The notes under the pieces are model-generated. The model searched no databases. It worked only from the letters and a program-made list of their open reading frames with translations, and was not told where the DNA came from. 32,000 nucleotides of DNA from Nitrospira sp. GTDB taxonomy: Bacteria > Nitrospirota > Nitrospiria > Nitrospirales > Nitrospiraceae. The position numbers and the translations under genes are program-made. Location of the stretch: positions 997,296 through 1,029,295 of the forward strand of contig CP060499.1 of assembly GCA_024760525.1 (NCBI GenBank), written 5' to 3'. This document shows, piece by piece, positions 1-32,000 of the stretch (within the stretch, counting starts at the first letter, position 1; every line of letters starts with the position of its first letter).

Positions 1-175
1 ACTGCCGAAGGATCAAGCCGTGTTGCTGTTGTTGAAACGGCAGGGTAGGACGATCTATCTCACACTTCGTCCATGAGGCGCCCTGAAGTCAGCAAGATGG
101 AAGGGACCGACGCCGGGGTTTCGCCGACGACCGATAGTTCCTCCCACAATGAGCACGCTAGCCCGGACTTGATCC

Positions 176-895
176 GTGAGTAATCGCACCGCGGCTCTCG
201 TCCCTGCCGCCGGACGCGGGCTTCGCATGGGCGGCCCTGTGCCGAAACAATTCCTGTCGCTCGGCGGGGAACCTCTTATCCTCCATTCTCTCCGTGTCCT
301 TCAAGCCTCTTCAGCCATCGATGAAATCATCCTAGCTGTTCCCGCAACCGAGATGGACTATTGCCTCACGCAGATTGTGGCACAGCATCACTTCACCAAA
401 GTGACAAAAGTAGTGCCTGGAGGAAAGGAGCGGCAGGATTCAGTGCGGCATGCGCTCGAGGAAGTGCACGACGATGTCGCGGTGGTGCTGGTCCATGATG
501 CCGTACGCCCGTTTCTTACCGAGCGGATGGTGGAAGAAGTGGTGCGGAAGGCGCGGGCTAAGGGAGCAGCGATCATTGCTCTGCCGATGAAAGATACGGT
601 CAAGCAGGTGGGCATGGACCATGTGATCAAACGGACACTCGATCGGGAGACCCTATGGCTGGCTCAGACCCCGCAAGCCTTCCGGCGAGATTGGTTGTTG
701 GCAGCCCATCGGAAGGCTCATGGTGAGGGAGTTCGCGCGACGGATGACGCTTATTTGATGGAGTGGTGCGGCTATCCTGTGTCTGTGGTGGAGGGGAGCG
801 GAGAAAATATCAAAGTGACGAGGCCGGAAGATATGGCGATCGGCGAAGCAATCTTGTCGTCACGCCGATCGGACAGCATGAAAGGATCGACATGA
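176..895 (+). CDS. ispD: 2-C-methyl-D-erythritol 4-phosphate cytidylyltransferase
   Basis: 239-aa ORF with a GTG start. It has the N-terminal 'LVPAAGRGLRMG' nucleotide-binding signature and IspD-like length. Its stop overlaps the ispF ATG (ATGA at 892-895). Confidence 0.9.
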   Translation: MSNRTAALVPAAGRGLRMGGPVPKQFLSLGGEPLILHSLRVLQASSAIDEIILAVPATEMDYCLTQIVAQHHFTKVTKVVPGGKERQDSVRHALEEVHDDVAVVLVHDAVRPFLTERMVEEVVRKARAKGAAIIALPMKDTVKQVGMDHVIKRTLDRETLWLAQTPQAFRRDWLLAAHRKAHGEGVRATDDAYLMEWCGYPVSVVEGSGENIKVTRPEDMAIGEAILSSRRSDSMKGST

Positions 896-1377
896 AAAGA
901 GGCTTTCGTATCGGCTATGGCTACGACGTCCACCCACTCGGACCGGGCCGTAAATTGATTCTTGGGGGAATTGAAATTCCGCACACGAAAGGATTGCTCG
1001 GCCATTCCGATTCCGATGTGCTGGTGCATGCGGTCTGCGATGCGTTGTTGGGCGCGATGGGAGAAGGAGATCTCGGGCGGCACTACCCGAGTTCAGACCC
1101 CAAGTACAAGGGGATCTCGAGCTTGAAACTGTTGGAAGATGTCATGGCGAAGCTGAAGGCCAAGGGGTATCAGGTGGGAAACATCGACACCGTGATTGTG
1201 GCCCAGGCTCCGCGGCTCGGCCCGCATCTGGCGGCGATGCAGAAGACAATGGCGGAGACTGCGGACATCGATCCTGCCCTGATCAATGTGAAGGTCAAGA
1301 GCGGGGAAGGATTAGATGCGGTCGGGCACGAAGAGGGAATGATCGCTCACGCTGCATGTTTGATCGAGCCGGTCTGA
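892..1377 (+). CDS. ispF: 2-C-methyl-D-erythritol 2,4-cyclodiphosphate synthase
   Basis: Internal ATG at 892 of ORF 763-1377. From '[16 protein letters not shown]' it carries the '[11 protein letters not shown]' motifs typical of IspF. The 43 upstream codons overlap ispD and look spurious. Confidence 0.9.
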
Positions 1378-1396
1378 CGTCGTACGCTACTCAGTC

Positions 1397-2044
1397 GTGT
1401 TGACGAAGATCAAACAAGACCTCCAGGCGATTTTTGATCGGGATCCCGCGGCAACCAGCAAGCTGGAGGTGGTCCTGACCTATGCCGGGTTTCATGCCCT
1501 CCTGGCCTACCGCTTCTCCCACTGGCTGAAATCACATGATGTTCCGATTCTGCCGCGTGTTGTTTCGCAGTTCGCCCGTTGGGTGACCGGTGTTGAGATA
1601 CATCCTTCCGCCAAGATCGGGACCGGTTTTTTCATCGACCACGGGATGGGAGTCGTGATCGGGGAAACGGCCGAAATCGGCGATTATGTGACGCTCTTTC
1701 AAGGAGTGACGTTGGGCGGCACGGGCAAGGAGCGGGGGAAACGCCATCCCACTCTGGGCAATCACGTCGTGGTCGGGGCCGGTGCCAAGATCCTTGGCGG
1801 CATTACGATCGGCGATAACGTGAAAATCGGCGCAAATTCCGTCGTGCTGAAGCATGTCGCGGCCAATTCAACCGTGATCGGCGTGCCCGCCCGTGTCATT
1901 AAGACCCAGGGGACGCGTTTACCAGATGCGACCATGGATCAGGTCAATCTGTCCGATCCGATTTTTGACCGGCTGATCGCCCTTGAACGCGAATTGATCG
2001 AGCTCCGCAAGAAGCTCGAAAACCCGGACAAGCCGCGTCCCTAG
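1397..2044 (+). CDS. cysE: serine O-acetyltransferase (hexapeptide-repeat)
   Basis: 215-aa ORF. SATase N-terminal region '[33 protein letters not shown]' is followed by left-handed beta-helix hexapeptide repeats ([23 protein letters not shown], etc.). It lies 19 nt after ispF, so it is probably in the same operon. Confidence 0.85.
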
Positions 2045-2115
2045 GTTTCTTCACTCGACCTCTTCGTTTTCTCCTCGCCCGCCGCTTGAGTGCACTCATT
2101 TTCTCCGATTCTTTA

Positions 2116-2141
2116 GGCCGGCAGTCCCAATCCCGCCGGCC
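2116..2141 (+). terminator. candidate stem-loop downstream of cysE (GGCCGGC-N12-GCCGGCC)
   Basis: 7-bp GC-only inverted repeat, 2116-2122 paired with 2135-2141, with a 12-nt loop. There is no clear T-tract, so terminator function is uncertain. Confidence 0.3.
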
Positions 2142-2329
2142 GATCTTCCAATTACCTTCCATTAGCCCCAGCTTCTCGTCTGTACACTTCACCGTTCTAA
2201 TTCATCACCGTTCTCCGGACTGAAGGTAGGAAGATTTCTCCCGGGGAAATAGGGTATTCTCTCCGGCGAGCCATTAAGTATAGCGGCAGCCGTATCGAAC
2301 AGTATCGGCAGGAATAAGGAAGGGAACTC

Positions 2330-3964
2330 ATGAGTTCAACACCAGGCAGCACACCGGCGCGCCAATTTAAGAAGCTCCTGATGTCCGAGCAGTTGGAATT
2401 CATCTGTGAAGCCCACAATGGTCTGAGCGCAAAAATAGTTCAAGAAGCCGGCTTCCGAGGTATTTGGGCCAGCGGCCTTTCCATCTCGGCGCAATTCGGT
2501 GTCCGCGACAACAACGAAGCCAGTTGGACCCAAGTCCTGGACAATCTGGAATTCATGTCCGATGCGACGACGATTCCGATTCTTCTCGACGGCGATACCG
2601 GATACGGCAACTTCAATAACATGCAGCGTCTCGTCCGTAAACTGGAGCAGCGCCGTATTGCCGCGGTCTGTATCGAGGACAAGCTTTTCCCCAAGACGAA
2701 TAGCTTTATCAAGGGGGACGCCCAACCGATGGCGGACATGCAAGAGTTTTGCGGCAAGATCAAGGCAGGCAAAGATGCCCAGACCGATCCGGACTTTTCC
2801 ATCATTGCCCGGGTGGAAGCATTTATCTGCGGCTGGGGGCTGGCGGAAGCTTTGCGGCGAGCCGAGGCCTATCGGCAGGCAGGTGCCGACGGCATCCTCA
2901 TTCATAGTGCGTTATCGGTACCGGATGAGATCCTGTCGTTCAAACAAGAATGGGGAAACCGATGCCCGGTCGTGATCGTGCCCACCAAATACTACGCCAC
3001 GCCCACCGATGTGTTTCGGCAGCATGGATTTTCCATGGTGATTTGGGCCAATCACATGCTGCGGGCCGCGGTGGCCGCCATGCAGAAAACGGCGAGGATT
3101 TTAAAAGAACAAGAACATCTCCTCTCCATTGAAGACAAGGTCGTGCCGGTTTCAGAAATCTTTCGCCTGCAAAATGCTGCGGAATTACAGGATGCTGAAG
3201 ACCGATACCTTCCCCGCGGCGCCGAAAACACGTCCGCCGTCGTGCTGGCCGCCTCCCGCGGGGAGGAACTCCGGGAGTTGACGGAACATCAGCCCAAGAC
3301 GATGGTGAACATTCAGGGCGCGCCGATTCTGTCTCACATCGTGGAGGCGTACAACGCCGTGGGGATCAAAGACATCACGGTCGTGCGCGGGTATAAAAAG
3401 GAAGCGGTGACCCTGCCGAACTTGACCTATCTCGACAACGATGACTTTGCTGAAACCGGTGAACTGGATTCCCTGGACAAAGCTCTCCGGGCGCGGAAAG
3501 GCCTGGCCAAGGACCTGATCGTTTCGTACGGTGACGTGCTGTTCAATAAATACATCCCTCAGGCGCTCTGTCAGGAAAAAGAAGACTTTGTGATCTTCGT
3601 GGATAGCGATTGGCAGAACCAAAGCAGCTATGCTCGCTTGGGCGGTTTTGCCGAATGCTCTTTGCCCAATTCAAAGAAGGCCTTTAACGCGAAGATCTAT
3701 CTCAAGCAATTGGGAGATACGGTTCCGAGAGAACACACTCATGGAGTCTGGATGGGTTTTCTGAAAACTTCTCCTGCTGGAGCCGTCCAGTTACAAACGA
3801 TTCTGACCGCAATGCTGGCCGATCCCGTCAATCGCAAAGCCGGCATCCCCCATCTGTTGCAAGAACTGCTAAGGCGTCAGCATCCGATTCGCGTGCTGTA
3901 TACGGTCGGCCACTGGCTTGATATCAACAGTCTCGATGACGTGGTTCAAGCAGGTAATTTTTGA
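2330..3964 (+). CDS. pepM: phosphoenolpyruvate mutase fused to a C-terminal nucleotidyltransferase (LicC/PntC-like) domain
   Basis: 544-aa ORF. The N-terminal ~290 aa carry PEP mutase/isocitrate-lyase superfamily motifs ('[10 protein letters not shown]', '[10 protein letters not shown]', 'CIEDKLFPK'). The C-terminal ~250 aa begin with an '[16 protein letters not shown]' sugar-nucleotidyltransferase-like glycine-rich loop. Confidence 0.85.
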
Positions 3965-3968
3965 CTTC

Positions 3969-3991
3969 TGCGCGCGTTTTACGCGCGCGCA
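3969..3991 (+). other. alternating-GC stem-loop in the pepM-ppd spacer
   Basis: tgCGCGCG-tttta-CGCGCGCgca forms a 7-8 bp pure G:C stem with a 5-nt loop, 5 nt after the pepM stop. No U-tract follows. It may be an intra-operon attenuator or an mRNA stability element. Confidence 0.45.
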
Positions 3992-4085
3992 CTCATCTCG
4001 TCATGATGGGGTCGCCGCCGGGTAATTCGGGATCGCCCCACTTGCAACGTATTCGTACTCAATCGTTCTCTATGGAGAAGAGTCC

Positions 4086-5219
4086 ATGCTGAACCCACAG
4101 GAATTTATTGAATGTCTGAAAGAGAATGGCGTTGAGTTTTTTACGGGAGTGCCGGATTCCCTGCTTAAAGATTTGTGTGCCTGCATCGCTCATACGAGTC
4201 GAACCGATCGGCACATCATCGCCGCGAATGAAGGCGGAGCCGTGGCTTTGGCACTGGGGTACCACTTGGCAACACGGAACATTCCCCTCGTCTATCTACA
4301 GAACTCCGGGTTGGGCAACGTCATCAATCCCCTTTTATCACTGGTTGATGAAGAGGTGTATTCGATTCCTATGCTGTTCGTCATTGGCTGGCGTGGCGAA
4401 CCGGGGTTTCACGATGAGCCTCAACACAAAAAGCAGGGTCGAGTGATGCGTCCCATGCTTGAGGCCATGGAGATTCCCGTTTCCGTGTTGGGGCCGGAAT
4501 TGGATCATGCGGCCACGATCGTGAAAGACGCACTTACCTATGTCCGAAAGACCAGCGGCCCCTATGCCCTCATCATCAAGCAAGGTACCTTTGGCACCTT
4601 TGTTGCGCCGCGGACTGAGAAAACGGAGTTCCCACTCACTCGGGAAGAGGCGATCCAGCAGGTGATCGATGCCCTGGAGCAGCGAGATGTGGTTATCTCT
4701 ACCACTGGCATGCCTTCTCGGGAAGTGTACGAATACAGAAGCAAAAGGGGTGACGGCCATCAGCGCGATTTCTTAACGGTTGGCGGCATGGGACATGCTT
4801 CTCAAATCGCGCTTGGCATTGCGCTTCAAAGACCTGAGCGCTCCGTCTATTGTCTCGATGGAGACGGCGCGCTTCTGATGCACATGGGGGCTCTGGCGCT
4901 CAATGGAACGCTCAAGCCCAGAAATTTTAAGCATATTATTCTGAACAATGGCGCCCATGATTCGGTCGGTGGTCAGCCGACAGTGGCACGGGATATTGAT
5001 ATTCTGGGCATTGCTCGTGCCTCTGCCTACGAACAGGTCCTGAGGGCTCAAACGAAGCAGGAACTCCAGTCGTGTCTGGAAGAGCTGAAACGCGCAATTG
5101 GTCCGAGCCTACTGGAAGTCTGCGTACGCCGCGGAGCGAGGAAGGATTTGGGCAGACCGGCCACCACGCCGGTTCAGAACAAGAACGCCTTCATGGAGTT
5201 TATCGAGCGCAACGGTTAG
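4086..5219 (+). CDS. ppd: phosphonopyruvate decarboxylase (thiamine diphosphate-dependent)
   Basis: 377-aa ORF. N-terminal TPP pyrimidine-binding domain ('FFTGVPDSLLKDL...NEGGAVALALGYHLA'). C-terminal TPP motif 'LDGDGALLMHMGALA...ILNNGAHDSVGGQ'. Its position directly after pepM is the canonical phosphonate arrangement. Confidence 0.85.
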   Translation: MLNPQEFIECLKENGVEFFTGVPDSLLKDLCACIAHTSRTDRHIIAANEGGAVALALGYHLATRNIPLVYLQNSGLGNVINPLLSLVDEEVYSIPMLFVIGWRGEPGFHDEPQHKKQGRVMRPMLEAMEIPVSVLGPELDHAATIVKDALTYVRKTSGPYALIIKQGTFGTFVAPRTEKTEFPLTREEAIQQVIDALEQRDVVISTTGMPSREVYEYRSKRGDGHQRDFLTVGGMGHASQIALGIALQRPERSVYCLDGDGALLMHMGALALNGTLKPRNFKHIILNNGAHDSVGGQPTVARDIDILGIARASAYEQVLRAQTKQELQSCLEELKRAIGPSLLEVCVRRGARKDLGRPATTPVQNKNAFMEFIERNG

Positions 5220-5356
5220 CGAATACGCGAAGCTGGACGTAGGTTAAGTGCTACATGTGGTCCTCGTGGAGGGTATGGTCTTGCATTGAGGCTGAATTCA
5301 ACGCGATTCAGCACGTAGCGACCCGCTTTCAACGATTCCTCTGCATCTTTGAAGCA

Positions 5357-6094
5357 TCAATCATAATCGACTCGCACCAAAAATAGCCCCTGTGGGGGAG
5401 CCGTTTTGCCGGCAGCCGAGCGGTCACGAGCCGCAAGAATGGTTTTGAGGCTGTCCGCCGGACGTTTGTGTGTGCCGACTTCCACAAGGGTTCCGACGAG
5501 CGATCGGACCATTTGCTTCAAGAACCGGTCGGCGTAGGCTTCGATCCGCAATCCTTCACCCTCTCGAAAGACGGTGAATCGTTGAAGATGACACATGGGG
5601 TCGTCGTTTTCTGTCGGCTGTGTCTGGAACGAAGAAAAATCGTGTGAGCCGATCAGGTAGAGGCCGGCCTTATTCATCGCCGCGTCATCGAGAGGGCGAT
5701 GGACGTGCCAACGATAGTCTCGTTCAACCGCCGGACGCTCCGAGCGATTCACAATGCGGTACTCATAGAGTTTGCCCTTTGCCGAATGTCTCGCATGGAA
5801 TGAGTCCGGCATGAGCATGACTGACCGCACTGCAATGCTCTCCGGCAGGTGGGCATTTAAGGCCCTGCTCCATCCACGAGGCGTCATGTCTCGGTCGATA
5901 CGGAAGCTTGCTGCCTGCCCCAGCGCATGAACTCCGGCGTCGGTACGTCCGGCGCCGATCACCGGTACTTTGGATTGAGTGACACCGAAGATGGCCGTTT
6001 CGACGGCTTCTTGAATCGTCGGCTGGCCGGGCTGGCGTTGCCACCCTGCGTAGGCCGTGCCGTCATACTCGAGGATGAGTTTTATGGTGGGCAT
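5357..6094 (-). CDS. truA: tRNA pseudouridine(38-40) synthase
   Basis: 245-aa ORF. Starts 'LILEYDGTAYAGWQRQ' and has the catalytic-Asp motif 'GAGRTDAGVHALGQ'. Confidence 0.9.
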   Translation of the reverse strand: MPTIKLILEYDGTAYAGWQRQPGQPTIQEAVETAIFGVTQSKVPVIGAGRTDAGVHALGQAASFRIDRDMTPRGWSRALNAHLPESIAVRSVMLMPDSFHARHSAKGKLYEYRIVNRSERPAVERDYRWHVHRPLDDAAMNKAGLYLIGSHDFSSFQTQPTENDDPMCHLQRFTVFREGEGLRIEAYADRFLKQMVRSLVGTLVEVGTHKRPADSLKTILAARDRSAAGKTAPPQGLFLVRVDYD

Positions 6095-6124
6095 GAAACC
6101 CGGAGCTCGCGACCAAGGAAATGA

Positions 6125-7408
6125 TCATCGGATATCCGATCTATTGCTGGCGAGGAACGAGACAATGCCCTGATAGAGCGATTGGGCGACATCTCTGACG
6201 AATACCGGCTTCTGGAGGAGGTCTTCTTCAGTAGGGTTCGAGATATAGGCAATCTCGGCCAAGATACTGGGCATACTCGTAAATCTCAATACGTAAAAAG
6301 GGGCTGTCTTGACGCCATGGTCGTTGACGGCGTAGTGCCCGTTCATTTGAGCGACCATCGCCTCTTTCGCGTTCCAGGCGAGCTCCAACGATTCTTCGAT
6401 CTTCTTGGTGGTCAGCAGATCCGCGACGAGATATTCCCATCCGACTCCGGTGTTGCTGATGGGCGTGCCGTTCTCTCGTGCCGCCACTTCCAAGGCCCGC
6501 TGATCCTTGGCCTCTCCGAAATGATAGATTTCAATGCCTTTGACGGAACGCGAGGGATGCGAATTCACATGGATGGACACGAATAAATCGGCCTCGTGGC
6601 TATTGGCAAACTTGGCCCGGTCTCCCAGCTCGACGAAGACATCACGGTCACGTGTCATCATCACGCGCATGCCCGGTTGCTTGCTCAAAAGCTCCCGGAG
6701 TTGAAGTCCCACTTTCAGTGTGATGTCTTTTTCTTCCGTTCGCCGAAGACCGCGTGCTCCGGGGTCCTTTCCCCCATGTCCGGGGTCTATCACAATTGTG
6801 GTGTAGTCTTTGGCAGGAGGCGCAATGGGCTGAGGGGCCGGAGGGATTGAACGTGAAGGTATCTCACGTATTCCGTTTGGAGAGGCGGCACCCTGGTCTA
6901 TGGCGGGGGTGACATCGACAACCAAGCGGGGAGGATCGGAAAGCGCGAACTGCTTATACGTCCGAAATGATGTGGTCGGGAGGGACACGGCGACGATATG
7001 TGGAGTCAGTTGGCTCACCATAAAGAGAGAAGGGACTGTACCATCAGCGGCCTTGGTCAGCGCCGGTTGACTTAACGAGGCATTGGACAGCGCAATAACC
7101 ACACGACTCGGATTGTCCTCTCGTTGCTCGACGACCTTGGTGTGGCGATCTAAATCCATCACAAGTCTGGTTTTGCCTGGGCTGGTCATCACCCGGAGGT
7201 TTCGGACAGTGACAGGAGCGAGGGATGCAGGCGTTGCCCCCACACGGGGCTTTTTCGACTTCGTCGCCGCCTGAGGACGATGATGGTCAGGGGATTCACC
7301 CCAGGCCGGTTGGATCAGAACGGCATGTGCGGAAATAAGGAAGATCCCGCAGAATAAAAGGTGGATAACGGGCTTGACTGAAAGCAGCCGTGGTTCTCGT
7401 GCTTGCAT
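6125..7408 (-). CDS. amiC: N-acetylmuramoyl-L-alanine amidase (AMIN + Amidase_3 domains)
   Basis: 427-aa ORF with an N-terminal signal/TM segment and an AMIN-like region ('VRNLRVMTSPGKTRLVMDL'). The C-terminal Amidase_3 motifs are 'IVIDPGHGGKDPGA' and 'DLFVSIHVNS'. It lies 30 nt upstream of truA on the same strand. Confidence 0.85.
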   Translation of the reverse strand: MQAREPRLLSVKPVIHLLFCGIFLISAHAVLIQPAWGESPDHHRPQAATKSKKPRVGATPASLAPVTVRNLRVMTSPGKTRLVMDLDRHTKVVEQREDNPSRVVIALSNASLSQPALTKAADGTVPSLFMVSQLTPHIVAVSLPTTSFRTYKQFALSDPPRLVVDVTPAIDQGAASPNGIREIPSRSIPPAPQPIAPPAKDYTTIVIDPGHGGKDPGARGLRRTEEKDITLKVGLQLRELLSKQPGMRVMMTRDRDVFVELGDRAKFANSHEADLFVSIHVNSHPSRSVKGIEIYHFGEAKDQRALEVAARENGTPISNTGVGWEYLVADLLTTKKIEESLELAWNAKEAMVAQMNGHYAVNDHGVKTAPFYVLRFTSMPSILAEIAYISNPTEEDLLQKPVFVRDVAQSLYQGIVSFLASNRSDIR

Positions 7409-7534
7409 ACGCCCTTTTCAGGCAATGAGGATGTGAGACTATTCTCAGATGTCCGTCGCCTTGTCAAGAAATACGCCAGTTAGTAATGCGGAACCCGCAT
7501 TGACTGTTCCATCATCTCCGCGGTAGCGTGAAAG

Positions 7535-8056
7535 ATGCCCACCCATTTGATCGTCGACGGATATAATCTTCTGGGAGTTGGCGGAACGCGTTCCGGACAT
7601 CTGGAATCGGCCCGCGAATCGTTATTGCGGGATCTCGCGGCCTATCGTCACCGCAAGAATCATCATATTACCGTTGTGTTCGATGGCTGGCAGCAGAGCC
7701 GATCGACGGAGGAGCGGGAACATCGCGCCGGTGTACAGGTGATCTATTCGAAACGAGGAGAGCGGGCGGATCAGGTGATCCAACGGTTGGCGCGGGAATA
7801 TGGAGTCGGCTGCGCGGTCGTCAGTTCCGACCATGAGATCGTGAATGCGGCCAGAGCGCATGGGGCCTTCGTCATGGAAGCTCGGGAGTTTGCGGGGAAA
7901 CTTCGAGGATTGACGGCTTCGATCGGCATCGTGCCGTACAAGGAACTTGATGCCGGAGACGGCGAACACTCAAGGCGCGGACCGGAAAAGAAGGGGAATC
8001 CCCGGAAGCTTCCAAAGTCCCAAAGGCAGCGCGACCGTCAGCTCAGGCGATTTTGA
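7535..8056 (+). CDS. YacP/Rae1-like NYN-domain ribonuclease
   Basis: 173-aa ORF. The pattern 'HLIVDGYNLLG...ITVVFDG...YSKRGERADQVIQRL...VVSSDHEI' matches the YacP (DUF901) family. The basic C-terminal tail overlaps the tatD 3' end by 14 nt on the opposite strand. Confidence 0.7.
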   Translation: MPTHLIVDGYNLLGVGGTRSGHLESARESLLRDLAAYRHRKNHHITVVFDGWQQSRSTEEREHRAGVQVIYSKRGERADQVIQRLAREYGVGCAVVSSDHEIVNAARAHGAFVMEAREFAGKLRGLTASIGIVPYKELDAGDGEHSRRGPEKKGNPRKLPKSQRQRDRQLRRF

Positions 8057-8816
8057 ACAGCTGTTTCGCATTGTCGCTGGTCTGCTTGGAGATTTGTTCC
8101 AACGACAGAGATGGGGCATGCAGGGACGCCAACTGTTGTGCGACCAGGGTCACGTAGGCCGGTTCGTTGCGCTTTCCGCGATGGGGGACGGGGGTGAGAT
8201 ACGGGCAGTCGGTTTCGATGAGTACGCGATCCAGCGGCGTTTGCCGGGCGATCTCGCGGAGTGCCGTTGCGTTTTGAAACGTCAGGATTCCAGAAAACGA
8301 AAGGTGGAAACCCAGATCCAGCGCCTCTTTAGCCAGCCAGCTATCCCCGGAAAAACAGTGAAACACCCCGCCGACCTCTGACGCTCGCTCCTCCTTCAAA
8401 ATCGCGATCGTATCCTCCTGCGCCTCTCTCGTGTGAATGATCACGGGCAGCTTGAGTTCGCGCGCAAGCTGAATCTGTTCGCGGAACCGTTCACGCTGTT
8501 CCTTGGGAGAAGAATGATTGTAGTGATAGTCGAGCCCGATCTCTCCATAGGCCACGACCTTGCCGCTCTGCGCCAAACGGCGGAATTCATCGTACCAATT
8601 GTCCTCGATATGTTTGACCTCATGGGGATGAACCCCGACTGAGGCATACACGAAGGGAAAGCGATCGGCCAGTACGGCGGCAGATTGGCTGGTTGTGAGA
8701 TCACAGCCGATGGTGATGAACATCGCGACTCCGGCCTCGCGCGCGCGGCCAATCATGGCTTCACGGTCGTCGTTGTAGCGGGCGTCGTCGAGATGTGTAT
8801 GTGTGTCGATCAACAT
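8043..8816 (-). CDS. tatD: TatD-family metal-dependent hydrolase/DNase
   Basis: 257-aa ORF. It has the 'MLIDTHTHLD' start, 'GEIGLDY' and 'IHTREA' motifs, and a C-terminal 'ETDCPYLTPVPHRGKRNEP'. Confidence 0.9.
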   Translation of the reverse strand: MLIDTHTHLDDARYNDDREAMIGRAREAGVAMFITIGCDLTTSQSAAVLADRFPFVYASVGVHPHEVKHIEDNWYDEFRRLAQSGKVVAYGEIGLDYHYNHSSPKEQRERFREQIQLARELKLPVIIHTREAQEDTIAILKEERASEVGGVFHCFSGDSWLAKEALDLGFHLSFSGILTFQNATALREIARQTPLDRVLIETDCPYLTPVPHRGKRNEPAYVTLVAQQLASLHAPSLSLEQISKQTSDNAKQLFKIA

Positions 8817-8998
8817 CGGCGCATCCTACCATGGTAGTGAAATCCAGGATACCCAAGTGTTCTACAATCGGTTTGTCCAGAGCGTGTCGAAGAGATATGG
8901 TCGGTGCGATGGTTCAACATCCCTATGATTCACCGGTTACCGACTCACACGGTCATCGTTGTCGAAGTGTACGGGTTCGATGGTCGGGAGGATAGGAA

Positions 8999-10069
8999 TC
9001 AGGAGACCGGCTTAGGAATGATTGCGGTCGCGAGCTCATGCAACAGATGTTCTGTTTCGCCCCAGCCAAGGCAGGCATCGGTAATGGAAACACCGTGAAG
9101 AAGGGCGACGCCTTCTTTCCACGCCTGTCTACCGGGGTTCAAGTTGCTTTCGAGCATCAGCCCCATGATGCTTTGGCGGCCTTCCCGGAATTGCCGCAAC
9201 ACCTCATGGGCGACAAAGCCTTGACGGGTATGGTCCTTCTTGGAATTGTCGTGTGAGCAATCGATCATGATCGGGCGGGCGATGCCTTCTTCTGCGACGG
9301 CAGCCTCTGCCTTGGCGACATGCTCGGCTTCGTAATTGGTTCTTCCGCCTCCACCGCGCAACACGATGTGGCGGTCAGGGTTACCCATCGTCTTGATGAT
9401 CGCGGTTTGGCCGTCGGCGTTGATACCGACGAAATGATGTGGAATACGGGCGGAACTCATTGCGTTGATGGCGACTTGCATGCTGCCCTCGGTCCCATTC
9501 TTAAACCCGACCGGCATGGACACGCCGCTGGCCATTTCCCGATGGGTTTGGCTCTCTGTGGTGCGGGCGCCGATCGCCGCCCAACTGATCAAGTCGGCGA
9601 CGTATTGCGGGCTGATGGGATCCAGCAATTCCGTCCCGCAGGGGAGGCCCAACTGATTGATCCTGAGGAGAATCGCTCTCGCCAATTCCACCCCCGTCGC
9701 AATGTCACAGGTCCCATCGAGGTGAGGGTCATTGATAAGGCCTTTCCACCCGACGGTGGTCCGGGGCTTTTCAAAATAGGTTCGCATGACGATGAGGAAG
9801 CGATCGCGCAGCGCATCGGCAACGGGCTTTAGTTTGGCGGCATATTCATAGGCGGCATCAGGGTCATGAATGGAACAGGGACCCACGATGACCAGCAGCC
9901 GATCACGATCTTGCCCATGGAGAATTCGGCGAATCGCTTCTCGGGTTTCGACGACCAGGGCTCCTGCTTGATCGGTAATGGGCAGTTTTGTCTTGACGGC
10001 ACGGGGGGAGGGGAGTGCCTTGATTTCGATAACGTGCTGGTTGTCGATCGGTCTATTCATGAATTCCAC
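8999..10069 (-). CDS. aroG: 3-deoxy-7-phosphoheptulonate (DAHP) synthase, class I
   Basis: 356-aa ORF. Motifs 'LLVIVGPCSIHD', 'RTYFEKPRTTVGWKGLINDP' and 'IGARTTESQTHREMASG' are diagnostic of AroF/G/H-type enzymes. The allosteric specificity (F, G or H) cannot be told by eye. Confidence 0.9.
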   Translation of the reverse strand: MEFMNRPIDNQHVIEIKALPSPRAVKTKLPITDQAGALVVETREAIRRILHGQDRDRLLVIVGPCSIHDPDAAYEYAAKLKPVADALRDRFLIVMRTYFEKPRTTVGWKGLINDPHLDGTCDIATGVELARAILLRINQLGLPCGTELLDPISPQYVADLISWAAIGARTTESQTHREMASGVSMPVGFKNGTEGSMQVAINAMSSARIPHHFVGINADGQTAIIKTMGNPDRHIVLRGGGGRTNYEAEHVAKAEAAVAEEGIARPIMIDCSHDNSKKDHTRQGFVAHEVLRQFREGRQSIMGLMLESNLNPGRQAWKEGVALLHGVSITDACLGWGETEHLLHELATAIIPKPVS

Positions 10070-10212
10070 GCACCTTGTTTTGGCCCTTGGTCGACTCTAC
10101 CCTGAAAGGGGACGAATCTAACGAATAATAGCAGAAAAGTCCATACTGCCTAACTAAGCGGCCGATCAGAGAGAATTGGGGCCTGGAGCGAGGAGTTCTT
10201 GCAATTTCAAGC

Positions 10213-10569
10213 ATGGGTTCTTATTCTATGGCCATGCGGGCGATGATAGCTGGAACTACACGTTTCTCTCCGTTCCTCCGTCTGGGAGTCGCGCTGGGGA
10301 TGATCTGCATCATGCTGGGCATGGCGCCTTTTGCCATGGCCCAGGACGTTCATCATGAGCTGGCCGCAGCTGATTCGGATGGTCACGAACATTCGGACAC
10401 CGACATTTGTCAGTGGGTTCAGCACCATACGGCCGGCTCAGTCGATTGTGATGTTCCTCGGTTAGCTCTTTGCGAATCGGTCCAACAGCGGGAGCTTCCG
10501 TCCGAAACTATTCTGCTGTCGGCAGCCCCTTTGCTAGTCGGTCCTTCCCGCGCTCCTCCCCGTTTGTAA
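10213..10569 (+). CDS. small secreted His/Cys-rich protein (possibly DUF2946-like, metal-binding)
   Basis: 118-aa ORF with a signal peptide ending 'APFAMA-QD'. The mature part is rich in His, Asp and Cys ('DVHHE...DSDGHEHSDTDICQW VQHH...DCD...LCE') and ends '...SRAPPRL'. It sits immediately upstream of a TonB-dependent receptor. The start codon is uncertain because several in-frame Met codons are available. Confidence 0.5.
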   Translation: MGSYSMAMRAMIAGTTRFSPFLRLGVALGMICIMLGMAPFAMAQDVHHELAAADSDGHEHSDTDICQWVQHHTAGSVDCDVPRLALCESVQQRELPSETILLSAAPLLVGPSRAPPRL

Positions 10570-10672
10570 CCGTCGCGTCAGTCTCCGGATAGGATAATAG
10601 GCTGCTCGCTATGGGGCATGCCTGATTCCGTCCCATATTCCCACGATCGTCGCGTTGTGACTGAGGAGGGGC

Positions 10673-13084
10673 ATGATGTACCCGGTGGTGAGATGTGTAC
10701 TGTGCGCAGGGTTTGCCATAGGAATGGCCTGGTGTAACTGTTCAGACATTTATGCGGCGGATCATGATGAGTCCTTGGTCATTAAGGGAGTGGTCCAAAA
10801 TCAGGATCTCCGCCGAGTGCCCCAGGCAGTGGTCGAGGTGAAGAATCAAGAGGGGGACACGGTATCCTCCGGGGTCTCGAACGATGCCGGCGAGTTCAAA
10901 GTCTCTGTCATAGCGGGCGGCACCTATTCCGTCAGCGCCGTTCAAGAAACCTATCGAAGTGAATATGTCGTGCTGACGCTAGGTGACGAGCCACCAAAAG
11001 CTGTGACGCTCACCCTCTCACAAACTACGGAAGTGTCGCTTGAAGTGGTATCGCCGCTGCCCCCCATTCAGGCCAAAGCATCGAGTGAGACCTATTCGCT
11101 CAGCCGAAGAGAAATCGATGTCCTCCCGCGCGGGAACAACATCAATCTGGAGGATCTGTTGGTGACGATTCCAAGTGCAACCTATGGATCCTTGAAACAA
11201 GTCCATATCCGACAGGACCATGCCAATCTTCAATTCCGCATCGACGGGGTACCGATTCCGGACACGGTCTCTTCGACGTTTTCGGATGTGATTACGCCCA
11301 GAGCCTGGGAGCGGGCGGATATCGTGCTGGGTGGCATGGAGGCAAATGTGGGAAACAAGGCGACGGCGCTGCTCGATATCACAACCAAGAGCGGGACGAA
11401 GCCGGGATTCGGGTCGGTTCAAATGTTCGGAGGGTCGAACAACACCATCAATCCGTCCATCGAGTATGGAGGAAGTATCGGTCAGAAGTTCCGTTACTAC
11501 TTCCTGAACAGCCATACGGCGACGAATCGGGGAATCGAGCCACCGACCCTCGGTCATTCTATCTTTCACGGGCAGAGCGAGCGGAACCAAACGATGTTTC
11601 GCGGTGATTATCAGCACGATAACAACAATAACTTCACGTTCCTATTCTTGAACTCCGTCGCCAAGTATCAGATTCCCACGCAGCCGGGCCAGGCGCTGAA
11701 TCCCACCATCGTCGGTCTGCTACCCGGAGGGTTGACCCCCGTGCCGTCGGAAATGGTGGATGAGAATCAGAAAGAGAACAATCAGTACGGCCACGTGGTC
11801 TGGAGACACGACATCAACACCCGTAACTTTTTCAGCATGGCCGGGTATTTCCGCCGCACGAGGGCCACGTTCAGGACCGATCCGTTCAATGTCTTGTCGT
11901 ATGTGCCGGACGAAACTGAACCCTTCTCGGCGGGCAGCCAGGATCGCACCGGTTATTCCGGCGGTGCGCGCTTCGATTACAGCTTTGTCCATAGCAAGGA
12001 GCATTTGATCAAGGTTGGATTCCAGATCGATCGCACGCAGGCGATCAATAAGACGAGGCTGTTTACGTTTCTCGATGACGGGTTGGGCGGTCCAATCGGA
12101 GGTGTCATCAATGTCAATGCCGACAACCGGCTGATCGGTTGGCGCCAGGAGTTCTGGATTCAGGATCAATGGACTCCGAACGAGCACTGGACCTTCAACG
12201 TGGGCGTCCGCGGGGATGCCGTGCAGTACCAGCGAGACGAAGGACAGATCAGCCCGCGGATCGGCGTCACGTATCGATACAACCCTGCCCACGCGTTTCA
12301 TGCCTTCTATGGCCGGCTCTTTACTCCTCCGAATCTTGAGGCGATTTCCTTCGCCAAGCTGAATACGGCGGGAACGAAAGCGGCTCCGGAGGATACGACC
12401 AACAATCAGCCTCGCGCCGAGCGCGCCCATTATTTTCAGATCGGCAGCTCCCATGCCTTGACGGATTGGGCGACTCTGCAACTCACCGGCTACTACAAGT
12501 TGGCCAACTTCCTTTCGGATGCCGGCCAGTTTGGCACGACGCCCTTGTTGAATTATTTTGCCTTTGAGCGAGGCTGGACCAGGGGCGCCGATGCGGCGCT
12601 CAAGGTGTGGTTCATGGAGAATCTGTCGGGCCGCGGGAACATCGCCTGGGGACAGTGTAAAGGGTACGGGCTGCAATCCGGCCATTTCTTATTGGAGGCG
12701 GCCGAGATTGCGGATATCAATACCTCCAGTGGAATCCATTGTGATCACCAACAGACGTTGACCGCTTCGGGCGTGCTGAGTTATCGATTGCTCGAGCGAA
12801 CGACGATCACCGGGCAGGTGTTGTTCGCATCGGGACTTCGAACGGCGGAGGAAGGTGGAAAGACCAATTCGACTCATAGCCCGTCCTACACCGTTTATAA
12901 CTTTTCGATCGCTCATGTCATTCCGTTGCCCTGGGATGGGCAGAAGCTACTGCTCGGGTTCGATATCGTGAATGCCCTGGATCAAAAGTATTTGATCAAT
13001 CAAGGGGAAGGTAGTATCGGCCTCGGGGTCTCTCATGCCGGGATGCCGCGGTCCTTCTTCTTCCGAGGGCAATGGTTCTTCTGA
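10673..13084 (+). CDS. TonB-dependent outer-membrane receptor with N-terminal carboxypeptidase-regulatory-like domain
   Basis: 803-aa ORF with a signal peptide. It has a CarboxypepD_reg-like beta-sandwich ('GVVQNQDLRRVPQAVVEVKN...AGEFKVSV') and a plug domain ('LEDLLVTIPSATYGS...QFRIDGVPIPD'). A long beta-barrel ends in the terminal aromatic '...FFFRGQWFF'. Confidence 0.85.
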   Translation: MMYPVVRCVLCAGFAIGMAWCNCSDIYAADHDESLVIKGVVQNQDLRRVPQAVVEVKNQEGDTVSSGVSNDAGEFKVSVIAGGTYSVSAVQETYRSEYVVLTLGDEPPKAVTLTLSQTTEVSLEVVSPLPPIQAKASSETYSLSRREIDVLPRGNNINLEDLLVTIPSATYGSLKQVHIRQDHANLQFRIDGVPIPDTVSSTFSDVITPRAWERADIVLGGMEANVGNKATALLDITTKSGTKPGFGSVQMFGGSNNTINPSIEYGGSIGQKFRYYFLNSHTATNRGIEPPTLGHSIFHGQSERNQTMFRGDYQHDNNNNFTFLFLNSVAKYQIPTQPGQALNPTIVGLLPGGLTPVPSEMVDENQKENNQYGHVVWRHDINTRNFFSMAGYFRRTRATFRTDPFNVLSYVPDETEPFSAGSQDRTGYSGGARFDYSFVHSKEHLIKVGFQIDRTQAINKTRLFTFLDDGLGGPIGGVINVNADNRLIGWRQEFWIQDQWTPNEHWTFNVGVRGDAVQYQRDEGQISPRIGVTYRYNPAHAFHAFYGRLFTPPNLEAISFAKLNTAGTKAAPEDTTNNQPRAERAHYFQIGSSHALTDWATLQLTGYYKLANFLSDAGQFGTTPLLNYFAFERGWTRGADAALKVWFMENLSGRGNIAWGQCKGYGLQSGHFLLEAAEIADINTSSGIHCDHQQTLTASGVLSYRLLERTTITGQVLFASGLRTAEEGGKTNSTHSPSYTVYNFSIAHVIPLPWDGQKLLLGFDIVNALDQKYLINQGEGSIGLGVSHAGMPRSFFFRGQWFF

Positions 13085-13098
13085 TATAAGAGGATCGT

Positions 13099-13560
13099 AT
13101 GGATGAAATCATGACGATGCTGTGCCGCGCTGGTACACGGCTTGTGTTCTCCGGGGTGCTGTGCGTGTTCCTGGGGCCCGCCGCTGCACATGCAGCGGCG
13201 GGTGACGACGCGACCCATGAAAGCGATCACGAGGAAGACGTCCTGGAGCTGCCGGAGGTCCATGTTCATGGGCTGCCGCTCAATAAAGATCAGCAAGTGG
13301 GTCCTGTCGCCAAGTCAACGCCATGGCCCGGCATTCCTGCATCACTCGCCGGCCAAGAACTCGATGATTGGATGAAGGCACGCTTGTTGGTTTCCAAGCA
13401 GGCGAAGGTGACGGTCGTGGTGTTGGAGCCGTGCAAACATCGGGAACTCACGACTGCCGGAGTCAATGCGCTCGGCAGATGGACCTTCGATCCCCAGATG
13501 CGTGGGGATGATCCGGTTGACGGTGAGCTGACCGTCCGAATCCATTTTCGGACGCGGTGA
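13099..13560 (+). CDS. secreted TonB C-terminal-domain-like protein without an obvious anchor or Pro-rich spacer
   Basis: 153-aa ORF with a signal peptide ('...LGPAAAHA-AAG') and an acidic, His-rich segment ('DDATHESDHEEDVLELPEVHVH'). The C-terminal ~80 aa follow the TonB_C pattern ('PWPGIP...ARLLVSKQAKVTVVVLEP...AGVNALGRWTFDP...DGELTVRIHF'). It lies 14 nt after the receptor gene. Confidence 0.55.
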   Translation: MDEIMTMLCRAGTRLVFSGVLCVFLGPAAAHAAAGDDATHESDHEEDVLELPEVHVHGLPLNKDQQVGPVAKSTPWPGIPASLAGQELDDWMKARLLVSKQAKVTVVVLEPCKHRELTTAGVNALGRWTFDPQMRGDDPVDGELTVRIHFRTR

Positions 13561-13651
13561 AGGGTGGCTCTCTGACAATCGTCATTTACCTTATGGGCAG
13601 GAGAATGGTTGCCGCTTGACGCCCAATGGGTAACGCTTTATCGTCGCGTGC

Positions 13652-14236
13652 ATGAGCATAGACGAGACTCTTTTCTTTGCGATCAACGGCTTGGCGGGCC
13701 GGTCACCGGCTGCCGATCACTTCTTCCTCCAACTGGGAAACCGGAGCCTGCTTTATGTGCCCGGAGCCTGCGCTATCGCCTATTGGATTTGGAGCAACCG
13801 GCGAGAGGCATTGTTAGGCGGACCCGTTCTGGCCGGCGCGGTCGGATTCGCTGATTTTATCGGTGGACAGCTCAAATGGGTCTTTGAGCGTGTCAGGCCA
13901 TGCCGAGCGCTCGCCGAGGCGGTGAAAATCGAGCCGAGTGGCTGCGGAGGGTTATTCAGTTTTCCGTCGAACCATGCGATCAATACGGCAGCCGCCGCGG
14001 CGTTTCTGCAAACCCTCTATCCGAGATCCGGTTGGGTCACCTGGCCGATCGTGGGCCTCGTCGGATTCGCGCGCGTATATATCGGCGCGCATTATGTGAC
14101 TGATGTGCTCGGCGGATGGGCGCTCGGAGGCCTTCTTGGCGCAGGAGCAGCATTTGTCCTACTTCGCTGGCCACGATTCAGAAAGAAGTTAGGATCGGTG
14201 GCCGCGCCGGTTGAGGAAGCGCACGTAAGGTCCTGA
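13652..14236 (+). CDS. PAP2-family (type 2 phosphatidic acid / undecaprenyl-PP / lipid A) phosphatase
   Basis: 194-aa polytopic ORF with the three PAP2 motifs: 'KWVFERVRP' (KX6RP), 'FPSNH' and 'ARVYIGAHYVTD' (RX5HX3D). Confidence 0.8.
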   Translation: MSIDETLFFAINGLAGRSPAADHFFLQLGNRSLLYVPGACAIAYWIWSNRREALLGGPVLAGAVGFADFIGGQLKWVFERVRPCRALAEAVKIEPSGCGGLFSFPSNHAINTAAAAAFLQTLYPRSGWVTWPIVGLVGFARVYIGAHYVTDVLGGWALGGLLGAGAAFVLLRWPRFRKKLGSVAAPVEEAHVRS

Positions 14237-14238
14237 GA

Positions 14239-15207
14239 TTATGCGGACGATGTCGGCTGCTCCACCGTCGCCAAAAGATCCGCTCGCAGACGATCGATGT
14301 CATATCCTCGGCCGATCAATACCAAGGCCGGATCCGGTTCATCCAACAAGGTGAGCGGCGCAATTGTCGCCTGCCCAGGCGGCGCATACTGGAATTCCTG
14401 CAGCTCCGGTTCATTTGCAAACCGGAAGTAGCCTTTCGCCCGTTCCAGTTCCTTCGGAATAGTTTTAATCCACGCCAAGAAGCGCCGACGAATGAGTGGA
14501 CCTGGCAATGGGACCGTGGTGGCGATCGGATGGTAGGCCGCCCGTTGAGGGGAACCCGCTCGTGACTTGCTGAAAAGCACATTGGTGGGCACCGCCTGTT
14601 TCGCCGATGGATGGGGTGTCAGAAGGGCTGCGGCATCGAGCCGCGCATGGGACGTTTCCCACAGGCGGGCATAGGGATTTTGCTCGAGAATGGCGTCGCG
14701 GAACCTTTCCCAATGGCCAGGAACGTAGAGGTCCCGCTTGTTCAAGATCAGGTCGTCGGCACAGCGGATCGCTTGGGTCGTCACATAGGCGCTGGAGTGG
14801 CTTTCTTCCGTCGAAACAGGATGGAGGAGAGCAATTACCCGTTCAAGCGCAGCCAGCCGTGCCGTATAGGCATCAGTTACCGCGTCGATGACTTCGGCGG
14901 GATCGGCGAGCCCTGAACATTCCAGAATCAGAACATCCGATCCATGATCGCGTACCAGTTGCGCGATTCCCCAAGACAGGTCCTCTTTCGTGTCGCAACA
15001 GACGCAGCCTCCGGCCAGGTTCATGACCTGCTCGGCAAGTGTGCCGGCGCGAGGGCCATCGATGCTGACCGCCCCTGCCTCGTTCATCAGGACACCGGCC
15101 CGCCGTCCTTGCGCTTTCCAATATTCGAGCAAACGCATCAGCAGCGTGGTCTTACCCGCGCCAAGGGAACCGCAGAGGATGTAGAAGGGGACAGGGGCCG
15201 AAGGCAT
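14239..15207 (-). CDS. COG0523/CobW-family G3E metallochaperone GTPase
   Basis: 322-aa ORF. Walker A 'GSLGAGKTTLL', metal-binding 'GCVCCD' (CXCC), 'ILECSGLADP', 'LNKRD', and a CobW_C-like C-terminus. Metal specificity (Zn, Co or other) cannot be read from the sequence. Confidence 0.85.
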   Translation of the reverse strand: MPSAPVPFYILCGSLGAGKTTLLMRLLEYWKAQGRRAGVLMNEAGAVSIDGPRAGTLAEQVMNLAGGCVCCDTKEDLSWGIAQLVRDHGSDVLILECSGLADPAEVIDAVTDAYTARLAALERVIALLHPVSTEESHSSAYVTTQAIRCADDLILNKRDLYVPGHWERFRDAILEQNPYARLWETSHARLDAAALLTPHPSAKQAVPTNVLFSKSRAGSPQRAAYHPIATTVPLPGPLIRRRFLAWIKTIPKELERAKGYFRFANEPELQEFQYAPPGQATIAPLTLLDEPDPALVLIGRGYDIDRLRADLLATVEQPTSSA

Positions 15208-15304
15208 ATTCCTCCAGAATCAGGCTCAAATCATTGTAGCGACTTAGGCGAAGAACATGAAGGGCGCAGTGAAACGGTTCATCGGCGGCTGCTCAGGGAG
15301 TTGG

Positions 15305-16234
15305 TCATCTTTGATAGCAATTCCTCGTTGGATCATCCGGGGGTGAATCGTGGGCGCAGTTCGGGCCCATGGGCCGTGGCGCCCGGACATAGCCTTCTAC
15401 CGTATGGTTTTTTTCTAAGATCTCAAAATGAGACTCGTGACACGATCCTGAACATCCGGTCGTGGTCGGCAATGGGTTGTTCAAGGCCACGGATTTCCCG
15501 CCGACCGGGATAAATCGCGGATAGGATATTGTCGTTGCGCCGAACGTTAACCGTCCCTGTTGTGGCGACTGCTCGACACGGGTGGTAAATGTCGGGCGTA
15601 CGCGCTCAGGTCTCAACACCGTTGCCCAGATGGGATCATCAGGGGCGACCAAGAACGCGTTGTTCCCGCGATGACATTCGGTGCACGCCACAGTCCCGAG
15701 AGCGAATCCTTGGACGGGGTCTCGGAGCGAGGATAGCTGTACCTCGGTCGCCTCGGGTGTCCACTGTGTACGCGATGAACTCGTGTCGTTTCCCCAAAAA
15801 CAGGCATGCCCTGTCGTGGCGCTTTGACAGATAACCTGGAATGAGCCGCCGTTTCGTCCTATCGCGATGCAGGCGCCTCTCACGTTTGGCGAGGCGTACG
15901 ACCAGACGCTTGCGGATGCTGTCTGATCGGCCGGTGCCTGCTCCGGACTATTGGGCGTCAGCAGAATGGTCTTAAGATTACCGTGGCTTTCCCATTCGGA
16001 GGAAGACTGCTTCCAATCGGGTGGGACCGGCACACCTCTCGCACGGCAGGATTCCATGTAATCGCCTTCGACCGTGACGCCCAAGATCGCTGTTTGAGTT
16101 GCACCAGGCGATCGGGAGTTCCCCGCTTCTTTCGGTGGCTCGACGAGCGAGCAGCCTGGGAGGAGAAGGCAGACCGAGGCCATGACAGATGATCTGAGAA
16201 AACTCCCAATTGTTCCAGAATGCCTGGCACTCAT
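15305..16234 (-). CDS. hypothetical Cys-rich lipoprotein with a c-type haem-binding motif
   Basis: 309-aa ORF. The signal peptide has the lipobox-like 'LLLPGC'. There is one canonical CXXCH ('ACTECHRG') and one CX3CH variant ('GCSGSCHES'), with about 12 Cys in total. I recognise no family. It lies upstream of the COG0523 gene on the same strand. Confidence 0.55.
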   Translation of the reverse strand: MSARHSGTIGSFLRSSVMASVCLLLPGCSLVEPPKEAGNSRSPGATQTAILGVTVEGDYMESCRARGVPVPPDWKQSSSEWESHGNLKTILLTPNSPEQAPADQTASASVWSYASPNVRGACIAIGRNGGSFQVICQSATTGHACFWGNDTSSSRTQWTPEATEVQLSSLRDPVQGFALGTVACTECHRGNNAFLVAPDDPIWATVLRPERVRPTFTTRVEQSPQQGRLTFGATTISYPRFIPVGGKSVALNNPLPTTTGCSGSCHESHFEILEKNHTVEGYVRAPRPMGPNCAHDSPPDDPTRNCYQR

Positions 16235-16273
16235 CTCCGCGCGTCCTATATGGCGTTATGAGTAGAGGGCCTG

Positions 16274-16300
16274 ATTATACATCACAGAGGCTGATGTCAA
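16274..16300 (-). promoter_or_regulatory. candidate sigma-70 promoter for the lipoprotein/COG0523 unit
   Basis: On the minus strand there is a perfect TTGACA (16300-16295) and a perfect TATAAT (16279-16274), separated by a short 15-nt spacer. The site is about 40 nt upstream of the ATG at 16234, and an AGGA lies 9 nt before that ATG. Confidence 0.45.
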
Positions 16301-16441
16301 GGGCTCCTTTGGCCGAATGTGTTCGACGGGCGGCCACGCGACGATCTTCGCTCGCGGTGTTGCTGCGCACATGCTTGTGATAGAAAAACTGTACCGAAGG
16401 CGTTCTGTTTTCCAACGCGGTTGCGAAGTACCGTGTCAGTC

Positions 16442-18076
16442 CTACCTGGTTTGGACCATCGGAAGCTCACGTGAACTTTCGGCTGCTTGCTGAATCCGCA
16501 GACGCTCGAGACGCGAGGCTTCGAACACGTTGTGGAGCATGTCATCCGCCACCTGTGTCAGCTGCGCCGCGGCATCTTTCATGTCGGCGTGCTCGACCAA
16601 ACGCGAGACCACTTCGGCCTTGGTAGCACCTTTCTTCTGGCCCATGAAGGGCTTGAGGAGAAGATAGACCACGTCTCGCACCGGCATGTACCGAAAGAAG
16701 CGGCGGAGGAGCTGAAAGGTTTGGACGGGGTAATGGATGAGTTTATAGACAAAAAGTTTCTTGATTCCCGCTTGTCGCACCCGGTTGATGGTTTCACCTG
16801 AGAGACAGGTCGGATCGATTTCAGAACATTTAAAATATTTGTACCAATCCGTGGATTCGTTGACCAGCCCGCGTTTGACGTATTCCTGCCACAAGGGCGT
16901 GCCCCGATAGACACAGAGCCGGTTAAACCCGAAGGTATCGAGGGGAAGGGCGGATGCGAAATCGAAGGTGGCCTCCATATCCTCGATCGTCTCGTCCGGA
17001 TTGCCCACCGTGAAAAATCCGTGCACGATCTCCACGCCGGCCTTTTTCGCATTCTTGACGGCGGTGGTGACTTGGTCCAGCGTTTGTTCCTTTTTCAAGC
17101 GATCGAGAATCTTCTGGCTGCCGCTCTCGATGCCGAACATCATGGCGCCGCAATTGGCCTTTGCCATGGCCGGAAACAGATGCTGGGCGACAGAATCCAC
17201 ACGCCCCTCAATGCCCCATCGGATCGACAGCTTTGCTTCCATGATCCCGTTGCAAATCGCCTCGATTCGCTTGGGCTGGAGCAGGAAATGGTCGTCCACA
17301 AAACCGACGGACTCATAGCCCAGTTCTTCCAGATACTTGAGTTCCGCGACCACATGCTGTGGGCTACGGGCTCGCCATTTCCCTTCGTTGAAGATCGGAA
17401 TGTCGCAAAAAATACAGGGCCAGGGGCACCCTCGAGAGGTTTGCATGGTCGTGAACCGTCTCATCGAGAGAACCACCGGCACGTCCAACGGCATGGACTC
17501 GACATAGTCGAGTTTCAAACTCTCGCGATCCGGGAAGGGCCACTGATCCAGTTGCCGCTCCATGGACCGGTTGGGATTGTGAACGACTTGCCCGTTCTTC
17601 ATCCACGTCAGACCCGCGACATCTTGCGGGTTCTCGAAGTTTGCCAGCAGGTCGAGCAGCAACTGTTCCCCGTCGCCCCGACATACATAATCAACTTCGG
17701 GGCATTGCAATTTCACCAAGGGAGCATTCAGGCTGGCGAACACACCGCCGAACGCGAGCTTCACAGCCCTATTGGTCGCGCGAATCTCCCGTGCAAGCAT
17801 CTTGGCGTAGGGATAGCTCGTGGTACTGAGAAAACTGAGGCCGACGAGCGCCGGTTGCTCTCGATTGATCTGATCGATGATGACTTGGTTCGGGGTGTCG
17901 GGGTTGGCCTGATCGAACATCACACATTCGTGTCCTGCCTGCTTGATGACGGACGACAACGACATGATGCCGATGGGAGGAAACCCCATGACGCGAATAT
18001 TGCCGTTCGTGGCGCGTGTTTTAGCGGGTAGCGCGTAGAACTGTGGATCGCGAACGTGGATCAGGTAAACGAGCAT
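16442..18076 (-). CDS. B12-binding-domain radical SAM enzyme (class B)
   Basis: 544-aa ORF. N-terminal cobalamin-binding Rossmann-like domain ('PPIGIMSLSSVIKQAGHECVMFD...LVGLSFLSTT'). Radical SAM cluster motif 'SRGCPWPCIFCD' (CX3CX2C). The substrate is unknown. Confidence 0.8.
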   Translation of the reverse strand: MLVYLIHVRDPQFYALPAKTRATNGNIRVMGFPPIGIMSLSSVIKQAGHECVMFDQANPDTPNQVIIDQINREQPALVGLSFLSTTSYPYAKMLAREIRATNRAVKLAFGGVFASLNAPLVKLQCPEVDYVCRGDGEQLLLDLLANFENPQDVAGLTWMKNGQVVHNPNRSMERQLDQWPFPDRESLKLDYVESMPLDVPVVLSMRRFTTMQTSRGCPWPCIFCDIPIFNEGKWRARSPQHVVAELKYLEELGYESVGFVDDHFLLQPKRIEAICNGIMEAKLSIRWGIEGRVDSVAQHLFPAMAKANCGAMMFGIESGSQKILDRLKKEQTLDQVTTAVKNAKKAGVEIVHGFFTVGNPDETIEDMEATFDFASALPLDTFGFNRLCVYRGTPLWQEYVKRGLVNESTDWYKYFKCSEIDPTCLSGETINRVRQAGIKKLFVYKLIHYPVQTFQLLRRFFRYMPVRDVVYLLLKPFMGQKKGATKAEVVSRLVEHADMKDAAAQLTQVADDMLHNVFEASRLERLRIQQAAESSRELPMVQTR

Positions 18077-18301
18077 ACCGGCCTCCCAACGTGGAATGGT
18101 TCCTACGGGCTACACTGCGAAGTGTACTGTGTCGTCGGGACAACGCCGGGTCACGTCACCCGCACCTCGGTTCCAGCCTCTTTTCAGAGAAACGAAAGAG
18201 AATTCAATCGAAGTATGCCTGGGGAGAATTTGGCAGGCTGGTCAAAATTGCTCACTTTTGGAAGAGAGATGAAGTATCCAGGAAGCTCTGGTCCACGAAC
18301 C

Positions 18302-19666
18302 CTACAGAATCGAATCGTGTATGGAGCTGCGGGCTGACTCTGGATGGCCTGCGGCGAGCGCGCGAAGAACCTCATCCCCATACGCCAGCAAGCTCTCCAC
18401 GTCGGCCGACTGTTTGATCTCACGCTTGGCTTCTTCCAACACCAACCGGATGTGTCTGGCGGCGGCTGCGCGCCGATCCTGGCTCGCGGTGCTGGTACAC
18501 ACGTTCTTGAGAAGCTGGATCAGGCTTCGCACGACGGTCGGCTCCTTCGCCCCGAACCGACGGATTTGTCCGGTGCTGAGCTGCAGGTAATCCGCAAAGC
18601 CCGGGAACGGAATCGCCACGCGCACCGTGCCCTGTTCGTCACGGTACAGCCCGTCGCCCAACCGTCGTCGAGCCAGAACGCAGAGGACCTCCGACAAGTG
18701 GTGCACGGCCTGGGTCGCTGTGTAGGGGTCGTTGATTGCCGAGGACAATGCTCTGTTGCCGATATCGACCAAGCGGCGGATGCCGAAGGGAATATCTTGC
18801 AGCATCGTCCGCTCGAACCCGATCTGGACCGAGTCGCGGATGGCCCTTTCAAGTTCGGGATCGGGCGACGGATGATCGGCCGATGGGTGCCAAGCCCAAG
18901 CAATCGGCGTCCCGGCGATCACGTGATGCCCCACCGATTTGACAAGCCGAATAATCAGGTCCTTCTCCGTTGCAGTGTGGACGAGCGCTTGAGGGCTGAC
19001 CTCTTGAATGTATCCGGAGCAGTGGGACGGCAGGGGAATGGCCCAGGCGGGTGGATCCGGGCAGCGCTCCTCGGATTCCGGATTGCCGATCTGGTCAGGG
19101 CAGAGGTCGTCGATGACCTCCAAGGTCTCGCGCACGATCATCTTCATGATTGTGTCGATTTGAATTGACGAGGAAAGATGATGGATGAAGTAGATCAGTA
19201 CGCCCAAGCTTGCCAATGCAAGTCCAAGCGATCCGGAGACGGCCAGCCGGGGCATGAACGCCGCCTCGTCGGGATTCTGGACCCCGACGGTATGCAGCCC
19301 TGCCGTGCTGTAGGCGAAGGCCCCCACGAAGACGCTCAGGACGAATTGCGTCCCGCGGTCGCGCATGAAATTTCGAAGCAACCGGGGGGAATACTGCCCC
19401 GAGGCGATCTGCAACGCGATGATCGTCAGCGCAAACACCAGCCCGGTCACCGTGATCATCGTGGACGACACGACGATCAGCATTTGCCGGGCGTCTTCAG
19501 GCCTACCCTGGAAGACCAGCCATCGTAAAGGGGAATCGTCGCCGATGGACACATGAGACAACACCGCTCCCGCAACCAGAAAAATCACGACGGACACGGT
19601 CGGCATGACCCAGAGTGCGCTGCGAAGGTGATCCCACAAAATCCGACGGCGAATACGCACGCTCAT
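18302..19666 (-). CDS. DUF2254-family membrane protein
   Basis: 454-aa ORF. N-terminal ~170 aa contain four predicted TM helices ('ALWVMPTVSVVIFLVAGAVL', 'VVSSTMITVTGLVFALTIIAL', etc.), followed by a large soluble domain. The family assignment is from memory of the architecture and the 'QIASGQYSPRLL' region. Confidence 0.6.
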   Translation of the reverse strand: MSVRIRRRILWDHLRSALWVMPTVSVVIFLVAGAVLSHVSIGDDSPLRWLVFQGRPEDARQMLIVVSSTMITVTGLVFALTIIALQIASGQYSPRLLRNFMRDRGTQFVLSVFVGAFAYSTAGLHTVGVQNPDEAAFMPRLAVSGSLGLALASLGVLIYFIHHLSSSIQIDTIMKMIVRETLEVIDDLCPDQIGNPESEERCPDPPAWAIPLPSHCSGYIQEVSPQALVHTATEKDLIIRLVKSVGHHVIAGTPIAWAWHPSADHPSPDPELERAIRDSVQIGFERTMLQDIPFGIRRLVDIGNRALSSAINDPYTATQAVHHLSEVLCVLARRRLGDGLYRDEQGTVRVAIPFPGFADYLQLSTGQIRRFGAKEPTVVRSLIQLLKNVCTSTASQDRRAAAARHIRLVLEEAKREIKQSADVESLLAYGDEVLRALAAGHPESARSSIHDSIL

Positions 19667-19948
19667 ATCGCGGCCTCCGATTTGAGTGCGCTCCTACGTG
19701 ATGAACGACCTGCACCTTCGAGGCTGAAGTGGACGGTGATCCCGGTAGTCCATGAAGCCGAGGCTCCAAGGTATTGATGCTGGAAGACAAACTAGCGGTA
19801 TGATCAGCAACGAGTATAGCGAGATTGATCCGCACAAAGCAAAGTTCATGATCCCGCAGAGGGGGAGAAAAACTCTGTGTTTCCATGTCCGTCCTTCTTG
19901 ATTGGCCGGCCATGAAGGAGGATAATCCAGGAAAGGTAGGATGAGTCC

Positions 19949-21049
19949 ATGCCTGTCCCGCGCGTTAGAACGGGGGCGTTTGCCGCCGGTATCGCCGCAT
20001 TGATCCTTGGATTGCTTATCTTCCATCTTCCCACCGAAGTTGCGAAATCTTTTCTCTCGTTATTTCCTCAACCGATATCGACAACGTTTGAGATGGAACA
20101 CCTCATGTCGGCGGCACGGGAAAATGCCACCGCCCTCACGCCTCAGGCTTTGGATGAACCGTCGTGGAAGCCCTTGGTGACTCGAGTCTTCAGCATGGCG
20201 TTGATCGGGCTGCCCATTTGGTACCTTTTACAACGTCGTGAACGCGAAGAGGAACTCCAACGACGCGATGAAGGCTGGGCGGCGCGCCTGCACGCGCGCA
20301 GTGAAGAGCTGATGGCCGTCAACAACGCCCTTGTCAGCGAGGTATCGAAGCGAATTGATACCGAACAATCGCTCGAAGCCAACCGGCGGGACCTTCACGT
20401 GCTTGCCTCGCAGCTTCTTCGCCTACAGGAGGACGAGCGACGGCGAATTTCGCGCGATCTGCATGACGACATCAATCAACGGTTGGCGCTCTTGTCGATC
20501 GACATCGAAATGTTGGAACAGCAGCTCTCGCACGCTTCCGACGGGACCGTCAGAACGGTGCACGCCATTCAGACCCGCATTGTCGAGCTTTCCGAAGATG
20601 TTCGCCGCCTGGCGTATCAGTTTCACCCATCCATTCTTGACGATCTTGGTTTATCCATTGCGCTCCGACGCCTCGTGGATGATTTTCAGGCCCGTACCGG
20701 GCTTAACGCCCGGTTCGTCTGCAAAGACATACCGAAACACTTGGCGCAGGACGTTGTCACCTGTTTCTACCGCTTGGCGCAAGAAGCCTTGGCGAACATT
20801 TCCCGTCATGCCAGGGCGAACAATGTTCAGGTTGAGCTTCGGCGATTGCGAGACGGCCTTCAGCTTCTGGTGAGTGATGATGGCGTGGGATTTGACGTGA
20901 ATCGTGATGAAGGCCGACGAGGAAGTCTCGGCCTATTGAGTATGAGGGAACGCGTATCCTTAGTTGCCGGAACCTTCGATATCCAATCGACACCGGGCGA
21001 GGGAACACGTGTCTGTGCGTGGGTGCCGTTGAAACAGGAGCGTGCATGA
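19949..21049 (+). CDS. sensor histidine kinase, NarX/DegS-type (HisKA_3 + HATPase_c)
   Basis: 366-aa ORF. Two TM segments flank a short (~45 aa) external loop, followed by a coiled-coil linker. H-box 'RRISRDLHDDINQRL', N-box 'QEALANISRHARA', and G-boxes 'DDGVGF' and 'GLLSMRERV...GEGTRV'. Its stop overlaps the response-regulator ATG (ATGA at 21046-21049). Confidence 0.85.
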   Translation: MPVPRVRTGAFAAGIAALILGLLIFHLPTEVAKSFLSLFPQPISTTFEMEHLMSAARENATALTPQALDEPSWKPLVTRVFSMALIGLPIWYLLQRREREEELQRRDEGWAARLHARSEELMAVNNALVSEVSKRIDTEQSLEANRRDLHVLASQLLRLQEDERRRISRDLHDDINQRLALLSIDIEMLEQQLSHASDGTVRTVHAIQTRIVELSEDVRRLAYQFHPSILDDLGLSIALRRLVDDFQARTGLNARFVCKDIPKHLAQDVVTCFYRLAQEALANISRHARANNVQVELRRLRDGLQLLVSDDGVGFDVNRDEGRRGSLGLLSMRERVSLVAGTFDIQSTPGEGTRVCAWVPLKQERA

Positions 21050-21693
21050 GCAAGCCTCGTGTCCTCTTGGCGGATGATCATGCATTAGTATTGGAAGGAT
21101 TCAAAAAGCTGCTGGAAGAGCATTGTCAGGTCGTGGGCGCCGTAGAAGACGGTCGGTCTCTGCTGGATGCGGCGAAACGGTTGCGGCCGGATATCGTGGT
21201 GATGGATATTTCGATGCCGCAACTGAACGGTCTCGATGCGGCGCGCCGCTTGCGAAAAATAGTTCCCCAGGCTCGATTGATTTTTGTGACTGTCCATGCT
21301 GATCCGGACTATGTCAATCAAGCCTTCAAGGCCGGGGCATCAGCCTACCTGCTGAAACGGTCGGCTGGGTCCGAGCTGTCACAGGCGATAGATGCGGTGA
21401 AGAAGGGCAATTATTACGTCACTTCTTTGATTGCAAAGGATCTTGTTCAATCCGCAATTTCCGAAACGGAGCCGGATAGTGGCAGTCAGGATCGCTTGCC
21501 GGCGCGCCAGCGGGAAATCTTACAGCTAGTGGCCGAAGGCCTGACTCTGAAAGAAATCGCTTCAACGCTCGGTCTCTCTCCGAAGACGGTCGAATATCAC
21601 AAGGCAAAGCTGATGGAGCAGCTTCGCCTCCATACGACGGCTGAACTGACAAAGTACGCGCTGGCCCACGGTCTCACCCCTTCATCCGAATAG
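21046..21693 (+). CDS. NarL/FixJ-family response regulator (REC + LuxR-type HTH)
   Basis: Starts at the internal ATG 21046 ('MSKPRVLLADDH'). Phospho-acceptor context 'DIVVMDISMP'. C-terminal HTH 'LPARQREILQLVAEGLTLKEIASTLGLSPKTVEYHK'. Confidence 0.9.
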   Translation: MSKPRVLLADDHALVLEGFKKLLEEHCQVVGAVEDGRSLLDAAKRLRPDIVVMDISMPQLNGLDAARRLRKIVPQARLIFVTVHADPDYVNQAFKAGASAYLLKRSAGSELSQAIDAVKKGNYYVTSLIAKDLVQSAISETEPDSGSQDRLPARQREILQLVAEGLTLKEIASTLGLSPKTVEYHKAKLMEQLRLHTTAELTKYALAHGLTPSSE

Positions 21694-21969
21694 CTTGAAG
21701 CTCGTTTTGATTTTTCCCCGAATTCCTGCCCATGGAATTTCCTCTCGCACTTTAGGCAAGTACCTAATGGCACATGAAACGGTGCCCTGCTAAATATTAA
21801 ACGTACCCGCCGTTCTTTCAACGAAAGGAGCAGAGTTCGTGGCGGCTTATGGAGGCAGAGACCCGGGGCAGTGGCTGTTGTCGATACCCAGAGTCGGGAT
21901 CTCTTCCTCTCGGTATGCCCATCTAAAAATACAAGCTTGCACATTCGTACTAAACAAGGAGGTCTAGAC

Positions 21970-22794
21970 ATGGCATCACCTCAAGCAACTGCTGACAAAG
22001 GGTATGACATATCGCAGTGGTATGACTCGAAGCCGGTGAAGTTGGGCTGGCTGGCGATCCTGGGGATCGGGGTGTTTTGGGTGCTGTATCAACGGGCCTT
22101 CGGGTACTCGCACGGGTTAGACTCCATGACCCCGGAGTTCGATTCGGTGTGGATGGGGCTGTGGCGCTTTAACATTTTAGCGAACGCCGTGTTCTTTGCC
22201 GTGACGATCGGCTGGATTTGGGTGACGCGGGACCGGAACCTGGCGAACCTGGACCACAAGCTGGAGCTGAAGCGGTACTTTTACTGGATGGGGTGGCTGG
22301 TGTGCTACATCTGGGGCGTGTACTACGCGGGCAGCTATACGCTGGAGCAAGATGCGGCGTGGCACCAAGTGATCATCCGGGACACGAGCTTCACGGCGAG
22401 CCACATTGTGGCGTTCTACGGGACGTTCCCGTTGTACATCACGTGCGGGGTGGCGAGCTACCTGTATGCGCAGACGCGGTTGCCGCTGTACGCGCAGGCG
22501 ACGTCGTTCCCGCTCGTGGCGGCGGTGGTGGGGCCGATGTTCATCCTGCCGAACGTGGGGTTGAACGAGTGGGGGCATGCGTTCTGGTTCGTCGATGAAT
22601 TGTTCTCGGCCCCGTTGCACTGGGGCTTTGTGACGTTGGGGTGGTGCGGGTTGTTCGGGGCAGCGGGCGGGGTGGCGGCGCAGATCGTGAGCCGGATGTC
22701 GAATCTGGCGGACGTGATCTGGAACAACGCGCCGAAGAGCATCCTGGATCCGTTCCCCAGCCAAGTGGGCCCCGGGCACAAGACCGTGTACTGA
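21970..22794 (+). CDS. amoC: ammonia monooxygenase subunit C (CuMMO PmoC/AmoC family)
   Basis: 274 aa from ATG 21970, which has a consensus AAGGAGG 7 nt upstream. It aligns along its whole length with Nitrosomonas europaea AmoC as I recall it ('YDxSxWYDSK', 'YQRxFxYSHGxDSMxPEFDxVWMGLWR', '[15 protein letters not shown]', '[30 protein letters not shown]'). Both metal-site ligand patterns are intact: D-x3-H-x12-H and N-x3-H-x13-H. Confidence 0.95.
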
Positions 22795-22921
22795 CAGGAG
22801 CTGGTCCTGAGGAGTGACGGTCAATATCAGGGACGTCCAAAACGTAGCTTGTGCTGGAACGGCAGACCGGGTAGTCCGGATCCGCCGCTCCAGCCGGCTG
22901 GAATGACGGAGGATGTCAGTT

Positions 22922-23764
22922 ATGTTTAGAACCGATGAGATTATTAAGGCCTCGAAGTTGCCGCCGGAAGGCGTGGCGATGTCCAGGCACATCGACTACA
23001 TTTATTTCATTCCGATCTTGTTTGTGACCATCGTGGGCACGTTCCACATGCACTTCGACCTGCTGGCGGGGGACTGGGATTTCTGGATTGATTGGAAGGA
23101 TCGGCAGTGGTGGCCGATCGTGACGCCCGTCACCGCGATTACCTTTTGTGCGGCCCTGCAATATTACAATTGGGTGAACTATCGGCAGCCCTTTGGGGCG
23201 ACGATCACGATTCTGGCGCTGCTGGCCGGGAAGTGGGTGACGATCGTGGCCGCCTGGTGGTGGTGGTCGAACTATCCGTATAACTTCGTGATGCCGTCCA
23301 CCCTGCTGCCGAGCGCGCTGGTGCTGGACATCGTCTTGTTGTTGACCCGGAACTGGACGTTGACGGCGGTGATCGGGGCGTGGCTGTTTGCCGCGTTGTT
23401 CTATCCGACCAACTGGGCCATCTTCGCCTATAGCCATACGCCGCTCGTCATCGACGGCACCTTGCTGTCGTGGGCGGACTACATGGGCTTTGCGTATGTC
23501 CGGACCGGGACGCCGGAGTACATTCGGATGATCGAAGTGGGCTCGCTGCGGACGTTCGGCGGGCACAGCACGATGATCTCCTCGTTCTTCGCGGCCTTCG
23601 CGTCGTCGTTGATGTACATCCTGTGGTGGCAGTTCGGGAAGTTCTTCTGCACGTCCTACTTCTACCTGACGGATGACCGGCAGCGGACGACCAAAGTGTA
23701 CGATGTGTTCGCGTACGCCACGTTGGCGAACCAGGACAAGGCCAAAGTCGGAGGGAAAGCATGA
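22922..23764 (+). CDS. amoA: ammonia monooxygenase subunit A (CuMMO PmoA/AmoA family), comammox clade A-like
   Basis: 280 aa from ATG 22922. GGAGG lies 9 nt upstream of this ATG, whereas the alternative ATG at 22913 abuts the SD. It is homologous to N. europaea AmoA throughout ('FRTxEIxKAxKxPPE', '[24 protein letters not shown]', 'YRQPFGAT', '[23 protein letters not shown]'). The recalled comammox clade A amoA primer sites match exactly at 23165-23181 and 23564-23579. Confidence 0.95.
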
Positions 23765-23790
23765 ACGCCAAACACGCCTTCAAACGGTGA
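23761..23790 (+). pseudogene. amoB: possible 5' remnant of amoB (9 codons, then TGA TAA)
   Basis: This ATG overlaps the amoA stop (ATGA), which is where amoB would start. It encodes MNAKHAFKR*, resembling the recalled AmoB N-terminus of N. europaea (MGIKNLYKRG...) at K4, aromatic-7, K8 and R9. The rest of amoB is missing. ftsH starts 59 nt later. Confidence 0.35.
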
Positions 23791-23848
23791 TAAGAGCTTC
23801 ACGGAGATAGGCTATCTGCTCAGACAGATCTATTGTGAGAGGCTACTC

Positions 23849-25654
23849 GTGAAAAGCAAAGCACAAACCGTACTGTTTTGGATGGTGGTAGGCCTGTCCA
23901 TGGTATTTCTTCTCAACCTATGGAACATGCCGACGCGCGTGTCAGAGGAAGAAATTATTTTTAGCGATTTCATGGCGAAGCTCGACCAGGGCGACATCGA
24001 GAAGGTCATCATCAAGGGACATCATATCAGCGGCGTATTAAAAGATAGTTCCCGGCTCCGAACCTACGCGGCGGACTATCCCGATCTCGTCCAGGTGCTG
24101 CGAGAGAAGCATGTTCAGATCGAGGTCAAACCGCTCGACGAAAGCCCGTGGTACGTCCAATTTCTGATGACCTGGGGACCGTTCGTGCTCTTTCTGGGTC
24201 TGTTGTTGTTCTTCATGCGCCGGATGCAGGTTGGGAAGGAAGCTCTGTCCCTCGGGAAAAGCAAAGCCCGCATGCAGACGGATGAGCGGAAAAAGGTGAC
24301 GTTTTCCGATGTGGCGGGAATTGATGAAGCGAAAGAAGAAGTACAGGAAACGGTTGAATTTCTGAAAGACCCTCGAAGATTCCAGAAACTCGGCGGACGC
24401 ATTCCTAAGGGTGTGTTGGTCGTAGGCCCGCCGGGAACCGGGAAAACATTGTTGGCTAAAGCGATTGCCGGTGAGGCGGGAGTCCCCTTCTTCAGCATCA
24501 GCGGTTCGGATTTTGTGGAAATGTTCGTGGGGGTCGGGGCCTCTCGCGTTCGGGACATGTTCGAACAAGCGAAAAAGCATGCCCCCTGTATCATTTTTAT
24601 CGACGAGATCGACGCCGTCGGACGGTCACGGGGGGCGGGGCTTGGCGGCGGAAACGATGAACGTGAGCAAACGCTCAATCAGTTGCTGGTCGAAATGGAC
24701 GGATTCGATACGACGGAAGGTGTCATCCTGGTCGCAGCCACCAATCGGCCGGATGTGCTCGACCCGGCCTTGCTGAGGCCAGGTCGGTTCGACAGGCAAG
24801 TGGTGGTGAATCAGCCTGACCTCCGAGGCCGTGCGCAGATTCTGAACGTGCACACGAAGAAAGTGCCGGTTGCAGCCGATGTAGAACTGGAGAAGATCGC
24901 TCGAGGAACTCCCGGTTTCTCAGGCGCCGACTTGGAAAACTTGGTCAACGAGGCTGCGCTTTGGGCTGCTCGTCAGAACAAGAACGAAGTCGGGGCCGTA
25001 GACTTCGAAACGGCGAAAGACAAGATCATGATGGGCGCAGAGCGCAAGAGCATGATGCTTACAGACGAGGAAAAACGAGTCACCGCCTATCACGAGGCGG
25101 GCCATGCCTTGATGGCCAAACTGCTGCCGGGCACCGATCCAGTTCACAAAGTGTCCATCATTCCAAGAGGCCGCGCATTGGGTGTGACCATGCAGTTGCC
25201 GACCGACGATCGCCACAATTACTCCAAAGAGTTTTTGCGCGATAGGCTGGCGATTCTCATGGGCGGTCGAGTCGCGGAAGAACTGGTATTCAAACACGTC
25301 ACAACCGGAGCCGGCAACGATCTGGAGCGTGCAACTGATCTCGCGCGCAAGATGGTCTGCGAATGGGGCATGAGCGAAAAGCTGGGGCCGCTGACGTTCG
25401 GGCAGAAAGAGGAATCGATGTTTCTGGGACGCTCCTTTGGGGGCAGGCGTGATGTCAGTAGTGAAATGGCGCTGGAAATCGATCTGGAGATCAAGCGTCT
25501 TGTTACAGAAAGTTACGAGAGGGCCAAGCAAGTCCTCACCGAACAGATGGTGAGCTTGAAGGCGCTGGCGGCAGCACTCTTGGAAAAAGAGTCGCTGGAT
25601 GGGTCGGAAATCGACCGGATTATTCTACAGTCTTCTCCAGTCGCTTCTGCCTAA
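23849..25654 (+). CDS. ftsH: ATP-dependent zinc metalloprotease FtsH
   Basis: 601-aa ORF with a GTG start and GAGAGG upstream. Two TM helices, Walker A 'GPPGTGKT', Walker B 'IIFIDEID', SRH '[19 protein letters not shown]' and zinc motif 'HEAGHAL'. Confidence 0.95.
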
Positions 25655-25670
25655 TGCGATTGTGATGCGC

Positions 25671-25705
25671 ATACCGGCTCGCATTCCTGGAATGCGAGCC
25701 GGTAT
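25671..25705. terminator. perfect 17+17-nt inverted repeat between convergent ftsH and the carboxylase gene (candidate bidirectional terminator)
   Basis: ATACCGGCTCGCATTCC-t-GGAATGCGAGCCGGTAT is a perfect palindrome centred on 25688, giving about a 15-bp stem once a minimal loop is allowed. It sits in the 58-nt gap between two stop codons. There is no flanking U-tract on either side. Confidence 0.6.
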
Positions 25706-25712
25706 CGGTGGC

Positions 25713-28700
25713 TCACTCTTCCTGAATCACGAGCAACAGCTTTCCGGCGGGAACATGCTCTCGCTCCTGGCAATATAGCTGTTGCACAGTCCCATTCACC
25801 GGAGATTGGACCGTGAGCTCCATTTTCATCGATTCAAGAATAACTACCGGGCTTCCCGCAGTGACGCGCTGTCCGCTCGCCACGAGCAATTTCCACACAG
25901 TACCCGTTACGTGCGCAGTGATGGCGTGAGCCCCTTCGGGAAGATCGATCTCAGCTGATGGTTCTGCCGGGCCGGAGTCGGTGTCACTGATGTACTCCGC
26001 CTGACCACTGTTCCTCCAGCGCTCCCGCTCGGCTTCAAATGCAGCTTGCTGCTTGGTTTTGAACGCGCTGATCGAGGCGGCATTCTGTTGCAGGAACGTA
26101 TTGTACTGTTTCAGGCTGAAGGTCGTTTCTTCTACCTTCAACTTAAATCGTCCAGCTGTGAAGTCCTTGCGCAGCTCGTGCAGTTCGCTCCCGCTCACAG
26201 GATAGAAGCGAATCTGATCGAAAAAGCGCAGCAGCCACGGGTTGCCCTGCTTGAAATCGGCGGTTTGGCGATAGCGATTCCACATTTGCACGGTGCGTCC
26301 GACGAACTGATATCCGCCGGGGCCTTCCATGCCGTAGATGCACAGGTACGCGCCACCTATTCCCACCGCGTTCTCAGGAGTCCAGGTGCGCGCCGGGTTA
26401 TACTTCGTGGTCACAAGGCGGTGGCGGGGATCCAGCGGAGTCGCGACCGGCGCACCCAGATATACGTCCCCCAGCCCCAATACCAGATAGCTTGCCTCAA
26501 ATACGATACGTTGCACGTCTTCGACGCTGTCCAGCCCGTTGATACGACGGATAAACTCGATATTGCTCGGACACCACGGCGCATCGTTGCGTACGGACTG
26601 CATATATTTGTCGATGGCGACCTGTGTGGCCTCATCGTCCCATGAAAGCGGAAGATGCACGATGCGCGTCGGCACCTCCATTTCATCGACAGGGGGGAGA
26701 TTCTTCTCGGCACCCACGAGGATGTTGAGCAATCTGGCACGAGGCAATACTCGCGGCTGAAAATGAATCTGCAGAGACCGGATGCCGGGCGTCAGATCCA
26801 CGATTCCTTTCAGATGCTCCCTGTCGATTGTTTGTTGGAGCCATTCCATCAGGGCGTGCGCATGAAAGCGAAGATTGAGGTCGAGTATCGGCGGCCCATA
26901 CTCGATCAACAGATTTTCGTCCCCGGACTGGCGATACACGACCTGCATGTGCCGAGGACCTTCAGGAATATGATCCAAAATAGGCTGGTCCAGCAGGTCG
27001 GCTTCGGATGGCTTCGGGGTGATGTCTGGCTGCCGAAGACTTTGGATCATTACGCCCTGTGAGTGATCAAGCGCCAATGCGTGTTCTGCTGAAATCCGGC
27101 AGAAGCGTACGTGATCACCCGGCTTGAGCTGACCTATCTTCCAGAGATCGGCGCGGACGATCGAGGCGGGGCAGACGAAACCGCCGAGACTGGGACCATC
27201 AGGTCCCAATATCACCGGCATATCGCCGGTGAAAATCACCGCGCCAAGGGCATAGGCATTGTCGTGGATATTGGATGGGTGTAGACCTGCTTCGCCTCCG
27301 TCGTGGCGCGACCATTCGGGCTTGGGACCGATCAGACGTACGCCGGTGCGGCTGGAGTTGTGGTGGATTGCCCACTCGGTCTCAAAAAACATGCGGATAT
27401 CGTCATCAGAGAAAAACTCCGGCGCTCCGTGTGGGCCGTACAGCACGCGGATTTGCCAGTTATCGGTATAGTTCGGAATCAATTCCTGCGGCAGAGTGTG
27501 GGGGGTGTGGTCGTGCGTGGCCGCAATGTGCAGTAGGTCGCCACTGCGCAGAACGCGTCCGGCATGTCCACCGAACTGGCCGAGGGTGAAGGTGGCCTTG
27601 CTGCCAAGATAGGCAGGCACCTGAAAGCCGCCTTGCACGGCCAGATAAGCCCGGCAGCCGTGATTGCTGATTCGCCCGAACTGCAGCAATGCCCCTGCTT
27701 TGACCGCATGCGATTGCCATTGCGCCAATGGTTTGCCGTCCAGATGCATCTCGATCGATGCGCCGGTTGCGGCAATGACGCTGTCGCAGTTGAAACGAAG
27801 GGTCGGGCCGATAACAGTGATCTCGAGTCCGGCCTCATCCTGTCGGTTGTTGACCAGGCGATTGGCCAGACGGAATGCCAGATCATCCATCGGGCCTGAC
27901 GGCGGCACGCCGACTTGCCAATACCCCAGACGTCCTGGATAGTCCTGCACCGTCGTCTGCATTCCAGGGGTGAGCACCTCGATGGTCTCTGCGTGGTATC
28001 CAAATCCTTTGAGCACGCCCGTCGTGTACCGACCGCTACGGAACGCTGCACCGTGTAAGACTTGCTTGAGATAATTCAAATTCGTTTCAATGCCGTGCAG
28101 GGCGGTCTTATGGAGGGCTGTCGTCAGGCTTGCAATGGCTTGTTCACGCTCCGGCTCACGGATGATAATCTTGGCCAGCATCGGGTCATAGTACGGAGAG
28201 ACTTCGACACCACGCTCCACCCAGGTCTCGACACGTGCTTCCGATGGAAAGTCTGCGGCCGTGAGTGTGCCGCAGGACGGTTGAAAATCTTTCGCCGGAC
28301 TCTCGGCGTACACCCGTGCTTGAATGGCGACCCCTCGCGGTTGGATGTTGAGTGAATCCAGCGGTGGGAGATTCCCGGCAGCCTGCCGTACCATCCATTC
28401 CACCAGATCAATGCCGGTCACTTCTTCGGTCACACCGTGCTCGACCTGCAGACGCGTGTTGACCTCGAGGAAATAGAACTCGCTGCTGGAGGCATCGACA
28501 ATGTATTCCACCGTGCCGGCCGACTGATAATTGACCGCTTTCCCCAGGCGCGCGGCCGCGTCCAGCAGGGCTTGGCGCAAGGGCGGAGTCAGATTAGGAG
28601 CGGGGGTCTCTTCTATGACCTTCTGGTTGCGCCGTTGGACTGAGCAGTCACGTTCCCCTAGCGCGATCACTTTGCCCTTCCCGTCGCCGAAAATCTGAAC

Positions 28701-29327
28701 CTCAATGTGGCGGGCGTCTTCGACGTATTTTTCGAGAAACAAGCCGGCATCCTTAAAGTTGTTCTGTGCCAGGTATTTCACCGACTCGTACGCCTCGTTC
28801 AGTTCCTCTTTGTTCCGGCACAGACGCATGCCGATCCCGCCGCCGCCGGCTGTGCTTTTCAGCATGACGGGATAACCGATCTTTGCCGCCTCGGATACGG
28901 CGTGGTCGATGCTATCCAGCAGACCGGTCCCCGGAAGCAGCGGAACTTGATTCTGCATAGCCAGGGCGCGCGCCGTGTGTTTGAGACCGAAGGCGCGCAT
29001 CTGCTCCGGGCTGGGGCCGATAAAGGAAATGCCTTGGCCTGCGCACTGCTCGGCGAAATGTGCCTGCTCGCTGAGAAAACCATAGCCGGGATGAATGGCC
29101 TGTGCGCCGGTTCGTCTGGCAACATCCAAAATCTTGTCGGCGCGGAGATAGCTGTCCGCTGCGACTCCGCTGCCGATCCAATGAGCTTCATCAGCCTCTA
29201 CCACGTGCCGAGACAAGAGATCGGCGTCTGTATACACAGCGACGCTTTCCACCCCGATACGGCGCAGGGTACGGATGATACGGCAAGCAATGGTGCCGCG
29301 GTTGGCAATCAGTACCTTCTCAAACAT
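25713..29327 (-). CDS. urea carboxylase-family biotin enzyme, probably guanidine carboxylase
   Basis: 1204 aa from ATG 29327 ('[20 protein letters not shown]'). Domains: biotin carboxylase, KipA/KipI-type (allophanate hydrolase subunit 2 and 1-like) carboxyltransferase, and a C-terminal BCCP with biotinylation motif 'ILESMKMEL'. The 21 codons upstream of this ATG overlap the preceding gene and are probably not translated. Confidence 0.9.
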
Positions 29328-30006
29328 GCGCAATCCCTTTTCCGGCCGCCTCCCATACCAACAAGCGAATCGGCGTGGGATTGAAGGCATTACAGGGGTT
29401 ATTGAGCTGCGGGCAATTCGAGATCATCACGACGACGTCCATTTCAGCGCACATTTCGACATATTTGCCGGGCGCCGATACTCCGTCGACAAATTCAAGC
29501 CCGCCGGCGTCCGTCACCGGAACGTTCATGAAAAAGTTGATATTGCTGGGGAGATCGCGTTTGGTTAGGCCGAGTTGTTCACAAAGCGGATCGTGTGCCA
29601 AGGCATGGAGAAAACTATCTCGGCAGCTATGCATCGCATGCTTGTCCAGTGCATAACGAACTCTGTTGCTTTCCGACGCGCAGGCCCCGCCCAGCGTATC
29701 ATGACGCCCGCACGTGTCGGCGACGATCGTGAGCATGACGTTGCCGAAATTGGAATAGAGCTTGGTGCCGGTAGTCAAATACAGGCTTCTTTGCCGGCTG
29801 ATCGTGTCGGTGGCGCTATAGCGTTCCGGTGTATGAGCCGGGTTGAAGAACAGGGTATCGACCGCCTGGTTTCCTTCCAGATCGACAATGCGAAACGTCG
29901 CTCCTTTTTTTACCAGCTTGACCCACGGTTCGCCTGCGGGGCAGATCTCATCGACGACGGCATGCTCTGGATCAAGCCGGCTTTCGATCAGGTTGTGCAC
30001 GCTCAT
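29320..30006 (-). CDS. DUF1989 'urea carboxylase-associated' protein (carboxyguanidine deiminase subunit-like)
   Basis: 228-aa ORF. '[18 protein letters not shown]...YSATDTI...[13 protein letters not shown]...[16 protein letters not shown]' follows the DUF1989 pattern. It overlaps the carboxylase start by 8 nt and the upstream paralogue by 4 nt. Confidence 0.8.
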
Positions 30007-30734
30007 TCGACACCTCCCTTACAGGCATACAATCGTTGAGTGTGTTGGAGACCTCGCATATTCTCAGCCAAACCCATACATTCTGCGGTGGATCCAGCCG
30101 GTGTAGGGAACAGGGCTAAGCGGACTGCACCTGGACGGTAGACTTTGGATGGGTCGAGCGGGTGCGGGGCGGCGGACAGCACAACCAGCGTATCCATTTC
30201 GAAGCTCAGATCGACGGAGTCGCCGGGTCTTCTGTGATCTTCCTTAAAAGACAGTTCTCCGGATGAATCAGCGGTGATCTTACTGAAAAAATTAATGTTG
30301 GAGACGACATCCCGCTTCCCTAACCCCCATTTGCCCAGCTCGATGAGCATTCCGTCCAGCCCGCTCCGATACATCTGATTCCGATGCTCCTGATATCGGG
30401 CGACACCGTATTGCTTCTCTATCTGCTCGGCATCACTCAGTCCGCATGCGGTGTCATGCCAACCGGTCGTGTCTGCGGTAATGAAACAGAAAATGCGCCC
30501 CATATCGGAATAGCAGGCGTGTCCTTTGGTCAATCGGAAGGTATGTTGACACTTCAGCGTATCCGCCATGTTGTACCGTTCCAATTTCTCTTCACGGTTA
30601 AACAACAGCACGGCGGCGTTGGCTCTGCCTTCGACGTCTTCCAGCCGCAGGGTCGTGCCACGGCGCACAATACCGGACCAATGACAACCTCCGGGGACGG
30701 TTTCTTCCCAGAGCAAGGAATGAGCGTGATTCAT
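30003..30734 (-). CDS. DUF1989 'urea carboxylase-associated' protein, second paralogue (carboxyguanidine deiminase subunit-like)
   Basis: ORF 30003-30749. I prefer the ATG at 30734 ('[11 protein letters not shown]') because GGAGGAG lies 6 nt upstream of it. '[18 protein letters not shown]...YNMADTLK...[13 protein letters not shown]...[15 protein letters not shown]' parallels the downstream paralogue. Confidence 0.8.
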
Positions 30735-30765
30735 GTGTGACTCCTCCATAACGTAAGGCGATTGA

Positions 30766-31998
30766 TTAATTCTTGCGGAGACGGTTGGTCAGCACGTACA
30801 GCGTCGTCACTCCCAGGATGCTTCCGAGGACCAGCGGGACAGCCCAGAGTTGCCACCAGGGAGCATCGGGCGAGGTTGCATAGGGGCGCGGCCATGCAAT
30901 ATTGATGAATTCGAATACTGACCAGACGAAGGCGACCGTATTGATGAGCAACCCCCAGGCGCCTAGTTTCAGCTGACCCAATGAGGGATCCCAACGGCCT
31001 GTGAGACGGGTAAAGAGTCCAACGCCCGTCGTCATCGCAAACATGGCGTACAACCCGCCCGTGCCGAACGCCAGCACCGTCGCAACTGCTTCGTCGTTGA
31101 GTCCGAAGAGCAATCCGAGCGTCGCGAGCAGAACCGTGAACATCACGGCGTTATGCGGAGCTCCGGCAGCGGTGACCCGACTCAGGAGGGCCGGCATACT
31201 CCCCTCACGCGCCATGGAAAATACAATACGGGATGTGTATTGCACCATGGATGACCCGCAAGCCAGAAAGGCAATCATGACAATCGTCAGGAAAGGGGTT
31301 TCGGCCCACGCTCCGAAGTTGTCGACGATCACGGGGGTGACGGGATCGGACGCGGCGCTCGTATGGACCAATGTGTCACGACTGAAGCTGAGGGTGAGCG
31401 CGGAAGAGTTGAAGAGCACCACGCTTCCCACCATGCAGAGAGACAAAAAGATCGCGCGCGGCACCATTCGTTTGGGATCGTGGGTTTCTTCGGCAATGGT
31501 TGAGCAGGCATCGAAGCCGATGAACGCCCAGCCGGAAATGGCAAGTGCCGCCAGAAACGCGGCGGTCTGGCTGGGGGCGGTTCCCGTCCCGAGATGCGCG
31601 AACAGTTCTGAGAATTCATGTTGCCGGAAAAAGAAAAACAGCAGCAGCGCGACACCGAACGAGCCGACGATTTCCGCATAGACACCCAGGGAAATAAGGA
31701 ACTTGAATATCGAGACGTGGACCAGGTTGAGGATGGTGCACACCAGCATGAACACCGCGCCCCATATCACGAGGCTGACTCCTGTTCCACCTCCTGATCC
31801 GAAAAAAATGGCCAGCCAGACGCCGCCGGTGTAGGCGGTGGTGGTGAGCATCGCAATCGTGGAGCTGACATAGATGGCTCCGGCATATGTCCCTGTGGTG
31901 GGGCCTCCCAGCTGCCTCGCCCATTTGTACGCTCCACCCGCGATCGGAATCTGAGAGGACAGCTCCGCATACACGGTTGCCACCAGCAGCTGCATCAC
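30766..31998 (-). CDS. APC-superfamily amino acid/polyamine-type permease (5' end outside the window)
   Basis: 410 aa visible, all polytopic membrane sequence ('YAELSSQIPIAGGAYKW', many Gly/Ala-rich TM helices). The ORF runs off the window edge, so it is N-terminally truncated here. It lies 16-31 nt upstream of the DUF1989 pair on the same strand. Confidence 0.75.
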   Translation of the reverse strand: MMQLLVATVYAELSSQIPIAGGAYKWARQLGGPTTGTYAGAIYVSSTIAMLTTTAYTGGVWLAIFFGSGGGTGVSLVIWGAVFMLVCTILNLVHVSIFKFLISLGVYAEIVGSFGVALLLFFFFRQHEFSELFAHLGTGTAPSQTAAFLAALAISGWAFIGFDACSTIAEETHDPKRMVPRAIFLSLCMVGSVVLFNSSALTLSFSRDTLVHTSAASDPVTPVIVDNFGAWAETPFLTIVMIAFLACGSSMVQYTSRIVFSMAREGSMPALLSRVTAAGAPHNAVMFTVLLATLGLLFGLNDEAVATVLAFGTGGLYAMFAMTTGVGLFTRLTGRWDPSLGQLKLGAWGLLINTVAFVWSVFEFINIAWPRPYATSPDAPWWQLWAVPLVLGSILGVTTLYVLTNRLRKN

Positions 31999-32000
31999 CA

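Follow-up and report, generated by a model that had tools for sequence, protein, structure and literature searches.

A second, partial amoCAB copy without amoB, located between two-component system genes and ftsH in clade A comammox Nitrospira

Judged from its sequence, the amoC-amoA pair found in the stretch of 32,000 nucleotides analysed here (the window) encodes ammonia monooxygenase (AMO) subunits of a clade A comammox Nitrospira and is a second, partial copy of the amoCAB operon without amoB. The best overall explanation, held with a probability of about 85%, would be an ancient partial duplication of amoCAB whose coding blocks were homogenised with the canonical operon and retained by selection, providing additional AmoC and AmoA. 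The lack of amoB, copCD and hao in the vicinity of these genes is then a consequence of the locus being a second, incomplete copy.

The two adjacent open reading frames taken for AmoC and AmoA in the initial annotation were recovered where it had placed them (Table 1), both intact and with end-to-end matches to the Pfam families AmoC (3e-106) and AMO (1.5e-98). Full-length scores were 329.9 bits for AmoA against PF02461 (cut-off 27.5) and 354.6 bits for AmoC against PF04896, while the NCBIfam equivalog models gave 349 bits for AmoA over its full length (NF041557 AmoA_BACT, cut-off 290) and 340 bits for AmoC (NF041641 AmoC_BACT, cut-off 319). AmoA also matched the solved AMO structure 9pxf_D with E = 2e-118. 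Both products thus belong to the bacterial copper membrane monooxygenases, as subunit A (AmoA/PmoA) and subunit C (AmoC/PmoC) respectively, the latter including both sets of metal ligands. These PmoC-type sets, pointed out beforehand from the sequence, were located in AmoC, and an alignment with the solved AMO structures 9leg (chain C) and 9pxf (chain G) shows both to be conserved. AmoC residues 28-229 align to residues 55-257 of 1yew_C, an offset of about +27/28, and by alignment range to that chain the motifs correspond to Asp156/His160/His173 and Asn227/His231/His245. The identity to betaproteobacterial ammonia oxidisers (AOB), estimated by eye at only about 55-65%, was measured at 59-62% for AmoA and 64-66% for AmoC against Nitrosomonadaceae/Nitrosospira, in line with that estimate. 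An alternative upstream ATG of amoA at 22913 would give a protein of 283 aa; the true start is probably the ATG at 22922 (MFRT...), since the GGAGG at 22907-22911 lies at a suitable distance from it, all homologues begin there and exact database matches exist only for the 280-aa form. No exact database match was found for the 283-aa form, while the 280-aa form (starting at M4) was matched by UVT16895.1, UVT14947.1, UVT19479.1 and UVT21491.1.

Table 1. Features of the amoC-amoA locus and its flanking genes, with positions counted from the first letter of the window
Feature	Position	Strand	Details
Histidine kinase, membrane, HisKA_3 / NarX-LiaS type	19949..21049	+	Pfam HisKA_3 and HATPase_c
Response regulator, NarL/LuxR-type	21046..21693	+	directly 5' of amoC; Pfam Response_reg and GerE
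Shine-Dalgarno AAGGAGG	21957..21963	+	6 nt 5' of the amoC ATG; read from the sequence
amoC	21970..22794	+	274 aa; intact; Pfam and NCBIfam matches; exact match UVT16894.1
D-x3-H-x12-H motif, CuC-type ligand set	22351..22404	+	AmoC D128/H132/H145, residues 128-145
N-x3-H-x13-H motif, CuD-type ligand set	22564..22620	+	AmoC N199/H203/H217, residues 199-217
3' end of amoC and amoC-amoA spacer	22761..22890	+	about 47% identity to the canonical copy vs 96-100% in the coding blocks; not homogenised
amoA	22922..23764	+	280 aa; intact; Pfam and NCBIfam matches; clade A placement
comaA-244F primer site	23165..23181	+	variant comaA-244f_c
comaA-659R primer site	23564..23579	-	variant comaA-659r_e
amoB stump	23761..23790	+	ATGAACGCCAAACACGCCTTCAAACGGTGA = MNAKHAFKR*; first 8 codons match the canonical amoB start
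ftsH, AAA+ / M41 membrane protease	23849..25654	+	Pfam; NCBIfam FtsH_fam equivalog, 866 bits; synteny

Clade A comammox Nitrospira have been known since 2015, and the assignment of the window to them is based on tree placement, primer signature and genomic background. In a neighbour-joining tree (200 bootstraps; a distance tree and not maximum likelihood on a curated set), the window AmoA branched within comammox clade A, separately from both clade B and betaproteobacterial AmoA, in a group of 100% bootstrap with UW-LDO-01, CG24B, Ga0074138 and ST-bin4; the 'Rifle clade A' RCA joined one node outside this group at 68%, and the wider clade A node again reached 100%. An 88% subgroup united it with ST-bin4, SG-bin2, UBA2082 and LK70. 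The AmoA of Ca. N. kreftii was 94% identical and sequences bearing the clade B signature (YFWTFY) were 59-61% identical; Methylocystis and Cycloclasticus, at about 45%, fell in separate clades. This distance tree places AmoA in clade A and neither in the Nitrosomonadaceae nor with the methanotrophs, and with its separate clade and Nitrospira flanks the locus is neither an AOB amo nor a methanotroph pmo/pxm locus. The clade A primer sequences quoted in the initial annotation proved identical to those in Table 1 of Pjevac et al. 2017; each comaA pattern occurs once in the window, where 0 occurrences are expected, and the comaA-244F/659R product is 415 bp. The clade B primers had no match with up to 3 mismatches at the homologous sites in the window, the number being at least 4.

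The flanking genes also classify as Nitrospira, as the initial annotation had asked to be checked. About 18 kb of the window aligns in the same gene order to CP060501.1, a closed Nitrospira sp. genome referred to here as the sister genome, with 16.7 kb at 95.6% and 1.5 kb at 93.8% identity. The exact matches of the window AmoC, AmoA and response regulator (the last being UVT16893.1, UVT19477.1 and MDK2744635.1) are annotated Nitrospira sp. in GenBank, on a contig of 4.21 Mb, and the best 66 genome matches (at least 82%) are all Nitrospira or Nitrospiraceae records, bar one that is mislabelled. No paper on the accessions CP060501 or GCA_024760545 was found. A different host (a betaproteobacterial AOB, a methanotroph or a new lineage) or a recent horizontal acquisition could be suspected from the G+C content, 59.7% in amoCA against 56.7% in the whole window, and from the supposed relationship of comammox amo to betaproteobacterial amo. 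This is given next to no credence in view of flanks that match a Nitrospira sp. chromosome at 94-96% identity along 18 kb, the genome matches just described, an AmoA only 59-62% identical to AOB and about 45% to PmoA, and the synteny of the locus across many Nitrospira genomes. An AOB or methanotroph origin was rejected on flank identity, genome matches and the AmoA tree, a rejection that holds unless the reference genomes are mis-binned. Of the two hosts first envisaged, comammox Nitrospira is thus upheld by tree, primers and flanks, and 'another unexpected host of AMO' found no support. The source would be a clade A comammox Nitrospira of the ST-bin4/SG-bin2/UBA2082 subgroup, 'A2'. It is by this affiliation only that the organism would count as a 'complete' nitrifier, amoCAB, haoAB and cycAB being present in the 95.6%-identical sister genome (locus L002).

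As had been noticed from the sequence, neither amoB nor amoED, copCD or hao lies near amoCA: none of them is found in the 32 kb, apart from an amoB stump of 8 codons. The start of the stump overlaps the amoA stop (ATGA), as in canonical amoB; a stop follows its 8 amoB codons and the next gene is ftsH, so that the locus is not a self-sufficient amoCAB operon. Read in this way, the stump is the mark of the 3' breakpoint of a partial duplication. The sister genome encodes an identical AmoA twice, at its ftsH locus (L001) and in the cluster copCD-amoCAB-cycBA-haoBA-ccm (L002), which sits 2.3 Mb from the ftsH-type locus. Between its two copies, a 794-bp block of amoC shows 99.9% and an 895-bp block of amoA 99.8% identity, and this identity stops 21 nt 3' of the amoA stop. 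The window AmoA is identical at the protein level to the canonical AmoA of the sister genome, and the window AmoC is 98% identical to its canonical AmoC, with differences mostly in the first ~10 residues and at the extreme C-terminus. Homology of the window amoC to the canonical copy begins at about nt 21999, the first ~10 codons being locus-specific in a comparison of N-termini across loci, and the megablast alignment splits into two blocks at the segment covering the amoC 3' end and the spacer (Table 1). UVT14947.1 is a second identical AmoA in GenBank and comes, judging by its accession number, from the same genome as UVT16895.1; this numbering, together with the sister genome, suggests that the window's own genome also carries a canonical cluster.

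The neighbourhood of the second copy is conserved. The histidine kinase upstream has two N-terminal hydrophobic segments around a short loop, resembles the MctS, UhpB, LiaS and NarQ kinases below every NCBIfam cut-off, and keeps its place relative to amoC at every locus of this type. On the other side, ftsH is co-directional with amoA and begins 84 nt after it, and the terminator scan gave no terminator-like site between the two. Sigma-70 promoter and terminator scans around amoCA gave counts at background only, and Rfam detected no RNA family within the window. The order kinase-regulator-amoC-amoA-ftsH recurs in at least 8 clade A genomes, either complete or up to the contig end (L001, L010, L012, L036, L045, L050, L067, L070 and L004). 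Close orthologues of the response regulator (at least 82%) are followed by amoC in the 5 loci with matchable sequence past the regulator, the remaining contigs ending within ~0.4 kb or giving no match past it, and distant orthologues (up to 76%) have an unrelated second regulator downstream. When metagenomes were scanned with the response regulator as the seed, no 'empty site' with the kinase-regulator pair directly followed by ftsH was seen. On one 161-kb contig (L091), the pair precedes a singleton amoC without amoA or ftsH. Upstream of amoC, conservation between species is poor.

Such an arrangement could in principle be an assembly chimera in which the amoCA repeat falsely joins ftsH and the two-component genes, as this repeat does break short-read assemblies, with the ends of many contigs lying within amoC or amoA. 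The same junctions are however present in independent assemblies, including the closed or chromosome-scale CP060501.1 and OZ245008.1 and several metagenome contigs, and unique sequence lies at both of them (the locus-specific amoC 5' end and the truncated amoB), which makes an artefact very improbable.

Regarding the history of the second copy, the amoB stump was present in all nine ftsH-type loci examined (9/9), where it matches the genome's own amoB in 4 genomes and is decayed in L036 and L045. The shared stump and breakpoints imply a duplication older than the divergence of the two main clade A subgroups. Within genomes, the amoA paralogues are 98-100% identical in CP060501.1, MFD08447, MFD08497 and OZ245008.1 and 90% identical in a fifth (L036/L034), while orthologues between genomes are 79-91% identical; an identity within genomes so far above that between genomes points to concerted evolution, which was found in these 5 relatives with both loci. 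The flanks of the amoCA loci group by locus type, unlike the coding blocks. For the window's own genome, the evidence on gene conversion consists of the identity of the two AmoA proteins. Orthologue dN/dS values are 0.03-0.15. In genome 61b56... (the L036/L034 pair), the amoA paralogues differ by 70 nt and 1 aa (omega = 0.003), and omega is 0.12 for amoC; so many nucleotide differences for a single amino acid change argue that the coding blocks are under purifying selection of their own. Both genes are full-length at every ftsH-type locus examined (93-100% tblastn coverage), except in the contig-end cases L004 and L070. The coding regions thus appear to be homogenised by gene conversion yet under their own purifying selection. 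Where paralogues are near-identical, conversion from a selected donor alone could keep a silent copy intact.

It could be argued that the locus is a functionless relic of an incomplete duplication that looks intact only through overwriting by gene conversion. With amoB lost, it cannot make AMO alone, its paralogues reach 98-100% identity in several genomes, and Ca. N. kreftii, with an AmoA 94% identical, reportedly manages with one amoCAB and orphan amoC genes. Against such a relic, the L036/L034 pair is without recent homogenisation and still has the omega values given above, amoC and amoA persist at full length at ftsH-type loci while the amoB stump and the spacer decay freely, and a good Shine-Dalgarno sequence precedes amoC. 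A relic is therefore regarded as improbable.

Another possibility is that the locus serves as a repair or stress module for AMO subunits, in which the kinase and the NarL-type regulator would induce AmoC and AmoA together with FtsH, the latter clearing damaged subunits. The FtsH-dependent turnover of D1 in photosystem II and the stress-linked singleton amoC3 of Nitrosomonas europaea offer analogues. In its favour, the gene order is kept between clade A genomes with as much as 20% nucleotide divergence in amoA, close orthologues of the kinase-regulator pair are followed by amoC in the 5 matchable loci, L091 included, the 84-nt gap between amoA and ftsH is without a terminator-like site, and amoC has a locus-specific N-terminus, ribosome-binding site and upstream region; singleton amoC genes of AOB are moreover linked to the stress response according to a review. 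Synteny is nevertheless its sole basis: the region upstream of amoC differs between species, the link of amoC to the kinase-regulator pair is independent of ftsH in L091, and the kinase, below every NCBIfam cut-off, is without a recognisable sensor domain. Among the open-access papers searched, none tied ftsH to comammox amo and none used the term 'amoCA'. Such a module is hence considered unlikely, with a small but real chance. A slightly smaller chance is given to the specific form in which the five genes would be a dedicated AMO repair cassette under an envelope signal, with the kinase sensing within the membrane; if true, the cassette would be a turnover system for the key enzyme of clade A comammox, comparable to the D1/FtsH cycle.

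Under the preferred reading of an ancient partial duplication, a single event would have given rise to the window copy, with breakpoints ~30 nt inside amoC and ~8-11 codons inside amoB, and the duplicate would have been inserted between the two-component system and ftsH. Repeated gene conversion would then have homogenised its amoC and amoA blocks with the canonical operon, and both blocks would have stayed under strong purifying selection. The second copy would most likely supply additional AmoC and AmoA, presumably through a promoter and a ribosome-binding site of its own and possibly under the control of the adjacent kinase and regulator. Its products may assemble with AmoB supplied in trans (and AmoD/E) from the canonical copCD-amoCAB-hao cluster, which in the window's own genome is expected elsewhere in the chromosome, and the resulting enzyme would be an ordinary copper AMO converting NH3 to NH2OH.

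Compared with the canonical clade A cluster (copCD-amoCAB...cycBA-haoBA-ccm) of Ca. Nitrospira nitrificans, Ca. N. kreftii and L002 of CP060501.1, the window locus has the same amoC-then-amoA order, ligand motifs and clade A primer signature; it differs in that its amoB ends after 8 codons and its neighbours do not include copCD, amoED or hao/cyc, as well as in its amoC 5' end, amoC-amoA spacer and flanks (two-component system and ftsH). A second amoA in clade A comammox has precedents in Ca. Nitrospira nitrosa, where a review gives amoA as duplicated, and in the clade A2 MAG SFBR_MAG_26, described as having 'two identical AmoA copies' and clustering, like the window, with UBA2082, ST-bin4 and SG-bin2. 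In what was consulted of those reports, neither the structure nor the conservation of the second locus is given. Betaproteobacterial AOB (Nitrosomonas, Nitrosospira) have multi-copy amoCAB operons that are near-identical within a genome, and as in these operons the paralogues within a genome are far closer than orthologues between genomes. Unlike AOB, which duplicate whole operons including amoB, the window copy keeps only amoC and amoA, and its proteins are only ~60-65% identical to those of AOB. Singleton amoC genes, such as amoC3 of N. europaea and the four orphan amoC that accompany one amoCAB in Ca. N. kreftii, likewise lie outside the main operon, and in L091 the kinase-regulator pair precedes a lone amoC. 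The window locus is unlike them in retaining amoA in full along with a remnant of amoB, and in being homogenised with the operon copy instead of diverged.

Taken together, the odd setting of these genes has been accounted for, and what remains is for the most part an ordinary finding. It adds little because the sequence is public and correctly annotated and because duplicated amoA in clade A comammox has already been reported, the conserved structure of the locus being an incremental detail only. In lineages with the locus, two amoA targets per genome for the comaA primers mean that amoA qPCR overestimates cell numbers about two-fold. Short-read assemblies are interrupted at amoC/amoA by the 1.8-kb repeat, and in MAGs amoB or the second copy can go unnoticed as a result, which can make comparisons of gene content misleading. 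In the textbook view, comammox has a single amo copy, a view which a duplication older than the split of the clade A subgroups would qualify, and the conserved tie to a two-component system and ftsH offers a testable lead on how the supply of AMO subunits may be regulated.

The two open reading frames read as amoC and amoA by the initial annotation were recovered at those positions, with agreement between the ORF coordinates, Pfam (full-length matches to AmoC at 3e-106 and to AMO at 1.5e-98) and NCBIfam, where both proteins exceed the equivalog cut-offs for bacterial AmoC and bacterial AmoA. An AAGGAGG motif was read from the sequence 6 nt before the amoC ATG. The ATG at 22922 is the likely true start of amoA, since a GGAGG (22907-22911) precedes it at a distance of 10 nt, MFRT is the N-terminus of all AmoA homologues compared, and a database look-up returned exact public matches for the 280-aa form only. 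The two metal-ligand motifs described for AmoC are present, D-x3-H-x12-H at residues 128-145 and N-x3-H-x13-H at residues 199-217, and both are kept when AmoC is aligned with 9leg and 9pxf, two solved structures of ammonia monooxygenase.

Features of the window, with positions in window nucleotides
Feature	Position	Strand	Basis
PEP mutase-nucleotidyltransferase fusion (544 aa), then TPP enzyme resembling phosphonopyruvate decarboxylase	2330-5219	+	
Two-component kinase	19949-21049	+	
Two-component regulator	21046-21693	+	
amoC	21970-22794	+	ORF; Pfam AmoC, NCBIfam
amoA	22922-23764 (probable start 22922; ORF opens 22913)	+	ORF; Pfam AMO, NCBIfam
ftsH	23849-25654	+	
APC-type permease (cut by window end), two DUF1989/UAAP genes and 1225-aa 'urea carboxylase' operon	25713-31998	-	TIGR02712, 1924 bits

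The clade A primer sequences of the initial annotation were compared with Pjevac et al. 2017 (PMC5543084), Table 1, in which comaA-244F is TAYAAYTGGGTSAAYTA and comaA-659R is ARATCATSGTGCTRTG, with an amplicon of 415 bp. Both sites are perfect in the window and correspond to two of the single oligonucleotides given there, 244f_c and 659r_e; each pattern was found once, against no occurrence expected by chance, and the product from 23165 to 23579 is 415 bp. No match to the clade B primers with three or fewer mismatches was found at the homologous window positions. Taken together, the primer matches, the published primers, the motifs and the ORFs confirm the initial observation.

Scanning species-representative genomes gave 66 loci whose AmoA is 82-98% identical to that of the window, all from Nitrospira or Nitrospiraceae MAGs apart from one record titled Nitrosospira, followed in the same scan by Nitrosomonadaceae at 59-61%, in line with the earlier view of proteins related to the betaproteobacterial ones and yet distinct from them. 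The exception (CAADGK010000026.1, 'uncultured Nitrosospira sp. isolate CMX') encodes an 87% identical AmoA of comammox clade A type, and its Nitrosospira label looks wrong. In a neighbour-joining AmoA tree (200 bootstraps), the window belongs to a group with 100% support that also includes the named clade A genomes UW-LDO-01, CG24B, Ga0074138 and ST-bin4; the 'Rifle clade A' RCA AmoA branches immediately outside this group. Inside the group, the window joins ST-bin4, SG-bin2, UBA2082 and LK70 in a subgroup with 88% support. A MAG whose AmoA clusters beside UBA2082, ST-bin4 and SG-bin2 has been assigned to clade A2 by Hao phylogeny (2026 paper, PMC13374858). Identity to the AmoA of Ca. Nitrospira kreftii is 94%, and AmoAs carrying the clade B primer signature YFWTFY (59-61% identical) branch separately. 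A group of metagenomic AmoAs (P0007-P0010; 'Nitrospirota bacterium' MEK6617470.1), about 70% identical to that of the window, lacks the primer-site residues of both clade A (YYNWVNY) and clade B (YYFWTFY), branches between clade A and the clade B-signature AmoAs, and may be a further Nitrospirota AmoA lineage.

The flanks carry ispD, ispF, PEP mutase, truA, amiC, tatD, aroG, a TonB-dependent receptor, cobW, a B12 radical SAM enzyme, DUF2254, the two-component pair, ftsH and the urea-carboxylase-type operon. Their affiliation is with Nitrospira, about 18 kb being collinear with the 4.54-Mb sister chromosome CP060501.1 (16.7 kb at 95.6% and 1.5 kb at 93.8%). The regulator, AmoC and AmoA match exactly the consecutive GenBank entries UVT16893.1, UVT16894.1 and UVT16895.1, annotated 'MAG: Nitrospira sp.', with the AmoC entry on a contig of 4,209,870 bp. 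The host is therefore Nitrospira. The sequence analysis supports the assignment to clade A comammox; of the two hosts first envisaged, comammox Nitrospira is supported and another unexpected carrier of ammonia monooxygenase (AMO) is not. The sequence is already public and correctly annotated, and the finding as submitted is already known.

The unusual setting of the genes is explained by a conserved partial duplication. In CP060501.1, the 280-aa AmoA of the window is encoded twice, at loci 2.3 Mb apart: L001, which has the gene order of the window, and L002, a canonical clade A cluster of bacterioferritins-copC-copD-amoC-amoA-amoB followed by cycB-cycA-haoB-haoA and cytochrome c maturation genes. 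Between these copies, identity is 99.9% across 794 bp of amoC and 99.8% across the 895 bp spanning amoA; it begins about 30 nt into amoC and ends 21 nt past the amoA stop codon. Judged from sequence, the window locus is a partial amoCAB duplicate cut in codon 9 of amoB, because the bases at the end of this shared stretch, ATGAACGCCAAACACGCCTTCAAACGGTGA, translate as MNAKHAFKR-stop, agree over 8 codons with the canonical amoB start, and have an ATG that overlaps the amoA stop in the canonical manner. The reported absence of amoB, amoED, copCD and hao nearby holds, this amoB stump excepted. This AmoA sequence has four GenBank accessions, in two pairs with numbers about 1,950 and about 2,010 apart; judging from these numbers, they fit two genomes with two copies each.

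The kinase-regulator-amoC-amoA-ftsH order recurs, as far as each contig reaches, at L001, L010, L012, L036, L045, L050, L067, L070 and L004, which are drawn from both main clade A subgroups and include the chromosome-scale assemblies CP060501.1 and OZ245008.1. The same search recovered a canonical amoCAB in four of these genomes and, with L046 as the partner of L045, both copies in five. At all nine ftsH-type loci examined the amoB stump is present, and its breakpoint falls within codons 8-11. An assembly chimera is ruled out by this shared stump and by the recurrence, chromosome-scale assemblies included; the same recurrence and common breakpoint indicate one ancestral duplication event. Where conversion has extended into the stump, it agrees with amoB of the same genome; in L036 and L045 it is decayed (ATG to CTG).

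A region-by-region identity matrix shows a pattern of concerted evolution of the amo paralogues: the amoA copies of one genome share 98-100% identity in four cases and 90% in the fifth, against 79-91% for orthologues between genomes. Sequences cluster according to locus type in the upstream region, in the initial 29 nt of amoC and in the downstream region. The amoC 3' end and amoC-amoA spacer (22761-22890) are not homogenised, with 47% identity to the canonical copy against 96-100% in the coding blocks, and their groupings are mixed across loci rather than strictly by locus type, which suggests occasional longer exchange tracts.

Some loci vary in structure. In two relatives the order is amoC-amoA-ftsH-amoC, with a third amoC (L010:13627-14424; L012:13810-14616) some 0.9 kb beyond ftsH, at the position occupied in the window by the putative guanidine operon. 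A metagenome contig (L003:1-3282, JGI 3300039411) shares 97% identity with the window over the stretch running from amoC into ftsH and has, upstream of amoC, a minus-strand Lcl_C-domain gene in place of the response regulator, representing either another arrangement or a chimeric contig. The amoC of MAG JAMMSM_CMX_2 (L042:6371-7098) gave two overlapping partial tblastn matches in different frames, which suggests a frameshift that may be an error of long-read assembly. Among MAG and metagenome contigs, many start or stop within amoC or amoA, consistent with disruption of short-read assembly by the 1.8-kb amoCA repeat.

Neither amoC nor amoA showed a premature stop or a frameshift at any of the ftsH-type loci, and tblastn coverage was 93-100% except at L004 and L070, whose contigs start past amoC or inside amoA. 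Orthologue dN/dS was 0.03-0.06 for amoA and 0.03-0.15 for amoC. The genome carrying L036 and L034 shows no recent homogenisation of its copies; its amoA pair differs at 70 nt and 1 amino acid (omega 0.003), and its amoC pair has an omega of 0.12. This near-identity in protein without recent conversion argues for selection on the second copy itself, beyond copying from a selected donor. The second-copy AmoA is identical to the canonical protein, and the second-copy AmoC is 98% identical to the canonical AmoC of the sister genome, with differences mostly in the first ~10 residues and a few at the C-terminus. Most simply, the second locus would provide an extra, separately promoted supply of AmoC and AmoA, which would assemble in trans with AmoB from the canonical operon.

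At its N-terminus the kinase carries two hydrophobic segments separated by a short loop; it also has HisKA_3 and HATPase domains, with only below-threshold NCBIfam similarity to MctS, UhpB, LiaS and NarQ/NarX; the regulator is of NarL/LuxR type (Pfam). Among metagenome contigs, close orthologues of the pair precede amoC in all five loci with matchable downstream sequence (L087, L090, L091, L093, L094); at the remaining ones the contig ends within ~0.4 kb of the regulator or gave no match. In L091 (4901-8930 of FRDC01000866.1, a 161-kb contig), the pair precedes a lone amoC (96% identical) and then CbiX-like and phosphoribosyltransferase genes; neither amoA nor ftsH is present there, so the two-component system is linked to amoC even where amoA is absent. 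No terminator-like site was found in the 84-nt gap between amoA and ftsH. Together these features suggest that the extra amoC(A) may be under the control of the pair and that ftsH may be co-transcribed. That the locus would be a dedicated AMO repair module is improbable.

The opposite-strand operon adjoining ftsH looks like a guanidine carboxylase pathway: the carboxylase has the guanidine signature Asp at residue 723 (approximately HMM position 701), and the sister genome, which is syntenic here, has a Guanidine-I riboswitch (92.9 bits; L001:19411-19515, minus strand) directly upstream of the permease. This pathway has been reported in only two comammox genomes, and guanidinase in most (Palatinszky et al. 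2024). The PEP mutase fusion and TPP enzyme form a phosphonate biosynthesis gene pair in this Nitrospira genome.

According to comparative papers, comammox Nitrospira generally have a single amo copy (bioRxiv 10.1101/138586), Ca. N. nitrosa being an exception with duplicated amoA (review, PMC6311188), and two identical AmoA copies are reported for the clade A2 MAG SFBR_MAG_26 (2026 study, PMC13374858). Ca. N. kreftii has a single amoCAB and four orphan amoC genes (PMC8115096), whereas the second copy in the window includes amoA as well. No open-access paper was found on ftsH alongside comammox amoA or on 'amoCA'; consequently, the conserved organisation of this second locus, together with its amoB stump and concerted evolution, may be undescribed, as incremental detail within a known phenomenon. 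It has some practical bearing on amoA copy-number correction in qPCR and on MAG assembly, as the 1.8-kb amoCA repeat can hide a second copy in draft genomes, and the locus is a modest starting point for studying how AMO subunit supply is regulated.

Follow-up and report, generated by a model that had tools for sequence, protein, structure and literature searches.

Why should a Nitrospira chromosome carry amoC and amoA followed directly by ftsH, when the canonical CuMMO operon runs C-A-B and includes a full-length B subunit (~420 aa, PF04744) that is integral to the complex in solved pMMO structures? In the window, by which we mean the whole 32-kb stretch of DNA that was analysed, this locus offers amoC, amoA and only nine codons of amoB, and no PF04744-type sequence was present anywhere in the window. 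We consider it highly likely that the locus is the second, partial amo locus of a clade A lineage, consisting of a kinase, a regulator, amoC, amoA, about 29 nt of amoB, and ftsH. Its features are the following.

19949..21049, plus strand: sensor histidine kinase (Pfam HisKA_3 and HATPase_c; two predicted N-terminal membrane helices), first of a conserved five-gene block
21019..21693, plus strand: NarL/LuxR-type response regulator (Pfam receiver and GerE domains)
21970..22794, plus strand: amoC, partial-locus copy, 274 aa, intact
21999..23780, plus strand: repeat core shared with another amo copy of the same organism or sample (from contig ends, presuming k = 31)
22853..22894, plus strand: stem-loop in the amoC-amoA spacer, GCUGGAACGGC...GCCGCUCCAGC (centroid fold)
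22913..23764, plus strand: amoA, partial-locus copy, 283 aa, intact, no frameshift
23761..23793, plus strand: amoB 5' remnant, with an ATG overlapping the amoA stop, MNAKHAFKR, then TGA TAA
23794..23848, plus strand: ftsH leader, with the ribosome-binding site GAGAGG at 23837-23842
23849..25654, plus strand: ftsH, ATP-dependent zinc metalloprotease, 601 aa, last of the conserved block

The gene identities proposed in the first-pass annotation held up, with all three main products above their family cut-offs: AmoC and AmoA passed the equivalog thresholds (NF041641, 340 bits vs 319, and TIGR03078, 339 vs 281, for AmoC; NF041557, 349 vs 290, and TIGR03080, 356 vs 318, for AmoA), and FtsH reached 866 bits against the TIGR01241 cut-off of 600. 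The FtsH translation contains the domains FtsH_ext, AAA, AAA_lid_3 and Peptidase_M41, together with a Walker A motif (GPPGTGKT), a Walker B motif (IIFIDEID) and the zinc motif HEAGH. The remark that ftsH has host-like codon usage was also borne out, GC3 being 0.865 in amoC and 0.849 in amoA vs 0.648 in ftsH, 0.61 in the kinase and 0.587 in the regulator. As called in relatives, the regulator is 215 aa long, equivalent to a start near 21046, and among the relatives compared it never occurred apart from the kinase, and an amoC followed directly in every case. A hairpin occupies the corresponding position in every aligned amoC-amoA spacer, its sequence differing from one spacer to the next, and the automatic alignment used for RNAalifold on the spacers left these hairpins out of register. 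The ftsH gene starts with GTG at 23849, six nt past GAGAGG, 55 nt past the stub TAA and 58 nt past the TGA, and the leader motif GAGAGGCTnCnnKTG is kept in all amo-ftsH loci, including that of L097, which is without amoA (L and P numbers denote the genomes, contigs and proteins compared). No terminator-like site was found between amoA and ftsH, and the folding of this stretch did not improve on that of shuffled sequence (z = -0.52). The absence of a terminator and the conserved gene order are the basis on which amoC, amoA and ftsH are probably one transcript.

By identity values, the window groups with the clade A comammox Nitrospira and lies near Nitrospira sp. BO4. Its AmoA protein was 94-98% identical to those of clade A comammox Nitrospira, including many Nitrospira MAGs, 88% identical to that of a Rifle clade A genome, 60-64% to clade B and ~60% to Nitrosomonas, and its kinase was 99% identical to the kinase of strain BO4. 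An exact look-up of the window AmoA returned no record, as expected because the gene sits in an assembly-fragmenting repeat, and no mention of Nitrospira sp. BO4 was found in the literature search.

We then considered the claim that amoB is missing and that an amoB-like stub, coupled to amoA through an ATGA overlap, stands in its place. Direct reading of the sequence confirmed the overlap at 23761-23764 (amoA TGA at 23762-23764, ATG at 23761-23763), and tblastn with the AmoB of a relative gave zero matches in the 32-kb window. The stub reads ATG AAC GCC AAA CAC GCC TTC AAA CGG TGA TAA, that is, MNAKHAFKR and two stops. Its likeness to amoB reflects homology and not chance: the amoB genes of relatives have the same ATGA overlap and MNAK-type starts (MNAKHVFKQW in L017 and MNAKQAFKRW in P0243; L012 and L105 were also compared), and 26 of 29 nt match between window positions 23761-23789 and the start of the L105 amoB, at equal distances from the amoA stop. 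These comammox sequences are far closer to the stub than the N. europaea N-terminus with which the first-pass annotation had compared it; Nitrosomonas AmoB proteins begin MNIKSIFKLG or MSIKNIFKLG. The amoB-homologous part runs from 23761 to ~23789, where DNA homology stops. The same remnant, variably decayed, was present in L014, L016, L069, L072 and L106, and in L040 and L049 the stub ATG has turned into CTG. On the strength of these alignments, the nine-codon ORF is shown to be the surviving 5' end of amoB, lying at the right-hand border of a ~1.78-kb segment paralogous to canonical amoCAB. We infer that the stub is without function, as its length and sequence differ between species and the start codon is gone in two genomes.

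The arrangement is not peculiar to the window. The order kinase, regulator, amoC, amoA and ftsH without amoB was found in L014, L016, L040, L049 (the closed 4.14-Mb chromosome OZ245008.1), L069 and L072, while L053 shows the same locus start on a contig that stops within amoA. With the stub included, the order occurs in at least seven other Nitrospira genomes. FtsH orthologues with 79-87% identity follow amoA or amoC in eight cases (the six above, L097 and L106), and kinase orthologues lie upstream of amoC-(amoA)-ftsH in nine (L014, L016, L040, L049, L053, L069, L093, L097 and L098). Two of these, L097 and L098, have kinase, regulator, amoC and ftsH with amoA absent. The exception is L100, in which the kinase-regulator pair directly precedes a full amoCAB; flank exchange, whether by recombination or by misassembly, therefore does occur. 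As judged from gene order and identity, the partial amo locus is shown to be old and common to many clade A species.

A real rearrangement leaving an orphan amoCA, one of the explanations offered in the first-pass annotation, predicted a complete amoCAB elsewhere, and this was supported by four related genomes with both loci (L050, L012, L015 and L038 being the complete amoCAB found in the same genomes as four partial loci). In the window strain, short-read contigs from six runs end at 22028 and resume at 23751, and the four Logan contigs that match the window at 99.9-100% identity share 22028 as their last position; two start at 23751. We take these contigs to have been built with k = 31, an assumption on which the repeat extent of 21999-23780 depends. 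The repeat core spans AmoC codon 11 (GYDISQ...) to 20 nt into amoB, and the same borders were seen in orphan-vs-canonical alignments within the four genomes. The canonical amoB contig L105 departs from the stub exactly at 23781; it was obtained by an exact-pattern scan of JGI metagenomes and represents a close relative. A search of AmoB homologues for the strain's own amoB gave no protein named BO4, and P0243, the best N-terminal match, was rejected as a candidate, as it derives from unrelated metagenome assemblies with an AmoA identity of 88%. A full amoCAB, the source of AmoB, presumably lies elsewhere in the window genome, and we predict that its amoB begins ATGAACGCCAAACACGCCTTT.

Comparison of the two loci within single genomes revealed how closely the copies are tied. 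The nucleotide identity of amoA between the two loci of one genome was 99.8, 99.9, 99.9 and 91.7% in four relatives vs 80-91% between species, a pattern indicative of gene conversion whose tracts stop 20-34 nt inside amoB. Outside the shared segment the two loci differ: their amoC-amoA spacers and both flanks are divergent or unrelated. The derived codon ACA (MNATHVF) occurs in the stub of L016 and also in the amoB of L015. Concerted evolution was thus found in four relatives, with borders at about AmoC codon 11 and amoB nt 20-34; for the window strain itself it is indicated indirectly, by the contig breaks at 22028 and 23751. Gene conversion would keep amoA, and less completely amoC, almost identical to the canonical copy, and the remnant may be where conversion tracts run out of homology. 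Such conversion alone could preserve amoA without selection on the partial-locus copy.

What the locus might do was considered from its products and its surroundings. By alignment, the AmoC core is identical to the canonical AmoC of relatives; only the first ~10 residues and the C-terminal tail are locus-specific, and no alignment column outside the termini tells the orphan AmoC apart from the canonical one. Apart from those termini, both products match the canonical proteins, and the locus would therefore alter the timing and amount made, not the product. It has its own upstream region beside a dedicated two-component system, which may provide a separately regulated supply of the AmoC and AmoA core subunits, co-expressed with FtsH; this is the likeliest role we see, and in this specific form we put it forward tentatively. 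Extra or replacement membrane core subunits would be delivered along with the membrane-protein quality-control protease FtsH, an extension of the stress role that singleton amoC has been suggested to have in beta-proteobacterial ammonia oxidisers. A narrower version, in which the kinase-regulator-amoC-amoA-ftsH block is a dedicated, signal-controlled ammonia monooxygenase repair operon, seems to us quite unlikely. Under damage or stress, FtsH would extract damaged AmoC and AmoA and the locus would resupply just those two; AmoB made by the canonical operon would outlast them and be used again, amoB having been lost here as unneeded. Gene conversion would then keep the spare subunits interchangeable with the originals, and the whole would resemble the replacement of D1 by way of FtsH in photosystem II repair.

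The history of the locus could also have run in the other direction. An ancestral module of kinase, regulator, singleton amoC and ftsH may have existed first, amoA and ~30 nt of amoB being later arrivals, brought in by a conversion tract with its start in amoC and an illegitimate end in amoB, in which case no full amoCAB would have lost its amoB here. This origin is somewhat unlikely, although several observations accord with it. The amoC-ftsH loci of L097 and L098 show no trace of amoA, yet they share the ftsH leader and have a hairpin close to amoC, and all comammox genomes contain singleton amoC genes (PMC6311188). Moreover, the junction carries GGGTAA in the amoB of L015, GGTAAG in the L016 and L097 leaders and GATAAG in the window, a short shared motif that suggests a microhomology join. 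However, the amoA-containing form is more widespread and spans the deepest split sampled (~80% amoA nucleotide identity), and RBC069 (L053), with an amoC tail like the one in L097, has amoA; to assume that the L097 lineage lost amoA is therefore no less parsimonious.

We regard it as distinctly improbable that the locus is an inert duplicate, a decaying by-product in which amoA and amoC stay intact only through conversion from the canonical operon. The near-identity of the amoA copies means that their intactness is no evidence of selection on the partial-locus copy, the stub is plainly decaying, and amoA is absent from the locus in L097 and L098. Against this, the five-gene order is kept although FtsH is 79-87% and the kinase 58-84% identical across species, orthologous loci have kept the locus-specific start of amoC and the region upstream of it, and the CBDCWN01 copy, 8% diverged from its partner, is still intact.

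It had also been proposed that the assembly is chimeric. On this reading it jumped between amo repeat copies onto an unrelated ftsH locus, and the absence of amoB would be an artefact. The amoCA repeat does break short-read assemblies at both ends, with L091, L092 and L109-L112 finishing at or near 22028 and L009 and L010 beginning at the other repeat end, 23751, and one MAG (L100) shows an alternative flank pairing. However, the deletion junction, where 20-29 nt of amoB give way to the ftsH leader, is not part of the repeat; it is unique and identical in independent runs. L009 and L010 (runs SRR12460198 and SRR12381707) are short-read contigs 100% identical to window positions 23751-32000 that open in the last stretch of amoA and run through the stub into the ftsH leader; starting at 23751, they therefore carry the stub-ftsH join. 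A further independent stub-ftsH junction was found in a JGI metagenome contig (L106), seven or more other genomes or metagenome contigs, a closed chromosome among them, show the junction in divergent sequence, and the kinase-regulator pair and ftsH are neighbours even where amoA is absent (L097 and L098). For the amoA-stub-ftsH join, unique contigs in independent runs and recurrence in long-read genomes thus led us to reject a chimera. The left flank probably joins the right across 22029-23750, as synteny with other genomes suggests: window positions 19888 to ~25700 align in unbroken order with L069, L014 and L016. The chimera reading is largely refuted and, as a whole, highly improbable; it could be revived for the left join only.

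A functionally distinct AmoC-AmoA enzyme or sensor working without AmoB, the last of the suggestions in the first-pass annotation, would suit a locus that lacks amoB in every species and has its own regulator pair, but it found no support at the protein level and is extremely improbable, since within a genome the AmoA of this locus equals the canonical protein or comes very close to it and AmoC has no locus-specific core residue, leaving no sequence basis for a different activity.

A second, partial amo locus of this kind has practical consequences. The amoA copy number is used to convert qPCR or metagenome counts into comammox cell numbers, and a widespread second clade A amoA, rather than one confined to N. 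nitrosa, would bias such estimates up to two-fold. Short-read comammox MAGs often break at amoC or amoA because of the 1.78-kb near-perfect repeat, which is also a warning that short-read bins can pair flanks wrongly, as perhaps in L100. In addition, spare AmoC and AmoA genes linked to a two-component system and FtsH suggest a lead on the regulation or turnover of ammonia monooxygenase, a subject that to our knowledge is essentially unstudied in comammox bacteria.

Among known systems, the nearest are other clade A comammox bacteria. A second amoA was already reported for Candidatus Nitrospira nitrosa (van Kessel et al. 2015, cited by PMC6311188 and PMC6365651), and a 2018 review presents amoA duplication as an exception that only N. 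nitrosa shows. In AFB01, a soil comammox enrichment, two identical amoA copies are reported (PMC12516955). Both likewise have a second amoA beside a single amoCAB-hao cluster, and the AFB01 copies are identical, like those of three of the four genomes compared here; these papers give the copy number only. The literature search found no paper combining comammox, ftsH and amoA, and the two-component system-amoC-amoB stub-ftsH neighbourhood, the conversion borders and the multi-species spread were not found in the papers searched. Here the duplication appears in at least eight lineages.

The multi-copy amoCAB of Nitrosomonas and Nitrosospira likewise comprises near-identical paralogues while orthologues diverge, as under concerted evolution; those bacteria duplicate the whole amoCAB(ED), whereas the window copy is cut 20-34 nt into amoB and lies within an ftsH operon. 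By analogy only, photosystem II repair also joins a damage-prone membrane subunit with extra gene copies (psbA, D1) and FtsH turnover; there is no homology with the window locus, and an FtsH link to ammonia monooxygenase would be hypothetical. A further parallel is the singleton amoC3 of N. europaea, for which a role in stress response and recovery has been proposed (Berube and Stahl 2012, as cited in PMC6311188). Both are non-operonal amoC genes with their own regulation, and the amoC-ftsH form of L097 and L098 is itself a singleton amoC. AmoC3 of N. europaea is a divergent isoform under sigma-32 control, whereas the window amoC lies beside a two-component system and is followed by amoA and ftsH. 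With a core that is not divergent, the window AmoC falls outside the AmoC3-like stress-type singleton class, which is defined by a divergent isoform, a promoter dependent on a stress sigma factor and induction by heat or starvation; a similar role is possible.

Direct reading of the window gave a partial amo locus in which amoA is followed by a nine-codon ORF and then ftsH:

19949-21049, + strand: sensor kinase (HisKA_3), upstream of the amo genes
21019-21693, + strand: LuxR-type response regulator, upstream of the amo genes
21970-22794, + strand: amoC (family model NF041641, 340 bits; cut-off 319)
22913-23764, + strand: amoA (family model NF041557, 349 bits; cut-off 290), with its TGA stop forming the end of ATGA at 23761-23764
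23761-23793, + strand: stub ORF, ATG AAC GCC AAA CAC GCC TTC AAA CGG TGA TAA (MNAKHAFKR and two stops)
from 23849, + strand: ftsH, GTG start with GAGAGG six nt before it (family model TIGR01241, 866 bits; cut-off 600)

This layout bore out the first-pass annotation, which had described an ATG overlapping the amoA stop, the MNAKHAFKR stub and then ftsH, and no amoB-like sequence was detected across the whole 32 kb window. The accompanying remark that ftsH is host-like in codon usage also held, as GC3 was 0.85-0.87 in the amo genes (amoC, 0.865; amoA, 0.849) versus 0.59-0.65 in the kinase, regulator and ftsH (0.59-0.70 across all flanking genes). The high values are consistent with strong codon bias tied to expression or with amoC and amoA being of foreign origin. 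Downstream lies a urea carboxylase gene cluster convergent with ftsH (25713-31998, minus strand), comprising urea carboxylase (TIGR02712, 1924 bits), two DUF1989 urea-carboxylase-associated proteins and an amino-acid/urea-type permease; allophanate hydrolase was absent within the window. This cluster also follows ftsH in L009 and L010, two short-read contigs of the same strain, and not in the loci of other species. Elsewhere on the plus strand, 2330-3964 encodes a PEP mutase with a fused nucleotidyltransferase domain and 4086-5219 a TPP-dependent enzyme, a pairing typical of phosphonate biosynthesis.

In a scan with one genome per species, the window AmoA showed 94-98% identity to AmoA of numerous Nitrospira MAGs versus 60-64% for clade B, which places the window, by protein identity, in clade A comammox Nitrospira. 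On the contigs of the closest AmoA proteins (87-88% identical), amoB overlaps amoA by the identical four bases. Stub-like amoB starts were found in relatives, including L012, L017 (MNAKHVFKQWVMG), L020 (MNAKHLFKHF) and L105 (a JGI contig of a close relative), the last matching window 23761-23789 at 26/29 nt; beyond 23789, the window has no further homology to amoB. The shared overlap and the similar starts both favour the earlier remnant call, and the nine-codon stub is what is left of amoB. Every orphan locus with the amoA-ftsH order that was compared retains such a remnant, with 34 nt identical to its own amoB in L016 (a derived ACA codon included), ~23 nt identical to its own amoB in L069, ~32 nt kept in L014, and an ATG-to-CTG change with the remainder decayed in L040 and L049. 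Because sequence, length and even the start codon vary among loci, the stub itself appears to be a relic.

The order kinase, regulator, amoC, amoA, ftsH without amoB recurs in L014, L016, L040, L049, L069 and L072, while L053 has a matching locus start on a contig that runs out in amoA, and L106 provides an additional stub-ftsH junction. L049 sits on OZ245008.1, a 4.14-Mb record titled 'chromosome: 1' that also holds a canonical copy (L050); L069, L016 and L040 lie on large MAG contigs, and those MAGs also hold canonical amoCAB (L012, L015 and L038). These relatives with both loci support a real rearrangement that left an orphan amoCA, with a full amoCAB elsewhere. Exact look-up of the window FtsH retrieved L009 and L010 from two sequencing runs, with 100% identity to window 23751-32000 and a 5' end (GAGGGAAAGCATGAACGCCAAACACGCCTTCAAACGGTGATAAGAGC...) that covers the end of amoA, the stub and the leader of ftsH. 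For the kinase, exact look-up retrieved four contigs from other runs (99.9-100% identity), all of which stop at 22028. If the Logan contigs were built with k = 31, as we presume, the unresolved repeat would be 21999-23780, between AmoC codon 11 (GYDISQ...) and nt 20 of amoB. The published contig of Nitrospira sp. BO4, a close relative (~95% identity to the window left flank), stops 84 nt into this amoC, and the canonical amoB of L105 departs from the stub exactly at 23781 (...GCCTTt vs ...GCCTTc in the window), which would look like an assembly-graph branch at that base. The proposal of a chimera at the amoA-stub-ftsH junction is contradicted by the identical contigs from two runs and by the same order in other genomes, OZ245008.1 included. 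In one MAG, L100 (JARFXO010000001.1, 8001-17101), the kinase-regulator pair directly precedes a complete amoC-amoA-amoB and then the hao cluster, joining an orphan-type left flank to a canonical-type right flank, through either true recombination (flank exchange) between the 1.78-kb repeats or misassembly; the window's traverse of 22029-23750 is therefore to be read with caution.

We further compared orphan and canonical copies within each of four genomes. Only ~1.78 kb can be aligned, starting near AmoC codon 10 and ending at amoB nt 20-34; the sequences on either side are unrelated, and within the block the amoC-amoA spacer has often diverged. Identity between the two amoA copies of one genome is 99.8, 99.9 and 99.9% in three of the genomes and 91.7% in the remaining one, whereas orthologous orphan copies share only 80-91% between species; amoC shows a weaker, mosaic form of this pattern (89.5-97.7% within genomes). 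Since synteny and breakpoints are common to these species, the paralogy is old, and the high within-genome amoA identity is thus best explained by gene conversion, as inferred from the pattern. Differences between the AmoC proteins of the two loci are confined to the start (MA(A)S...(K/R)GYD vs MAADSSGRGYD) and the C-terminal tail, and no core column discriminating orphan from canonical was found in the protein alignment. The orphan locus therefore encodes no different enzyme, which leaves the suggestion of a two-subunit paralogue with a distinct role unsupported.

Variant loci were also recovered. L097 and L098 (GCA_016722055.1 and GCA_016712165.1; 8001-12773) encode kinase, regulator, amoC and ftsH with neither amoA nor stub; amoC is followed by a 195-nt hairpin-bearing spacer, and the ftsH leader is as in amoA-bearing loci. 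This shows that the amoC-ftsH linkage is independent of amoA. Loss of amoA in the L097 lineage is slightly favoured over gain in the others because the amoA-containing form is more widely distributed, the spacers not being discriminating. Seven collinear genomes and the amoA-less form support the link of the kinase-regulator pair to ftsH. In Ca. N. nitrificans, kinase, regulator and amoC are followed by the contig end. L014 (13638-14423) and L016 (13824-14618) carry an extra amoC ~0.9 kb past ftsH, which leaves ftsH flanked by amoC genes; in the window, this position is occupied by the urea carboxylase cluster. In the clade B MAG SMAG_U8961 (L086, 3856-5620), a homologous regulator (56%) and kinase (41%) adjoin amoCAB on the opposite strand, and the amo association of this two-component system may extend beyond clade A. 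A long GC-rich hairpin closely precedes the ribosome-binding site of amoA at window 22853-22894 and at equivalent sites in L011-L069. It is present in every amoC-amoA spacer, its stem retained while the sequence varies by locus (e.g., L059, GGTTGACCAGGC...GCCTGGTCAACC); the changes look compensatory, which hints at an element for mRNA processing or stability.

A second amoA in comammox is already known, so the window is a further instance. A 2018 review described a single amo-hao cluster in comammox genomes except Ca. N. nitrosa, where amoA is duplicated, and at least one non-operonal amoC in all of them (PMC6311188). Primer design has used both N. nitrosa amoA copies (PMC6365651), the AFB01 soil enrichment has two identical copies (PMC12516955), and a 2024 preprint gives one to two copies in most comammox organisms. 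In the searchable literature, which did not include van Kessel et al. 2015 (N. nitrosa locus), we found neither the amoB stub, nor the linkage of amoCA to ftsH and a two-component system, nor the exact conversion borders and breadth across clade A. The orphan locus bears on amoA-based quantification and MAG assembly, and gives a lead on how AMO may be regulated or turned over that can be put to the test. Most canonical amoA-amoB short-read contigs (L002-L007 and many loci of the one-genome-per-species scan, e.g., L017-L023) begin no more than 100-350 nt before amoA, inside amoC or just after it, which suggests that assemblies of comammox MAGs systematically break at multi-copy amoC.

No terminator-like site was found between amoA and ftsH, where the spacer is no more structured in folding than shuffled sequence, suggesting that amoC, amoA and ftsH may be co-transcribed. 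The two-component system adjoins the amo genes in 12/12 loci examined, and this adjacency suggests that it could control all three genes. Since the orphan locus yields the same AmoC and AmoA as the canonical one, its most economical role would be a separately regulated source of both membrane core subunits, supplied with the quality-control protease FtsH, for which AmoB would be drawn from the main operon. Such a role would be similar to the one in stress that has been suggested for singleton amoC3 in Nitrosomonas europaea (Berube and Stahl 2012, cited in PMC6311188) and, by analogy only, to the FtsH-dependent replacement of D1 in photosystem II.

Follow-up and report, generated by a model that had tools for sequence, protein, structure and literature searches.

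A guanidine-riboswitch-associated carboxylase operon with isoleucine at the specificity position in a clade A comammox Nitrospira

That complete nitrifiers can grow on guanidine was discovered recently and has been ascribed to a Ni-guanidinase, and an ATP-dependent carboxylase route was previously reported in just two clade B comammox genomes. The locus described here, part of a stretch of 32,000 nucleotides (the window), places next to amoCA an operon with the gene order of a guanidine carboxylase (GC) operon, in which the carboxylase carries an unexpected residue and allophanate hydrolase (AH) is missing. The question it raises is which substrate such an operon serves and how its pathway ends. 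The supply of AMO by guanidine in nitrifiers, with the riboswitch, the APC permease and the GC operons involved, has been published before (Palatinszky et al. 2024, PMC11410670); the initial annotation had put forward the same idea for this DNA, where it is not new.

Locus, control region and host

The features of the locus, in window coordinates, are the following.

21970-22794, plus strand: amoC (NF041641, 340.4 bits, above cutoff)
22922-23764, plus strand: amoA (NF041557, 349.3 bits, above cutoff)
23849-25654, plus strand: ftsH paralogue with FtsH_ext, AAA and Peptidase_M41 domains
25671-25705, no strand: inverted-repeat hairpin of 16 perfect bp lying between the stops of the carboxylase and ftsH genes
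25713-29327, minus strand: biotin-dependent carboxylase of the urea/guanidine carboxylase family, 1204 aa, ATG at 29327
27234-27236, minus strand: ATT codon for Ile698 of the carboxylase, equivalent to K. lactis Asn1330
29320-30006, minus strand: cgdB-type DUF1989 gene (UAAP2), 228 aa
30003-30734, minus strand: cgdA-type DUF1989 gene (UAAP1), 243 aa (248 aa from the alternative ATG at 30749)
30766 to past 32000, minus strand: APC-superfamily permease, predicted guanidine importer

The packing of four co-directional genes described initially is found in all its elements, with overlaps, read off the sequence, of 4 nt between cgdA and cgdB and of 8 nt between cgdB and the carboxylase start (ATGTTTGA). 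These overlapping starts suggest that translational coupling may be maintained. The ftsH gene points towards the operon and runs in the same direction as amoCA, which is a second copy without amoB; 1.95 kb separate the stop of amoA from that of the carboxylase. As was also recognized at the outset, no AH gene follows the carboxylase, and a hairpin and then ftsH occupy its place. The hairpin is strong (-31 kcal/mol, z = -5.5; 0 of 200 shuffles fold equally well), lacks a U-tract and received no call there from a simple terminator scan; it is likely a bidirectional transcript end for the carboxylase and ftsH.

The upstream part of the locus was read outside the window, on contig L001, which shares 8,250 nt with the window without a single mismatch and extends it by ~8 kb. 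The initial annotation had located the 5′ region of the operon past the window edge, and the permease is indeed cut there, since the PF13520 match of its windowed part (8.4e-37) begins at profile position 45. The complete permease (L001:7805-9241, 478 aa) starts 202 nt outside the window. A riboswitch scan inside the window gave no match; an Rfam scan of the extension revealed, just past the edge, the guanidine riboswitch that had been predicted for the unseen region. This guanidine-I riboswitch (RF00442, L001:7571-7675) scores 92.9 bits against a gathering score of 63, covers the full length of the model and is co-oriented with the operon, ~130 nt ahead of the permease ATG. A canonical terminator was not found in its expression platform, and by analogy with its family it would act as an ON switch. 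The guanidine-I class is guanidine-specific and discriminates against methylguanidine (PMC12508155). A guanidine-I riboswitch is also found in every related Nitrospira and AOB locus tested, with the exception of L012.

The host belongs to the clade A comammox Nitrospira, with Ca. N. kreftii and strain BO4 among its relatives. Its AmoA clusters at 90% identity with that of Ca. N. kreftii, the exact protein having two accessions per genome. Database records list the operon proteins under Nitrospira sp. or BO4; the exact carboxylase is UVT16896.1 (labelled Nitrospira sp.), the exact CgdA is UVT16898.1 and the BO4 carboxylase is MDK2743068.1, in a locus with the same ftsH neighbour.

The upstream and downstream halves of the operon seem to differ in origin. 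The segment between riboswitch and permease is conserved, with a hairpin and a uORF of 25-26 codons, as in the comammox guanidinase operon (N. inopinata type: guanidine-I riboswitch, APC permease, Ni-guanidinase), and the permease is 88% identical to the Nitrospira permease of L092, which precedes a guanidinase. Judged by such similarities, leader and permease are of the native comammox guanidinase-operon type. In contrast to that operon, the window has cgdA-cgdB-carboxylase in place of the guanidinase, which implies an ATP-dependent route. An 88% relative (L007) has both: the same cassette is followed directly, after 28 nt, by a guanidinase with the T/H/W signature and its own SD, within the same riboswitch-controlled operon. 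The window operon can thus be described as an apparent mosaic of a native riboswitch-leader-permease part and a cgdAB-carboxylase part of the type found in Nitrosomonadaceae and clade B Nitrospira.

The DUF1989 pair and the carboxylase

The substrate of CgdAB is carboxyguanidine. The two DUF1989 proteins of the window are adjacent paralogues, each above its own equivalog cutoff, as expected of this pair: CgdA matches PF09347 at 1.3e-60 and TIGR03425 with 321.3 bits (cutoff 205.95), and CgdB matches PF09347 at 2.9e-67 and TIGR03424 with 334.9 bits (cutoff 284.7). The cgdA gene comes first, like cgdA of N. multiformis. No lineage-specific change affects the conserved columns of CgdA, and those of CgdB are kept except for Q36A and L194M; the last five residues of CgdB, GIAHV, are specific to the lineage with Ile698 and create the 8-nt overlap with the carboxylase.

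The carboxylase contains, in order, the BC, CT A-D and BCCP domains (Pfam), with SMKM at residues 1166-1169 and K1168 as the biotinyl-Lys. It aligns over its full length with K. lactis urea carboxylase 3VA7 (1203 bits), the conserved catalytic residues D954, K975 and Y998 corresponding to K. lactis D1584, K1605 and Y1628. Against TIGR02712 it scores 1923.8 bits (cutoff 1303.85) over positions 1-1201, in a model that does not separate guanidine from urea carboxylase activity (PMC11410670). The two activities are told apart by Asp (GC) versus Asn (urea carboxylase) at K. lactis position 1330, or TIGR02712 position 701, and the published criterion for GC also requires Asp at K. lactis 1584, or TIGR02712 position 956 (Palatinszky et al. 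2024, PMC11410670). It is the Asp/Asn difference that reportedly dictates substrate specificity (PMC12186494). The second Asp is present as D954, in a column where all 135 sequences have Asp, and the association with the CgdA/CgdB pair is found immediately upstream, in overlapping genes. At position 1330, the alignment to 3VA7 gives neither Asp nor Asn but Ile698, with no nearby gaps and with D954 opposite D1584 as register control. The guanidine preference of the enzyme is therefore not secured.

Among 135 close homologues, this column contains Asp in 127 (N. multiformis included), Ile in six and Asn in two. In 150 diverse representatives of the family, Ser (9), Met (4) and Val (3) also occur, so that the number of specificity classes may exceed two. 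Ile698 occurs only in a single Nitrospira lineage, which is monophyletic with 100/100 bootstrap support and joins the Asp-type Nitrospira group as its sister in an NJ tree (81/100); the residue is encoded by ATT in the window versus GAY in the Asp-type Nitrospira genes. The phylogenetic check suggested initially places the carboxylase inside the Asp-type radiation of Nitrosomonadaceae and Nitrospira, apart from the Asn-type urea carboxylases, at 71-79% identity to the Asp-type enzymes of Nitrosospira, Nitrosomonas and clade B Nitrospira. Twenty changes are specific to the Ile-type carboxylases, D857Q among them, and Asp to Ile698 is the most radical. The early assignment as a guanidine carboxylase is thus upheld by gene content, gene order and grouping with Asp-type enzymes, but not by the residue at position 1330.

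The permease, cgdA, cgdB and carboxylase genes are under purifying selection. Comparison of the window with its 88% relative gives dN/dS values of 0.13, 0.17, 0.10 and 0.10, respectively, with 0.105 in the CT domain of the Ile-type carboxylases and a similar 0.12-0.13 in Asp-type pairs.

The missing hydrolase and the known operons

Searches by tblastn (E <= 1e-3) in the window and its 8 kb upstream extension, ~40 kb in all, gave no homologue of AH or guanidinase; of a complete pathway of GC, CgdAB and AH, the AH component is thus lacking at the locus. Upstream as well as downstream, the absence of AH reported in the initial annotation holds, but it is not special to this operon, being common to every Nitrospira version seen. 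Among the best 120 relatives of an AOB AH, none carries the name Nitrospira. An AH right after GC is the AOB pattern, present in about half of 80 genome loci. Without AH in the operon, allophanate would be completed elsewhere.

Published GC operons have the order riboswitch-permease-cgdAB-GC-AH in AOB and are without AH in two clade B comammox genomes (PMC11410670). The AOB operon of Nitrosospira multiformis (ABB74243-ABB74247; PMC11410670) shares with the window the riboswitch, APC permease, cgdA, cgdB and carboxylase in identical order, and AOB proteins are 71-77% (carboxylase), 72-78% (permease) and 76-83% (CgdB) identical to those of the window. It differs by an AH straight after the carboxylase, where the window has the hairpin and ftsH, by Asp at the specificity position instead of Ile, and by its host, which here is Nitrospira.

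The clade B operons, GCA_003135435 palsa_1310 (L012) and GCA_013140715, are the only two comammox cases reported. Like the window they belong to Nitrospira and have the same four genes, their carboxylases being 78-79% identical to that of the window and its sister group in the tree. For these genomes, AH is neither in the operon nor recorded elsewhere, and urease is present, so that a pathway devoid of AH has a precedent. Unlike the window, they retain Asp (GAY versus ATT) and have a gap of ~50 nt between cgdB and the carboxylase instead of the 8-nt overlap, with a CgdB of 223 versus 228 aa. Their permeases are 78-80% identical to that of the window, versus 88% for the permease of the clade A guanidinase operon. 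Urea carboxylase / urea amidolyase of K. lactis (PDB 3VA7, 5I8I) resembles the window enzyme in domain architecture and catalytic residues, but has Asn1330 and a fused or partnered AH, in contrast to Ile698, no AH, and the CgdAB and guanidine riboswitch context of the window. What is new here is the clade A host, Ile698 at the specificity position and the hybrid relative with both cassette and guanidinase.

Substrate and significance of the operon

With moderate confidence, the locus is read as a guanidine-inducible operon for uptake and degradation in a clade A comammox Nitrospira. The guanidine-I riboswitch found upstream would switch on the leader, permease, cgdA, cgdB and carboxylase. Guanidine would be imported by the APC permease and converted by the biotin carboxylase, with ATP and bicarbonate, into carboxyguanidine, from which CgdAB, as suggested by orthology, would produce allophanate and NH3. 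Allophanate may then be completed by an unlinked hydrolase, or decarboxylated to urea and passed to urease, and the freed ammonia would reach assimilation and AMO. An energy-supply role is not assured, given that AOB with a full GC pathway did not grow on guanidine alone (PMC11410670).

It is possible, if rather unlikely, that the specificity of the carboxylase has changed. The replacement of Asp by Ile would have removed the carboxylate that pairs with the guanidinium group, and the enzyme would act on another amidine, a guanidine derivative or an amide, or with relaxed selectivity, beside a guanidinase-based route for free guanidine and without duplicating it. Several observations point in this direction: Ile698 is confined to one lineage and kept over 12% protein divergence under purifying selection; the change from GAY to ATT takes two nucleotide substitutions and is hence no drift polymorphism; and in L007 the cassette shares an operon with a guanidinase, which would make plain redundancy odd. 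Against it stand the canonical guanidine-I riboswitch, of a class that rejects methylguanidine, the conservation of CgdAB under selection, and the lack of an evident compensating or pocket-remodelling set among the lineage changes. Still more tentatively, the Ile698 enzymes may form a new, recently derived specificity class, which would have arisen from an Asp-type GC after insertion of the cassette into a native clade A riboswitch-permease-guanidinase operon. Their substrate would be guanidine-related but not free guanidinium, or their selectivity would be deliberately altered, in an additional, ATP-driven route that would supplement guanidinase and finish via urea and urease, not via AH.

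A true urea carboxylase for ATP-dependent urea use is very improbable. The score above the NCBIfam 'urea carboxylase' equivalog cutoff and the database names that say urea carboxylase would favour it, but TIGR02712 pools both activities, Asn is missing at 1330, the required AH partner is absent over ~40 kb, and the gene is flanked by CgdAB and placed under a guanidine riboswitch. The enzyme also nests with the Asp-type, the sole Asn-type genome locus retrieved (L091) being a UC-AH fusion at 62% identity. Equally hard to sustain is a decaying remnant, deprived of its final enzyme (AH or guanidinase) and of the specificity residue, whose chemistry is no longer useful: AH and the signature Asp are indeed gone, as is, in the window lineage, the guanidinase present in the 88% relative, but the ORFs are all intact in at least eight independent assemblies, dN/dS is 0.10-0.17, riboswitch and catalytic residues are intact, and the overlapping starts point to coupling that is kept.

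For the biology of complete nitrifiers, the locus reveals a clade A lineage, including the cultivated enrichment Nitrospira sp. BO4, that has the cassette in the place of guanidinase, with riboswitch and permease unchanged in type. How the Nitrospira versions, consistently without AH, complete the breakdown of allophanate is a further question. Surveys that demand Asp at position 1330 would miss the pathway in Ile-type genomes. Use of guanidine by the Ile enzyme would show that the accepted Asp/Asn rule does not cover all cases; an inability to use it would imply that nitrifiers draw nitrogen and energy from a substrate not recognized before.

Operon anatomy and genomic setting

The operon consists of four co-directional genes on the minus strand (25713-32000) that overlap by 4 nt and by 8 nt, the latter overlap being ATGTTTGA, as had been described in the initial annotation. 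Its features are the following.

30766 to beyond 32000, minus strand: APC permease
30003-30734, minus strand: cgdA, DUF1989 protein 1, 243 aa (248 aa from 30749); TIGR03425/UAAP1, 321 bits (cutoff 206)
29320-30006, minus strand: cgdB, DUF1989 protein 2, 228 aa; TIGR03424/UAAP2, 335 bits (cutoff 285)
25713-29327, minus strand: carboxylase, 1204 aa, with BC, CT subdomains A-D and BCCP; TIGR02712, 1924 bits (cutoff 1304)
25671-25705: perfect 16-bp hairpin, 7 nt past the carboxylase stop; -31 kcal/mol, z = -5.5

The 243-aa version of CgdA carries the start on record, and an exact protein look-up of the 248-aa version returned no record. Since the Pfam match of the permease starts at profile position 45, its 5′ end is missing from the window. 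On the other side of the operon, the noted succession of a strong hairpin and a convergent ftsH (23849-25654) is present, the stop of ftsH coming next after the hairpin. The latter has no U-tract and a simple terminator scan gave no useful call. Both amoC and amoA score above their NCBIfam cutoffs, and the proposed proximity of about 2 kb to amoCA holds, with 1.95 kb between the amoA end and the carboxylase stop.

The exact proteins are deposited at NCBI as UVT16894-UVT16899 under the label "MAG: Nitrospira sp.", on a contig of 4.21 Mb. The same operon with the same synteny occurs in the cultivated enrichment Nitrospira sp. BO4, whose carboxylase is 96% identical. The AmoA of the window shares a 90%-identity cluster with that of Ca. 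Nitrospira kreftii, a clade A comammox organism, and the whole 32-kb window contains no amoB. Two genomes each have two NCBI accessions for the exact AmoA, which implies a second, identical copy of amoCA; in public assemblies, namely contig L001 and BO4, the sequence breaks right at this copy. The amoC-amoA pair is followed, 85 nt on, by the co-directional ftsH paralogue (21970-25654 in all), whose 601-aa product is recorded from Logan assemblies only. Because amoA (UVT16895) and the carboxylase (UVT16896) have consecutive NCBI accessions, which leaves no number for ftsH between them, this gene may have been treated as a pseudogene or called differently in the deposited annotation. Elsewhere in the window (2330-5219), a PEP mutase-nucleotidyltransferase fusion followed by a TPP-dependent, phosphonopyruvate decarboxylase-like enzyme looks like a phosphonate biosynthesis pair.

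Riboswitch and leader beyond the window edge

Exact matches to CgdB and the carboxylase are also encoded on public contigs, among them L001, which is identical to the window over an 8,250-nt overlap and runs 8 kb further upstream. It carries the complete permease (478 aa), confirming that the 5′ region of the operon lies past the window edge. A full-length guanidine-I riboswitch aptamer is located ~130 nt before the permease ATG (RF00442, 92.9 bits; gathering score 63), where a guanidine riboswitch had been predicted before this region was in view; an Rfam scan of the window itself returned nothing, as the riboswitch sits past its edge. Farther upstream on L001 are a deaminase with MafB19-like and dCMP/cytidine deaminase Pfam domains, an ECF sigma/anti-sigma pair and a radical-SAM cluster.

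The leader comprises the aptamer, a CAUGUAC-N4-GUACAUG hairpin, the motif GCCUUCU and a uORF of 25-26 codons with an AGGAG Shine-Dalgarno sequence. The GCCUUCU motif is complementary to the AGGAG(G) of the uORF, whose stop overlaps the permease ATG and whose peptide reads MH[LF]HSI..LS.PDQ.DLL...

L001:7676-7815 (window-equivalent 32192-32331): expression platform, also in L007 (contig of an 88% relative), L092 (a Nitrospira permease-guanidinase locus), L011, L043 and L010

The whole leader is kept across guanidinase-type and carboxylase-type Nitrospira loci, and the conservation of its platform ahead of both operon types suggests translational coupling or control, not a classical terminator. 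Simple promoter and terminator scans of the leader gave nothing useful, and its MFE fold is not significant (z = -1.65). Guanidine-I riboswitches reject methylguanidine (PMC12508155), and this compound is therefore down-weighted as inducer. In the clade B operon of Nitrospira palsa_1310 (L012:1-1396, GCA_003135435), no guanidine-I match at gathering score is found within 1.4 kb upstream.

Probable mosaic origin and the end of the pathway

The permease of the window is 88% identical to the Nitrospira permease of L092, which precedes a guanidinase; its identity to the permeases of other carboxylase operons is only 78-80%. A hybrid operon exists in the 88% relative (L007:6885-14801; ENA ERZ2606016 NODE_284), in the order guanidine-I riboswitch, permease, cgdA, cgdB, Ile-type carboxylase and guanidinase. 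This last gene, 28 nt past the carboxylase and with its own Shine-Dalgarno sequence, encodes a 381-aa arginase-family protein that has the Thr/His/Trp guanidinase signature and scores under the agmatinase cutoffs. The simplest reading of these arrangements is that a cgdAB-carboxylase cassette was inserted behind a native permease, and that the guanidinase would since have gone from the locus in the lineage of the window. Transposases and toxin-antitoxin genes lie downstream of the L007 operon. At another locus, L010:6302-11615 (GCA_945860135.1), a guanidine-I riboswitch and a permease are followed directly by an Asp-type carboxylase, with neither cgdA/cgdB nor allophanate hydrolase (AH) in the flank.

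The carboxylase had been noted to lack a following AH gene, and tblastn indeed detected neither AH nor guanidinase in the window, L001 or the BO4 locus. AH comes directly after the carboxylase in the loci of betaproteobacterial ammonia oxidizers (AOB) and in most of the other relatives, some Nitrosomonas loci being without it, whereas it is missing from all Nitrospira loci examined, Asp-type and Ile-type alike. The matches listed in a search for AH homologues were of Nitrosomonadaceae type only. Allophanate can decarboxylate non-enzymatically, and the obvious candidate for the end of the pathway is decarboxylation to urea with subsequent hydrolysis by urease, an unlinked AH being an alternative candidate.

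Ile698 and the substrate of the carboxylase

Guanidine carboxylases (GC) have been defined by Asp at positions 1584 and 1330 of the K. lactis enzyme (Palatinszky et al. 2024, PMC11410670), and according to a review, whether the 1330 site holds Asp or Asn appears to dictate specificity for guanidine or urea, respectively (PMC12186494). In an ungapped alignment, N1330 of K. lactis urea carboxylase (UC; 3VA7) corresponds to Ile698 of the window carboxylase, and D1584 aligns with D954, which verifies the numbering offset. Of the query and 134 close homologues, 127 have Asp in the 1330 column, 2 have Asn and 6 have Ile, the six being the query, four relatives at ~96% identity, BO4 among them, and a fifth relative at 88%. 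Of 80 listed species-representative genome loci, which are without the window's own lineage, 78 encode Asp, one encodes Cys and one Asn, this sole Asn case being a UC-AH fusion. When 241 million JGI metagenome records were scanned for DNA coding for GAVIFTGDM, a single contig turned up, again of this lineage. Among 150 diverse 50%-cluster representatives, Asn (61), Asp (50), Ser (9), Met (4) and Val (3) are found at this position, and none has Ile; at the level of sequence, the Asp/Asn dichotomy covers less than the whole family.

The Ile clade is monophyletic (100/100 NJ bootstraps) and sister to the Asp-type Nitrospira group (81/100). Its codon, ATT versus GAY in Asp-type genes, implies two substitutions. 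The lineage has 20 changes of its own at columns that are at least 90% conserved in other homologues, and D698I stands out as the most radical. Among side observations, a Methylomirabilota MAG (L069) has Cys at the specificity position and the gene order GC-AH-cgdA-cgdB, and Val, Met and Ser occur there in other subfamilies (representatives P0446, P0457 and P0464).

The window carboxylase keeps D954, K975, Y998 and the biotinyl-Lys; K975 corresponds to K. lactis K1605, which has been proposed as the general base (PMC5770610). When the window is compared with the 88% relative, dN/dS is 0.10 for the carboxylase (0.105 for its CT domain), 0.17 for cgdA, 0.10 for cgdB and 0.13 for the permease, values that match those of Asp-type pairs (0.12-0.13). 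Lineage-specific changes at conserved columns are absent from CgdA and limited to Q36A and L194M in CgdB. Judged by these measures, the carboxylase is intact apart from Ile698, and it is under selection.

A carboxylase with shifted specificity is a serious rival explanation, to which Ile698 in a gene under selection and the guanidinase within the same operon of the 88% relative lend weight; it is opposed by the class specificity of guanidine-I riboswitches and by the conservation of CgdAB, and on these two grounds guanidine is favored as the physiological input. The identification as a guanidine carboxylase stands in part: the cgdAB-carboxylase set, the riboswitch and the nesting next to the Asp-type Nitrospira group speak for it, but the residue at the specificity position is Ile instead of Asp. 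Because the defining Asp at 1330 was looked for and Ile was found, the label for this 1204-aa enzyme is provisional.

Most comammox genomes carry operons with a guanidine-I riboswitch, an APC permease and a guanidinase, while the ATP-dependent GC pathway (permease, cgdA, cgdB, GC and AH) has been found in AOB, and GC genes in only two comammox genomes, both of clade B, without AH and with urease (PMC11410670). With these riboswitch/guanidinase and GC operons of nitrifiers on record, the concept behind the finding is already published. The present locus is best read, from its predicted gene products and riboswitch, as a guanidine-riboswitch-controlled operon for ATP-dependent guanidine degradation in a clade A comammox organism, and as a variant of the published system.
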